Below, piece by piece: positions 1-42,137 of a DNA stretch of 42,137 nucleotides. The DNA comes from a virus. The notes below the pieces were generated by a model, which saw only the letters and a list, made by a program, of their open reading frames with translations, was not told the origin of the DNA and searched no databases. The stretch lies in IMG/VR virus record IMGVR_UViG_3300029109_000001; one strand, given 5' to 3'. A program made the translations under genes and the position numbers. Within the stretch, counting starts at the first letter, position 1, and every line of letters begins with the position of its first letter.

Positions 1-1090
1 AAAGGATTTCCGGGTAATTATGGATGGTGAGTTTTTGTGCTTCTCGCACCATTTGGTTAAGTTTGTCCCCTAAATTGCTTGGCGTGAATCCTGTTAATGC
101 TTTTTGTTTGTTTTGTTTGGTGCGGGTTTGTTGCTTCTTCGTTGCTAGTTCCATTAGCGCTGTTTGCGTACCGGCAGGTGATGGGGCTTGTGGTGTTTCG
201 TTAGATTGTTTATCGACAGCTTGCGGAATCTTGGCGTCTAACTCTACTTTCTCGTTGGGTGTCTTTGATGATTCGTGTTGTTTTACGATTGATTGAACGA
301 ATTTTTTAATCCCCAATTGTTTGTTGAGGTCGCGGGAGTTGGCTTCTTTGTTGGCGAGTGCCTCGCAAATACTTATCACGATGTTATGAACATATTTTTC
401 CCCATAAGGACTGCGGAGTATGGTGCCGCTGATGGTGATGCCGGTTATTTCTTCAAAAAATGAGCTCGTGATGATTCGTTCCAGGTTTGTGTACCCACGC
501 TCGTGGACGCGATCAATAACATCTGCGAACCCTTCATACTCATCTCGTAAGTTGATCGCTGTGTAGAAAAACGCAAGAGTTTTTGGGCAGTTATTAGGGT
601 TACGGTTGTATTCGTCTCTGTCTTTTTCGAAGGCTCCCCAGGGCTTCATGGCCGCCCCACCTTGCCCACTTGCGTGTTTGAGTGTGATCCATGGTGCGGC
701 ATCTACTCGGTGCTTAAAGATCACGGCCCTTACTTCGGTGATAGGATTATGCCCCTTCACTATGTTTTCAGCTTGCGTCTGTTGCCTTTCGCTCAGTAGC
801 TGGAGTGTTGGTTTGTGTTGTTGTAGTAGCCGTAACGCGAATAATCTACGGTTCCCTTCTAGAACGATGTACCGGTTTCCGTGGTTAAGAAGGAGAATAT
901 TTTCAGAGGGAGACAGCTCTCCATACTTTACGATGTGTTTTAGCAGTTCAATACAGCTTTGCCATTCCGCTCTAGCCATTTCTCGGATCAGTTCATCTTG
1001 AGAAGGAGTTTCGTTCGCTAGAGTTAATCGGGCGTTTCTATCATCGAAATCTAAGAGATCAACCTTAATAATTTCCGGCATGTTAACCAT
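1..1090 (-). CDS. ParB/Srx-like nuclease-domain protein, N-terminal 363 codons; continues at 42038..41701, about 475 aa in total
   Basis: Hand translation of the minus strand from ATG 1090 gives MVNMPEIIKVDLL...ENILLLNHGNRYIVLEGNRRLFALRLL, which is ParB box II GNRR. The ORF runs off coordinate 1 and stays in frame with 41701..42090(-). About 42% GC. Confidence 0.7.
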   Translation of the reverse strand, partial: MVNMPEIIKVDLLDFDDRNARLTLANETPSQDELIREMARAEWQSCIELLKHIVKYGELSPSENILLLNHGNRYIVLEGNRRLFALRLLQQHKPTLQLLSERQQTQAENIVKGHNPITEVRAVIFKHRVDAAPWITLKHASGQGGAAMKPWGAFEKDRDEYNRNPNNCPKTLAFFYTAINLRDEYEGFADVIDRVHERGYTNLERIITSSFFEEITGITISGTILRSPYGEKYVHNIVISICEALANKEANSRDLNKQLGIKKFVQSIVKQHESSKTPNEKVELDAKIPQAVDKQSNETPQAPSPAGTQTALMELATKKQQTRTKQNKQKALTGFTPSNLGDKLNQMVREAQKLTIHNYPEIL

Positions 1091-1160
1091 GGACTAAGTT
1101 TAACTGTAAAAATGGTAAACCGTTATGAAAAACCAAAAATGATATGGAGATTTAACCAAA

Positions 1161-1190
1161 GAAAACCCCCGGAAGCCCGGGGGTTTGTTG
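1161..1190. terminator. Bidirectional rho-independent terminator-like hairpin
   Basis: Stem cccccgg / ccggggg around loop aagc, with an A-run on one side and tttgttg on the other. Confidence 0.5.
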
Positions 1191-1192
1191 CC

Positions 1193-1426
1193 TTATTGTG
1201 TCGTTTTGATTGGTGAGCCGGGGCGGTTAGCGTGCCAGGTTTTCACCTCCTCTGCGTCCCATAGGGGTGTGCGGCCATCGAGGTGTGCGACTGGTTGGGG
1301 TGTGCGGCCGCCTGCGTGGTAGTTCGCCCAGGTGCGTGGTCCGATACCGCAGCAGGTGGCGCAGTCGATGACTCGCCATAGCACCCGGCCTGTGGCTTGG
1401 TCGGTGATGATAGGGATTACCGTCAT
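1193..1426 (-). CDS. AlpA / excisionase-family HTH DNA-binding protein, 77 aa
   Basis: MTVIPIITDQATGRVLWRVIDCATCCGIGPRTWANYHAGGRTPQPVAHLDGRTPLWDAEEVKTWHA matches the AlpA pattern (FP.Pv.lg.R...W...eV..W). Its ATG overlaps the upstream stop as ATGA. Confidence 0.55.
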   Translation of the reverse strand: MTVIPIITDQATGRVLWRVIDCATCCGIGPRTWANYHAGGRTPQPVAHLDGRTPLWDAEEVKTWHANRPGSPIKTTQ

Positions 1427-1557
1427 TGGTCGAATTCCCGTGCTAGCAGGGTGATGATGCCAATTGTGTAGATCAGTAGCCATAGTGGGTTCGGCCGGGT
1501 GTAGAGGAACACCGCAACGGCAACTGAAATGCCCCATCGGATTGATGTTTTCACCAT
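1423..1557 (-). CDS. Small membrane protein, 44 aa
   Basis: caAGGAGAcaATG start; sequence MVKTSIRWGISVAVAVFLYTRPNPLWLLIYTIGIITLLAREFDQ; translationally coupled to the AlpA-like gene. Confidence 0.5.
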   Translation of the reverse strand: MVKTSIRWGISVAVAVFLYTRPNPLWLLIYTIGIITLLAREFDQ

Positions 1558-1594
1558 TGTCTCCTTGTAAGAAAGGGTAGTGTGGAGGGGTGCC

Positions 1595-1623
1595 CCCCGC
1601 CCCATATATGCCATGGGGCGGGG
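1595..1623. other. 9-bp GC stem-loop between the two small membrane ORFs, with no U-run
   Basis: ccccgcccc-atatatgccat-ggggcgggg. Confidence 0.5.
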
Positions 1624-1626
1624 AGG

Positions 1627-1767
1627 CTACTTCCGCTTTCCGCGCCGGTATCGCTTCACGCCTTTCCGGTGCTTCCCAGGCTTACCGCCTCTTGGGAAAA
1701 ACCAGGCCAGAAGGCCGAGAATAATACCAGCTGCTTCCCACGGACTGGGGGAGCGCCAGGGTGACAT
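1627..1767 (-). CDS. Small membrane protein with a polybasic tail, 46 aa
   Basis: Very strong RBS GGAGGGAGGTGAtgacATG; sequence MSPWRSPSPWEAAGIILGLLAWFFPRGGKPGKHRKGVKRYRRGKRK; lies downstream of a consensus promoter. Confidence 0.5.
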   Translation of the reverse strand: MSPWRSPSPWEAAGIILGLLAWFFPRGGKPGKHRKGVKRYRRGKRK

Positions 1768-1822
1768 GTCATCACCTCCCTCCACTATTGAGTTCTCCCT
1801 GTTCCTTGGTGGAACACTACCC

Positions 1823-1852
1823 ATTATACAGTTCTAGAACGTTACGTGTCAA
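1823..1852 (-). promoter_or_regulatory. Consensus sigma70-type promoter (-35 TTGACA 1852-1847, -10 TATAAT 1828-1823) with the palindrome GTTCTAGAAC in the 18-nt spacer
   Basis: Reverse complement reads TTGACAcgtaacGTTCTAGAACtgTATAAT. Confidence 0.6.
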
Positions 1853-1918
1853 GTGGGGGTATTATAAAAAATAACCCCCACCCTCGTGATGAGGATAGGG
1901 GACTTGGCTTATAACAAT

Positions 1919-2251
1919 CTAGCTATAAAAACCGCGCCGGGGATTAAGAATATCTGCGATCCATCCAATCATGAACAACCCCATTGTGCATGTGTATAGA
2001 ACCCCTTTGCCGATTTTCCCTACATAGTAGTGGTGCAACCCGATGTAGCCACCAAAGAAAAGGCAAAGAAGATAGACCGTGTAGCTCTTGTTGCGTGGTG
2101 CTACGCCAATGGTTGGTCCGACGTGAACGTGAACGGTTTGCTGATTTTGCTGGGTCACGTTGTTTTGGTTCTGATTCCAGGTCTGTGGTCCTTGGGGCCC
2201 TTGAAAATTGTTGAAGTCATTAGGCCCTTAGGGACCATAGTTGTTGGACAT
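1919..2251 (-). pseudogene. TM2-domain membrane protein gene interrupted by an in-frame TAA at codon 8. The ORF caller reports only 1919..2158 from a GTG start.
   Basis: GAGGAGGattttcATG at 2251, then MSNNYGP*GPNDFNNFQGPQGPQTWNQNQNNV-TQQNQQ..., all in frame. The C-terminus carries the TM2 signature YLLCLFFGGYIGLHHYYVGKIGKGVLY. Confidence 0.55.
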
Positions 2252-2287
2252 GAAAATCCTCCTCGAAATTTAAGTAAATATTAAGAA

Positions 2288-2698
2288 TCAGGCTGGTTGT
2301 GCCTGTAGCGAGCATTGGCGTGTAGTTCGGCCTGATCTGTAGAGTCGCCACCAGGTTTTTAGCATGTGTGGGGTGACTCCTAGTTCGGCGGCTATTGCTG
2401 CTGGTTCGAACTCGGTTTCGTAGGCTACACGCTGCACTGCTGCTTCATTGAGTAAGTGGTCGGCTGCCCATTCGTCCGCTTCCCGTTCTGCCTGTGGCGT
2501 GGAACAGTCATGGGCGTAATAGGCGTGTCCGAGTTCGTGCGCTACCGCACACGCTCGCGTGACGGGATCGAGCCCAGCCCGAACATAAACTGCCCGGCCG
2601 GGGCGGTAAAACACCGCATTGTATGAGGTATCTAATCGTCTACTTTCGACGACCGTGATACCCATGGAGAGAGCCAAATCATCAATAGGTAGATTCAT
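2288..2698 (-). CDS. ImmA/IrrE-family zinc metallopeptidase
   Basis: HEXXH motif AHELGHAYYAHD; sits next to an HTH repressor; RBS AGAGGGAtaaATG. Confidence 0.75.
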   Translation of the reverse strand: MNLPIDDLALSMGITVVESRRLDTSYNAVFYRPGRAVYVRAGLDPVTRACAVAHELGHAYYAHDCSTPQAEREADEWAADHLLNEAAVQRVAYETEFEPAAIAAELGVTPHMLKTWWRLYRSGRTTRQCSLQAQPA

Positions 2699-2853
2699 TT
2701 ATCCCTCTATTTCTATTATGGGGAAGGTAAATGAATTATAGGCAAGGGTTAAGGTTTTTCTCAATAAAGTGAGATATTTCCCACGTTGATATTCGAGGGG
2801 AAAGTATAAAAAGAAATTTATAGATACACGTAATTGACCGGTTTTGGCCGGAA

Positions 2854-3366
2854 TTAGGGGGTATTTTCTTCCAATGGCGGCGTGCGCTTCTGAGCTGCGA
2901 ATTTGACTTTCCCCGCATTGATCTGCTCAATGATTGCATCATGATCCACCTCGGCGGAAACATCCGGCTTGAGCTCAGGTTTTAGTTCATTTGCTACGTC
3001 ATTGCGGGATGGGGTGTTGCTTTGTACTACGGAATCGAAGTTTTCTTCCCATATGTCGTCTTTTGAATCGACTCGCCTGGCTAATTCTCGAATTAGTTGA
3101 CGGTCGGTGAGTAGCTGTGCGACTGAAGTTTCATTGATTCCTATCGCTTCTTTGGCTGTGATGTATCCAGTGGCGACCAGCGCCTTGACGGGGGACTCCC
3201 CATAGCCACGAGCGATAGCGATGACGACTTCAGCAGTAAAAACCCCCTTATTGATTTGCCGATTCACTGTTGCTACAGAGATTTGAGAGCGATTGGCAAT
3301 TGCTCGCCCACTTGCATCCCCTGCTAGCCCTTTGATCCATTTTAGGTGATCTGTCATGCGTTCCAT
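2854..3366 (-). CDS. CI-like HTH phage repressor (ImmR-type)
   Basis: HTH GRAIANRSQISVATVNRQINKG; divergent from the Cro-like gene across an operator region. Confidence 0.7.
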   Translation of the reverse strand: MERMTDHLKWIKGLAGDASGRAIANRSQISVATVNRQINKGVFTAEVVIAIARGYGESPVKALVATGYITAKEAIGINETSVAQLLTDRQLIRELARRVDSKDDIWEENFDSVVQSNTPSRNDVANELKPELKPDVSAEVDHDAIIEQINAGKVKFAAQKRTPPLEENTP

Positions 3367-3510
3367 TATCCACTACATAGCATTATTGCGCAAGTTGGGT
3401 CGGCCCATTTAAGTGCGTAAATGATGAAATTTGTGTATCCACTTGCGCATATTGGACGCTATGTCTTATAGTGATTCATGTAGCGCAAATTGAATCACTG
3501 GGAGGTGGAT
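3367..3510. promoter_or_regulatory. Immunity switch region with three operator-like repeats (YGCGCAWRTTGR)
   Basis: tTGCGCAAgTTGG at 3386-3398 (core TTGCGCAA palindromic), cTTGCGCAtaTTGG at 3442-3455, taGCGCAAaTTGA at 3482-3494; TATAGT -10 at 3468-3473. Confidence 0.55.
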
Positions 3511-3738
3511 ATGCGGTACAAATTGAGCCCCTTAGTGCTCGACAAAATTCGGTCTAACCGTGGTTTTTCTTCAGACGCCCAGTTAGCCCATGAGGTGGGT
3601 GTAACGGTAGGGACAATTAGCAATATTCGCAGGGGCGCTACCCCCAGCTTTAAAACCGCGATCAGGCTGTTGGAATTGGCTGATATCACCGACATGCGTG
3701 CAGCCATTGTCAAAGTTGCAGAGGCCCCTGCTGCGTGA
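3511..3738 (+). CDS. Cro-like HTH regulator, 75 aa
   Basis: GGGAGGTGGatATG start; HTH DAQLAHEVGVTVGTISNIRRG. The ORF track's TTG start at 3490 overlaps the operator. Confidence 0.65.
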   Translation: MRYKLSPLVLDKIRSNRGFSSDAQLAHEVGVTVGTISNIRRGATPSFKTAIRLLELADITDMRAAIVKVAEAPAA

Positions 3739-3780
3739 TTCGCGCCGGGGCGTCGTAAAGCAAAGAAAGGAAAAGGGAAA

Positions 3781-4293
3781 ATGACGCAGTTTTTTATGAA
3801 ACGTCTGCGTATGTTGTCTGGGCCACCGGTTTTAGCGAGTGTCCGAAAGGTCCCGGTCTTCGGGGAACACAATATCGTTACTGTAGACCTCGATTCGCCG
3901 GTGTCCGTACCGGTTACCCGAATGAAGGAAATCGAGTACCTCGTCGAATTCATCCTCCGTCAGATTGCGTCTGAAATAGGAGTTCGGGACTTCCGGGATG
4001 AAAAAGTCGATTTCATCCTCAGCAGTCACGTAGGTCGGGTCAAATCCTTCAACGCTCAGGTGGAACGGCACACCATCCTTGTCCAGCTGGTTGATACACC
4101 AGCGGAGGAGGGGGAACGCCCAGTCCGTAATCTCGTATTGGTCCATATTGATTTGAAGTATCCACGTTTGGTGCATGTACGCAGAATACTGCGAAAACTA
4201 CGAGTTCGCTGGGTAATGGCTAAAGACGTGTTTGGCGGTAAGGACTTTGTCAGTGTGAAAAATATTGATAAGGGGAAAGACTCCGATGCGTGA
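3781..4293 (+). CDS. Hypothetical early protein, 170 aa (plus-strand reading of an ambiguous locus)
   Basis: Strong RBS AAAGGAAAAGGGAAAATG; its stop overlaps the next start (ATGCGTGA). The protein is V/R-rich, which also fits the antisense of an acidic gene. Confidence 0.4.
   Translation: MTQFFMKRLRMLSGPPVLASVRKVPVFGEHNIVTVDLDSPVSVPVTRMKEIEYLVEFILRQIASEIGVRDFRDEKVDFILSSHVGRVKSFNAQVERHTILVQLVDTPAEEGERPVRNLVLVHIDLKYPRLVHVRRILRKLRVRWVMAKDVFGGKDFVSVKNIDKGKDSDA
3832..4176 (-). CDS. Alternative reading of the same locus: a very acidic 114-aa protein
   Basis: Natural-looking composition, net charge about -16, but no clear RBS. It would need divergent promoters in 4177-4285. Confidence 0.3.
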   Translation of the reverse strand: MHQTWILQINMDQYEITDWAFPLLRWCINQLDKDGVPFHLSVEGFDPTYVTAEDEIDFFIPEVPNSYFRRNLTEDEFDEVLDFLHSGNRYGHRRIEVYSNDIVFPEDRDLSDTR

Positions 4294-4474
4294 GGTAATG
4301 ATTGCCCCGCAGTGGCTGACGGTCAAGCAGGCTGCGGAGTATATGCAGGTTAGCACGGATACGGTGGAGAAATTAATTGCGGAGAAAGCGTTGGTGGCGA
4401 CGTATTTCAGCCAGCGCACCCGGCGGATCAACCGTGACTCGATCGAAGCGCTAGCGAAGGAAAATCTGGTTTAG
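4286..4474 (+). CDS. Excisionase-family HTH DNA-binding protein (HTH_17-like), 62 aa
   Basis: AAGGGGAAAgactccgATG start; HTH-like motif LTVKQAAEYMQVSTDTVEKLI. Confidence 0.6.
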   Translation: MREVMIAPQWLTVKQAAEYMQVSTDTVEKLIAEKALVATYFSQRTRRINRDSIEALAKENLV

Positions 4475-4486
4475 AAGGAGTTGATT

Positions 4487-5050
4487 GTGATGGGTGAAGA
4501 TATTGATCTGGAGAAGGAAATGCGCTTCCTTGTGGGTTTGACGGAGGAGTTAGCTCCTGTCAAGGTGAGTGCCTTTCGAGATGCGTGTGTGCGTGCAGTG
4601 AAAAGTAAGAGTGGTAAGGATGAGGACAAAAGCCTTGATGTGCTGGCGCGTGATGCGTTAGCTGAACTTGGCCTGTCGGTAAGGGACCTGACTAAGCAAC
4701 AGTTAGCTAGTGTTCGGGCGGCTTGTGGTATTTACCGATATGTCGCCGATGTTCTTAATGATAAGACGATCAACCTGGACGATCTGAAGGAAGCCGCCGG
4801 GGGTAAGGAAGACTCTGAGTCTGAGGGTCAGAGCGAAAGTGCTTCTGAAGAGTCGTTGGGTGATGTGCTGGTGGAGGTGTCCAACCCTCGTGTAGAGGTG
4901 CAGATCACCACGACAGGTGTGATGATCCGCCCGCAGACCGGGGAACAGCGCCTGTGGCTGAGTACCGCTGACGCGAAGTTCTTGGCGACGGTGGTCAATA
5001 ACCGGCCGGGATTGGTGAGCGATACGTGGTTCACCAAGGGGGGTGAATAA
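4487..5050 (+). CDS. Hypothetical protein
   Basis: GAAGGAG RBS; acidic Ser/Glu-rich linker; its TAA stop overlaps the next ATG. Confidence 0.55.
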   Translation: MMGEDIDLEKEMRFLVGLTEELAPVKVSAFRDACVRAVKSKSGKDEDKSLDVLARDALAELGLSVRDLTKQQLASVRAACGIYRYVADVLNDKTINLDDLKEAAGGKEDSESEGQSESASEESLGDVLVEVSNPRVEVQITTTGVMIRPQTGEQRLWLSTADAKFLATVVNNRPGLVSDTWFTKGGE

Positions 5051-5682
5051 TGTCAGCGTTTTTCGATGGTTCCGTAGTTATCGCCGTGGCTGAGCGTGTA
5101 CGAGATGACGCTATCGCGGTTTATCCCGGTTGGTGTTCTCCAAGTGATATGGAAGTCAAGGATAGTGGTGACGGTTTCCCCTTTGCCCCCAGAGACATAT
5201 ACCCCGGATCTACTACGGGGCCACTGGCTGGGGTGCTTAGCGACTTCATCGAAATGTTCTTGAAGCACGCCGCTGATGTCGAAACTAATCTCATCAAAAC
5301 CGGCCACTTCCTTACGGAAACAGTGCGCTACAGGACTGCCTTCACGCTTGACGAAGACGGCAACGTTAAAAGCATCATGGGGGCTGCCATTCCGAACAGT
5401 GACGGCACCATTGTTGTCATCAATTTGGATTTGCCAGTCGTAGATGAGATTGTCCGTGGTTGCTGCGAGCGCCCGATCGCTGATCGTGTTCGCGTCTTCA
5501 GCCAGCTTGTTCGCTATTTCCGAGATGCGGTTGGCTTCCATAGCAGTATCGAGGCTTTCCCGAGCGGTTTCGTTAGCGGTTTCGGCAAGGCTATTGGCCT
5601 TCTTACTGATGCGATTCGCGTGTACCGCAAGCAGCAGGCCACCGGCCCCGGTGGCGGCTCCGATGATCCCAAGGATGATTGA
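5050..5682 (+). CDS. Hypothetical protein, 210 aa (favoured reading of an ambiguous locus)
   Basis: GGGGGGtgaataATG start, coupled to the upstream gene as taATG. Confidence 0.4.
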   Translation: MSAFFDGSVVIAVAERVRDDAIAVYPGWCSPSDMEVKDSGDGFPFAPRDIYPGSTTGPLAGVLSDFIEMFLKHAADVETNLIKTGHFLTETVRYRTAFTLDEDGNVKSIMGAAIPNSDGTIVVINLDLPVVDEIVRGCCERPIADRVRVFSQLVRYFRDAVGFHSSIEAFPSGFVSGFGKAIGLLTDAIRVYRKQQATGPGGGSDDPKDD

Positions 5683-5691
5683 TGAATCCAC
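5053..5691 (-). CDS. Alternative antisense reading: TM plus coiled-coil protein, 212 aa
   Basis: GTG start with no SD. Its stop lies 2 bp from the stop of a convergent gene, which argues against it, but the product looks very protein-like (IILGIIGAATGAGGLLLAV TM helix). Confidence 0.25.
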   Translation of the reverse strand: MDSSIILGIIGAATGAGGLLLAVHANRISKKANSLAETANETARESLDTAMEANRISEIANKLAEDANTISDRALAATTDNLIYDWQIQIDDNNGAVTVRNGSPHDAFNVAVFVKREGSPVAHCFRKEVAGFDEISFDISGVLQEHFDEVAKHPSQWPRSRSGVYVSGGKGETVTTILDFHITWRTPTGINRDSVISYTLSHGDNYGTIEKR

Positions 5692-5746
5692 GTGGCCTAT
5701 TGAAGCAGACGGGGCGAATTGTCATAAAGCGAAACGGGGTTTTGTG

Positions 5747-5923
5747 ATGTCACGTTACATGTCAACCCGGGAGGCAGCGGAGTATCTGCGGATTTCAACC
5801 CGCACGTTGCAGCGATATGCAAGGGAAGGGCGACTGTCTCGGATCCGACTTTCTCGGCAAAAGATTTTGTACATCCGTGCGGAGGTAGAGGAGCTGGTGG
5901 AGCGCAACACCTATCGCATCTAG
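5747..5923 (+). CDS. Excisionase-family HTH DNA-binding protein (paralog of 4286..4474), 58 aa
   Basis: MSTREAAEYLRISTRTLQRYAREGRL; GGGG then 7 nt then ATG. Confidence 0.6.
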   Translation: MSRYMSTREAAEYLRISTRTLQRYAREGRLSRIRLSRQKILYIRAEVEELVERNTYRI

Positions 5924-5967
5924 ACAGGCTATCTCAGCCCCGCTGCCGGCGGGTTATCCGGCACCAG

Positions 5968-6038
5968 GCCCATGAAATGGCCGCATCCTTCCGGGCTTCA
6001 TATGGATGCTGCGGGTTCGACCCCCGCCATGGGCACCA
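5968..6038 (+). other. tRNA-like fragment with an intact acceptor stem, T-arm, discriminator and CCA, but no canonical D or anticodon arms
   Basis: GCCCATG ... GCGGG-TTCGACC-CCCGC-CATGGGC-A-CCA. The T-loop matches TTCRANY; the 36-nt interior does not fold as a cloverleaf. Confidence 0.45.
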
Positions 6039-6087
6039 AGCACCACGAGGTGTGGTGCGTAAACCTCTTCAAGAGAAAGGAATAACA

Positions 6088-6732
6088 ATGATGAGTAGTG
6101 CGGATTTGGGGGCTGGTGTGGTGAGCATGCCTTTGGGGTGTGACGGTTCGCTGGTGCAGATTCACCTGCACGTTCACGCAGATGCCGATCAGGATTGCAC
6201 GATCGACCTGGTGACCACGGGTGAAGGGATTCAGATTCGGCTGCGGGGCGTGTACCAGGATGCGCTGCGGCTGGATGATGAGGATCAGGCTTCTGTTGAT
6301 GTGGATGATCCGATTGATATTGATGTGGATGATCTCCTGAAGCATTGGGATGACGAGGGTGATGGCGATGATGATGGTGCTGCCGCAGGGGAGGCTGCCC
6401 AGGGTGACTCGTATCCCGCTCTGAAGCCGTTACCGCAGGATGATGCCACGCACGTGTACCTGGGAAAGCTTTTCGACTGGACTGTTGCTGAGCGTGTCGA
6501 TGATGGTGTGGCTTTCACCCGTGGTGAGCGTGAACTGTTTCGGGTGCCGGAGGAGCGGTTCGAGGAGATGCGTAACTTGTTTGTCCTGGAGGATACCGGC
6601 CTTATCACTATGCATGTTGATGGTTTCCGCATCGTCCGTGAGGACTGGGATGCGTGCATCTTTGATGGTGACATCTTCTTTGAGGCGATCCCGGCTGAAA
6701 AGTTCGCCACGCTGACTCGCTTGTTCACGTAG
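6088..6732 (+). CDS. Highly acidic hypothetical protein, 214 aa
   Basis: GAAAGGAataacaATGATG start; contains DEDQASVDVDDPIDIDVDDLLKHWDDEGDGDDDG. The 5977 start in the ORF track overlaps the tRNA-like fragment. Confidence 0.55.
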   Translation: MMSSADLGAGVVSMPLGCDGSLVQIHLHVHADADQDCTIDLVTTGEGIQIRLRGVYQDALRLDDEDQASVDVDDPIDIDVDDLLKHWDDEGDGDDDGAAAGEAAQGDSYPALKPLPQDDATHVYLGKLFDWTVAERVDDGVAFTRGERELFRVPEERFEEMRNLFVLEDTGLITMHVDGFRIVREDWDACIFDGDIFFEAIPAEKFATLTRLFT

Positions 6733-6832
6733 CGGCCGGTTTCACCCCACCCCCTTGATAATTTTGGTCCCCCGCTGGGGAAGGCGGGGGACTGCATAAA
6801 ACACATTCCCAAGACCAGAGAAAGGAAAAGAA

Positions 6833-7021
6833 ATGTCCTGGAAACGTATCGGGCAGTCTACCACCTATGAGGCCCACCTGGCGTATAAGTCGTTACGCCG
6901 TCACGCTGCGGGTAAGAAAATGACCGCTGCTGGGCGGCGGGCGATGTTGAACATGGGCTACATCGACGAGGACGGTGCGATCACCGTAATCGGCAAGCAT
7001 GTGCTCCGTGGCGGCGACTAA
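6833..7021 (+). CDS. Hypothetical small protein
   Basis: GAGAAAGGAAAAGAAATG start. Confidence 0.5.
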   Translation: MSWKRIGQSTTYEAHLAYKSLRRHAAGKKMTAAGRRAMLNMGYIDEDGAITVIGKHVLRGGD

Positions 7022-7053
7022 CCGCTGTGGCGCAATTGAAATGAAAGAAGGAA

Positions 7054-7350
7054 ATGATGACCGAGATTGATAAAGGGAAAACAATCATGAGCCAGCTGCA
7101 ATTGAAGCTGCGGATCCGGCTGCGGCCGGGTGTGGAGCGAATCGGCGTTTTCGGTGCTTTCACCGGCCAGTCGTACCCGGATTTGTGGGAAGTTTTGTGG
7201 GGCGGGGAGCTCATCGCCTCGTTCCGTAGCTGGGGTGATGCGGTGGCGTACGCCCACATGAAACTGGTTGCGGCCCAGCAGGAACGATATATGGCGTTAG
7301 TGCGGACCGCTACTCGGCCGCCCCGCCGGTTGGCACTGGAGGCTGCATAA
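7054..7350 (+). CDS. Hypothetical protein (alternative start 7087)
   Basis: Open frame in a compact plus-strand operon; RBS AAAGGGAAAAcaatcATG at 7087. Confidence 0.5.
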   Translation: MMTEIDKGKTIMSQLQLKLRIRLRPGVERIGVFGAFTGQSYPDLWEVLWGGELIASFRSWGDAVAYAHMKLVAAQQERYMALVRTATRPPRRLALEAA

Positions 7351-7682
7351 TGACGAATCTTAACTATCTTGAGGCGGATGCGGCACTGATTGCGTCTTGT
7401 CTGCCTGAGGAAATCGCCGACGAAATCACCAAGGAGCAGCTGCCACTGTTCTACACGTATGCGCTGCTGATGCGTGCGAAGGGCGTCGATACGCAACTGG
7501 AGGATGTACATGATGCGTGGGCGGCTTGGGCGTCTGCTGCCCGGCCGGACCATCCTGCGTTGGTGCCTTTTGAGGAGCTCACACCGGAGATTCAGGCATT
7601 GGATCGGCCTTTTCTTGATGCTATCCGGGAGGCCGCGTTGGTTCGAAAGGAGGGCGTAACGGTATGGCTGCGCCAAGATTAG
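7350..7682 (+). CDS. Hypothetical protein
   Basis: taATG overlap with the upstream gene. Confidence 0.5.
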   Translation: MTNLNYLEADAALIASCLPEEIADEITKEQLPLFYTYALLMRAKGVDTQLEDVHDAWAAWASAARPDHPALVPFEELTPEIQALDRPFLDAIREAALVRKEGVTVWLRQD

Positions 7683-8152
7683 ATCAGGAGTTACTACAGA
7701 GCCTCAACGGCGCCTGGAGCGGTATGGAGCGCGCTATGGCGTGGCAGCAGGAAGTAATCAAAAAGCTGATGGACCGCTCGGCATCGTTGGATGCGCTGCA
7801 TAAGGCGGTGGATGCCACGGACCACATCAGTAAGCTGCACACTGAGCTGGATCGAGTAAAGCGTGATCGGGATTCCTTGCGCATCGAAAACCGCCAGCTG
7901 GAGCAGCGGTTGGCTGATGCGGTGCATTCTCGTGATTGGGATGAGCTGAGTGGGCTTGCAGAAAATGCTCGGGAGAAAGTTCTGGAAGTGGCGGATTTGG
8001 TGGCGGGGTCCGGTGCCGCAGCGACTTCGGCACCAGCATTGACCGAGTTGATTACTCGTATGGGTGCGGTGACCGCGAAGCTGCGGGAGATCACCGGGGC
8101 TAGCGCTGGGGCTGCTGCTGCCGATACTGGATCGGGGAGCGATCATGCCTGA
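7664..8152 (+). CDS. Coiled-coil hypothetical protein
   Basis: AAGGAGGGcgtaacggtATG start; heptad-like stretch in the central third. Confidence 0.55.
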   Translation: MAAPRLDQELLQSLNGAWSGMERAMAWQQEVIKKLMDRSASLDALHKAVDATDHISKLHTELDRVKRDRDSLRIENRQLEQRLADAVHSRDWDELSGLAENAREKVLEVADLVAGSGAAATSAPALTELITRMGAVTAKLREITGASAGAAAADTGSGSDHA

Positions 8153-8978
8153 GAAGATGCCGGCACGATCGAAAATCGTGGTTGATGTTCGGGAGTTGCA
8201 GCGTGCTATCCGGGCGGTGGTCGGGGTGACGGAGCGCAAACCAGAAATCTATGATGTGGTGCGTCTTATCACCTACGCCGGTAGCCTGCTGGTGGTTGCT
8301 GCGAATCCTCAGCATGTGGTGCAGGCCTATGTGGGCGCTTATTTTGATGATGTGGAAGATGCCCACCGGGTGGTAGAAATCACCACGGCTAGCGCCAAGC
8401 TGTTTCTGAAATTGAAGCCGGATAAGGAAGAAGACGACGCAAGGGCTGCTATCTTCATCCGTGACGAGGAAGTCCAACTTCAGGACCTTTCCGGCACCTG
8501 TGGTGACCTGACGGAGGTGACCGCTGCCCGGGCTGATTCGGCTTTCACCACAGATGTGGCGCAGTTGTTCGACCGGGTGCGTGCCGAGGCCAAGGTTTGC
8601 TCAAACGACCGCGTCGGGGAGGCGGGTGAGCCGATCATGTTCACCTCCGCCCAGGCTGCCGCGCTGGGTGCTGCGGCGGGACAGTTTGATACAGATATTA
8701 TCCCGGTGCCGCTCGCAACCCAACACCACCGCGCCAGGGTGTATGTCGCACTGAAGGATATGTTCGAGTCGTATTCCTTCGTGCCCGCTGACCGCGGCGT
8801 TCAAGAGCCCCTCCCGGGGCTCCCCGGCGCGGCCCCGGAGGGGTCTAACGTTGGGGCGGAAGCTGATATGGGATCGGCGGACGTGGTGCGTGATGGTGAT
8901 GGGTTCGAGTACGACACGGTGATTGATGGGGCGAAGGTTCGGCGGTTGCGTGCGAATCCGACTGGGGGTGCGGTGTGA
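8145..8978 (+). CDS. Hypothetical early protein, 277 aa
   Basis: GGGGAGcgatcATG start; overlaps both neighbouring genes. Confidence 0.55.
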   Translation: MPEKMPARSKIVVDVRELQRAIRAVVGVTERKPEIYDVVRLITYAGSLLVVAANPQHVVQAYVGAYFDDVEDAHRVVEITTASAKLFLKLKPDKEEDDARAAIFIRDEEVQLQDLSGTCGDLTEVTAARADSAFTTDVAQLFDRVRAEAKVCSNDRVGEAGEPIMFTSAQAAALGAAAGQFDTDIIPVPLATQHHRARVYVALKDMFESYSFVPADRGVQEPLPGLPGAAPEGSNVGAEADMGSADVVRDGDGFEYDTVIDGAKVRRLRANPTGGAV

Positions 8979-9505
8979 CCGGTGGGATGTTGCCGTGTGG
9001 TGGTGATGCTGAGCTGGGTATCTGTCAGCAGCGTGATATGCAGGCGACCCCGGCCGCGCCGAGTCTGTGGGATCCGGCTGCGGCGGGTGAGCCGGTGGCG
9101 CGTATGCGGAAGCGCCACCAGCAGGCCAAGTTGCTATGTGCGCAGTGTCCGCTGCTTGAGGCTTGCGAACGGATGCTTTCCGATAGCGAGTGGCGTGGGG
9201 TGCGGGTTGCCGGTGTGGTGGCTGGCCGTTATTCGGATCGCCCCCAACCGCTAACCAGCAGCGATCCCTATCAGCTGTGTTGCCGCTGGTGTGGTGGGCC
9301 TATGGACCCGCAGGCCCTGGTGGCGGCCCATGCGCGGAAGAAGTGCTGTCATACACCGTACCAATATAAACAGCGCCACATGGGAGAAGGGTTATGTAAC
9401 CGCTGCTATCAGGGACACTCAAGGGCGGCTCGTGCCGCCAGGGTAACCCAGCCGCCACGCCGCACCCGGCGCCGTCGGGCGAGTGCGCGTAAACCCGCCG
9501 CCTAG
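8975..9505 (+). CDS. whiB: WhiB-like (Wbl) Fe-S transcription factor with a C-terminal Cys-rich extension
   Basis: PCGGDAEL...AKLLCAQCPLLEACERML...GVRVAGVVAGR matches the Wbl pattern; extra tail CCRWCG..CCHTPY..CNRCY. Confidence 0.65.
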   Translation: MTGGMLPCGGDAELGICQQRDMQATPAAPSLWDPAAAGEPVARMRKRHQQAKLLCAQCPLLEACERMLSDSEWRGVRVAGVVAGRYSDRPQPLTSSDPYQLCCRWCGGPMDPQALVAAHARKKCCHTPYQYKQRHMGEGLCNRCYQGHSRAARAARVTQPPRRTRRRRASARKPAA

Positions 9506-9518
9506 GCGGCATTGCAGG

Positions 9519-9558
9519 AACGCGCGTGATGGGTTGCGTTGCGCGCGTTTATATTTTT
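9519..9558 (+). terminator. Rho-independent terminator after the WhiB-like gene
   Basis: aacgcgcg...cgcgcgtt stem followed by tatattttt. Preceded by the 14-bp palindrome GCCGCCTAGGCGGC (9497-9510) over the stop codon. Confidence 0.6.
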
Positions 9559-9584
9559 GAGATTTACAAAAACAGGAGAAAATC

Positions 9585-10622
9585 ATGGCTTGGCTTAAAA
9601 TGAGCGATACATTCACGACGCATCCGCTAATGATGCGATTACTTGGGATCTGCGAGGGGAATCACCAACTGAAGAATGAAGCATCAGGGGTGCTGCTGGA
9701 TTTGGCGTCGATTTCGGCGGAACATCTGATGGACTACTACGTTGAATATGGCGCACTGGCCCAGGTAGCGCCGGGTCGGGAAGATATCATGATTGATCTG
9801 CTGAGTAGGTCAGGTTTGCTTTTTGAGGAGCAGCAGCCTGATGGGACATGGATGTTACGGCTTGTGGATGACCCTGGCCTCTTTCACATGCGGTCCCGGG
9901 AGGAGGTGGAGCTTGACCGTCGTCGGTCGAAGGATAAGCGCAACCCAGATTTGCTCATGCAAGTGCGGCTAAGGGATGGAGACCAATGCCGCTGGTGTGG
10001 AAAGACTGTCGATTGGCGAGACCGCCGTAGTCACCGGCGGGGCACATATGATTCACTTAATGGGCATCGGGACTCAACGGCAGAAACTTTAGTTGTTGCC
10101 TGCTGGTCATGCAACAGTCGGCGCGGTGCTGGCGAGGTCCTGGATCTGCAGGACCCGCCCACGCCCGAGGAAGTGCACTACAACAAATACAGCATCGAGT
10201 TCATCAACAACTCGCAGTACGCAAAGGACCACAATATTCACGTAGTGGCTAAGGAAGAACGCGAGAAACAGCACAAACAATCCACTCGCGCCTGGCGTGC
10301 CGCACCACAGCCTAAAGCAACGGTAGACGAAGCCAAGGCTGATACACATGATACGCCACCCCGGTTGAGCGATGCGACGCCTACGCGGTCCAATAATGTT
10401 TCCACCCCAGGTGGGTTTAGCGATCCGGTAGAAACCGCGCCGGACTGGGCGATGGGGGAGGAGCTTTCAGAAGCTCTAAGGGAATGCGCTTCGGTGTCGG
10501 TGGGGGGCTCTATCAGTGGTTCTGATCGTGAGCATGCCAAGCGGGTGAAGCCAGCGCGGGCGCGTCGCCGTGTCCAGCGTCGGCACCGTAAGCACAAGCG
10601 TGGGCGTGGGAAGCGGAAGTAG
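9585..10622 (+). CDS. HNH-motif protein with a basic disordered tail
   Basis: CRWCG...H...N...H...ACWSCNSRRG; AGGAGAaaatcATG start. Confidence 0.55.
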   Translation: MAWLKMSDTFTTHPLMMRLLGICEGNHQLKNEASGVLLDLASISAEHLMDYYVEYGALAQVAPGREDIMIDLLSRSGLLFEEQQPDGTWMLRLVDDPGLFHMRSREEVELDRRRSKDKRNPDLLMQVRLRDGDQCRWCGKTVDWRDRRSHRRGTYDSLNGHRDSTAETLVVACWSCNSRRGAGEVLDLQDPPTPEEVHYNKYSIEFINNSQYAKDHNIHVVAKEEREKQHKQSTRAWRAAPQPKATVDEAKADTHDTPPRLSDATPTRSNNVSTPGGFSDPVETAPDWAMGEELSEALRECASVSVGGSISGSDREHAKRVKPARARRRVQRRHRKHKRGRGKRK

Positions 10623-10947
10623 GGGTAAGTAGCTCACTAGGTAGACGAAGGTAGGTGATATAGCGTAGCACCGCGCATCGTTACCCGCTTCAGCAGGGCT
10701 GGGGCGGGTAGTTGGCGTGCGTGCGGCCAGGTGGGTTGGCGTCTAACCATGCGGTGGCCATGGGTGGAAGTGTGCCGTGGCTGTTGTTGGACGCCTTCTT
10801 GTTGGCCGCGATAAAGATAAAGCGGAGGCCGCTTGCAAGCAAACGGCCTCGGATACTCCTTCCACGCATGGTGGACGAGCTGCTTTTAGGATAGGAAGCT
10901 TGAACGAATTTTGCCAATTATGGCGCATATGCGCACTTAGAAGGGGT

Positions 10948-10975
10948 CCCGGGCATATGCCCGGGTTTTCTTTTG
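10948..10975 (+). terminator. Strong rho-independent terminator
   Basis: Perfect 18-bp palindrome CCCGGGCATATGCCCGGG followed by ttttctttt. The palindrome GCGCATATGCGC sits just upstream at 10924-10935. Confidence 0.7.
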
Positions 10976-11000
10976 CCCTGTTTTATAACGAAACGGTAAA

Positions 11001-11087
11001 ACCTAGTACGGATCTAGATCGGACCTAGATCGAAACCAGAACAATGGGGTGACGGATCTAGGATCGTCGGGTCGGGTCGGGGCGGGT
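11001..11087. repeat. Iteron-like array of (G)ATCTAG(G)ATCG repeats holding 5 GATC sites, then a GTCGG x3 tract
   Basis: cggATCTAGATCGga, cCTAGATCGaa, ggATCTAGGATCGtc, GTCGGGTCGGGTCGGGGCGG. Confidence 0.55.
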
Positions 11088-11166
11088 AGAGCAGTTAGGT
11101 GGCAGGGGCGGTGAGTAGACTACAAACCTATTGAGGGATACCTATTTAAGAGAGAGGACTAAAGCG

Positions 11167-11790
11167 GTGGATGATTATCTGCTTCATGAGTTAGGGAAGG
11201 GCTTGTACTCACTGGAACGTAATGGTGCCGGGTTAGAGGAGCTCCTTACCTTTCACCGTGGGAGTAGTACCACTGATACCCCAGGGCGCGCGGTGTGTTG
11301 TTCAAAGCCCCCGGTGAATCTGACGGTGTTGGATCTTCTGGTTCAGACGGAAGGGTTGCTTTCGTTTTGGGCGTCGGAAGTGTTGGCGTGTGGTGATGAT
11401 GTTGTGGGCCCGGTGCCTGACGGGATCACGGCTACGGCCGCTTGGTTGCAGCGATACCTGTATGTGGCAGATAGTGTGCCGTGGGGTGAGATGATGGCGG
11501 AAGAAGTGATTGCCCAGACGCGTATGGTGGCGTCTGTGGTGGAGCCTGACAGTGGGGGAGAGGAACCATCCCCGCCGGAGTGGGCGACGTGTCAGGTGGC
11601 GGCTTCGTGGGCTAAGCAATCTGGGGTACAGGTGTCGCGCACGACCGTCTATCGGTGGGCGCAGGCGGGGAAAGTGGCTACCACAAAAGGTGATGATGGT
11701 GGCATGTTGGTGCGGCTGGATGATGTGTTGGCGCGCGCTGGTGCGATGCGTGGTGCGTTATCCTTTGGTGTGGGACAGGTGTTGGTGTAA
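11167..11790 (+). CDS. Hypothetical protein with a C-terminal HTH
   Basis: GAGAGAGGactaaagcgGTG start; C-terminal VSRTTVYRWAQAGKV. Confidence 0.5.
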   Translation: MDDYLLHELGKGLYSLERNGAGLEELLTFHRGSSTTDTPGRAVCCSKPPVNLTVLDLLVQTEGLLSFWASEVLACGDDVVGPVPDGITATAAWLQRYLYVADSVPWGEMMAEEVIAQTRMVASVVEPDSGGEEPSPPEWATCQVAASWAKQSGVQVSRTTVYRWAQAGKVATTKGDDGGMLVRLDDVLARAGAMRGALSFGVGQVLV

Positions 11791-11860
11791 ACTGGCGTTC
11801 GGAACTCCTGGGTAAACACCTGGGGGTTTAGTCATGCATAGGGTTGGGGAGGAGGGGATC

Positions 11861-12115
11861 ATGGGATCAGAAGCAAAGAGTATCCAGCAAGAGATTGATC
11901 GTCGCTTCCGGTATCACGAAGGCACCGACGATCAGTGCGAAGACTGCATTAAGGTTCGTGCCAGTGTGCAGGCGGCGGCGTATCGTGTGGCGGCGATCGC
12001 ACCGGACTGTCGTGAGCGTGAGCTAGCCATCACGCACCTAGAACAAGCACTTTCATGGGCGATTGCTGCTATCGTTCGCCCGTCGCAAGGCGGTGCTGCT
12101 GATGGCGTGGCGTAA
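11861..12115 (+). CDS. Hypothetical protein, 84 aa
   Basis: GGGAGGAGGGGatcATG start. Confidence 0.5.
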   Translation: MGSEAKSIQQEIDRRFRYHEGTDDQCEDCIKVRASVQAAAYRVAAIAPDCRERELAITHLEQALSWAIAAIVRPSQGGAADGVA

Positions 12116-12416
12116 TGGTGCGTCGCGCACAACCGCGGCCGAGTGGAAACGCCTACGCGGATTAGCGAAACGGCACCTTCCTTACTGGTGCGCCCAGTGT
12201 GGTACCGAACCAGTGACAGGACGAGGTGGCCTAGAGTTGGACCATGTTATTCCGGTCGCTGAGGGCGGCACCGATGGGCTCGATAATCTCCAGTGGCTGT
12301 GCGCTAGTTGCCATGCAGAAAAATCCCGGCGCGAATCAGCACGGGGGATCAGTAGGCGTGTGGCCCGCCGCCGGCTGTATGACAGGTTTGCGCTCCGTCA
12401 CCCCGGCCTGAAATAA
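12102..12416 (+). CDS. HNH endonuclease (terminase-associated type)
   Basis: CAQCG...LELDHVIPVAEGGTDGLDNLQWLCASCHAEKS. Confidence 0.75.
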   Translation: MAWRNGASRTTAAEWKRLRGLAKRHLPYWCAQCGTEPVTGRGGLELDHVIPVAEGGTDGLDNLQWLCASCHAEKSRRESARGISRRVARRRLYDRFALRHPGLK

Positions 12417-12711
12417 GGTGACCTAGGCCACTTGGGGTGGGGGGTACCCCGCCGCCGGCCGGTCCCTGGTACGGGACACATACGGCCCCCGGCTGTGTAC
12501 GGGTTTCAGGGTTTTTGCTGGTCAGGATAGGTTTATTGGTTTTTGGGTGCTGGTTGATGGTGTGCGCTGGGGCTGTGACCTGCGGCTTTGCGCTATGGTG
12601 TGGGTCACTATTTCCTTGGCTACCTATCCCCTCGGTCATTAGTAGCCGGAAAGGGTAAATATGCCAAGCTAGGACTAGGTATATCGTAACGCTTATGGTA
12701 AAATACAGATT

Positions 12712-13293
12712 ATGAGATTGGCGTGTGAGGTGTGCGAAGCCCGGCTGGAGATCCCCACCAGGGGACGCTCCCCGCGGTTTTGTTCGTCCGCATGCAGGCA
12801 GAAGGCCTACCGGCGGCGTCGGCGTGAGCAGTTGCCGGCCCGGATGCGGGAACTATCCCGGTGGACGGCGGCTGATGGCAAGCGGCCCGTCACAGTCGCC
12901 GGCTCTCCTGCGTCAACCACCAAGCCAGAAACTTGGACTACCCACGCTGAGGTGCAGGATGGCCCGCACGGCGTCATGCTGGGCGGCGGCCTAGCCTGTA
13001 TTGACCTTGACCACTGCATCCGGCGCGGCAAGGTGGCCGACTGGGCGGTCGAGATTATCCGGGCTGTGCCAGGTGCCGTTGTGGAGCGGTCGGTCTCCCG
13101 GCGTGGCTTGCACATTTTCGGGCTGCTCCCGGAAGGGCCTGGGCGTCGGCGCGACTGCGTAGAAGTCTATTCCCGGGCTCGGTTCATTCGCACGACGGAG
13201 GATATTTACCGCATGGGCGGCCTCGTTGATCTGGCCCCCGCGGTGCGAGTAGCTGCCGCACTGCAGCGAGAGGGACGTATCCCCGAGCGGTAA
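12712..13293 (+). CDS. Small Prim-Pol (bifunctional primase/polymerase N-terminal domain) protein with an N-terminal Zn-ribbon
   Basis: CEVCE...CSSACRQKAYRRRR; GKRPV..W; IDLDH; SRRGLHIFG. Confidence 0.5.
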   Translation: MRLACEVCEARLEIPTRGRSPRFCSSACRQKAYRRRRREQLPARMRELSRWTAADGKRPVTVAGSPASTTKPETWTTHAEVQDGPHGVMLGGGLACIDLDHCIRRGKVADWAVEIIRAVPGAVVERSVSRRGLHIFGLLPEGPGRRRDCVEVYSRARFIRTTEDIYRMGGLVDLAPAVRVAAALQREGRIPER

Positions 13294-13313
13294 GCAAGTG
13301 TTGAAGGAGGTGG

Positions 13314-13751
13314 TTGGTCATGGTGCGTGGTCCGATACCGAAGCGTAGCGACCAGCGTAGGCGGCGCAACAAACCGGAGGCTGATGCTCCCGCTGTGGTG
13401 GTGGCCATGGGGCAGCAGGTGGTGAAACCGCCCACAGAGGACCGGGCGTGGCACCCATATGCCAAGGACTGGTTTAGGGCGTTGAAGCGGTCCGGCCAGT
13501 CGCAGTTCTATCAGGAAAGCGATTGGCGTGAAGCAAAGCTAGTGGCCTGGCTTATCACCCAGGAGCTAAGTTCCCCGACTGGCGCCCGTGCTGGGATGAT
13601 GGATGTGATTTTCTCCCGCGCTGATGCCTTGATGACCACCGAAGGGGCGCGCCGTCGGCTACGTGTAGAGCTCATCACCCCGAAGGTGACTGATGAGGCA
13701 AAGGAGGCCACCGTGTCGATCATGGAACAGTACAGGGCTGATCTAGCATGA
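13314..13751 (+). CDS. terS: Terminase small subunit
   Basis: GAAGGAGGtggttggtcATG start; basic N-terminus; immediately upstream of and overlapping terL. Confidence 0.65.
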   Translation: MVMVRGPIPKRSDQRRRRNKPEADAPAVVVAMGQQVVKPPTEDRAWHPYAKDWFRALKRSGQSQFYQESDWREAKLVAWLITQELSSPTGARAGMMDVIFSRADALMTTEGARRRLRVELITPKVTDEAKEATVSIMEQYRADLA

Positions 13752-15385
13752 TGATCTCCCCGGAGGAACGCCTCGACACGCTTCCCCCGGGGGTTCCCGA
13801 TTTAACGCTCGGCTGGGAGGCGCTAGCGTGGGCTGCCAAATATCTGAAACATCCGAATGGGCTTCGCGCCGGGTTGCCGTGGGTTTACACCGAGCGGCAA
13901 GCCAGATTCATCTTATGGTTTTACGCGATTGATGAGAATGGCAAGTGGCTTTTTTATAACTCTTTCCGCCGACTGGCCAAGGGGAGTGGCAAGAGCCCGT
14001 TTGCCGGCGCCCTGGCCCTGACGGAGTTACTGGCTCCGGTCCGGCTTGATCGGTTTGACCCCCAAGTGCCAGGCGCCTGCATCGGCAAGCCAGTGGCCAT
14101 GCCGTGGGTGCAAATAGCCGCAGTGTCCGAGAAGCAGACCGATAACACGATGAGGCATGTGCGTGCGATGGCGAACAAGAAAGCCGCACCTAGATTGCAC
14201 CGCGATTATGACATCGACCCCGGTAAAACCCAAATCAATATCGTGCCAGAAGGAAAGCTAGAGGTCATCACTTCATCAGCTATGACCCAAGAAGGCGCCG
14301 AAGCCACGTTCATCGTTGGTGACGAGCTCGAACACTGGACACCAGGCAACGGCGGCACCAAGCTATACAGCACCCTGGCGGACAACCTTGCCAAGTCAGG
14401 AAGCCGGATGCTAGGGACCTTAAATGCTTGGGAACCAGGCCTAGGCACGGTCGGCGAGAGCACCTTCCAGGCTTGGTGTCTCCAGGAAAACGGGAAGTCG
14501 AAGAACGACCGGCACATCCTCATGGATATCCGCCAAGCCCCGCTAGACACCAATCTGGCTGACGCCATATCGCTTCGCACCGGGCTGGAGTTTGTATATC
14601 AGGATTGCCCATGGGTGGATGTTGATACCATCATCACCAGGGTTTGGTCCCCGGAGGCATCCCCGGATGACTCCAAGCGCAAATACTTGAACTGGCCTAC
14701 CGCGGCCGCGAACGCCTGGGTAGACCCGAACGATGTTGCGCTCATGGCGCGCCGGGAAACCATCGTGGCAGAAGGGGAGGAGATTGTCATGTTCTTCGAC
14801 GGCTCATTGTCCCGCGATACCACAGCTTTGGTAGGGTGCCGGGTTAGCGATGGCCATGCGTTCCTGATTGGGTCGTGGGACCCCGGCAACAGCCATAACA
14901 CTGCCGGCACAGTGGATGTGGAGGCGGTAGACGCGCGTGTGGATAAAGCCTTCGCCAGGTATGATGTGAAAGCCTTTTTCGCAGACGTCCGCGAGTGGGA
15001 AAGCTTCACGAAGGTCACTTGGCCGGCCCGCTATAAGGACCGGCTACAGCTCTGGGCGAGCCCTGGTGGGAAGCAGCCGGAGCCGATTGCGTGGGATATG
15101 CGTGGGAAGCTTTTCGATTTCACCCAAGCGTGTGAGCTCACAGAGAGAGAAATCATCGAGCATGCTTTTACCCACGATGGCCACCCGGTGCTTACTGCTC
15201 ATATGCGGAACTGTCGGCGCTCAGAGAACCGCTACGGCATATCCGTAAAGAAAGAGTCCCCATCATCGGCAAAGAAGATTGATGCCGCAGTGTGCCTAAT
15301 CGGAGCGCGCATGGCCCGCAGACTGTATCTAGAGCACGCGGCGCATCACATGCCGAAGCATTCAGGAAGGGCGGTGTTTTTATGA
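13748..15385 (+). CDS. terL: Terminase large subunit
   Basis: 545 aa with ATPase and nuclease halves (VGDELEHW, FFDGSLSRD). Confidence 0.8.
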   Translation: MMISPEERLDTLPPGVPDLTLGWEALAWAAKYLKHPNGLRAGLPWVYTERQARFILWFYAIDENGKWLFYNSFRRLAKGSGKSPFAGALALTELLAPVRLDRFDPQVPGACIGKPVAMPWVQIAAVSEKQTDNTMRHVRAMANKKAAPRLHRDYDIDPGKTQINIVPEGKLEVITSSAMTQEGAEATFIVGDELEHWTPGNGGTKLYSTLADNLAKSGSRMLGTLNAWEPGLGTVGESTFQAWCLQENGKSKNDRHILMDIRQAPLDTNLADAISLRTGLEFVYQDCPWVDVDTIITRVWSPEASPDDSKRKYLNWPTAAANAWVDPNDVALMARRETIVAEGEEIVMFFDGSLSRDTTALVGCRVSDGHAFLIGSWDPGNSHNTAGTVDVEAVDARVDKAFARYDVKAFFADVREWESFTKVTWPARYKDRLQLWASPGGKQPEPIAWDMRGKLFDFTQACELTEREIIEHAFTHDGHPVLTAHMRNCRRSENRYGISVKKESPSSAKKIDAAVCLIGARMARRLYLEHAAHHMPKHSGRAVFL

Positions 15386-16797
15386 GCATGAGCCATAGCC
15401 AGGTCTTGGCTGCTGTGCGTGGTTTACTGGCACAGTATGCCAGGGAGCGCCAGGTGTTTGACCGAATCAACAGTGCGATGCGCCCATGGAGTCGACAAGA
15501 GATCATTAACCGGTTCGGCATCCTGAAGAACAAAAATGCCAACCTTATGATTGACCGGCAAATCCAGCTCGCTAGGGATTCGCAAACCATGTATCTGCCT
15601 TTGGTGTTGGACACGTTCGCGCAGTCAATGAAAGTGGAGGACTATTTCTCCGGGGTTGATGCTGGCGCCCGCGCCAGGGCATGGAAGCACTGGCAGCGTA
15701 ATAACCTTGATGCCCGCCAAACCGGCATTACCCGCGCCGCCCTGCAATACGGCACCTCGTATGCCGTGGTTGACCAGGGTATTGTGGGCGGTAATGCGGC
15801 ACCGCTAATTACCGGCGTGTCCCCCCGTCATATGACTGCTTACTATGGTGAGGCCTATGCTTGGCCGGGCGAATCTGGTGTGGCATCAGAATGGCCGATC
15901 CTGGCCCTAGAGGTTAAGGGCAACCGCATGCGGCTATTCGATGAGGAAAAAATCTACTACATCGGCGCTATCGAAACCCCGCAGGAAATCAAAGATTGGG
16001 CTGCCCATCCGTGGAACACAGCCAGGAATCTCCAGCTTATCGAAGCCCGCGACCATAACGCGGGTGTGCCCCCAGTAGTGAGGTTCCGCGACCGGTGGCT
16101 TCTGGAAGGCGAAGAAGTCGCCGGCATTATTGAGCCGCTGATCGCGCTGCAAAGCCGCATCGACCGCACAAGCTGGGAGGCCGCGGTCGCCCAATACTAC
16201 AGCGCGTTTAAACAACGCTATGTGGTCGGCTGGGCTCCAGACGATGACGCTGAGGGCATCCGCATGCGCGCCAGTGACGTGTGGCTCATCGACGCCGACG
16301 CGAAAGTCGGCCAGTTTGATGAAACGGACATCCGCCAGTATGTGGATGTGAAGCAGGCATCTATCCGCGATATGGCGGCGATCGCCCAGGTGCCAGCCCA
16401 GTCGCTCGGCGCCAACGCTATCAGCAATGTTTCCGCAGATGGCTTGGCGGCTATGGAATCTGCCAAGGACAGGAAATCCTCAGAGATCCGAACCTCCCTA
16501 GGCGAATCCTACGAGCAGCTACTACGGCTCTGCGCCCACCTTGATGGCGACCAGCAGGAAGCCGCCGACTTTGCGTCCGAAGTCAAATGGGCCGACATGA
16601 CAGCCCGAAGCTTCGCCCAAACAGTAGATGCCCTGGGGAAACTTGCCACTATGCTGAGTATCCCCCCGGAAATCCTTTGGGAAGACATCCCAGGGTTCAC
16701 TGCTGAAAAGATCAAACGCATCAAGCAAACAATGGCAAGAACCCCAGGCTTTGACGCTACGGCGGAACCTCCACTAGGCGACACGATAACGCGCTAA
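15382..16797 (+). CDS. Portal protein
   Basis: ATGA overlap with terL; 471 aa; located between terL and MuF. Confidence 0.75.
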   Translation: MSMSHSQVLAAVRGLLAQYARERQVFDRINSAMRPWSRQEIINRFGILKNKNANLMIDRQIQLARDSQTMYLPLVLDTFAQSMKVEDYFSGVDAGARARAWKHWQRNNLDARQTGITRAALQYGTSYAVVDQGIVGGNAAPLITGVSPRHMTAYYGEAYAWPGESGVASEWPILALEVKGNRMRLFDEEKIYYIGAIETPQEIKDWAAHPWNTARNLQLIEARDHNAGVPPVVRFRDRWLLEGEEVAGIIEPLIALQSRIDRTSWEAAVAQYYSAFKQRYVVGWAPDDDAEGIRMRASDVWLIDADAKVGQFDETDIRQYVDVKQASIRDMAAIAQVPAQSLGANAISNVSADGLAAMESAKDRKSSEIRTSLGESYEQLLRLCAHLDGDQQEAADFASEVKWADMTARSFAQTVDALGKLATMLSIPPEILWEDIPGFTAEKIKRIKQTMARTPGFDATAEPPLGDTITR

Positions 16798-16819
16798 CCC
16801 CCGGAGAGGCAGGTGACAC

Positions 16820-18544
16820 ATGGACCTGTACTCATACCATCAGGCTGACCGGCATATCATCGACTGGCTGGCTGATGCGATCTACAACCTCATCACCAAC
16901 CGGGGCGTGCCCACCAGCCTCGATGACATGTGGGAGCTCGTAACCGAGCTAATCCCCCTGATCCAGGAAGCACGCACCCAATCATATAAGGTTGCTATCG
17001 CCCACATTCATTCCGTGGCCACCACCCATGGTGTCCAGATCACCCCAGCGCCCCAAAAACCCTACTACCCTAATGCTGCCTGGAAAATGCTAGCCAGGGC
17101 CCTGGGATGGAACCCCACCCGGGACCCTATCCCCGGTCGCATCACCGACTACGATGCCACCTACCAGCAGCAGCTCGCGGACAAAATCATCCCCTTCCCG
17201 CCCGACCCTACCGACCCCGTCCTGGTCGACAAGGTAGCGCGCCGGGTAGCGGCAGGGGCAACGCGGCATGCCCGTGCCGCAGGTAGGGACGCTATCGCTG
17301 ATACAGCTGACCGTAATGAGGCAAAACCAGCCAAGCGGCGAGTTGTAGTGCAGGTTGACAACGAATCAGATGCCAGGCGACTGCGTGACGAGTTCTCCGA
17401 CCCCCGCAAGGTAGCAGTTGACCAATATGTCCGGCCGGCCAAGGGCGGTGGGGTAGTGTTGGGATGGGCCAGGGTTCTCACCGGTGCGGAAAGCTGCGCA
17501 TTCTGCGCCATGCTTGCTTCCCGCGGACCCGTGTATGAGGAATCCACCGTCCTCACCTCGGAAGAAGGCAAAGCGTACCACGATCATTGCGACTGCAAAG
17601 CAGTACTAGTGATTAAGGGAAGGCCATGGGAGGGCGAAGCCGAATACAAGGCGCTTAAAACGCTCTGGAATGACGCCCGCGATCATCCCACCAAAGAGGA
17701 ACTAGACAATGACCTAGAGATGCCAATAGACCGGTTCGGTAGCCGCTATCGGCAACTGGCGAAAGAAAATCCAGAAGCATTCGCAACCTTCAAGGACAGC
17801 GCTGACGATCCTGGCCAGCGGCCAGAGGAGATAGTGCCCGACTCTCACCCCGGCAGAGAAGAATATAGTCAGTCTCCCCGACAGGTGGAAGATTCCGGTA
17901 GCGTGTCAGAAGACGGCGGCATGGGATTGGCTGGTAGCGCTTTCGAACAGCCAAATAGTGATGGAACATTCACGCTGCCGGCGAAAGACGGATTCCCCGA
18001 ACTACGGTTGTCAACGCTTTACCCATATGATTTGGACGAATACCCGCGGCTGGAGGTTCCTGAAACCATGGAGCAGGCAGCAGTGCAGGTATCTCGTGTG
18101 AATTCCTTTGCTAACTGTGTGCGTGCTACTGCTGCTGCTGTGATGCGGATGCGCGGCTATGACATCTACCCGTACGCTACCTTGTATTCCGGCTCTGGTG
18201 GAGGTCTTCAAATCCTTGAGGCTTTGAAGATGTGGGAAACCCCTGAAGGTCCAGTAGAGGCAATTCAAACCACCGCTGAAGGCTGGGAAGCTGCGTTAAA
18301 GAAAATGCCTGATGGTTATGGGGTGTTTTCCTTTGAAATAGCGGATGCGCAGCAAAGGCATGTGATTCTCTGGAAGAAGGAAAGCGGTGGCGTGGTATTC
18401 GTTGATCCCCAAGCTGGAAAGGTAATTCCTTATGAGAAAATAGATGCTGAAGCTGCCACCGATGTCATTATTGCTAGGTTGGATAATGCTGAGCCTGTAG
18501 CCTGGAATCTTCCTGATGTTATTCAACCATTTGCTAGCATGTAA
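16820..18544 (+). CDS. MuF-like head morphogenesis protein with a C-terminal low-GC papain-fold toxin-like domain
   Basis: MuF core including CAFCAM...HDHCDC. C-terminal about 200 aa carry a Cys/His/Asp triad (FANCVRAT, QRHVILW, VFVDPQ). GC falls from about 63% to about 45% over this domain. Confidence 0.7.
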   Translation: MDLYSYHQADRHIIDWLADAIYNLITNRGVPTSLDDMWELVTELIPLIQEARTQSYKVAIAHIHSVATTHGVQITPAPQKPYYPNAAWKMLARALGWNPTRDPIPGRITDYDATYQQQLADKIIPFPPDPTDPVLVDKVARRVAAGATRHARAAGRDAIADTADRNEAKPAKRRVVVQVDNESDARRLRDEFSDPRKVAVDQYVRPAKGGGVVLGWARVLTGAESCAFCAMLASRGPVYEESTVLTSEEGKAYHDHCDCKAVLVIKGRPWEGEAEYKALKTLWNDARDHPTKEELDNDLEMPIDRFGSRYRQLAKENPEAFATFKDSADDPGQRPEEIVPDSHPGREEYSQSPRQVEDSGSVSEDGGMGLAGSAFEQPNSDGTFTLPAKDGFPELRLSTLYPYDLDEYPRLEVPETMEQAAVQVSRVNSFANCVRATAAAVMRMRGYDIYPYATLYSGSGGGLQILEALKMWETPEGPVEAIQTTAEGWEAALKKMPDGYGVFSFEIADAQQRHVILWKKESGGVVFVDPQAGKVIPYEKIDAEAATDVIIARLDNAEPVAWNLPDVIQPFASM

Positions 18545-18576
18545 GTCAGATTTGGTTGTATGTAAGAGAGGTGTTT

Positions 18577-18876
18577 GTGGTGATTGATAAGAGAACCGCC
18601 TACGACATTTTCCGTAAAGAAGCGGATGAAATGGTGAAGGTAGGTACGCCTCATGTGAAGGAAACCGGATTGGAAAATGATGAGTTTTTCTTCGCTACTA
18701 TTGCCGCGTTGGAGTCTTTTCAGGGAGATAAGCGGTTCTTAAACCCTCCTGGAACTCCTGTGGCGCTTGTCCGCAAGTCTGATGGGGAAGTAGTTAAGAT
18801 GCACATCCAAACCCATCTGGAAGAATGGGTAGACATGAAGGCTACTATGACCCCTGTGAACTATTTGGCCGCTTAA
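18577..18876 (+). CDS. Candidate cognate immunity protein, about 99 aa
   Basis: Directly follows the toxin-like domain in the same low-GC block; AGAGAGG RBS then GTG; followed by a terminator. Confidence 0.5.
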   Translation: MVIDKRTAYDIFRKEADEMVKVGTPHVKETGLENDEFFFATIAALESFQGDKRFLNPPGTPVALVRKSDGEVVKMHIQTHLEEWVDMKATMTPVNYLAA

Positions 18877-18886
18877 GCGTCAACAC

Positions 18887-18917
18887 ACCCGTAATTTCAT
18901 GTAATGAGATTACGGGT
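18887..18917 (+). terminator. Hairpin terminator after the immunity gene
   Basis: acccgtaat-(13-nt loop)-attacgggt, then tatcttat. Confidence 0.5.
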
Positions 18918-19003
18918 TATCTTATGCCCAAATCTGCCTGTTTTTGAGGAGTTCGACCTACGTGCGTTTGAAACGCGGAAGGGCTCGCATCGCTATGGAC
19001 TAA

Positions 19004-19030
19004 CCCCACCGGTCTGGTGGGGTTTATTTA
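19004..19030 (+). terminator. Rho-independent terminator
   Basis: ccccacc-ggtct-ggtgggg, then tttattta. Confidence 0.55.
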
Positions 19031-19069
19031 TACCCACCCCCTACATTTCACACAATCAAGGAGGCAATT

Positions 19070-19615
19070 ATGCCGAATAATATCGCCGATACCCAAGACG
19101 AAAAACAGGAAGAAACCACGAACCCTGCTGTGCAGAACCCGGAAGAGTCCTCCCCATCGCAGTCCCCAGCCCCGGAGATGACCCTGGAAGAAGCCCTAGC
19201 GGAGCTGGAAAAAACCCGGCAAGAACGTGACGCGGTTCAAGCCGCCGCCCAGAAATGGCAGCAGCATGAGGACTCGCAGAAATCAGAACTCCAGCTAGCC
19301 CAAGAGAAACTAGCCGCCGCCCAGCAGGAACTCGCCCAAGCCCAAACCACAAACCTGCTGCTGGAAGTCGCAGCAGCCCACGGCATCAAGCCTGAGGATG
19401 TGCCGCTGCTGGGCACTGGCACGAAAGAAGACCTAGAGGCCCGCGCGGCCAGGATTAAAGAACTCTACGGTGCAGGGAATACCGCCCCGCCGTCGAATAG
19501 CCCCCGCCAAAACGTCCAATCCGGGTCCGGGGTAGGTAACGAACCCCAGCCAGACCCGGTAACCTACCCCAGCTCATGGGTGCCTAAAGCACTCCGCAAA
19601 AACCACGACCAGTAA
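19070..19615 (+). CDS. Scaffolding protein
   Basis: AAGGAGGcaattATG start; acidic Q/A/E-rich coiled coil; lies upstream of the capsid genes. Confidence 0.65.
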   Translation: MPNNIADTQDEKQEETTNPAVQNPEESSPSQSPAPEMTLEEALAELEKTRQERDAVQAAAQKWQQHEDSQKSELQLAQEKLAAAQQELAQAQTTNLLLEVAAAHGIKPEDVPLLGTGTKEDLEARAARIKELYGAGNTAPPSNSPRQNVQSGSGVGNEPQPDPVTYPSSWVPKALRKNHDQ

Positions 19616-19633
19616 GGAATACCAAGGAATACC

Positions 19634-20002
19634 ATGGATATCACTAAAGTTCACTATGATCCAGCAGCCGCTATCACGGTGAAAGCGAAGAGGAAAATCC
19701 CCGCCGGCACATTTGTTGTTCCCGTCGACGACATTGTTGGCCGAACCCCGGTTGTTGATATTGCCGCTGCTGACGCTTACCCGTTCGGTGTGGTCGCTCA
19801 TGATGTAGACAAGGACGGCTATGTCACTGTTTACCGCGCCGGGCATGTTCTCGATGCCCTAGCCGCTGGTGCGTTTGTTGCCGGTGACAAGCTCAGCACC
19901 GCAGCTGACGGCAAGGTAGTCAAGGCCGCTGCTGGCCCTGTAGTCGCTATCGCGCTCACCAAGGGCACATCAGGTAAACCCGCCACTATTGCCCTACTCT
20001 AA
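19634..20002 (+). CDS. Head decoration / DUF2190-like protein
   Basis: 122-aa Ala/Val/Gly-rich protein between the scaffold and the major capsid gene. Confidence 0.5.
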   Translation: MDITKVHYDPAAAITVKAKRKIPAGTFVVPVDDIVGRTPVVDIAAADAYPFGVVAHDVDKDGYVTVYRAGHVLDALAAGAFVAGDKLSTAADGKVVKAAAGPVVAIALTKGTSGKPATIALL

Positions 20003-20017
20003 GACAAGGAATTTCTC

Positions 20018-20926
20018 ATGCCTAAAAACACTGGCCTTTTCCCCGGCGTCGCCCCGACAGTGGCCGACGGGGTTATCACCCTGGACATGATGCTCCAGGA
20101 GCCCACACGGATTGCCCGCTATATCGCTGATATTACTGCCCTTGGTATGTTCACTGACCGGATTTTCTCCACTGGTGAGGCTAAGGGCGGCGCTATCCTC
20201 TACGAGGTAGCGCTGAAGAACGCCCTGCTTGCCGATGACCATAATGGTGTCATCGCCCCTGGCGGTAACTACCCCACGGTTGATGTCACTACCGATGACC
20301 CCAAGGTCATCAAAACTGTCAAAGTTGGCGGCAAGTTCTCCGTTACTGATGAGGCTGCAAAGCGCAATGACCTGACTATGATGCAGCGACGTGCCCAGCG
20401 GGTCGCAAATACTATGGTTTATGATCTCGATGGCATGGGTATGCAGGCCGTCCGCGAAGCACTCACCGCCTACGATGCGGATATCATCAAAGTGGAGTCC
20501 GGCGGCTGGGCAACCATCAACAAAACCAAGAAGCTAGACCAAACCGCAGCCAAGTCCATTCGGGCTGACATTAATAAGGCCTTCACTGAGGGGCGGAAAT
20601 CCCAAATGGGCTACGTGTACAACCTCCTAGCTCTCCACCCCGATGACCACCTGGAATTCTCCAACGCCTTCGACGATGATGAGGCGGAATCCAAGTTCCT
20701 GCAGAACAAGGGCCTAGAGGTTATTTCCAGCCCGCTGGCCACTAAGGGCGAAGGCTGGCTCATTGCCGAGCAGCAAGTAGGCACGATGGGCGTGGAAGAA
20801 GGCATTACCACCACAACCTACCGTGATGAGGACCGGGACCTGACCTGGACGAAAACCCGTGCCATGCTCGCCTACGCGGTAACGGACCCGCTCGCGGTCA
20901 TTAAGATCACCGGCCTGGGTAGCTAA
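20018..20926 (+). CDS. Major capsid protein (HK97 fold)
   Basis: 302 aa; position and composition. Confidence 0.75.
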   Translation: MPKNTGLFPGVAPTVADGVITLDMMLQEPTRIARYIADITALGMFTDRIFSTGEAKGGAILYEVALKNALLADDHNGVIAPGGNYPTVDVTTDDPKVIKTVKVGGKFSVTDEAAKRNDLTMMQRRAQRVANTMVYDLDGMGMQAVREALTAYDADIIKVESGGWATINKTKKLDQTAAKSIRADINKAFTEGRKSQMGYVYNLLALHPDDHLEFSNAFDDDEAESKFLQNKGLEVISSPLATKGEGWLIAEQQVGTMGVEEGITTTTYRDEDRDLTWTKTRAMLAYAVTDPLAVIKITGLGS

Positions 20927-20927
20927 C

Positions 20928-21323
20928 ATGCCGGCCTACGCATCCCCGGATGACCTGCGTGCCCGCGCCAGGCGACTCATTCCCGATGGTATGAGTGATG
21001 AAGACCTTCAGGTGCTGCTGGAGGATGCTAGTGTGTTCCTCCGTGCCACATACCCGACCATCCCTGAAAACCCAGATGCGCTCCTGGCGTCGGTGCTGCG
21101 GGTTGTCACGGTTGCCATTGTGAAGCGCGCTCTGTTGGCGGAGAAAAACGCCGAGTTCTCGGATGGTGCCCAGTCCGTCACTGATACTGCCGGCCCGTTC
21201 ACCTCTACGCTATCGTTTCGTAACAGTGAGGGGAATTTCTTCATTTCTGCCCAGGAGCGCACGATGCTGGAGAACGCCCTGTCTAAGCGGCGTTTTCGGT
21301 GCATCACTGCCGAAGGATGGTGA
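20928..21323 (+). CDS. Head-tail connector (gp6-like)
   Basis: N-terminus MPAYASPDDLRARARRLIPDGMSDEDLQVLLEDASVFL. Confidence 0.65.
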   Translation: MPAYASPDDLRARARRLIPDGMSDEDLQVLLEDASVFLRATYPTIPENPDALLASVLRVVTVAIVKRALLAEKNAEFSDGAQSVTDTAGPFTSTLSFRNSEGNFFISAQERTMLENALSKRRFRCITAEGW

Positions 21324-21327
21324 CGCT

Positions 21328-21636
21328 ATGGCCACAATCCAAGTGCTCCGTCGCAGCCGGGATAGGTTTGGTGACTTGACTGCCCCCGTGCCGGTTCTCA
21401 CGATCACTGGGGCGAGAATCGCCTGGGCTCAGGCCACGGTCGATACAGACCGCAAGACGGTGGTGTCTACCCGGCCAACGGTGTATATCAAACGCCAGGC
21501 CCCGGATATTCGCACCGGTGATATTATCGAGGGTTTCGGAAGAAAACTGAAGGTCATTGAGGCGCAGTTGTGGGAGCATCCCCGCAGGGAGGGCATCATT
21601 GTGGGGACCGCGGTGATCTGTGAGGAGGTGCGATAG
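21328..21636 (+). CDS. Head closure / head-tail joining protein
   Basis: GAAGGAtggtgacgctATG start; gene order. Confidence 0.55.
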   Translation: MATIQVLRRSRDRFGDLTAPVPVLTITGARIAWAQATVDTDRKTVVSTRPTVYIKRQAPDIRTGDIIEGFGRKLKVIEAQLWEHPRREGIIVGTAVICEEVR

Positions 21637-21638
21637 TC

Positions 21639-21968
21639 ATGAAGTTTTCACCCCGGATCATGAAAGGGTATCTGGAAGGCCCTGAGGTGGAGGAGCTCCT
21701 GTACCGTGCCGGCTATTTAGCGCAGGCCATCTACGCTACGGTGGCGCCCCGGGACACCGGCCGGCTAGCATCCTCCGGCACGGTCGACGTAGAAGTAGCC
21801 CGCCCCTACACGAGTAAAGCCCGCAAGCGCCTGGTGGCCACGGTCTCAATAGACGCCCCCTATGGTGTGCCGATGGAGTTCGGACACAGGATCAAATCCC
21901 GCCATGGACGTAACACTGTTGCGCCCCGGGCGATGCTACGCAGAACAATCAGGGCGGTACGATTATGA
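21639..21968 (+). CDS. HK97 gp10-like neck protein
   Basis: GAGGAGGtgcgatagtcATG start; DTGRLASS motif. Confidence 0.6.
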   Translation: MKFSPRIMKGYLEGPEVEELLYRAGYLAQAIYATVAPRDTGRLASSGTVDVEVARPYTSKARKRLVATVSIDAPYGVPMEFGHRIKSRHGRNTVAPRAMLRRTIRAVRL

Positions 21969-22411
21969 CCATCATCGTTCCCGACGACCTGGTGCCGTGG
22001 CCGGATGTGGAACAACTCATCGTGGACGCCCTCGACCAGGTAGCCCAGCAGATGACGCCCCAGCCGTGGGTGGGTACATGGGTCCCCGACGACTACGAAA
22101 CCCAGATCCAGCAATCCCCACTAATTGTGGTGCAGCGTACCACCGGTGCTGCTGACTTCAACAATCAAGTAGATGTCCCCCTTGTGGAGATTGGGGTGCT
22201 AGCCGAAACTCGCGCAGACGCCCAAAAAATCAACAGCTACCTGAGGGCGTGGATGCTAGACGTTTTCCCCACCCACCCGCAAGTGCCCGTTCGGGTTGTG
22301 AGTATCAGCGAGCGGGTGGGATCCGTAATGCCTCCCTGGGTCAACCCCGACCACAGGTATGTGAATGCTCTTTATGAGATCACTATCCGCAGGCCCCGAA
22401 AACACACATAA
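21965..22411 (+). CDS. Tail terminator / tail completion protein
   Basis: Gene order; ATGA overlap with the upstream gene. Confidence 0.55.
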   Translation: MTIIVPDDLVPWPDVEQLIVDALDQVAQQMTPQPWVGTWVPDDYETQIQQSPLIVVQRTTGAADFNNQVDVPLVEIGVLAETRADAQKINSYLRAWMLDVFPTHPQVPVRVVSISERVGSVMPPWVNPDHRYVNALYEITIRRPRKHT

Positions 22412-22480
22412 CCCCCTTTGCCCCCGGGCTTTCCTGGGGGCTTTCTTAATGCCCGCAACGTGCGGGGAAAGGAGACAGCC

Positions 22481-23419
22481 GTGACCACCACGGACTTCTA
22501 CAAGCTAAAAGACAAACAGAGCGACCTATTATTCGCACCCCTGGACTACCTGCTTTTGATGTGCCCCTATGGGATTGAAATCCCAGATCGCATCACCGAC
22601 AGCAACGGAAACTTATTAGAGTTGCCGGAAGGCTGGTTCTCTATCGGCGAGGGTGAGAAAAAAGCCGGCGTTGACCTGGCCCCCGATTCCAAAGTTGAAG
22701 GCCCTGAGGGTTATGGTAGCCCTGGCCGCCGCCGCACATTCGTCACGGAAGAATCATTCACGGTTGATGTCACCGCCCAGGAATCTCGCTTGCGAACCCT
22801 AGAGGCATTCTACGATTTGATGGAGGCCCAGTATGACGAGGGCACCGGCTATTTCGCTAAGAAACGCCGGGCTGCCCGGGTGCGGGAATATTCCAGCATC
22901 CTGGTCGCTAAAGATGGTGATCCGGGGCATGAAATCTACCCCTATTTCGTCTTTCCCAAGATGACGATTGAGAAGAAGGGTAAGCAGTCTTTCTCCGAGA
23001 CGGACGTCATTAAGTACCCGATTACTCTGGGCGCGCAGGATGATGAAAAATACGGTGCCCTGTACGGTTTCGGCTTGTGCGGCCCTGGCTTCACCCCAGA
23101 GCTAGCAAAGCTCATGGGCATCACCGGCGCCCACAAACTATCCGATGCCAAATACAAGTTCTCTGTCAAAGGCGCCACGTCTGGCACGTACACCATCACC
23201 ATTGGCGGGAAAACGACCGCCACCATCACCTATAACGCTGATGCCGCGGCTGTGCAGGCGGCTATCCGGGTTTTGGGTGAAAACGATGCCGAGGTTACCG
23301 GCACGGTGGACGCTGGTTTCGTGATCGCTAAGGTATCCGCCGCCCCAACAGTTGCCGCCACTGGTTTGGCGGGTGGTGGTTTCCCGAAATCGGTGGAGGT
23401 CACCAAGGACCCCTCCTAG
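22481..23419 (+). CDS. Major tail protein
   Basis: AAAGGAGAcagccGTG start; Ig-like C-terminus. The ORF track's TTG 22418 start is unlikely. Confidence 0.7.
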   Translation: MTTTDFYKLKDKQSDLLFAPLDYLLLMCPYGIEIPDRITDSNGNLLELPEGWFSIGEGEKKAGVDLAPDSKVEGPEGYGSPGRRRTFVTEESFTVDVTAQESRLRTLEAFYDLMEAQYDEGTGYFAKKRRAARVREYSSILVAKDGDPGHEIYPYFVFPKMTIEKKGKQSFSETDVIKYPITLGAQDDEKYGALYGFGLCGPGFTPELAKLMGITGAHKLSDAKYKFSVKGATSGTYTITIGGKTTATITYNADAAAVQAAIRVLGENDAEVTGTVDAGFVIAKVSAAPTVAATGLAGGGFPKSVEVTKDPS

Positions 23420-23498
23420 CCCTCGCCGGTAACAACACCTTACCTGGGCGAGGGCTCCTACCAACTGCCGCCCCATAAAACGAAGGAGGAACCGAACC

Positions 23499-24797
23499 AT
23501 GGCGTATGCCCGTAACGTTTGGCATAACGATGACCCCGCAACCCCCCTGTCGGCGGAACGCCTGGACCGTATCGAGCAGGGCATCGAATCAGCCCATGTC
23601 ACCGCCGATGCCGTGACCGTCGCTAGTGAAAGCCTGAAAACCCGGGTTACTAGCCTGGAAAAGCTGAAAGACCAGCCCGCGCAGGTAGACCCGCAGGCTA
23701 TCAAAACTGCGGTCGCTGAAGCCCTCAAGGCCCAGCCTCCGGTAGATTTTGGGCCGATCACTAAGCGACTCACCGCACTAGAAACAAAGCCCACTACCAC
23801 TGTGCGGGAGCAGGTGCAGCAGTCTGCCCTGCGGGGCAGACTTGCCGATCGGGCAGGGGTGAAAACCCGAGCCATTGGCGTTGGGTGGGAAGATACCTCG
23901 AATGCGGCTGACCGCGACTGGGCGACTATCGCCCAGAAAGCCATAGCGAAGGGGTACAACACTATTGACCTGGCTGTGGGCCGACCCGAATGGACGCTGT
24001 TCCCGTGGCCGGCCCACCCAGAGCGGGTGTCTATCGACGCTGGGAAAAACCCCATCCGGGACACCATCACCGCCCTCCGGGCTGCTGGGATTGAGAATGT
24101 TTTCCTCACCCTGGACATGATGATTACCACCACGCTGGGGAAACAACCCGAGTGGAAGGCTGTTTCCCGGGATGGCACTATCCGGGATATGCCATCACCC
24201 GCGGCCCTCACCAACCCAGGTGATATCCGGGACATGCTTGGTGGCGCTGTTGCCCAGGTTGCCGCCGAGTACGGGGACCTGATTGACGGCATCATCATCA
24301 CCGAACTGTTCTGGGATTCCGGCTCGTTCTCCGCCCACGACCTCACCCTATACAAGAGTGATACTGGTGCCGCCGACTGGCCGCGCCGGGGTGATGGCAC
24401 CCCGCATGAGAGCAAGGAATACCAAGATTGGTTGACTACGAAGATGGCTGATTTCATCGGCTATTGCCGTGGCCTGACCGGGGGAATCCCTCTCATCATG
24501 GATGTGCGCGCGAACTGGGCCACCCCGGTAGCTGGTGACCTGGGTAGCGGCCATGACTATTCGAAGCTGCTGCGGGTTGTTGACGAGCTCCAGGTGTGGG
24601 CCTACTACACGACTGGTGACGAGTCGAAAGCCGTAGCGTTGTCTACTGCGTTGGATAGGCAGTGGCCGGGGCGGATCCGCACCGCACTGGGCTTGTGGTC
24701 GGCAACCCCTACGTCTGTAGGTCAGGTGCTCACGTCCCTTACCAACGCCCCTCGGGTGCAGGTCACCCCATACTCGAAGATGGGCTCCCTACTCTAG
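23499..24797 (+). CDS. Inserted protein: N-terminal coiled-coil region plus a putative (beta/alpha)8 glycoside-hydrolase-like domain
   Basis: GAAGGAGGaaccgaaccATG start. Alternating hydrophobic beta-like stretches (VFLTLDMM, IIITELFWD, IPLIMDVRANW, LQVWAYYT). Sits between the major tail protein and the chaperone genes. Confidence 0.45.
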   Translation: MAYARNVWHNDDPATPLSAERLDRIEQGIESAHVTADAVTVASESLKTRVTSLEKLKDQPAQVDPQAIKTAVAEALKAQPPVDFGPITKRLTALETKPTTTVREQVQQSALRGRLADRAGVKTRAIGVGWEDTSNAADRDWATIAQKAIAKGYNTIDLAVGRPEWTLFPWPAHPERVSIDAGKNPIRDTITALRAAGIENVFLTLDMMITTTLGKQPEWKAVSRDGTIRDMPSPAALTNPGDIRDMLGGAVAQVAAEYGDLIDGIIITELFWDSGSFSAHDLTLYKSDTGAADWPRRGDGTPHESKEYQDWLTTKMADFIGYCRGLTGGIPLIMDVRANWATPVAGDLGSGHDYSKLLRVVDELQVWAYYTTGDESKAVALSTALDRQWPGRIRTALGLWSATPTSVGQVLTSLTNAPRVQVTPYSKMGSLL

Positions 24798-24826
24798 CCC
24801 ACAGTTCACCTAATACCCCCCAATCG

Positions 24827-24860
24827 CCGCGGTAAGCACCATCGCCTACCGCGGTTTTTT
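24827..24860 (+). terminator. Rho-independent terminator
   Basis: ccgcggta-(loop)-taccgcgg followed by tttttt. Confidence 0.65.
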
Positions 24861-24892
24861 CAACACCCCCTATGAATGGAGACAAATAAATC

Positions 24893-25318
24893 ATGCCAAG
24901 AAAAACCACAACCAGCACCACGAAAAAGCCCCAAGCCGCCCAGGCGGATCCGGTAGAGGACCGGTTTGAGCGATTCCGCGCCCGCGGCATGGCCATGCAA
25001 AACCGCGCCGGGCATCGCCGCCGCACATTTGTGACCGATGACCCGTTTGTGCTTGGGGAGGAGTATGGTTTCACCCCGCCGATTGAGATTCAAAAGCCGG
25101 TCTACACTGATCGGCTCGCTATTGAGGAGATGGCCCGCGCCGGCAACGCCACCGGTGTGCTGCGACTTCTTTTCAAGGATGACTACCGCCGCTTCCTGGC
25201 CGCCCTGAATAGTGTTGGTGATGACGCGGAGGAAGTGGCCATTGGCGTGTTCATTGATATCCAAGCCCATTTCTACGGTGAGGGGATCGTTGACGAGCTG
25301 GTCACTTTCCCTATGTAA
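24893..25318 (+). CDS. Tail assembly chaperone (gpG-like)
   Basis: GGAGAcaaataaatcATG start; lies upstream of the tape measure gene. Confidence 0.7.
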   Translation: MPRKTTTSTTKKPQAAQADPVEDRFERFRARGMAMQNRAGHRRRTFVTDDPFVLGEEYGFTPPIEIQKPVYTDRLAIEEMARAGNATGVLRLLFKDDYRRFLAALNSVGDDAEEVAIGVFIDIQAHFYGEGIVDELVTFPM

Positions 25319-25755
25319 CCGGCCTCATCAATAAATATGGGCCGGAGATTAGGTGGGACCTCCACCACTATCTAAATATCGACCTTGACGATTTTCTACG
25401 TGGCGAGCGGCATTGGGCGACGTTTATTGAGCTCCTAGAACAGTTGCCGCCAGGTTCGCACTATTTGGCGGCTCTCGCTGATGATGATGATTTGGCGGAG
25501 CAGGTGCTGCGGGATCGGAAAGCGAACCCGCATGCGACCCCATCGCTGCGGGAGTGGGACGGCACCCAGGCCAAGCTCACGCAGCTGATTGAGCTCACCC
25601 AGGCCTTGTGTGCTATCACGGCCCGCCTGGAGACGTCGCTGCCGCCGCCGCCCCGCCCGGTAACCGCCGCTGACCGTTTGGAGCAGCAGCAGCGGAAAGC
25701 CGACATGAATGATCTGCTCACGGGCTTGCTTGGGGATCGAGCAGAAATCCACTAA
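24893..25755 (+). CDS. Tail assembly chaperone -1 frameshift fusion (gpGT-like), shifting at the TTTCCCT heptamer 25306-25312
   Basis: The -1 frame stays open from 25294 through 25755; X XXY YYZ heptamer T TTC CCT in the 0 frame. Confidence 0.6.
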
Positions 25756-25777
25756 CAAAAAAAGGGGGGTGTTGGTT

Positions 25778-28700
25778 ATGGCCGAGTATACTGCGGGTGT
25801 CGCAAAGGTTGAGATCAGGCCAAACCTTTCGGGTTTCTCCAAGCGCCTGAAAGCGGAGCTGGAGCGGATCAATGCCCAATTCGGTGTGGAGATCCGCCCG
25901 GATTTGAGCGATTTCCGGGAGCAGTTGCGCGCTGAAATGGCCAATCTTCCTACCGCTGAGATTGATGTAGATGTGGATGCTGCCGCAGCCAAGGGGAAGA
26001 TTTCCCAGCTGGGCCGGGACCAGAAACTCACGATCCAGGCCGAGGCAGATACCACAGAAGCTAAAAACGGTATCGAATACCTCACCCGCCCGCAAAAGGT
26101 CACTATCGAGGTTGATGCTGATACTGCCCCCGCTAAAGAGCGTATCGACCAGGCCGCTAAAAACCGCCACGTCACGGTTGAGGTTGATGCGGACACCGCG
26201 GCTGCGAAAGCAAAAATCGCTGCTGCCGCCCGTGACCGTAAAGCCAAAATCGACGTGGACACAGGTGGCGCCGCGTCCGGCCTAGCGTCCATGGCCACCC
26301 AGGCCGCTGGTGCCGCATCATCACTAGGCATGGTAGGAGCCCAAGCAACCGGCATCGGCATCATTGCCGTTGCCGCTGCCGGCTGTATCGGCCCCCTGGC
26401 ATCCGTGGCGGCAGCCGCCTCCGGCGTGATCGGTGTGCTGGGCGTACTCCCCGGCATAGCCGCGTCCGCAGCAGCTGGCCTGGCCACCCTAGGCATCGGC
26501 CTGAGCGGTGTGGGTGCAGCGTTTTCTGCCATGGGGAAATCCGCCGGCGGCGCAGCCGACGACACCGCGGACAAAATGAAGCAGCTGCAGCGGCAGGTGG
26601 AGTCTGCCGAACGCGGCCTGGTGCAGGCCAACCGGCGGGTAGAAGACGCCGAACGGCGGGTAGCCGACGCGCAGAAGAACACCCGAAAAGCCCAAGACGC
26701 CCTCAACGACGCCCGCAAAGAAGCCATCAAAGACCTGAAAGAGCTCAAGGGCGAGCTAGAAGACGCAGCCCTAGGGGAAGAAGAAGCCGTCCTGGCTGTT
26801 GCCCGCGCCCGCCAATCCCTGATCGACGCCCAGGCCGATAAGGATTCTTCCGGCCTGGATATCGCCGAAGCCGATCTGGCATACCGCAAAGCGGTAAAAA
26901 ACCTTGACGGCATTCGGGAGAAAAACAACCAGCTGGCCAGGGACGTGCAGGCAGCGAACGACGCCGGCATCGAGGGCTCACAGAAAGTCCAGGACGCGAA
27001 AGAAAAAGTCGAGGCGGCCACCCGCGGGGAGGCCGACGCACAACGCGCCCTCCTGGAAGCAAACGAAAACGTGCTGGTCGCCCAGGAACGTCTCGACGAC
27101 GCCTTGGAAAACCTGGCGAAAGGAGCATCTTCCGCTGCCGGCGGCGTCGACCCCTTCGCCGAAGCGCTAGCGAACCTGTCCCCGAAAGCACGCGAGTTTG
27201 TGCTGGCCATGCAGGCCCTGGGTGGCGAGTGGCAGGACCTGAAATTCGCAGTCCAGGACAATCTTTTCGACGGCTTGGCTGAGGATGTCACGAACCTGGC
27301 GACCGTGCAGCTACCCGTGCTGAAGACCGGCCTGGCCGGGATCGCTACCGAAATCAACACCGGGCTGCGCGCAAACATCGCAGCGTTGTCCAGTGAGGCT
27401 TCCCAAACCGGCCTGGCCACCATGCTGGAAAACACCCGGCAAGCGTTTGCCGGCACAAACCAGGCGGCCGGCCCCCTCACCCAGGCCATTGTGGATATCG
27501 GCGCAGCAAGCTCCGCATATTTGCCCCAGCTAGGCCAATACCTGGGTGAAGCAGGGGCTCGCCTGGGTGAATTCCTCACCCAGGCAACCCAAACCGGCCA
27601 GTTCGACCAGTGGGTACAAAACGGCATCACCACCCTGAAAGGCATCGGCCAAACCCTCTCCGATGTGGGCGGCATCATCAGTGGGGTTTTCCAGGCCGCT
27701 GCCACCGCCGGCCAATCTTCCCTGGGCCCACTCGGCCAGGTGCTGTCCATGGTCAACGAGTTCGTAAGCAGTGTGCAGGGGCAGCAAGCCTTAGGGTCGT
27801 TCTTCTCCGCTATGACTGATGGCCTGGCCGCTCTCATGCCTATCCTGTCCACGGCCCTCACTTCTATCGGCACCACGATCATGCCGGCTATCAGTGATTT
27901 TGTTCAGCAGGCTGCGCCGGGTGTTCAGATGTTTGTGCAGGGTTTCGCGGATGGGTTGTCTGCTTTGGCTCCGGCGATGGGGCCGATTGGCCAGCTGTTG
28001 GGTGATATTGGTGCCGCCCTGGCGCCGCTTCTTCCCGTGTTGGGTGAGTTGCTGACTGCTGTGCTGGTGCCGGTTGCGCAGGGTTTGAGTCAGGTGGTGG
28101 GCGCCCTGGCGCCGGTGATTCAGATTGTTGCTACAGGTTTAACACCGATTATTCAACAGCTGGCCCCGGTGTTTGCTGACTTGGTGAGCACGTTTGCTGA
28201 CTTGGTGGTGCAGTACCTGGGTCAGCTAACCCCATATCTTTCGCAGGTTGTGGCGGCGTGGCAGCAGATTTTTGATGCTGTGACACCGTTGATCCCGATG
28301 CTCACCAAGTTGGCGTTTGATATTATCTCTCCGCTGATTCCGATCATCGGTGCCCTGCTGCCTGTGATCGCCGGTGTGGTGCAGGCGTTTGCGCAGGTGG
28401 TGACGGCTGTTGCCCCGGTGATCGCTATCATCATCGAGCTCATCGGCGCCGTCGTGAAGGTTTTAGCCGCAATCATTAACTTTGTGGTGCAGGCGGTGAC
28501 GAACTGGGATTCTTTCAAAGCCCGGCTAATCGCTGCTACTAGCCAGTTCATCACGAAGATTATTAGCTCCTTCCAGCAGTTTATTTCCCGCGCCGTGAGC
28601 CTGATCGTTGATTTCGGCAAGCGGCTGGTGAACCAGTTCGTGGCCATGTGGAATAACGCTTCTGCCGCGGTTGCTAATGGTGTGAAGGCTGTGGTGGAAA

Positions 28701-30742
28701 AGGTTAAGGGTATCCGCCAGCTGGTGCTTGACGTGTTCAAGGGCGCTAAGGATTGGCTGATTAATGCCGGCAAAACCATCATTAGTGGTCTGTGGAATGG
28801 CATGAAAGACATGTGGGAGAACGTTACGGAGTGGTTTAGCGATAAGCTGAGCGCTATCCGCAGCCTGTTCTCCAGTCGCGCTAGCCGCCACGCCACAGGT
28901 TCGGTTCGCCGTTATGCTGCTGGTGGGGAAGATCATTCCCCGCAGATCGCAGCTGGTGGCGAATGGCGTGTATGGGCAGAACCCGAGACCGGCGGCGAAG
29001 CCTACATCCCTTTGGCTAATGACTACCGGCGTTCCCGCGCTGTGGCGATTACTGCCGCGGTGGCGGACCACTTCGGTTATAGTCTGGTGGATGCTAAGGG
29101 GAAGGGCTTCGCCCCGGTAGCGAAGGGCAGCCTAGGTCCTACGGATGTGCGCGCTTTCGCCGAGGGCGGCATCACCATTGAGGACCTGGATACGTTTGCT
29201 TCCGACCTGGAGGGCAAACCCTACGTGTGGGGCGGCGTCCATTGGGGTGACTGTAGTGGTGCCATGTCAGCGATTGCCCGCTACACCGCGGGGGTTGACC
29301 CTTGGGGCGGCCGGTTTACGACCGCATCAGAAAAAGAAGGCCTGGCCGCCCTTGGGTTCCTTCCCGGTCTGGGGCCTTCTGGGTCACTGCAGATCGGCTG
29401 GTATAACGGTGGCGCAGGCGGCGGACACACCAGTGGCACCCTCCCGTCCGGCACTGCTGTTGAGATGGGTGGCGGCCGCGGCAATGGACAGTTCGGTGGC
29501 AGTGCGGCACCTGCTAGCCATCCCCAGTACACGGATCATGCGCATGTGCCGGCGGAGTTTTTCGCCCCGATCAAGGTGCCCCGCATGGGCGGTTTGGGCG
29601 ATATTGATTTCGGCCACACCACCACTGATGGGGCTTCCGCCAGTGCTGTGGAGACCACTGACCCGTCGGGCGATAAACTCAAAAAGTTCCGGGCGTCGGG
29701 TAAGTCTGACCCGGATTCGTATGTGACCGGGGCGAAATCAGATGGCCCATCCAGCATTTCGGAGATTGTTGCTGATTTCGCTAAGACCGCGGCGGCAGGC
29801 CACACCAAGGACCTGCTGGGGTTGGTGGGTGTGTCTGATGACATCCCGATGGTGAAGGCCTATAGCCAGTGGCTAAAAGCCCGGCAGAGCGTATCAAAGC
29901 GCTCGGGGACCGCCGCGAAGCAGAAAGAAATCACCAGCCTGTCCCAGGCTGCCGCGAGCGTGATTGACGCCGACCCGCAGGTGGATACGGTAGAGGTCAC
30001 CGGCCTGGATCTGGTGGGCGGTCTCTCACCGATCAAAGCGCCAAAAGCCGATGACGGTGATATTGACCATGTGTATGTGCCAGGCGGCGGCGCTGAGCAG
30101 TGGCGCGGCATGGCCATGGCGGCGATGCGCCGGGTTGGTTTCGATGCTGACAATCCAGCGCAGGTTAACGCCATGATAAAGCAGATCCAGTCAGAGTCCG
30201 GCGGTGACCCGAATATTGCCCAGCAGATCGTGGATATAAATGGGTCCGGGGAATCAGCGGGTGTGGGATTGTTGCAGATCATTCCGGCAACCTACGCTGC
30301 CCACCGGGACCCCGAGCTCCCTAACGACCGCCGGAACCCGTTCTCGAATATGGTGGCAGCGCTCCGCTACTACCGCAGCCGGTACGGTTTCGATTTGACC
30401 ACGATGTGGGGTCAGGGCCACGGCTATGCAGGTGGCGGGCTGGTGGAAGGCTCTGGTGGCCCTACCGATGATCTCATCCCCGCATGGCTGTCCAATGGTG
30501 AATTTGTGGTGCGTGAGGCGGCAACGCGGCATGCCAGGCCGCTGCTGGAAATGCTCAATAGCGATCCGCAGCACGCTAGGGCCATCACCCAAGCCGCTAC
30601 GGGCACCCCACCGAACCCACCTGTAGACCCACCCGCCCCGGTGGAAGTGCACTATCACATTGAAACGAACAACGTGGAGGAAGGCCTGCGCCGGTCGGAG
30701 ATGCATGCCCGGCAACAGGTCATGGCCATGAACGGCGCATAG
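25778..30742 (+). CDS. Tape measure protein with NlpC/P60-like and SLT lytic transglycosylase motifs
   Basis: GGGGGGtgttggttATG start; 1655 aa; KPYVWGG...GDCSG motif; ESGGDP...GLLQI motif; about 63-bp tandem repeats (EVDADTA.AK) near the N-terminus. Confidence 0.85.
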   Translation: MAEYTAGVAKVEIRPNLSGFSKRLKAELERINAQFGVEIRPDLSDFREQLRAEMANLPTAEIDVDVDAAAAKGKISQLGRDQKLTIQAEADTTEAKNGIEYLTRPQKVTIEVDADTAPAKERIDQAAKNRHVTVEVDADTAAAKAKIAAAARDRKAKIDVDTGGAASGLASMATQAAGAASSLGMVGAQATGIGIIAVAAAGCIGPLASVAAAASGVIGVLGVLPGIAASAAAGLATLGIGLSGVGAAFSAMGKSAGGAADDTADKMKQLQRQVESAERGLVQANRRVEDAERRVADAQKNTRKAQDALNDARKEAIKDLKELKGELEDAALGEEEAVLAVARARQSLIDAQADKDSSGLDIAEADLAYRKAVKNLDGIREKNNQLARDVQAANDAGIEGSQKVQDAKEKVEAATRGEADAQRALLEANENVLVAQERLDDALENLAKGASSAAGGVDPFAEALANLSPKAREFVLAMQALGGEWQDLKFAVQDNLFDGLAEDVTNLATVQLPVLKTGLAGIATEINTGLRANIAALSSEASQTGLATMLENTRQAFAGTNQAAGPLTQAIVDIGAASSAYLPQLGQYLGEAGARLGEFLTQATQTGQFDQWVQNGITTLKGIGQTLSDVGGIISGVFQAAATAGQSSLGPLGQVLSMVNEFVSSVQGQQALGSFFSAMTDGLAALMPILSTALTSIGTTIMPAISDFVQQAAPGVQMFVQGFADGLSALAPAMGPIGQLLGDIGAALAPLLPVLGELLTAVLVPVAQGLSQVVGALAPVIQIVATGLTPIIQQLAPVFADLVSTFADLVVQYLGQLTPYLSQVVAAWQQIFDAVTPLIPMLTKLAFDIISPLIPIIGALLPVIAGVVQAFAQVVTAVAPVIAIIIELIGAVVKVLAAIINFVVQAVTNWDSFKARLIAATSQFITKIISSFQQFISRAVSLIVDFGKRLVNQFVAMWNNASAAVANGVKAVVEKVKGIRQLVLDVFKGAKDWLINAGKTIISGLWNGMKDMWENVTEWFSDKLSAIRSLFSSRASRHATGSVRRYAAGGEDHSPQIAAGGEWRVWAEPETGGEAYIPLANDYRRSRAVAITAAVADHFGYSLVDAKGKGFAPVAKGSLGPTDVRAFAEGGITIEDLDTFASDLEGKPYVWGGVHWGDCSGAMSAIARYTAGVDPWGGRFTTASEKEGLAALGFLPGLGPSGSLQIGWYNGGAGGGHTSGTLPSGTAVEMGGGRGNGQFGGSAAPASHPQYTDHAHVPAEFFAPIKVPRMGGLGDIDFGHTTTDGASASAVETTDPSGDKLKKFRASGKSDPDSYVTGAKSDGPSSISEIVADFAKTAAAGHTKDLLGLVGVSDDIPMVKAYSQWLKARQSVSKRSGTAAKQKEITSLSQAAASVIDADPQVDTVEVTGLDLVGGLSPIKAPKADDGDIDHVYVPGGGAEQWRGMAMAAMRRVGFDADNPAQVNAMIKQIQSESGGDPNIAQQIVDINGSGESAGVGLLQIIPATYAAHRDPELPNDRRNPFSNMVAALRYYRSRYGFDLTTMWGQGHGYAGGGLVEGSGGPTDDLIPAWLSNGEFVVREAATRHARPLLEMLNSDPQHARAITQAATGTPPNPPVDPPAPVEVHYHIETNNVEEGLRRSEMHARQQVMAMNGA

Positions 30743-30767
30743 CTGGTACACCGTTGGAAGGAGTTGG

Positions 30768-31658
30768 TTGGTTGTGTTGGATATTGGAACGCCCGCCCGC
30801 ATCGATATCACGGACATTTACGGTCGCACGTGGACTGTTTCCGGTGCGGGTATGGGGGCGGAAGGTGTCGAGCTGGCTGAAGACCCCCAGGGCCTGTTTG
30901 ATGAGGCGCCCATTTCAGGCATCTGGCAGCAATCCGCATTCCAGGAAGGCTCCACCTACCTAGGGCACACCATCGAGCCCATCGACTTGGTACTGGGATT
31001 CGATATTTACGGTGATGATGGTGACTGGGAAACCATCGAATCCCGTTTTTATTCGGGCTTCGCCCCGGACACCCCGGCCACTATCATGGTCACCACCAAC
31101 GGTGAGTGCCGCACCCTAGAGGTTGTCAAGCTCAAGGAGAGTAAAACGCAGTCGAAGAAGGATCCGCGGCTTCTCCACCATTCCAAACTCATCCTGAACC
31201 TGCGTGCCCCGTTCCCGTTCTGGAAAGGGGACACGCACGTGGCGGCGTTCAAGGCTGCCCCGGGCAGCACCAGCGGCACACTGACGGTGCATAACCCCAC
31301 CGACCGGCCTTTGTGGCTGCAGTGGGCGATGACCGCACCCGGCCAGTGGACTATCCCTGATTATGATTTCGCGGACCCCACTGGCCGCGATGGTCGGCGC
31401 ACTATCACCACCCCACAACTCCGCCCCGGGGAAGACCTGACGATCGACACCTACCCACGCCACGAGCGCTACGTAGCCGCCAACGGATCCAATGTGGCCG
31501 GCCGGTTTGCCGGTGTGGATTTCCTCTACCCACTCCCACCCCACACACCACCCACCGTGATACCAGTCAAAGCCACCCTCACCGGCGGCGTGGAATCATC
31601 TATCCAGTGCCGCATGGTCGAATACTGGACCCGCCCGTGGGGCGGAAGGAGGCTCTAA
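30768..31658 (+). CDS. Distal tail protein (Dit)
   Basis: GGAAGGAG RBS; first gene after the tape measure. Confidence 0.65.
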   Translation: MVVLDIGTPARIDITDIYGRTWTVSGAGMGAEGVELAEDPQGLFDEAPISGIWQQSAFQEGSTYLGHTIEPIDLVLGFDIYGDDGDWETIESRFYSGFAPDTPATIMVTTNGECRTLEVVKLKESKTQSKKDPRLLHHSKLILNLRAPFPFWKGDTHVAAFKAAPGSTSGTLTVHNPTDRPLWLQWAMTAPGQWTIPDYDFADPTGRDGRRTITTPQLRPGEDLTIDTYPRHERYVAANGSNVAGRFAGVDFLYPLPPHTPPTVIPVKATLTGGVESSIQCRMVEYWTRPWGGRRL

Positions 31659-33349
31659 TGACCACCACTCCGCACCTGATGCCAGGCACCCAAACCCTCG
31701 ACCAAACCACCCTAGACCGGCTAGAAGCAGCGTGGCGGAAAGGCCAAACCCTCAGACAAGACCGCATCCTAGCCCGCCGCACCCCACCTCTTATCCGGCT
31801 TTGGGATGGCGACTGGGGCCTCAAAGGCCGCCTAGTGGACGCCATTCACGCCAAATTCCAGTGGAAACTCAACGACACCGGGGCTGGTACTATCACCATT
31901 CCGATAGATCACTGGCTTGCCACCTGGGCCCTCGACCACCATAGTCGCCCCGCAAAAAATATCCACATCACCATGGACAAAGACGGGGCACGCTGGAGTG
32001 GCCGCCTGAAATCCACCCGCCTAGTAAAAGAACGCACAGGCCAAAGATACCTGGAGCTGAATTTCCTCCACGACTACGAAGAGCTCAAACACATCTATAT
32101 TTGGCCCAATCCGCTCACCCCGGCAGCAGTCCAATTCCCCCGAACCTTTATGCTGCTTGGCCCCACCAGGTGGGCCCTCAAGACCGCCCTCATGCTCAAT
32201 GTTTGGCGCTTGGAGGGCTCCGTGTGGGCGCTGCCCGACGACCCACTCGACCTTACCGAATGGACCGACACCTTCAACCCCCGCACCTGGTCAATTCAAG
32301 TCGCGCCGGGGCGGATCGGTGGTGATACCACCCCATGGGCCATTATTTCGTCGCGGATGAAAACGTGGCATGATATGGCGGCTAGTCCGCTGCGGCAGGC
32401 CCAGCTGATGGTGGAATGCCGCAGATACCTAGAAGGGGATCCACTGCCGTGGCCGGGTGCGAAAATCCGGCACGGGTGTTTGGTTATCGACATCGTGGAC
32501 AAGTCCTCGTGGTTTGATCCTGAAGGCACTTCCCTGTGGGGCACCATCCGGGAAGGTTTCCTCCGCACCACCCAACAACTGGTTGGCCATAACGTGGACA
32601 CCGAGCACACAGTGATCCCTAACCCAAATATCCCGGTGAAATACTCCGCCCCGAACTGGATCGGCACCATCCCCCAGTGCCCATACGTGCTATACCGGGA
32701 CGCACCACTGACCGGCATAGAAGCCGCGGATTTCACCTGGGAACCCGCCACCGCAGTCCAAATCCTCACCGGCGGCCACTCCACCTACGGCGTCAACGAA
32801 GCCCTATCATCCCTAGTGACACTGGTCGGAAACTACCTGGGTATGTTTATCGCCACACCAACCATCGGCGTCATCGCCGACACTCTCCTCAAACCCTTCT
32901 ACGAAGACACAATTCTCGCGTGGATGTCGCTAAAATCAATCCAGCGTAGCCGCACCTTAGGCTGGTCAAAATACTGGGAACACTTCGCCGAAGGGGCAGA
33001 CCGCGGCTATACGCTTTCCGCCCTGGCCGCACTCCGGGAGGGGTTTTGGGACACCCGCGAAAAAACCTCCCACAAACTCACCCTCGGCGACGGCGCCCCC
33101 TGGTTCATCGGCGACCGCGGCCAAGGTCACTTTTTCCTGGGCGACCGGATCGGCGCCACCATCAAAGGTATCCCCGGCGACCAAGTAGTCGTCGAGCAAG
33201 TCACTGAAATCACCTACGAACTAGACCGCGACACCCGCGGTTGGGCGTGTGTCTGCGGTGACCCCCAGGCCCAGCACTCACCCCTGGAACAAATCCTCAC
33301 CAGAGTGAAATCTTCCATGAGCAGTATCCATGATCTAGGAGTCATCTAA
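31658..33349 (+). CDS. Tail-associated (Tal / baseplate hub) protein
   Basis: GGAAGGAGGctctaATG start; 563 aa; gene order. Confidence 0.65.
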   Translation: MTTTPHLMPGTQTLDQTTLDRLEAAWRKGQTLRQDRILARRTPPLIRLWDGDWGLKGRLVDAIHAKFQWKLNDTGAGTITIPIDHWLATWALDHHSRPAKNIHITMDKDGARWSGRLKSTRLVKERTGQRYLELNFLHDYEELKHIYIWPNPLTPAAVQFPRTFMLLGPTRWALKTALMLNVWRLEGSVWALPDDPLDLTEWTDTFNPRTWSIQVAPGRIGGDTTPWAIISSRMKTWHDMAASPLRQAQLMVECRRYLEGDPLPWPGAKIRHGCLVIDIVDKSSWFDPEGTSLWGTIREGFLRTTQQLVGHNVDTEHTVIPNPNIPVKYSAPNWIGTIPQCPYVLYRDAPLTGIEAADFTWEPATAVQILTGGHSTYGVNEALSSLVTLVGNYLGMFIATPTIGVIADTLLKPFYEDTILAWMSLKSIQRSRTLGWSKYWEHFAEGADRGYTLSALAALREGFWDTREKTSHKLTLGDGAPWFIGDRGQGHFFLGDRIGATIKGIPGDQVVVEQVTEITYELDRDTRGWACVCGDPQAQHSPLEQILTRVKSSMSSIHDLGVI

Positions 33350-33747
33350 TGCCTATCCCTCTCCAAACTGCCTGCGACCCGGCATCCCCCGAAGAACACG
33401 CCCTCTGGGCCCTCGTCGGTCTGGCTGGCCCCGCCGCATCCGCCCCCCTCGTAGTCCCCACCAGCACGCTTAGGCAATGGTCAGAACACCTCTACCGGTG
33501 CGGCTTCCGCCACCACCCAGAACTCCAGGAAATAAAATACGTGCCGCCCCGCGGCCCCCATGATTGGATCACCGCAGCCGGCGGCACATGGGTAGACATC
33601 AACCAACCACTACCACCAGAGGTAACCGCCCCGGATATCTCCCACCTGTCCATGGCGGAAAAACGCGCCCTGCTCGACCAGCTCACCACAGATCTCACAC
33701 CTAAGGAACCCGCCACACGGCAGGAGGCGACAGTAAGCTATGACTGA
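33349..33747 (+). CDS. Minor tail protein
   Basis: taATG-coupled to Tal. Confidence 0.5.
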   Translation: MPIPLQTACDPASPEEHALWALVGLAGPAASAPLVVPTSTLRQWSEHLYRCGFRHHPELQEIKYVPPRGPHDWITAAGGTWVDINQPLPPEVTAPDISHLSMAEKRALLDQLTTDLTPKEPATRQEATVSYD

Positions 33748-34633
33748 CCCAAAGGCCCTCATCGAAAGCGGCGACTACCCACTAAAAACCCCCGGGGACA
33801 CGCTAGTAGGGGCCCAGGTCAAAACCATCACCCCCTACACCGAGCAAACCGTCAAAGACCGCGCCCGCCGCCAGGCCCTCGAAGCCATGCCCTTCGGAAA
33901 GAAAGGTTTGCCCGAGCTCATGGCCGACCTGGGAAAAACCGTACTCAGCGGCATCGCCGACATCTTCCGGGCTCTCGCCACCGGCGCCACGTTCGTCGTT
34001 AAGACCGGCTTGGAATTCATCGGCAGCCTACTGGGCCGGGTCTTCGACGCCGTGGGGAGCCTCATCAAACCGATGCAGAAAGAAATTAAAACCGGGCTCT
34101 CCGGCCAGCTCGCCCTCAACGACCGTATCGACCTGCTCGACGGCGCGCCGGGCTATGTGTGCGCTTATCAGACGGTGAATTTGAATAGTGCCTGGCAGGC
34201 AAATACGGCGCGGACTTTGCCCTTTAAGGGGCAGGTGGGGCCGGCAAAGAACGCGCATCTTGATACGGAAAACGGCATGATTGTGCTGGACGCCAAAGGC
34301 TTGTGGACGTTTAACGCCCGTTGCCATATTGGGAAAACCATTTATACCGGCTGGGGCTATTGTGATGTGAATCTTCTGGTGTATACGCCTGAGGGGCAGT
34401 TGTACCACGAGGTGGCTGCAACTTTCGAGACTCCGCAACAATATGCGCAATCACTGGTGCTGGCAACGGAACCGGTGGTGGTTGACCGGCCTGGTTATAA
34501 GGCGAAGATCCAGATCTACATGGCGAACTGGCGAACGTGCTACGGCGGCACCCGCTATTCCAGCTTTTCCGCGATTCGTCACTCTCACGAGGTGGAGAAC
34601 CTTGGTGAGCAAACTGTTCGAGACGAAGTATAA
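33740..34633 (+). CDS. Minor tail protein
   Basis: Overlaps the upstream gene; lies in the tail tip module. Confidence 0.55.
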   Translation: MTDPKALIESGDYPLKTPGDTLVGAQVKTITPYTEQTVKDRARRQALEAMPFGKKGLPELMADLGKTVLSGIADIFRALATGATFVVKTGLEFIGSLLGRVFDAVGSLIKPMQKEIKTGLSGQLALNDRIDLLDGAPGYVCAYQTVNLNSAWQANTARTLPFKGQVGPAKNAHLDTENGMIVLDAKGLWTFNARCHIGKTIYTGWGYCDVNLLVYTPEGQLYHEVAATFETPQQYAQSLVLATEPVVVDRPGYKAKIQIYMANWRTCYGGTRYSSFSAIRHSHEVENLGEQTVRDEV

Positions 34634-34657
34634 AACCGACAACAAGGAGGAAAAAAT

Positions 34658-35863
34658 ATGCGAACACTCATCATTGATCTGCGTGACGTGGGTGGTAAAC
34701 CCCACCCTGAGGACTACGTGCTCTTGCAAGCACCAGCGCTACGCGGGTCCGTTGAATCCACCGGAGCCGTCATCATGACCGCCCCGGTCCATGTTGATCT
34801 GACTGATGGCAAAGCCGAAATCCAGGTGGAACCCGGCCCGCTGCTGGTGCAGATCCGAACCCAGTCCGTGCGTGACTCCGGCCCGCTTGAGGTCATCGTC
34901 CCTGAAGGCACTGGCCCTGTATCACTGCGTACATGTATTGAGCGTAGCTTCCAATACCGCCCAGCGGTGGAGTCAGCAGTGGCGGCGGATGCTGACCGCG
35001 CCTATGCTGCCTGGCAGGGTGCCATCACTGCGGAGCGCGCTGCGGCCCAGTCCGCGAAGGCGGCAGCCACTGCTGCGGAAAATGCTCATGCTGCGGTGCA
35101 GCCGACGCCTCCCGCAAGTGCCACTGTGCAGGGCAAGATTCAGCTTGCTGGTGACCTGACCGGCACCGCTGCCGAGCCTAAGGTTATTACTGCGGGAGAC
35201 GTGGATTTCAGTATCCATCATGATGCGCCACGTGCCGCGTTTGTGAAGACTCGGGCGGATGGGCAGATCGCTATCACCACGCCCTCGATCACTAAGCCGG
35301 CTCATGCAACCAACAAGGACTATGTGGACAAAGCCGATAACAAACTCCGGCTGGAGAAAGCGGACAAGGAGCACACGCATCAACTCCGTGATATCCAGGG
35401 GCTTCCCTCGGCAGCATCAACGTTCCTGACTCCTGGCCAGGCTTCCCTCATGATTCGTAGTGATACTGGTCATGCGGATATTAGTGATCCCGTCACCGCC
35501 GCCCATATTGCTAATAAGGGCTATGTTGATACCAAAATCAAGGAGGTGAATCGGCGCATTGATGTGCCGGAAAATGATGATATTGTCCGCTGGGATGACG
35601 GTCAACTTGTCTTCACCCGGATTGGCGCTATGGTGTGGGCCGTTGTCGGGGCTGCTTCCGCTGGTGTGAAAGGCACCCTCCCGCCGAAATTACGCCCAGT
35701 GGCCCGGGATGTAGATTTCTTCCTCACCAGCCCAGAGAAACGCAGCACCCCCGGTTGGTGCACTATCACGAAGGAAGGCGTGGTGAGCGTGAATTTCTCG
35801 GACCCTGCAGCAAAGACTGGGTACGGCATGGGCATGTACATCCGAGATTTCGCCGTTAACTAA
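34658..35863 (+). CDS. Tail fibre / receptor-binding protein
   Basis: GGAGGAaaaaatATG start; GKIQLAGDLTGTAAEPKV fibre-type motif. Confidence 0.6.
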   Translation: MRTLIIDLRDVGGKPHPEDYVLLQAPALRGSVESTGAVIMTAPVHVDLTDGKAEIQVEPGPLLVQIRTQSVRDSGPLEVIVPEGTGPVSLRTCIERSFQYRPAVESAVAADADRAYAAWQGAITAERAAAQSAKAAATAAENAHAAVQPTPPASATVQGKIQLAGDLTGTAAEPKVITAGDVDFSIHHDAPRAAFVKTRADGQIAITTPSITKPAHATNKDYVDKADNKLRLEKADKEHTHQLRDIQGLPSAASTFLTPGQASLMIRSDTGHADISDPVTAAHIANKGYVDTKIKEVNRRIDVPENDDIVRWDDGQLVFTRIGAMVWAVVGAASAGVKGTLPPKLRPVARDVDFFLTSPEKRSTPGWCTITKEGVVSVNFSDPAAKTGYGMGMYIRDFAVN

Positions 35864-35887
35864 CAAACAAACTGGCACGAATGCGGA

Positions 35888-35925
35888 AACCCGCGGCCCC
35901 TCAAATGTGAGGCCGCGGGTTTTCT
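35888..35925 (+). terminator. Rho-independent terminator after the tail module
   Basis: aacccgcggcc-(loop)-ggccgcgggtt, then ttct. Confidence 0.7.
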
Positions 35926-35957
35926 AATACAAAAACAATTTCGAAAGGAGACTCTTC

Positions 35958-36743
35958 ATGTCGAAACCAGATAATAATCATACACCAGGCGGTGGCCAGC
36001 TGATCCCTATTACGAACATGGGGGAAGATGTCCAGGCGGTGTTGGGGCGTGACCTTCATGGTTTTCTGGAAGTGAAAACCCCCTATAAAGATTGGTGGCC
36101 GCGAATGGTTGCCTACGGTTTTGAGGAGGGGGTGGACTATGCGCTCAAAAATGAGCATTCGGCGTCACCTGCGGGAATGCCGTCTCGGCCGCGGTTGAAT
36201 CATGTTGTGTCTTTGGACATGGCAAAGGAGATTGCCATGATCCAGCGCTCCGCGAAGGGTAGGCAAGCCCGCCGCTATTTCATCGATGTGGAAAAGCGTG
36301 CCCGCATGGCGCCGGCGTTTGACCCGTCGCAGTTGACCCGATCCGAGATTCTTTTAATTGCGCTCAATGCTGAAGAGGAACGCCTGGCCTTAGAGGCTGC
36401 TAATAAGCAGCTCCAGCCGAAGGCGGATGCCTACGACTGTTTTATTGATTCCACCGGCTCCTACAGCATGGGCACGGTGGCGAAAATGCTAGGCATCGGC
36501 CAGAACACGCTTTTCCGTGAGCTACGGAACCGGGGCATCTTGATTACTAAAGGCGACATGCGGAACACCCCATACCAACGCTACGCAACCTATTTCGAGG
36601 TGAAGGCCGGCGGCTATACCCGTTCGAACGGCACCCAGGTGGTAACGCACACGACTCGTGTCCGCCCCCGGGGGATTGATTTCATCCGCCGCACACTGGG
36701 CTTGCACGGTGCTCACCCCATGCTGCCTATGACTTTCCAATAA
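35958..36743 (+). CDS. Antirepressor (AntA-like N-terminus, KilA-C/ORF6C C-terminus)
   Basis: GAAAGGAGActcttcATG start; LHGFLEVKTPYKDWWPRMVAYGFEEGVDYAL; MGTVAKMLGIGQNTLFRELRNRGIL. Confidence 0.65.
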   Translation: MSKPDNNHTPGGGQLIPITNMGEDVQAVLGRDLHGFLEVKTPYKDWWPRMVAYGFEEGVDYALKNEHSASPAGMPSRPRLNHVVSLDMAKEIAMIQRSAKGRQARRYFIDVEKRARMAPAFDPSQLTRSEILLIALNAEEERLALEAANKQLQPKADAYDCFIDSTGSYSMGTVAKMLGIGQNTLFRELRNRGILITKGDMRNTPYQRYATYFEVKAGGYTRSNGTQVVTHTTRVRPRGIDFIRRTLGLHGAHPMLPMTFQ

Positions 36744-36753
36744 GGAGAAAACA

Positions 36754-38232
36754 TTGTTAACAATTCTTGATTACAGTGCTGGCGTGCCGCCAGCTGCGGC
36801 GATTCGCGCTGCTGGCCATGATGGCGTGATCCGCTACATCAGTCCACCCAGGGCCAGCTGGATGCTAGGTAAACCCATCCAGAAGGCTGAACTCGGTGAC
36901 CTCCAGGCGCATGGCCTGGGGGTCGCTTTCATATGGCAGTTCGGAAAAGAAGATGATTCCGACGTGATGCGCGGCTATAACGGTGGTTTGGCCGATGCCC
37001 AGGCGGCCCAGCAGAAACTCGACGAGCTCGACTGTTCTGAACATCCCGTGTTCTTTGCGGTGGATTTCCCTATCAGCCTTGACGAGTGGAACGGCGTTGC
37101 CTCCGAGTATTTTCGTGCCTGCTGTGAAGTCTTGGGGCGTGAACGAGTCGGTATTTACGGGCATTCCAGGGTGATCGCTTGGGCTGCCGCAGATGCGCTT
37201 ATTGCTGACTTGGGCGGCGGAAAGTTCCTGGCGTGGCAGACTGCGGCCTGGAGCGGAGGCGTCCTATCCACGGAAGCAGTGCTGTACCAGCGCCCGGGTA
37301 GCGAGACCGTGGGTGGTGTTGACTGCGATATCAATTTTGCGCTTGCCGACTACTGGGGCCAACACCCAAACAACACCGCATCACGCCACGCCCCCGACCC
37401 AGTACCCGAAACCTTAGCCCAAGAAGAAGGAGAAACCATGGAAACAAGAATCCGATACGATGCCGATTTCACCGCGGACATGCCCGGCGTCGGCTACCGC
37501 TCCCTCGATGCTATTCAGTCGATCTGTGTCCACACGGTGGAGTGCCCGCCGGAACGTGATGGTATTGCCGTCGCCCAGTGGCAAACGAATCCAGCTAATG
37601 GCTCTAGCTATAACGTGCTCGCCGGCGCCGAAGGCAACCTCATTTTGTGCAACACGGATGATTTCATGCCGTACGCAGCAGGCCCCACCGGTAATGCTCG
37701 CTGCCTGCACATCAGTTTGACCGGCTACGCCAGCATGAGCCGCGAAAACTGGATTGACGACGACGCAAAGCTGCGGCGGACCGCCGAACAAATCGCCAGC
37801 TGGTCGCAACTCTACGACATCCCCCTAGAGTTCATCGACGCCGATCAACTCCGTACCGGGGCTCGTGGCGTTCATGGGCATGCGGAAATCTCTGAGGCCT
37901 GGAGGGAAGTCGATCACACTGACCCCGGCCCCGGTTTCCCGTTTGATGTCGTGCTGGCCTACGCCACCGAGCTCCTCGACTCACCGAACCAACCACAACA
38001 AGAAGAAGGAGAACCACGCATGGTGCGCTGGATCCTAGACCAACTAGTTGGTCCCGAATGGCAGGACAACAAACCACTTTTCACCGGCTGGAAAGCCACC
38101 GAAGGTAAAACCTTTGTCGACTTCGTGGCCGAAAAAATCAAGCTCATCCCGGAGATTGCCCGCACGGTAGCCACGCTACCGGAGCGCCTCGACCGGATCG
38201 AAACCCTACTCAAGGAAGGAAACACCAAGTAA
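36754..38232 (+). CDS. Endolysin with an Rv2525c-like (GH25-like) glycoside-hydrolase-like domain, an N-acetylmuramoyl-L-alanine amidase (amidase_2) domain and a C-terminal domain
   Basis: AAGGAGAaaacaTTG start; DYSAGVP...DGVIRYIS N-domain; HTDPGP amidase_2 motif. Confidence 0.75.
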   Translation: MLTILDYSAGVPPAAAIRAAGHDGVIRYISPPRASWMLGKPIQKAELGDLQAHGLGVAFIWQFGKEDDSDVMRGYNGGLADAQAAQQKLDELDCSEHPVFFAVDFPISLDEWNGVASEYFRACCEVLGRERVGIYGHSRVIAWAAADALIADLGGGKFLAWQTAAWSGGVLSTEAVLYQRPGSETVGGVDCDINFALADYWGQHPNNTASRHAPDPVPETLAQEEGETMETRIRYDADFTADMPGVGYRSLDAIQSICVHTVECPPERDGIAVAQWQTNPANGSSYNVLAGAEGNLILCNTDDFMPYAAGPTGNARCLHISLTGYASMSRENWIDDDAKLRRTAEQIASWSQLYDIPLEFIDADQLRTGARGVHGHAEISEAWREVDHTDPGPGFPFDVVLAYATELLDSPNQPQQEEGEPRMVRWILDQLVGPEWQDNKPLFTGWKATEGKTFVDFVAEKIKLIPEIARTVATLPERLDRIETLLKEGNTK

Positions 38233-38233
38233 A

Positions 38234-38569
38234 ATGTGGAATAAAGCCTTTTGGATTGATGCTGGTAGCCGCGCCGTCAGGACTTTCGCCCAAGTCGCTA
38301 TCCCAGCACTGCCCATCAGTATCTTTTCCCCCATTGACGTTTGGAAAGAATGCCTAGGGCTGGCAATAGCAGCCACTATCGCTTCCCTACTTACATCCAT
38401 CTCTACATGGCGCATCGGCGCGCCGGGCATGGTGGCTATTGTTCCGCCGAGTACGCCTGCGACTGCTGTTGAGGCTACGCCAACACCGGCTAATACCACA
38501 CCACCGGCTGCTATTGATACCCGTGCTCCGGCCCACCATCGGGAGGTGAAGGAATGGCCGACCAGCTAA
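38234..38569 (+). CDS. Holin (two TM helices)
   Basis: Starts 1 nt after the lysin stop; hydrophobic helices then a Pro/Thr-rich tail. Confidence 0.6.
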   Translation: MWNKAFWIDAGSRAVRTFAQVAIPALPISIFSPIDVWKECLGLAIAATIASLLTSISTWRIGAPGMVAIVPPSTPATAVEATPTPANTTPPAAIDTRAPAHHREVKEWPTS

Positions 38570-38661
38570 TCGCGTTCGTCACTGCGGTGGAGGCGCTGAT
38601 CCGTAGTCTGGACCCCACCTTGGTGGCGGCAGTGGTCGATTCCGCGGCGGCCCTATCCTAG
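38554..38661 (+). CDS. Possible 35-aa hydrophobic peptide
   Basis: GGAGGTGAAGGAATG start; MADQLIAFVTAVEALIRSLDPTLVAAVVDSAAALS; not in the ORF track because it is under 60 aa. Confidence 0.3.
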   Translation: MADQLIAFVTAVEALIRSLDPTLVAAVVDSAAALS

Positions 38662-38674
38662 GACTGGAGGCCAC

Positions 38675-39157
38675 ATGGACCCAGTGACAGGGCTATCCTT
38701 ATCGGGTCTAGGAATTACCGAAAGCATCGGCATCGCGCTCCTCACCCTGGTGACTACGCTGACTACTACAGTGATCGTGCAGAGAACCCTCTGGCGAACG
38801 AAAGCGCTGGAGTCGGCAGCGGCGCGTGCAGTTGCTGAGCGGGAAGCGGAAACAGCAAAGGCTCAGCTGGCGCAGAGCGAACTTCAGCTTACTCTCGAAG
38901 CCGGTAACCGGCTTCGAGAAGACCTTTGGCGGAAGATCGAAAAGTTGGAAACCCAGCAGGCTGAAATGGAACATACTATTGATGCGATGCGTTCTGAACG
39001 TATACTGGATGTACAGGTAAGGCTAACGCTCCGTACGTTGCTGGAAACTTATCCGAACCCGCCTGGTCGGCCCGCCATCCCTTCAGCTGTGGAGCGCGTC
39101 CTTGCTATTAGTGAGGACACCGACAACTTAATCCGAGACCGCGACAGTCGGAGATGA
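38675..39157 (+). CDS. Membrane-anchored coiled-coil protein (lysis-associated or moron)
   Basis: GGACTGGAGGccacATG start; N-terminal TM helix then coiled coil; followed by a terminator. Confidence 0.5.
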   Translation: MDPVTGLSLSGLGITESIGIALLTLVTTLTTTVIVQRTLWRTKALESAAARAVAEREAETAKAQLAQSELQLTLEAGNRLREDLWRKIEKLETQQAEMEHTIDAMRSERILDVQVRLTLRTLLETYPNPPGRPAIPSAVERVLAISEDTDNLIRDRDSRR

Positions 39158-39296
39158 TGATATTGATTACATTTCAGTAATGTAAACAAAATGGGAAAGT
39201 GGGACATCAGCTAGACCACAATACGTTTCAATCAATGTAAATTACCTGTTAAGAAATATCAATGTTAGAAGTCACCGACTTCTTTGCAAAATAAGG

Positions 39297-39334
39297 CCCC
39301 CACGTTCACCGTGACGTGGGGGTTCTTCTTTTTT
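39297..39334 (+). terminator. Strong rho-independent terminator
   Basis: cccccacgt-tcaccgtg-acgtggggg then ttcttcttttttg. Confidence 0.75.
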
Positions 39335-39396
39335 GCCCTATGAACTGCGTAAAATAATAAGCGACAATAAACGACACACTGGGACATGGGTGTAAA

Positions 39397-39440
39397 CCTG
39401 CGGACCACACATAGACCGCAGGACCGCCCATGGACCACTC
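39397..39440. repeat. Four GGACCRC direct repeats and the inverted repeat CCTGCGG/CCGCAGG just upstream of int
   Basis: cGGACCACac, aGACCGCag, GGACCGCcc, tGGACCACtc. Confidence 0.45.
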
Positions 39441-39461
39441 ACAATCGCAGGAAACCCCCTC

Positions 39462-40622
39462 ATGCCCCCCGCCCCTAAAAAACGCCTCTTCGGCACAATA
39501 GCACGCCTATCCTCCGGTAAATACCGCGCCCGCTACACCGGACCCGACGGCAAAAAATACTCCGGCCCCCACCCATTCTTCACCAAAGACGATGCTGGTG
39601 CTTGGCTCCGCCAAGAACAAAAACTCATTGAGTTCGACGAATGGCAACCCCCACACCTCCGGTACCGGACGAAAGAAGACGCCACCCGAACCGTCGGCGA
39701 GTGGCTATGCCAATGGCTAGACCTTCAAGAAAAACGCCTAAAACCCTCCACCATGGACAACTACCGTGCAGTCCTAGGTCGCCGCATCCTGAACACCACG
39801 GGCAAAGCCGGAAGACTACGCGATATCCCCTTGGTCAAACTCACACGCAAAGACGTGATCGCGTGGTGGGACGCAATAACTATCAAGCATGGATACCAGT
39901 CCTACAACCGCGCCGCCTACTCATGCCTCCGCACCGCTATACAAGCAGCAGTAGATCGAGATCTGATCCCCGCCAGCCCGGTAGATGTACCAGACGCCCG
40001 ACGCCGCCCTAAGCCAGCACGAAAAGAACTTCCCACGGTCGCCACCATGCAGAAAATTATCGACCAACTGAAACCGCCACACCGACTGATAGCAGTCCTC
40101 ACCTTCTTCCACGGCATGCGCATAGGAGAAGTCTTAGGCCTCAGGCGTAAAGACATCACCATCACAGGTGACACTATACTGATCCATATCAGGGGCAACG
40201 CCTACAGGATCGCAGGGAACATGACCTACCAGCCCACTCCCAAAACCAGCGCCAGCCACCGTACCATCCCCGTCTTTAAAAAATTCCACCAAGATATCAT
40301 CGACCACCTGGACACCATTGGCGACAGCCCCGATGCCTTCATTTGCACTAGCAGCACCGGAAGAATCATCTCAGATACTTTTTACAGGTCCGTCCTCCAC
40401 CGTGCTAAAAACCGCGCCGGGATCACCGAGCGTATCAGCCCGCACTATGGCAGGGTGTGGCTTATCACTACATTGGTGGAGCAGGGTATGACGATCCCCG
40501 CTATCGGTGAGCTGCTAGGCCAGGTGGACCTGAAGGTCATCACTGAGATTTATATGCGCACTTCTGATGCTAGGCGGCAGGAGGCATTGCAGCGGGTGAA
40601 TGACTTGCTCATGGGCCCATAA
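39462..40622 (+). CDS. int: Tyrosine integrase
   Basis: Arm-binding-type N-terminus (GTIARLSSGKYRARYTGPDGKKY); catalytic-region motifs (MRIGEVLGLRRKD, HYGRVWLITTL, EIYMRTS). Confidence 0.85.
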   Translation: MPPAPKKRLFGTIARLSSGKYRARYTGPDGKKYSGPHPFFTKDDAGAWLRQEQKLIEFDEWQPPHLRYRTKEDATRTVGEWLCQWLDLQEKRLKPSTMDNYRAVLGRRILNTTGKAGRLRDIPLVKLTRKDVIAWWDAITIKHGYQSYNRAAYSCLRTAIQAAVDRDLIPASPVDVPDARRRPKPARKELPTVATMQKIIDQLKPPHRLIAVLTFFHGMRIGEVLGLRRKDITITGDTILIHIRGNAYRIAGNMTYQPTPKTSASHRTIPVFKKFHQDIIDHLDTIGDSPDAFICTSSTGRIISDTFYRSVLHRAKNRAGITERISPHYGRVWLITTLVEQGMTIPAIGELLGQVDLKVITEIYMRTSDARRQEALQRVNDLLMGP

Positions 40623-40632
40623 TGTAAAACCA

Positions 40633-40670
40633 TTGGTAATAATATAACTATCTGGCTATATTATTACCAA
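40633..40670. repeat. Perfect 14-bp inverted repeat TTGGTAATAATATA / TATATTATTACCAA with a 10-bp spacer, directly after the int stop
   Basis: Read directly from the sequence. Confidence 0.6.
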
Positions 40671-40804
40671 CGATGTTACTTTCCCTTGAATAGAGGGGAC
40701 TGGTTTCTTATTTTGAGGTTTGGCCATATTTTCAGGCCTTCAAAAATAAAACCGCAGGTCACGCTTTTTTAGTGGGGTTTCGTGAAAAATAACCCGGGTA
40801 AGGG

Positions 40805-41704
40805 TCAGAAAAGAATGGGTTCGGGTTGGGTGGTGTTGGGTGTCCATTGCGCGGTGTGTTTTTTGGTGACTTGCAGGTTGGGGATGGTGAGGTTGCTTGA
40901 GTAGATGATTGATTCGGCGCCGACATGTTGGTGGTGGGCTGTGTGGGCGATAGGGAAGATTGCTGCTCGGGCGTGGTGGTAGAGGTCTTCGGTGATGAAG
41001 GGGTCATCATCGTATGTGAGCATCCAGTAAAACGTGGCGTCGGCTAGTTTCTTGGCGAGCGTTTTGTGTTGGGGTTCATCAAAGGCGTGGAGGTAGAGGC
41101 CTTCGCCTTGGCCTAAGTAAGGGGGGTCAGCGTAGACGAAAACGTTTTCACCGTGTTCTTCCATGGTGGTGAGGAAGTCTATGCCTTCTGATTCGGTGAT
41201 GGTGATGTTGTCTGCCATGGCGGCGATAGTGCGGATGCGGTGGCTGAGGTTATCGCGGTTGAATCGGGCGTCGATTTTCCATTTGCCGGTTTGTTCCATA
41301 CCTCCGATAGGTCGGGCACCTAGGATACCGGATCGGCATGTGCGGTTGAGGTAGAAGGTGGCGAACCCGAGTGTGAGGTCATCCTTGTCTTGGGGCGTAT
41401 CGTAAATGTTTTTATAGTGTTTCCATGCATCAATGTTGAGTTCGCAGGTGGCAATGAGGTCGTTGAAGTCTTCAGGTTTTTGGGTGATTGCCCGCCAGAA
41501 TGCTGCGATACCGCGGTTAAGGTCGTTGAGATAAACATGCTCGACGATCCCTTCGTGGAGGAGTTTTAGCGCAGCTCCTGCACCCCCGGCAAAGGGTTCC
41601 GCATAGTAGCGTGGTGGTATTTGTTGGGCGTTGATGAGCGAAGCGATATAGGGGGCAAGTTTCGCTTTGCCGCCTGGATACCGGAGTGGGGAAATAAATC
41701 TCAT
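40805..41704 (-). CDS. Dam-family (D12 class) N6-adenine DNA methyltransferase
   Basis: LRYPGGK, EPFAGGAG and DPPY motifs; its start overlaps the ParB-like stop as ATGA. Confidence 0.8.
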   Translation of the reverse strand: MRFISPLRYPGGKAKLAPYIASLINAQQIPPRYYAEPFAGGAGAALKLLHEGIVEHVYLNDLNRGIAAFWRAITQKPEDFNDLIATCELNIDAWKHYKNIYDTPQDKDDLTLGFATFYLNRTCRSGILGARPIGGMEQTGKWKIDARFNRDNLSHRIRTIAAMADNITITESEGIDFLTTMEEHGENVFVYADPPYLGQGEGLYLHAFDEPQHKTLAKKLADATFYWMLTYDDDPFITEDLYHHARAAIFPIAHTAHHQHVGAESIIYSSNLTIPNLQVTKKHTAQWTPNTTQPEPILF

Positions 41705-42038
41705 AATATTCTATTGTGCCCGAGAGCGTCGTTGATGGCCACCAACACTTCCCGAACTTGGGAGTTGTATTTTTCTACCTCTTCAATATTGGTCACCACA
41801 TTGCAGACGTGCACACCTGTTTGGAGGATTTTTGGTGGGGTGTTATTGAATTTTTGATACAAGGTCTGCAAAGGTGTGTGATTTTGAACCTGACCTGAGT
41901 TGTTGGATGCTTCTGGATTAATGTGCTCTAAGACCAACAACACGCGCTGACAGATATCCATGCCGCGTTCAAAAGTGAGGTTTCGTTCTTTTGCATAGTA
42001 GTGGCAGCCTAAATCTAGCAGGATCCTGTATGTGGCGA
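41701..42038 (-). CDS. C-terminal part of the junction-spanning ParB-like protein
   Basis: In frame with 1..1090(-) across the circular join. The ORF track lists 41701..42090 because the duplicated 99 bp are included. Confidence 0.65.
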
Positions 42039-42137
42039 AAAGGATTTCCGGGTAATTATGGATGGTGAGTTTTTGTGCTTCTCGCACCATTTGGTTAAGT
42101 TTGTCCCCTAAATTGCTTGGCGTGAATCCTGTTAATG
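42039..42137. repeat. 99-bp exact duplicate of positions 1-99 (circular-assembly overlap)
   Basis: Identical string aaaggatttccgggtaattatggatgg...cctgttaatg at both ends. Confidence 0.9.

Follow-up and report, generated by a model that had tools for sequence, protein, structure and literature searches.

A short leftward operon in the lysogeny region of this viral genome joins a consensus promoter, with a palindrome in its spacer, to two tiny membrane-peptide genes and a gene for a 77-aa DNA-binding protein. This raises the questions of which protein governs the promoter and what role the peptides may serve. A sequence-only reading had taken the unit for a tightly repressed cassette, possibly one for excision control with small membrane effectors, or else for a toxin-like peptide pair. 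Combining an analysis of the window (the whole stretch of DNA analysed, 42,137 bp) with a comparison of about 100 related loci, we favour, with roughly an even chance of being right, the interpretation that a temperate Corynebacterium matruchotii phage carries the cassette as an accessory operon ('moron'), insulated and self-regulated, with a probable role in exclusion, abortive defence or addiction.

Architecture of the cassette and its spread among relatives

The features listed by the sequence-only reading were all found, and on the minus strand of the window they run from the promoter through pep1, a stem-loop, pep2 and the 77-aa ORF to a terminator:

1875–1901, minus strand: intrinsic terminator of the upstream TM2-domain gene (11-bp stem, 7 GC pairs, tail TTATTTTTTA)
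1847–1852, minus strand: -35 hexamer TTGACA (sequence; comparison with relatives)
1826–1845, minus strand: candidate operator, 20-bp dyad GTAACGTTCTAGAACTGTAT, core GTTCTAGAAC at 1831–1840; fills the spacer and overlaps the first -10 bases
1823–1828, minus strand: -10 hexamer TATAAT (sequence; unique consensus pattern)
1816–1818, minus strand: predicted transcription start (from sequence comparison)
1801–1815, minus strand: 5'-end mRNA stem-loop GTTCC-ACCAA-GGAAC (computed fold)
1775–1783, minus strand: Shine-Dalgarno sequence of pep1, GGAGGGAGG (sequence)
1627–1767, minus strand: pep1, 46 aa, ATG at 1767, stop at 1629–1627; one hydrophobic helix and a polybasic tail
1595–1623, minus strand: GC-rich stem-loop CCCCGCCCCAT/ATGGGGCGGGG, 11 perfect bp, 7-nt loop, beginning at the pep1 stop codon
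1573–1594, minus strand: conserved C-rich motif GGGGCACCCCTCCACACTACCC, 3' of the internal hairpin
1423–1557, minus strand: pep2, 44 aa, ATG at 1557, stop at 1425–1423; two hydrophobic segments, helical hairpin with a T-R-P-N-P turn
1193–1426, minus strand: 77-aa protein, predicted MerR-like winged-helix DNA-binding protein (phrog_597, 3e-13; phrog_66, 1e-4; predicted fold; co-variation with the operator)
1163–1186, minus strand: intrinsic terminator at the operon end (10-bp stem, 7 GC pairs, tail TCTTTGGTTA)

From promoter through terminator, the cassette is a real, insulated unit with terminators on both sides: that at 1901–1875, just 5' of the promoter, shields it from read-through, and that at 1186–1163 is kept in relatives. 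The latter had been called bidirectional; it is a terminator, but in this genome a co-directional gene comes next, and a convergent integrase gene flanks it only in relatives such as L011. As had been proposed, the cassette lies on the lysogeny strand, which it shares with the immunity repressor (2854–3366) and the ImmA protease gene (2288–2698). Within the lysogeny region, immunity genes stand on one side and the integrase on the other. The two genes directly downstream, which match PD-Lambda-5 A and B (PADLOC-DB 2.0), sit between the cassette and int. The lysis cassette is far off, at about 36–39 kb (endolysin-sized ORF 36754–38232). At the DNA level, positions 1–6000 matched the phage collection only over 113 bp of ImmA, in Poushou-like phages.

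The comparison of related loci shows the module to be real and conserved; it is present in Corynebacterium prophages, Gordonia phage Finkle (gp39-37), Rhodococcus phage REQ2 (gp33-31) and the LGCM phages, and the three-gene order with an ATGA-type overlap is kept in phages of all three genera. Had the small ORFs lacked conservation in related prophages, the unit would have been in doubt; both are conserved genes, with a pep1-type ORF in 35 of 56 unique loci (annotated in Finkle as gp39, in REQ2 as gp33 and in LGCM-VI as 0008) and pep2, listed as hypothetical in C. matruchotii annotation, in 45 of the 56. The cassette has the marks of a phage moron, i.e., its own promoter and terminator, neighbours that vary, and parts that are deleted or swapped among relatives. 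A literature search on the module, Finkle gp37-39 and REQ2 gp31-33 returned no functional work and no expression, binding or phenotype data.

Loss among relatives is lopsided. Several lineages (L005/L036/L108-110, L112, L012, L016/L111 and L089) have an inactivated or deleted pep1 beside intact pep2 and HTH genes, and the reverse pattern was not seen among the loci compared. The repeated loss of pep1 with persistence of pep2 and the regulator suggests a costly effector with a partner; it could also reflect the 5' position of pep1 at a recombination boundary. Decayed chromosomal remnants that lack an integrase likewise retain pep2 and the regulator, and in those beside ssrA the module adjoins a RelA_SpoT gene. 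Decay of pep1 goes together with decay of the operator and hexamers, and the conservation of the HTH gene despite this suggests that the 77-aa protein may have a second role.

The promoter dyad and the 77-aa protein

The minus-strand promoter, TTGACA and TATAAT around an 18-nt spacer (CGTAACGTTCTAGAACTG), is as first described. The window has a single exact match to TTGACA-N16-18-TATAAT, against none in any of 100 shuffles, and the perfect 18-nt form has no second copy in the 42 kb. Near-consensus hexamers are retained among relatives, the -35 in most of 36 unique related loci, and the spacer measures 18 nt in 32 of the 36. Most relatives carry a G-T-A motif with its A 7 nt past the -10; in this genome the motif is shifted, with the A (1818) 5 nt past it. 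The stem-loop at 1801–1815 is probably an mRNA stabiliser, and relatives have another hairpin at that position (GTGCA..TGCAC or GTGCG..CGCAC).

The perfect palindrome GTTCTAGAAC reported for the spacer is present (1840–1831, 10 bp) and unique in the window, and it forms the centre of a larger 20-bp dyad (1845–1826) that is symmetric at 14 of 20 positions. As far as position goes, the notion of an operator-gated promoter was upheld, with relatives carrying different dyads at exactly the same place. Among 14 divergent promoters taken as representatives, ten reach a dyad symmetry of 7 or more of 10 pairs; nine of the ten share one register, centred between spacer positions 11 and 12, and that of REQ2 (spacer 17 nt) is centred one position earlier. 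The other four representatives (L031, L041, Finkle and, in part, L032) have no strong dyad in that register; four further examples of the dyad were found. The arms of the dyad covary among relatives (e.g., TAACG..CGTTA vs TAGCG..CGCTA). The dyad is single-copy in each locus examined, and no further copies of it or of its arms were found elsewhere in the window.

Mosaic loci bear on which protein would bind the dyad; in them, the dyad sequence tracks the allele of the 77-aa protein, not that of the intervening peptide genes. Thus, L087 and L098, whose HTH alleles are 91% alike, have an identical operator with pep1/pep2 only 38% identical, whereas L081 and L087 share pep1/pep2 at 99% with the HTH 56% identical and the operator 60%. 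In addition, the operator core TAACGCTATGTAGCGTTA is common to L095/L097 and L087/L098, the 20-mers differing only at the outermost base; the HTH recognition region of L095/L097 is closely similar to that of L087/L098, yet the peptides are of a third type. Only a few such discordant pairs are available, all from phages related to one another, and the co-variation could partly stem from linkage. A stricter rule, pairing R or S in the recognition helix (PRTW vs PSTW) with A or G in the operator arm, was broken by LGCM-VI, which has PATW with TAACG arms, and was superseded by the allele-level mosaic analysis. The anatomy of the unit, its conservation and coding status, and the operator's position and co-variation with the regulator are established here; we infer that the dyad is an operator bound by the 77-aa protein, which would act as an autoregulator of the operon, by repression rather than activation, and that the cassette would be expressed in the lysogen.

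The sequence-only reading had pictured CI as a possible gatekeeper. In a broader form, a CI-type repressor or a host regulator would bind the operator and leave the cassette silent in the lysogen and fired upon induction, or else responsive to a host signal. The operator position would let any repressor block the promoter, the immunity genes are close to the cassette, and the operator decays with the HTH gene intact in the pep1-dead lineages. However, the inverted repeat of the cI-cro region, ACTTGCGCA (3387–3395 and 3441–3449), is absent from the cassette promoter and unrelated to the operator; the dyad has one copy in the whole phage genome; operator classes track the HTH allele across recombinants; and the promoter and dyad recur in phages of three host genera, the cassette's own HTH gene being the only DNA-binding gene found beside them in all three. 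The actinobacterial LexA box is GAAC-N4-GTTC, and the dyad fits, by inspection, neither this nor a DtxR box. Control by another protein is improbable, and CI as gatekeeper is not supported. Since the dyad follows the HTH allele, is single-copy and is unlike CI-type repeats, self-repression is the best reading.

The AlphaFold2 model of the 77-aa protein (mean pLDDT 81.5, element order E-H-H-E-E-H) has the HTH, beta-hairpin wing and C-terminal helix of a predicted MerR-like winged-helix domain. Its best Foldseek matches are 8dgl RdfS (probability 0.97), 6ama BldC, 4j2n Xis, the N-terminal domains of MerR-family proteins, MtaN and CarH, with TM-scores of 0.45–0.62 and E-values that are weak (≥0.16), as expected for a 77-residue domain. 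The protein had been described as an AlpA/Xis-like HTH; the MerR-like or excisionase-like fold holds, but strict AlpA membership is not supported, there being no match at E ≤ 0.1 to Pfam Phage_AlpA (PF05930) or HTH_17 (PF12728), and none to the TIGR01764 excisionase model. For the family, 514 cluster representatives were found, and distant relatives recovered with its profile reach HTH_17, one scoring over the cutoff and others falling just short, so the protein is a divergent branch of that clan. Conserved extra motifs are found at the N terminus (PIITDxDTG) and the C terminus (RPGSPV).

This fold bears on the excision control that had been suggested, in which the 77-aa protein would either serve as recombination directionality factor or activate the integrase gene in the manner of AlpA, with the peptides as passengers. 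The RdfS, GIsul2 and Pukovnik excisionases are among the best structural matches; there is a weak match to phrog_66, 'excisionase and transcriptional regulator', and one to the AlpA-family structure 8c3t, only at E = 0.083; and in several relatives (L011, L029 and LGCM) the gene adjoins that for the integrase. Several observations nevertheless make this role unlikely. An ORF of the early operon (4265–4474) passes TIGR01764 (45.2 bits, cutoff 28.8), whereas the 77-aa protein does not. No copy of the operator lies near attP or int, an argument that assumes the promoter dyad to be the protein's site; the repeats present upstream of int are of other kinds, GGGACAT and GGACCAC. In this genome the two defence genes stand between the cassette and int, and the module persists in the remnants that lost the integrase. 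Finally, the gene is translationally coupled to that of a membrane peptide and is read from a consensus promoter on the strand of the repressor; expression of this kind would destabilize lysogeny if the protein promoted excision.

The membrane peptides and their transcript

The description of pep1 as a 46-aa transmembrane peptide with a polybasic tail and its own ribosome-binding site was confirmed. It has a single hydrophobic segment and a 22-residue tail with 12 K/R (net charge +12), and a strong Shine-Dalgarno sequence precedes it in nearly all representatives. The sign of the tail's charge is not constant: some relatives have a basic tail and others, such as Finkle and REQ2, an acidic one. 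A single biophysical mechanism is not evident. Likewise, pep2 is indeed a 44-aa transmembrane peptide coupled to the 77-aa ORF, its stop codon overlapping the ATG (1426) as ATGA. Its variable sites fall 6/3/18 by codon position, with 17 codons changed synonymously only vs 5 changed, a pattern of the aligned codons that shows purifying selection. Neither peptide has a match in PADLOC, NCBIfam or Pfam scans, and all three proteins of the cassette match no defence model in PADLOC-DB 2.0; pep1 matches just two clusters among 5.8 billion, and pep2 has only a chance-level match in PHROGs. Short public contigs bearing pep2, considered as possible assembled transcripts that might mark mRNA ends, are metagenome scaffolds and gave no evidence of expression.

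Between the two genes, the sequence-only reading had noted a 9-bp GC hairpin without a U-run. The missing U-tract stands, with U at 1 of the 12 nt after the hairpin, unlike the flanking terminators, but the stem has 11 perfect base pairs and reaches 15 in the minimum-energy fold. A hairpin is found in 14 of 14 representatives (13–20 bp, -22 to -40 kcal/mol, z of -3.1 to -8.4), with different stem sequences and, in 12 of them, a 7-nt loop.

The form of pep1 and its RNA also bring to mind a type I toxin-antitoxin system, in which pep1 would be a Hok/Fst/TisB-like toxin with its translation held off by mRNA folding or antisense RNA. In size and shape pep1 is like such toxins, its mRNA is highly structured (z = -4.5), and its Shine-Dalgarno sequence is predicted to be paired in most loci. 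In this window alone, the mRNA 5' end GGGUAGUGU (1822–1814) can pair with the post-hairpin ACACUACCC (1583–1575; p = 0.004 vs shuffles). As a conserved feature, however, this pairing was rejected (own -8.45 vs cross-locus -8.42 kcal/mol, permutation p = 0.48, 11 loci), and the idea that the C-rich tail specifically sequesters the pep1 Shine-Dalgarno sequence was not supported (pairing probability 0.50 vs 0.41 in composition-matched shuffles). Moreover, no promoter-like site was found on the opposite strand within 1423–1852, the region matches no Rfam family (a search of 1000–4000 gave nothing meaningful), and pep1 shares its transcript with two protein genes. We give RNA-based control of this type very little probability.

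The favoured accessory operon may work as follows. The full-consensus promoter would fire leftward with the housekeeping sigma factor, and pep1, the stem-loop, pep2 and the 77-aa gene would be transcribed. The 77-aa protein, probably as a dimer, would bind the 20-bp dyad in the spacer and block RNA polymerase, a negative feedback by which the operon limits its own output. The stem-loop at the pep1 stop codon and that at the 5' end might set the level and stability of pep1 apart from those of pep2 and the regulator. The payload would be the membrane-peptide pair, with pep1 probably a costly or toxic membrane-active effector and pep2, a two-helix hairpin kept at a fixed ratio to the regulator, probably its partner or immunity factor; the idea of a toxin-like peptide pair is plausible. 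The likeliest role would be a membrane function conferred by the prophage, whether in addiction or in the exclusion of, or abortive defence against, other phages, rather than in prophage excision.

A bolder version, which we offer tentatively and judge rather unlikely, makes these cassettes a three-component family of a leaderless membrane-active toxin peptide (pep1), a two-helix immunity protein (pep2) and a winged-helix autorepressor, serving as an abortive-infection or addiction device. The stem-loop would then tie the translation of pep1 to read-through into the genes for the immunity peptide and the repressor, orphan pep2-regulator pairs in bacterial chromosomes would be anti-addiction immunity, and the systems in Corynebacterium, Gordonia and Rhodococcus phages would form a previously unrecognized family.

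Gene callers routinely overlook very small membrane proteins, whose roles between prophage and host are largely uncharted. The three-gene module found here spans phages of three actinobacterial genera and survives in decayed islands of C. matruchotii, an abundant human oral bacterium, and the comparative data provide a candidate pair of toxin and partner peptides. The regulator-operator pair, with several natural specificity classes, may yield a set of orthogonal repressor/operator parts usable in corynebacteria. Should the payload turn out to act in exclusion or abortive infection, a very compact system would join the known prophage-encoded defences.

Comparison with known systems

RdfS, Pukovnik Xis, GIsul2, Escherichia coli AlpA/P4 Vis and Streptomyces BldC, small MerR-like/HTH_17 winged-helix proteins that lack an effector domain, are of the same size and predicted fold as the 77-aa protein, and Vis, RdfS and BldC are also transcription regulators. 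In contrast to this group, the inferred site of the 77-aa protein is one dyad in its own promoter rather than an array of direct repeats at an att site; the protein is always coupled to a membrane peptide; it has extra N- and C-terminal motifs; and it gives no Pfam or TIGR01764 match.

Two other comparisons bear on positive control, in which the 77-aa protein would activate from the spacer like MerR or load polymerase like lambda Q or Pseudomonas AlpA; in the Q/AlpA-type variant, polymerase would read through the hairpin into pep2 and the 77-aa gene. MerR-family promoters have in common with the cassette a related DNA-binding fold and an approximately 18–20-bp dyad in the spacer touching the -10. 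The spacer here, one over the optimum, would also suit an activator. However, MerR-type promoters use 19–20-bp spacers, not 18 nt; the full-consensus hexamers here should need no activator; and, unlike MerR-family activators, the 77-aa protein has a single domain without a coiled-coil dimerization helix or ligand-binding domain. Taken together, these differences make repression more likely than allosteric activation. Pseudomonas AlpA contacts DNA through HTH residues R128-H142 and acts as a monomer on a 6-bp site, its N-terminal segment entering the RNA exit channel (PMC9371919). The Pseudomonas aeruginosa AlpA/alpBCDE system resembles the cassette in placing a site for the regulator between the -35 and -10 elements, with a hairpin farther downstream (here strong, conserved and after the first gene) and small lysis or membrane proteins as the products (PMC7969949, PMC9371919). 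Nevertheless, that AlpA is an antiterminator of larger size that works as a monomer, is induced by DNA damage and has its gene away from those it controls, whereas here there are 77 aa and a dyad; the candidate element has the right position between the hexamers, but there is no extra domain to form an exit-channel segment and no U-tract to make the hairpin an intrinsic terminator. Positive control is accordingly given little probability, and autorepression is retained as the preferred reading.

As for the payload, pep1 is similar to the Hok/Fst/TisB toxins in its short hydrophobic helix and charged tail, and pep2 resembles a pinholin-like two-helix hairpin; unlike those toxins and holins, the operon has no antisense RNA that could be found, stands outside the lysis cassette and encodes a tail whose charge varies in sign. 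As a whole, the cassette is similar in setting to the defence genes that lysogens express from beside actinobacteriophage immunity cassettes, such as the Charlie membrane protein, Sbash 30/31 and CarolAnn 43/44 (PMC6426606). It shares with them the location between integrase and repressor, an own promoter, a membrane-protein payload and a patchy distribution by recombination (PMC6426606), and differs from them in having no sequence kinship, far smaller proteins (23–60 aa) and a DNA-binding regulator of its own.

The cassette and its surroundings

The minus-strand cassette described in the sequence-only reading is real and beyond chance, as its promoter, palindrome, two small membrane peptides, stem-loop, ATGA coupling and terminator were all found again. 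An exact TTGACA/TATAAT pair with a 16-18-nt spacer occurs once in the 42,137 bp, against no occurrence in 100 shuffles, and pep1, the first of the peptides, joins a single hydrophobic segment to a 22-residue tail with 12 K/R.

Elements of the cassette
1901-1875, minus: terminator directly upstream of the promoter
1852-1847, minus: promoter -35 hexamer, TTGACA
1840-1831, minus: perfect palindrome GTTCTAGAAC, inside the promoter spacer, unique in the window
1828-1823, minus: promoter -10 hexamer, TATAAT, 18-nt spacer from the -35
1767 (ATG) to stop at 1627, minus: pep1, 46 aa, Shine-Dalgarno GGAGGGAGG upstream
1623-1595, minus: internal stem-loop, 11-bp perfect GC-rich stem, 7-nt loop
1557-1423, minus: pep2, 44 aa, two hydrophobic segments
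1426-1193, minus: ORF of the 77-aa helix-turn-helix (HTH) protein, ATGA overlap with the pep2 stop
1186-1163, minus: terminator after the cassette

The first and last 99 bp of the window (1-99 and 42039-42137) are identical and one ~500-aa ORF crosses the junction; both facts show that it is a circular phage contig, complete at ~42,038 bp. The host is Corynebacterium matruchotii, in which a 98% identical copy of pep2 is annotated as a hypothetical protein. Downstream of the cassette, between it and the integrase gene (int), lies a complete two-gene PD-Lambda-5 anti-phage system, which is absent from relatives such as loci L001 and L011, where the cassette abuts int.

Neighbouring genes
1919-2158, minus (cassette strand): TM2-domain gene, 79 aa
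2288-2698, minus: ImmA/IrrE protease gene
2854-3366, minus: repressor (CI) gene, 170 aa
3490-3738, divergent from the repressor-side genes: Cro-like gene
39462-40622, plus: tyrosine integrase gene (int), beyond PD-Lambda-5
40805-41704, minus: PD-Lambda-5 gene B (E = 2.8e-104), Dam-type methyltransferase
41701-42137 joined to 1-1120, minus: PD-Lambda-5 gene A (E = 1.5e-57), ParB-like GNRR motif

Similarity between L001 and the window stops at 39297, beside a tRNA-Ala gene, so that attP can be put immediately upstream of int. At 39297-39322, where similarity to the integrated L001 ends, there is a hairpin of 9 perfect pairs (CCCCCACGT/ACGTGGGGG) with a T-run, and the repeats GGGACAT (two copies) and GGACCAC (two to three copies) upstream of int (39189-39441) are probably attP arm sites. 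The TM2-domain ORF matches only the C-terminal end of 380-399-aa proteins in relatives (L011, 4307-5506; L110, 5491-6633) and may be a truncated remnant. Because a second near-consensus promoter, TTGAGA-18-TATAAT (11/12), stands on the minus strand between the repressor and ImmA protease genes, preceded by a terminator-like hairpin (features at 2735-2764 and 2769-2784, minus), ImmA may be transcribed separately from the repressor.

Conservation of the three genes and the internal stem-loop

Relatives of the 77-aa protein were found to be encoded at ~100 loci in scans of viral and genome collections. An automated survey covered 56 unique loci, and its counts are undercounts (several known cases were missed): a small hydrophobic ORF ends at the HTH gene start in 45, a stem-loop at least as strong as -20 kcal/mol lies upstream of that ORF in 43, and a pep1-type ORF ends at the stem-loop in 35. 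The annotated gene order is identical in three isolated phages, namely Gordonia phage Finkle (gp39, 37 aa; gp38, membrane protein; gp37, HTH), Rhodococcus phage REQ2 (gp33, gp32, gp31) and C. pseudotuberculosis phage LGCM-VI (0008, 0007, 0006), and Finkle gp39/gp38 recognisably resemble the Corynebacterium peptides of L029, having AEAR(K/R)WY and A.Y.LGA..LYT...W in common. The small ORFs, on whose conservation in related prophages the original reading depended, are thus kept in Corynebacterium, Gordonia and Rhodococcus phages. Among close relatives, variable sites in pep2 fall mostly at third codon positions (6/3/18), with 17 codons showing synonymous-only changes vs 5 with amino-acid changes, and pep1 follows the same trend with fewer sites (3/1/5). 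Judged by this codon-position bias and synonymous excess, both ORFs are genes.

In the close relatives L013, L015, L017-L020 and L037, promoter, pep1 and pep2 are replaced, with a similarity breakpoint at the HTH gene start; at these loci a 206-207-aa protein (e.g. L013, ~4305-4925) ends in the HTH domain, and its N-terminal part appears by eye to hold an XRE-type helix-turn-helix and then a coiled coil. In L009 (~5600-6004), a single reading frame joins pep1 to pep2 across the hairpin region, where the length of the G-run has changed; a sequencing or assembly error could explain this, as could slippage in G/C runs.

The stem-loop after pep1 had been read as 9 bp without a U-run; the U-tract is indeed missing, but the stem has 11 perfect pairs, and 15 in the minimum-energy fold. 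It is present in 14/14 representatives (13-20 bp, -22 to -40 kcal/mol, z -3.1 to -8.4), starting -3 to +5 nt from the pep1 stop codon, with a 7-nt loop in 12/14, stem sequences that vary by locus and no U-tract after it. A 3' stabiliser or partial stop, which would give pep1 an expression unlike that of pep2 and the regulator, is the most economical explanation; translation-coupled control is possible, because the hairpin would open at its base as a ribosome reaches the end of pep1. A C-rich motif, CCCC(U)CC-ACACUAC, is conserved 3' of the hairpin; two pairing hypotheses for it were tested and both failed. In many loci there is another stem-loop, 1-3 nt away from where the mRNA is predicted to start, and its differences from lineage to lineage are compensatory.

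The promoter dyad and its candidate binding factor

The spacer palindrome is present but is not the whole element, being the core of a 20-bp dyad. In the window this dyad is on its own modest (7/10 symmetric, shuffle p = 0.08), so the case for an operator rests on the family. Most relatives retain near-consensus hexamers and 32/36 unique loci an 18-nt spacer, the sequence of which varies by lineage, yet forms a dyad each time: TAACGTACT/AGTACGTTA in L034, TAACGCTAT/TTAGCGTTA in the LGCM phages, ATAGCGC-N6-GCGCTAT in L078, AACTCT/AGAGTT in L105, GTAGCACG-N4-CGTGCTAC in L090 and ACAGCGC-N2-GCGCTGT in REQ2. At least 7/10 symmetric pairs are found in 10/14 representative promoters, in nine of which the dyad is centred between spacer positions 11 and 12; in REQ2 (17-nt spacer) the centre lies one position earlier. 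Because it is located upstream of the start site, the dyad is a site in the DNA rather than a structure in the RNA.

As to what binds there, the cI-cro region has a different inverted repeat, ACTTGCGCA, with copies at 3387-3395 (minus) and 3441-3449 (plus); related TTGCGC copies accompany it in the repressor/cro intergenic region, and together these are likely the immunity operators. The cassette dyad is single-copy, both in the whole 42-kb genome and in every locus examined. Phages from three host genera share the promoter and dyad arrangement, and the sole DNA-binding gene found adjoining it in all three is the 77-aa gene at the operon's other end. Recombinant loci separate the variables: L087 vs L098 have 91% HTH, 38% pep1/pep2 and 100% operator identity, and L081 vs L087 have 56, 99 and 60%, respectively. 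L095/L097, with a third pep type and an HTH recognition region closely similar to that of L087/L098, have the operator core TAACGCTATGTAGCGTTA in common with them, the 20-mer differing solely at its outermost base. Over all pairs, operator identity correlates (Spearman) at 0.50 with HTH identity and at 0.29 with peptide identity. That operator identity follows the HTH allele more than the peptides, together with the single-copy dyad and the sole common DNA-binding gene, suggests that the 77-aa protein binds the operator. We infer both the binding and its sign, which is likely repression, given consensus hexamers and a site that extends across the spacer to touch the -10. The proposal of an operator-gated promoter is therefore kept, but not with CI as the gate, since ACTTGCGCA differs and the dyad is single-copy and tracks the HTH allele; most probably the promoter is gated by the operon's own product.

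Excision control or accessory function

Excision control, one role suggested for the cassette, might be read from the fold of the 77-aa protein. AlphaFold2 models the protein with confidence as a small winged helix (mean pLDDT 81.5), with RdfS excisionase, BldC, MerR-family N-terminal domains and mycobacteriophage Xis as top structural matches. A Pfam scan gave no match, PHROGs gave phrog_597 'DNA binding protein' (3e-13) and phrog_66 (1e-4), and a profile search with the family gave 514 cluster representatives, mostly 60-100 aa, some of the more distant of which reach Pfam HTH_17. The label 'AlpA/Xis-like' thus holds for fold and clan but not for family membership. Some of the profile-search proteins (P0040, P0048, P0056, P0057) are 300-330 aa long with five tandem copies of the HTH domain, and a third HTH_17-like sequence stands at the end of ORF 5444-5923.

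The TIGR01764 excisionase-family model does not match the 77-aa protein and is passed by a separate 69-aa ORF in the early lytic operon (4265-4474, plus; 45.2 bits, cutoff 28.8), the better candidate for the phage excisionase. No operator-like site was found upstream of int, where other repeats occur. On C. matruchotii chromosomes, the module lies in decayed islands next to ssrA (the tmRNA gene) and smpB, where pep2 and the HTH gene are intact and the integrase gene is lost in 3/4 islands examined. With a separate excisionase-like ORF, no operator-like site by int and a module that outlives the integrase, an excision role is unlikely.

Several loci have intact pep2 and HTH genes but a dead or missing pep1, through a start codon changed to ATA plus a frameshift (L005, L036, L108-110), an early stop (L112), a deletion (L012), an internal deletion (L089) or replacement of promoter and pep1 (L016, L111); the reverse, pep1 kept and pep2 lost, was seen in no locus. 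Pep1-dead loci have weaker hexamers (TTGATG, CATAAT) and a degraded dyad. This fits a pep1 that would be costly or toxic, needing tight control and a partner; alternatively, its loss could reflect position at a recombination boundary. Defence genes neighbour the cassette: this phage has PD-Lambda-5 there, the remnants a RelA_SpoT-family gene. In the C. matruchotii chromosomal contigs L108-L110 and L112, the island comprises a pep1-dead cassette, a 380-aa TM2-domain protein, the RelA_SpoT-family gene and then a 66-aa ORF, with an integrase gene in only 1/4 contigs; the last two genes resemble a toxin-antitoxin pair of the small alarmone-synthetase kind.

Known defence models match none of pep1, pep2 and the 77-aa protein, and the literature yielded no experiments on the module. 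A toxin/partner or exclusion role is the best available reading of these sequences, though unproven. Lysogen-expressed membrane proteins from the corresponding region of actinobacteriophages exclude or abort other phages (PMC6426606). Accessory operons that regulate themselves are familiar from prophages, and this module is an uncharacterised variant on that theme.

Follow-up and report, generated by a model that had tools for sequence, protein, structure and literature searches.

The head module of this phage probably encodes a MuF-family polymorphic toxin together with its cognate immunity gene, and the host is probably an oral Corynebacterium. The window analysed here, a 42,137-nucleotide stretch of viral DNA, appears from its gene content to come from a temperate siphophage. 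It carries a tyrosine integrase (39462-40622), an ImmA/IrrE-like peptidase (2288-2698) and an AntA/ANT gene (35958-36743), in agreement with the temperate setting proposed in an initial annotation of the same DNA. That annotation also proposed a polymorphic toxin carried on a MuF protein with a cognate small partner. The proposal is supported by an invariant catalytic triad, a predicted papain-like fold, a partner gene that always adjoins the toxin domain and the swapping of domains on the MuF carrier. The locus is a clear but divergent example of a kind of phage toxin-immunity locus that has already been described. Its head region (15292-20926) had no megablast match in 50,697 phage records, and one relative (L024) is located in a 168-kb contig.

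The toxin candidate is the 574-residue product of an open reading frame at 16820-18544 on the plus strand, as are all the features described below. An SPP1-type portal gene lies directly upstream, and the gene order is that of gp4-gp9 of Corynebacterium phage Poushou. The N-terminal part of the protein (aa 1-312, 16820-17755) seems to be a portal-associated, MuF-type minor head domain of the VG15 kind, matching Pfam VG15 (PF25310, aa 214-284, E 6e-19) and PHROG phrog_193 (aa 39-312, E 5e-37). It contains the Cys/His cluster CAFCAM...HDHCDC by which the MuF domain had originally been recognised, and is 94-98% identical in sister phages. The Phage_Mu_F Pfam model itself does not match this reading frame, and the MuF label for VG15-type proteins is taken from the annotations of relatives ('MuF-like minor capsid protein'). 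An acidic, Pro/Ser-rich linker matching no Pfam family (17756-18010) joins this module to the C-terminal domain. The linker begins WEGE...LWDDA..., and a similar start is found in MuF relatives that bear CdiA_C.

The C-terminal domain (aa ~398-574, 18011-18541) is best assigned, by homology through intermediate sequences, as a divergent Tox-PL1 or Pfam PF15644 (Gln_amidase) domain. The initial annotation had pointed out Cys, His and Asp in papain-like spacing in the motifs FANCVRAT, QRHVILW and VFVDPQ, all of which are found in this reading frame, and had called for a profile search and a structure prediction, as it could put a name to neither the domain nor its small partner. The domain can now be named, while the partner still has no curated family. 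Taken alone, the window protein matches PF15644 with an E-value of 0.0076 over positions 2-114 of the 114-position model, scoring 17.8 bits against a Pfam gathering cutoff of 24.1, a cutoff exceeded by the proteins of L035, L079, L083 and Arthrobacter phage Abba. A search of 1.84 billion proteins with a profile of the window's clade found 67 relatives. PF15644 matches 49 of the 56 that were aligned (best E 1.6e-22), and other matches among these 56 are to VG15 (12 proteins), Phage_Mu_F (2) and Phage_min_cap2 (2). A scan of one genome per species found no relative of the toxin domain, and toxin residues 361-574 gave no tblastn match in the 50,697 phage records.

In alignments of 56 and 54 sequences N432, C433, G446, H514, D529 and Q531 are invariant, so the proposed triad is conserved in all 56 relatives. 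The catalytic codons are those of Cys433 (18116-18118), His514 (18359-18361), Asp529 (18404-18406) and Gln531 (18410-18412). The catalytic signature given for Tox-PL1 is NC-H-DxQ (PMC3482391), and in the window domain this corresponds to N432-C433, H514 and D529-x-Q531. The C-terminal segment is predicted to adopt a papain-like fold (pLDDT 90.4, pTM 0.88). The model starts at aa 392, leaving most of the linker outside it, and its first 10 residues have a pLDDT of 65. The family profile also finds the Shigella protein OspI (E = 5e-5). A four-sequence profile searched against the PDB matched only designed pentatricopeptide repeat proteins, which we rejected as spurious, as a 27-residue stretch was matched ten times over with no significant single domain.

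Directly after the toxin domain comes a gene for a 99-residue protein (18577-18876), the candidate cognate inhibitor or immunity protein. It starts with GTG at 18577, preceded by a ribosome-binding site, AAGAGAGG, at 18564-18571, and its product is 99% identical to an independently called database protein (P0004). AlphaFold predicts an alpha+beta protein with a pLDDT of 93.9. Had the small reading frame been absent elsewhere, its link with the toxin would have been in doubt. We found it beside all the related toxin domains that were examined, the most distant with 43% toxin identity, with a homologue of 96-99 residues after every Tox-PL1 copy of the window's clade, and it is conserved with the toxin in more distant phages at 65% and 36% identity. 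Profile comparison by hhalign relates it to Abba gp5, which is annotated as 'immunity protein', with a probability of 93.7%; the partners of the more distant MuF-Tox-PL1 proteins L079, L083 and L035 reach 15%. It belongs to no family in Pfam or NCBIfam, matches none of the known immunity families, including Imm35, the family linked to Tox-PL1 (PMC3482391), and had no tblastn match in the 50,697 phage records.

The partner gene was described earlier as lying in the same low-GC block as the end of the toxin gene and as being followed by a hairpin terminator, and both observations hold. A 14-bp hairpin (18887-18917, -21.4 kcal/mol, z = -4.9) directly follows the partner gene as part of the cassette described below, and the type-B form of the cassette has its own, different hairpin at this position. 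The second hairpin, at 19002-19024 and followed by TTTATTTAT, is a more canonical terminator than the first. This hairpin and T-run (19002-19033), which lie upstream of the scaffold gene, are conserved in sister phages and form the conserved right edge of the cassette. The partner gene is located in the late operon, and a scan of 17600-19200 for sigma-70-like promoters, which may not fit actinobacterial promoters, found none. Expression in lysogens, which protection of kin would need, is thus unsupported.

The toxin C-terminal half, the partner gene and the spacer with its hairpin make up a hypervariable, low-GC cassette (18248-19000). GC content is 0.599 over 16820-17639, 0.539 over 17640-18247 and 0.465 over 18248-19000, and GC3, which is 0.64-0.68 in the adjacent head genes, drops to 0.38 in the toxin C-terminal half. 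Only 2% of 753-nt segments across the whole window are as GC-poor, the others lying in the lysogeny region at the left end. The drop in GC reported initially, from about 63% to 42-50% through the last 900 nt of the toxin gene, is therefore real, but its extent was different: the block begins about 600 nt later, near 18248 and inside the toxin domain, and runs beyond the end then given to about 19000. Similarly, the mobile low-GC unit comprises the toxin C-terminal half, the partner gene and the spacer rather than all of those 900 nt. A uniform GC content in relatives would have argued against this picture. Instead, all related lineages examined have a GC-poor cassette (0.43-0.51, compared with 0.52-0.70 upstream), and L001-L006, a prophage remnant, is the sole case of a marginal drop (0.50 compared with 0.52).

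The same limits are seen when phages are aligned. Over a 16-kb colinear alignment the sister phage L007 is 90-98% identical to the window, but over 18248-19000 identity falls to 52-62%. Other alleles have breakpoints at 18379 and at 19003-19042. There are 15 distinct combinations of toxin tip and partner, which fall into at least four major, well-separated allele groups on a nearly identical phage backbone. The window carries allele A, L007 and L028 allele B, and L020 and L024 allele C, and the toxin residues that vary are 476-574. Divergence of the toxin C-terminal half and divergence of the partner are correlated at r = 0.94, a value computed from non-independent pairs of related sequences. 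In one mosaic allele (L029) a type-B partner is kept with the type-B distal part of the toxin. The distal half of the toxin and its partner gene thus behave as a single low-GC unit that has been replaced or has diversified as a block in phages that are otherwise 94-98% identical. The divergence of the block could in part reflect a single recombination tract rather than co-adaptation of the two proteins.

The C-terminal domain itself is not a conserved part of MuF, but is exchanged on a conserved N-terminal carrier. Comparing the MuF C-termini of relatives, as had been suggested, showed CdiA_C, EndoU, Tox-PL1 or nothing at the same junction. Within one MuF lineage, CdiA_C is found in L076 and L077 (E 2e-9 and 1.9e-13) and PF15644 in L079, L081 and L083 (E 1.9e-6 and 6e-8). 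The MuF lineage at 45-47% bears CdiA_C, and L086 has a short MuF protein with no C-terminal domain. Poushou gp5 is a MuF-EndoU protein followed by the 90-residue gp6, in the same gene order as in the window, and the CdiA_C copies are followed by unrelated reading frames of 113-125 residues. Each type of C-terminal domain (CdiA-CT, EndoU, Tox-PL1) is thus accompanied by a different small gene.

How such a protein might act can be sketched from two published models (Zhang 2012; Jamet 2017) and from the account of SPP1 gp7 in PMC5576092. The capsid would incorporate a few copies of the fusion at its portal, and these would exit together with the DNA. The papain-fold domain would then reach the cytoplasm of the next cell and modify a protein target there, by cleavage or, like OspI, by glutamine deamidation. 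By binding the toxin's variable half, the partner would block the toxin of its own allele in the producing cell, and also in lysogens if it were expressed there, so each allele pair would define one specificity group. Delivery with virion DNA and kin competition are hypotheses, as is the putative peptidase or glutamine-deamidase activity of the domain. The domain and its partner are a candidate toxin and a candidate neutraliser. Our literature searches found no demonstration that MuF toxins are delivered into cells, and no known target for a papain-fold (Tox-PL1) member.

A toxin injected into its own future host would be costly for a temperate phage, and a milder regulatory or anti-defence role is therefore possible. 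The domain may be an injected effector that attacks a host protein involved in defence or regulation at the start of infection, cleaving or deamidating it, with the partner serving as its inhibitor or chaperone in the producing cell until packaging and the allelic diversity reflecting an arms race either with the host target or with the partner as inhibitor. This is the 'polyvalent/early effector' model of Iyer et al. 2017. MuF fusions have been argued to act as effectors that travel with the DNA (PMC5512222), and Jamet et al. suggested that weakly toxic MuF domains, peptidases for example, might adjust the choice between lysis and lysogeny or counter defences (PMC5576092). The architecture, fold and virion context fit such an effector as well as they fit a toxin. 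The late-operon partner with no detected promoter of its own suits a role in the producing cell better than protection of lysogens, and the nearest solved relatives, SpvD and OspI, are effectors that modify specific host proteins rather than killing toxins. However, the junction in relatives holds CdiA-CT and EndoU, nuclease-type domains of inter-bacterial toxins that each have their own small gene, and allele-specific co-variation with an adjacent inhibitor is a hallmark of toxin-immunity pairs. We consider an injected effector the less probable explanation, although a serious one. It differs from an inter-bacterial toxin mainly in target and consequence, and the present data do not separate the two.

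The exchange of domains also bears on a morphogenetic role, in which the papain-like domain would be a capsid-maturation or self-releasing peptidase and the partner its inhibitor during assembly. Relatives are annotated in PHROG and GenBank as 'head/capsid maturation protease', no prohead protease is encoded separately between portal and capsid, and Zhang et al. 2012 considered it possible that Tox-PL1 acts in processing in MuF systems (PMC3482391). A prohead protease should be conserved alongside the scaffold and capsid genes and indispensable to them, which this domain is not: CdiA_C or EndoU takes its place in phages that share the scaffold-capsid module and the gene order, and one relative lacks any C-terminal domain. 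Among phages with scaffold and capsid genes at 93-98% nucleotide identity, the distal half of the toxin reaches only 57-66%, which would be unexpected for an enzyme co-adapted to such substrates, and the foreign GC content argues against a core morphogenetic gene. We reject this reading as very improbable because the domain is replaceable, and the 'capsid maturation protease' annotations of such actinophage fusions are probably wrong. A prophage addiction module acting by post-segregational killing, with the fusion to a head gene incidental, is more improbable still: it would explain the two-gene layout with a small downstream neutraliser and the retention of the pair in the decayed prophage remnant L001-L006, where the MuF part is broken, but we reject it because all intact phages have the toxin as an in-frame fusion to a late-operon structural protein, the toxin comes first and the neutraliser second with no promoter detected, and the diversity of domains at the junction is a polymorphic-toxin pattern.

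The preferred reading, a MuF polymorphic toxin with its immunity gene, places the locus among known systems. MuF-Tox-PL1 fusions of prophages were described by Zhang, de Souza, Anantharaman, Iyer & Aravind 2012 (PMC3482391), who listed Actinobacteria among the hosts. Like those fusions, the window protein has a MuF-type head protein, a C-terminal papain-fold domain and the NC-H-DxQ signature, and its gene lies beside terminase, portal and capsid genes, but it falls below the Pfam PF15644 threshold and its partner is not Imm35. They leaned towards a processing role, whereas the allele pattern seen here favours a toxin-inhibitor pair. The MuF polymorphic toxins of temperate phages described by Jamet et al. 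2017 (PMC5576092) and Apk2 (PMC12226406) share with it a conserved MuF N-terminus, a variable C-terminal toxin, a small reading frame immediately behind it and carriage by temperate phages. Experiments on Apk2 showed toxicity and a mostly strain-specific protein-protein immunity (PMC12226406). The MuF toxins in PMC5576092 are mostly from Firmicutes, while the window has a VG15-type N-terminal domain and probably a Corynebacterium host, and the terms papain, PL1, PF15644 and deamidase are absent from the main text of that paper. Our literature search found no experimentally tested papain-fold MuF toxin.

Among cultured relatives, the closest parallels in gene layout are Abba gp4/gp5 and Poushou gp5/gp6, which share with the window the order portal, MuF fusion, reading frame of ~90-100 residues and scaffold. 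Abba gp4 is MuF-like with a PF15644 match (E 1.7e-9) and its gp5 is homologous to the window partner, but gp4, whose annotation is maturation protease, is further extended at its C-terminus. The Poushou MuF N-terminal domain is 46% identical to that of the window and carries EndoU, not Tox-PL1. OspI (Shigella, PDB 3B21) and SpvD (Salmonella, PDB 5LQ7) are 12-14% identical to the window domain. Both are type III effectors acting on eukaryotic proteins, with neither a MuF carrier nor an adjacent inhibitor gene, and only the distant relative OspI has a known activity, glutamine deamidation. The locus also resembles CdiA-CT/CdiI and Rhs-CT/RhsI loci, in which a conserved part for delivery gives way abruptly to a variable toxin tip, with a cognate immunity gene next to it and atypical GC, and the CdiA_C domain occupies the same junction in related MuF proteins. 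In contrast to those systems, delivery would be by the phage capsid rather than by type V or type VI secretion, and the switch point lies inside the toxin domain, so that the helix with the catalytic Cys is conserved and the half with His and Asp is variable.

More tentatively, the alleles may represent a naturally occurring series of specificities of a papain-fold enzyme that the capsid delivers. Recombination within the domain would generate new toxin-inhibitor specificities, keeping the Cys helix and swapping the His/Asp half together with the inhibitor. A lysogen that expresses one inhibitor allele would then be protected only from virions of the same allele, sorting co-resident oral Corynebacterium phages and lysogens into incompatibility groups. 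This is a doubtful extension of the toxin-immunity reading, but if true it would give Tox-PL1 domains, and protein delivery by MuF, their first demonstrated function. MuF toxins occur widely in the prophages of bacteria associated with humans, and this locus offers an unusually clean natural experiment, with well-separated alleles of toxin tip and inhibitor on a nearly identical backbone. The mosaic allele narrows the part that determines specificity to the last ~75 toxin residues. With separated allele groups and a mosaic on one backbone, experiments on cross-immunity, binding and target finding are straightforward.

Two smaller observations concern the allele set and the partner family. One contig, L013, seemed to hold an orphan module: behind a complete type-A pair lay a type-B pair with its partner intact and its toxin tip truncated. 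The junction turned out to be a CRISPR repeat, and the contig enters an array with a 61-nt period. The only other record with this junction, L038, is 99.4% identical to it over the shared 3.7 kb, has CRISPR repeats at the same junctions and is perhaps not an independent assembly. We treated both as assembly chimeras arising through spacer-protospacer identity and set them aside as evidence, leaving no genuine orphan module. The inhibitor belongs to an unnamed family common to Corynebacterium and Arthrobacter phages, for which a curated model could be built.

The 574-aa MuF fusion ORF (16820-18544) lies in a head module that begins with the small and large terminase genes and an SPP1-type portal (PF05133) and continues with a 99-aa small ORF (18577-18876), the scaffold (19070-19615), a decoration-like protein and the major capsid protein (20018-20926). 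Its N-terminal part matches Pfam VG15 (PF25310; 6e-19) and PHROG 193 (aa 39-312; 5e-37). The nearest cultured relatives of this part are minor capsid proteins of Corynebacterium phages Poushou, Colleen, TouchMeNot and Arianna (46% identity over aa 1-341). The motifs described in the initial annotation were all found: CAFCAM...HDHCDC ends the MuF-like part, and the C-terminal part contains FANCVRAT, QRHVILW and VFVDPQ.

The C-terminal domain, which the initial annotation had left without a family, could be named by the profile search and structure prediction proposed there: it is a divergent Tox-PL1. Pfam PF15644 ('Papain fold toxin 1, glutamine deamidase') gives a sub-threshold match that spans the whole model (E = 0.0076, 17.8 bits, cutoff 24.1). 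Direct homologues are rare, with three clusters among 5.8 billion proteins and none among 50,697 phage records, but a profile built from them retrieved 67 relatives from 1.84 billion representative proteins. We aligned 55 of these with the window protein. PF15644 is present in 49 of the 56 aligned sequences (best 1.6e-22), VG15 in 12, and Phage_Mu_F and Phage_min_cap2 in two each. The residues invariant across the alignment (N432, C433, G446, H514, D529 and Q531) give exactly the NC-H-DxQ signature of Tox-PL1 defined by Zhang et al. (PMC3482391). An AlphaFold model made with 54 input sequences is confident (pLDDT 90.4, pTM 0.88) and places Cys433 at a helix N-terminus, with His514 and Asp529 on neighbouring strands. 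The family profile also matches OspI at the sequence level (E = 5e-5), and this relationship is probably why the Pfam name includes glutamine deamidase. The assignment thus follows from the PF15644 relatives, the signature, the model and the OspI match, and together they describe a modular MuF-linker-Tox-PL1 protein with a predicted catalytic triad that is intact. A different, uncharacterised N-terminal carrier of the same toxin domain, DUF7211 (PF23847), was seen in 13 of the 56 proteins, among the remote relatives P0019-P0071.

Comparison of MuF C-termini, also suggested initially, revealed domain swapping. A search restricted to the MuF part yielded relatives at 46 loci. CdiA_C (PF18451; 2e-9, 1.9e-13) is carried by a lineage with 45-47% MuF identity and by two loci, L076 and L077, of a 35% lineage, followed by unrelated ORFs of 113-125 aa. 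Three other loci of the 35% lineage (L079, L081 and L083) have PF15644 above threshold next to ORFs of 81-87 aa, and one short MuF relative (L086) has no C-terminal domain. The cultured phage Poushou encodes MuF-EndoU and a 90-aa ORF in the gene order of the window. As CdiA_C, EndoU, PF15644 or nothing can follow the same MuF junction, the C-terminal region is a replaceable module and no conserved part of MuF; judged by their sequences, alternative toxin domains occupy this site. MuF fusions with Tox-PL1, EndoU or VIP2-like domains in cultured actinophages are often annotated 'capsid/head maturation protease', which is probably a misnomer for such C-terminal domains.

Near-identical phages are numerous in human-associated metagenomes, some of them Human Microbiome Project samples, and they show toxin tip and partner replaced as a block on a constant phage backbone. 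Over a 16-kb colinear alignment with one sister phage, L007, identity is 90-98% almost throughout, falls to 52-62% exactly at 18248-19000, and then returns to 96-98%. Other alleles have breakpoints at 18379 and 19003-19042. Within the trough lie the C-terminal half of the toxin, which has the catalytic His and Asp, then the small ORF and then the spacer that contains the hairpin. Phages whose MuF core is 94-98% identical to that of the window have toxin C-terminal halves only 57-66% identical and small ORFs 58-61% identical. Among 15 distinct combinations of tip and small ORF, the divergence of one tracks that of the other (r = 0.94 over 105 pairs, which are non-independent). The mosaic allele L029 is of window type through MPDGYG and of the L007 type (type B) beyond, with a type-B small ORF, so any specificity determinant should lie in the last ~75 residues of the toxin.

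The trough coincides with the low-GC block. All phage lineages examined have low GC in this block, even one whose upstream sequence reaches 70%. The drop in GC noted initially is real, although it begins about 600 nt after the proposed start at 17640, within the toxin domain: GC falls from 0.599 in the MuF part through 0.539 at 17640-18247 to 0.465 at 18248-19000. Only 2% of equal-length stretches of the window are as GC-poor as this last segment, and apart from it these few stretches are in the lysogeny region. At third codon positions the genes for portal, scaffold and capsid have 0.64-0.68 GC, against 0.52 for the small ORF and 0.38 for the final 300 nt of the toxin gene.

The small ORF has a GTG start at 18577 behind a good ribosome-binding site and, as first described, is followed by a hairpin (14 bp, 18887-18917). 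It has no family in Pfam, PHROG or NCBIfam even at E <= 10, in line with the initial failure to name one; Imm35 was not detectable in a family search, and its homologues fall into only 12 clusters. In each of the loci opened, the small ORF comes after the toxin. Phages whose toxin regions are 58% and 43% identical to that of the window have partners 65% and 36% identical. The predicted structure is confident (pLDDT 93.9), with an N-terminal helix packed on a beta-sheet, and clearly matches predicted structures of ~100-aa Arthrobacter and Microbacterium phage proteins (E = 2e-5, TM 0.78). In Arthrobacter phage Abba (L088, NC_049498.1 3380-5739), gp4 has PF15644 (1.7e-9) and the adjoining gp5, annotated 'immunity protein', is a homologue of the window family by hhalign (probability 93.7%, E = 1.9e-7). 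The partner's place in all opened loci and the Abba pair show that, by homology, it recurs beside toxins of this clade in actinophages. The cassette-specific hairpin, also terminator-like, is followed, before the scaffold gene begins, by a conserved, canonical terminator-like hairpin with a T-run (19002-19033). Both fall inside the late head operon, so expression of the capsid genes would need read-through or antitermination.

The toxin-immunity reading is therefore supported: the C-terminal region is replaceable, the GC drop real, the triad invariant and the partner recurrent. By analogy with SPP1 gp7 and published models (PMC5576092, PMC5512222), the fusion may enter the capsid at the portal and leave it together with the DNA. 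The Tox-PL1 domain would then act on a cytoplasmic protein, by cleavage or by deamidation, and the partner would inhibit it by allele-specific binding. The main alternative is that the domain would be injected as a host-takeover or anti-defence effector whose inhibitor is made in the producer cell; the two readings part only over the target and what follows from it. This alternative fits the position of the partner gene in the late operon and the lack of a detected promoter in a sigma-70-like scan of 17600-19200, a scan that may not fit actinobacterial promoters. A role as morphogenetic protease is unlikely for a domain that can be exchanged and is hypervariable when the capsid genes stay constant.

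Fusions of Tox-PL1 to MuF within the head modules of prophages belong to the architecture described in 2012 (PMC3482391), the name for the MuF toxin family dates from 2017 (PMC5576092), and the same arrangement is present in cultured actinophages. The locus is a solid and useful example and no surprise. What is new is a Tox-PL1 subclade divergent enough to fall below the Pfam threshold, a partner family that has no curated model, and a well-resolved allele series with breakpoints within the toxin domain.

Genes for a tyrosine integrase (39462-40622), an ImmA/IrrE-like peptidase (2288-2698), an AntA/ANT antirepressor and a Dam methylase mark the window as the genome of a temperate siphophage or as a prophage. 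The host is probably an oral Corynebacterium, given the relationship to Poushou, the GC content of 57% and CRISPR evidence: the 29-nt repeat GGAACTACCTCCGCGTGCGCGGAGAATAC was found in Corynebacterium MAGs as well as one Saccharibacteria-binned contig, and spacers from arrays with this repeat match 41469-41500 (30/32) and 23415-23446 (31/32).

An apparent orphan module of toxin tip and immunity gene on two contigs, L013 7150-10440 (IMGVR_UViG_3300007294_000050) and L038 10660-14383 (ODIB01000315.1), was rejected as an assembly artefact in which phage fragments are joined to an array of the same repeat with 32-nt spacers. Such contigs probably arose as chimeras at sites where a spacer is identical to phage sequence, and the result looks like a tandem duplication of toxin and immunity genes. 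A decayed prophage remnant (L001-L006; e.g. L001 4996-7760) adjoins chromosomal rph, rdgB and murI. Its MuF gene is split into ORFs of 154 and 301 aa, and it retains the Tox-PL1 domain, a 96-aa partner and AntA/ANT. The remnant protein is on at least 15 contigs, and the six loci examined come from different samples. Upstream of their terminase genes, the sister phages L007 (1747-2001) and L024 (3273-3527) also carry a gene for an Acb2/Tad1-hairpin protein of the anti-CBASS/Thoeris sponge family PF24729, at a position corresponding to about 11850-12100 in the window.
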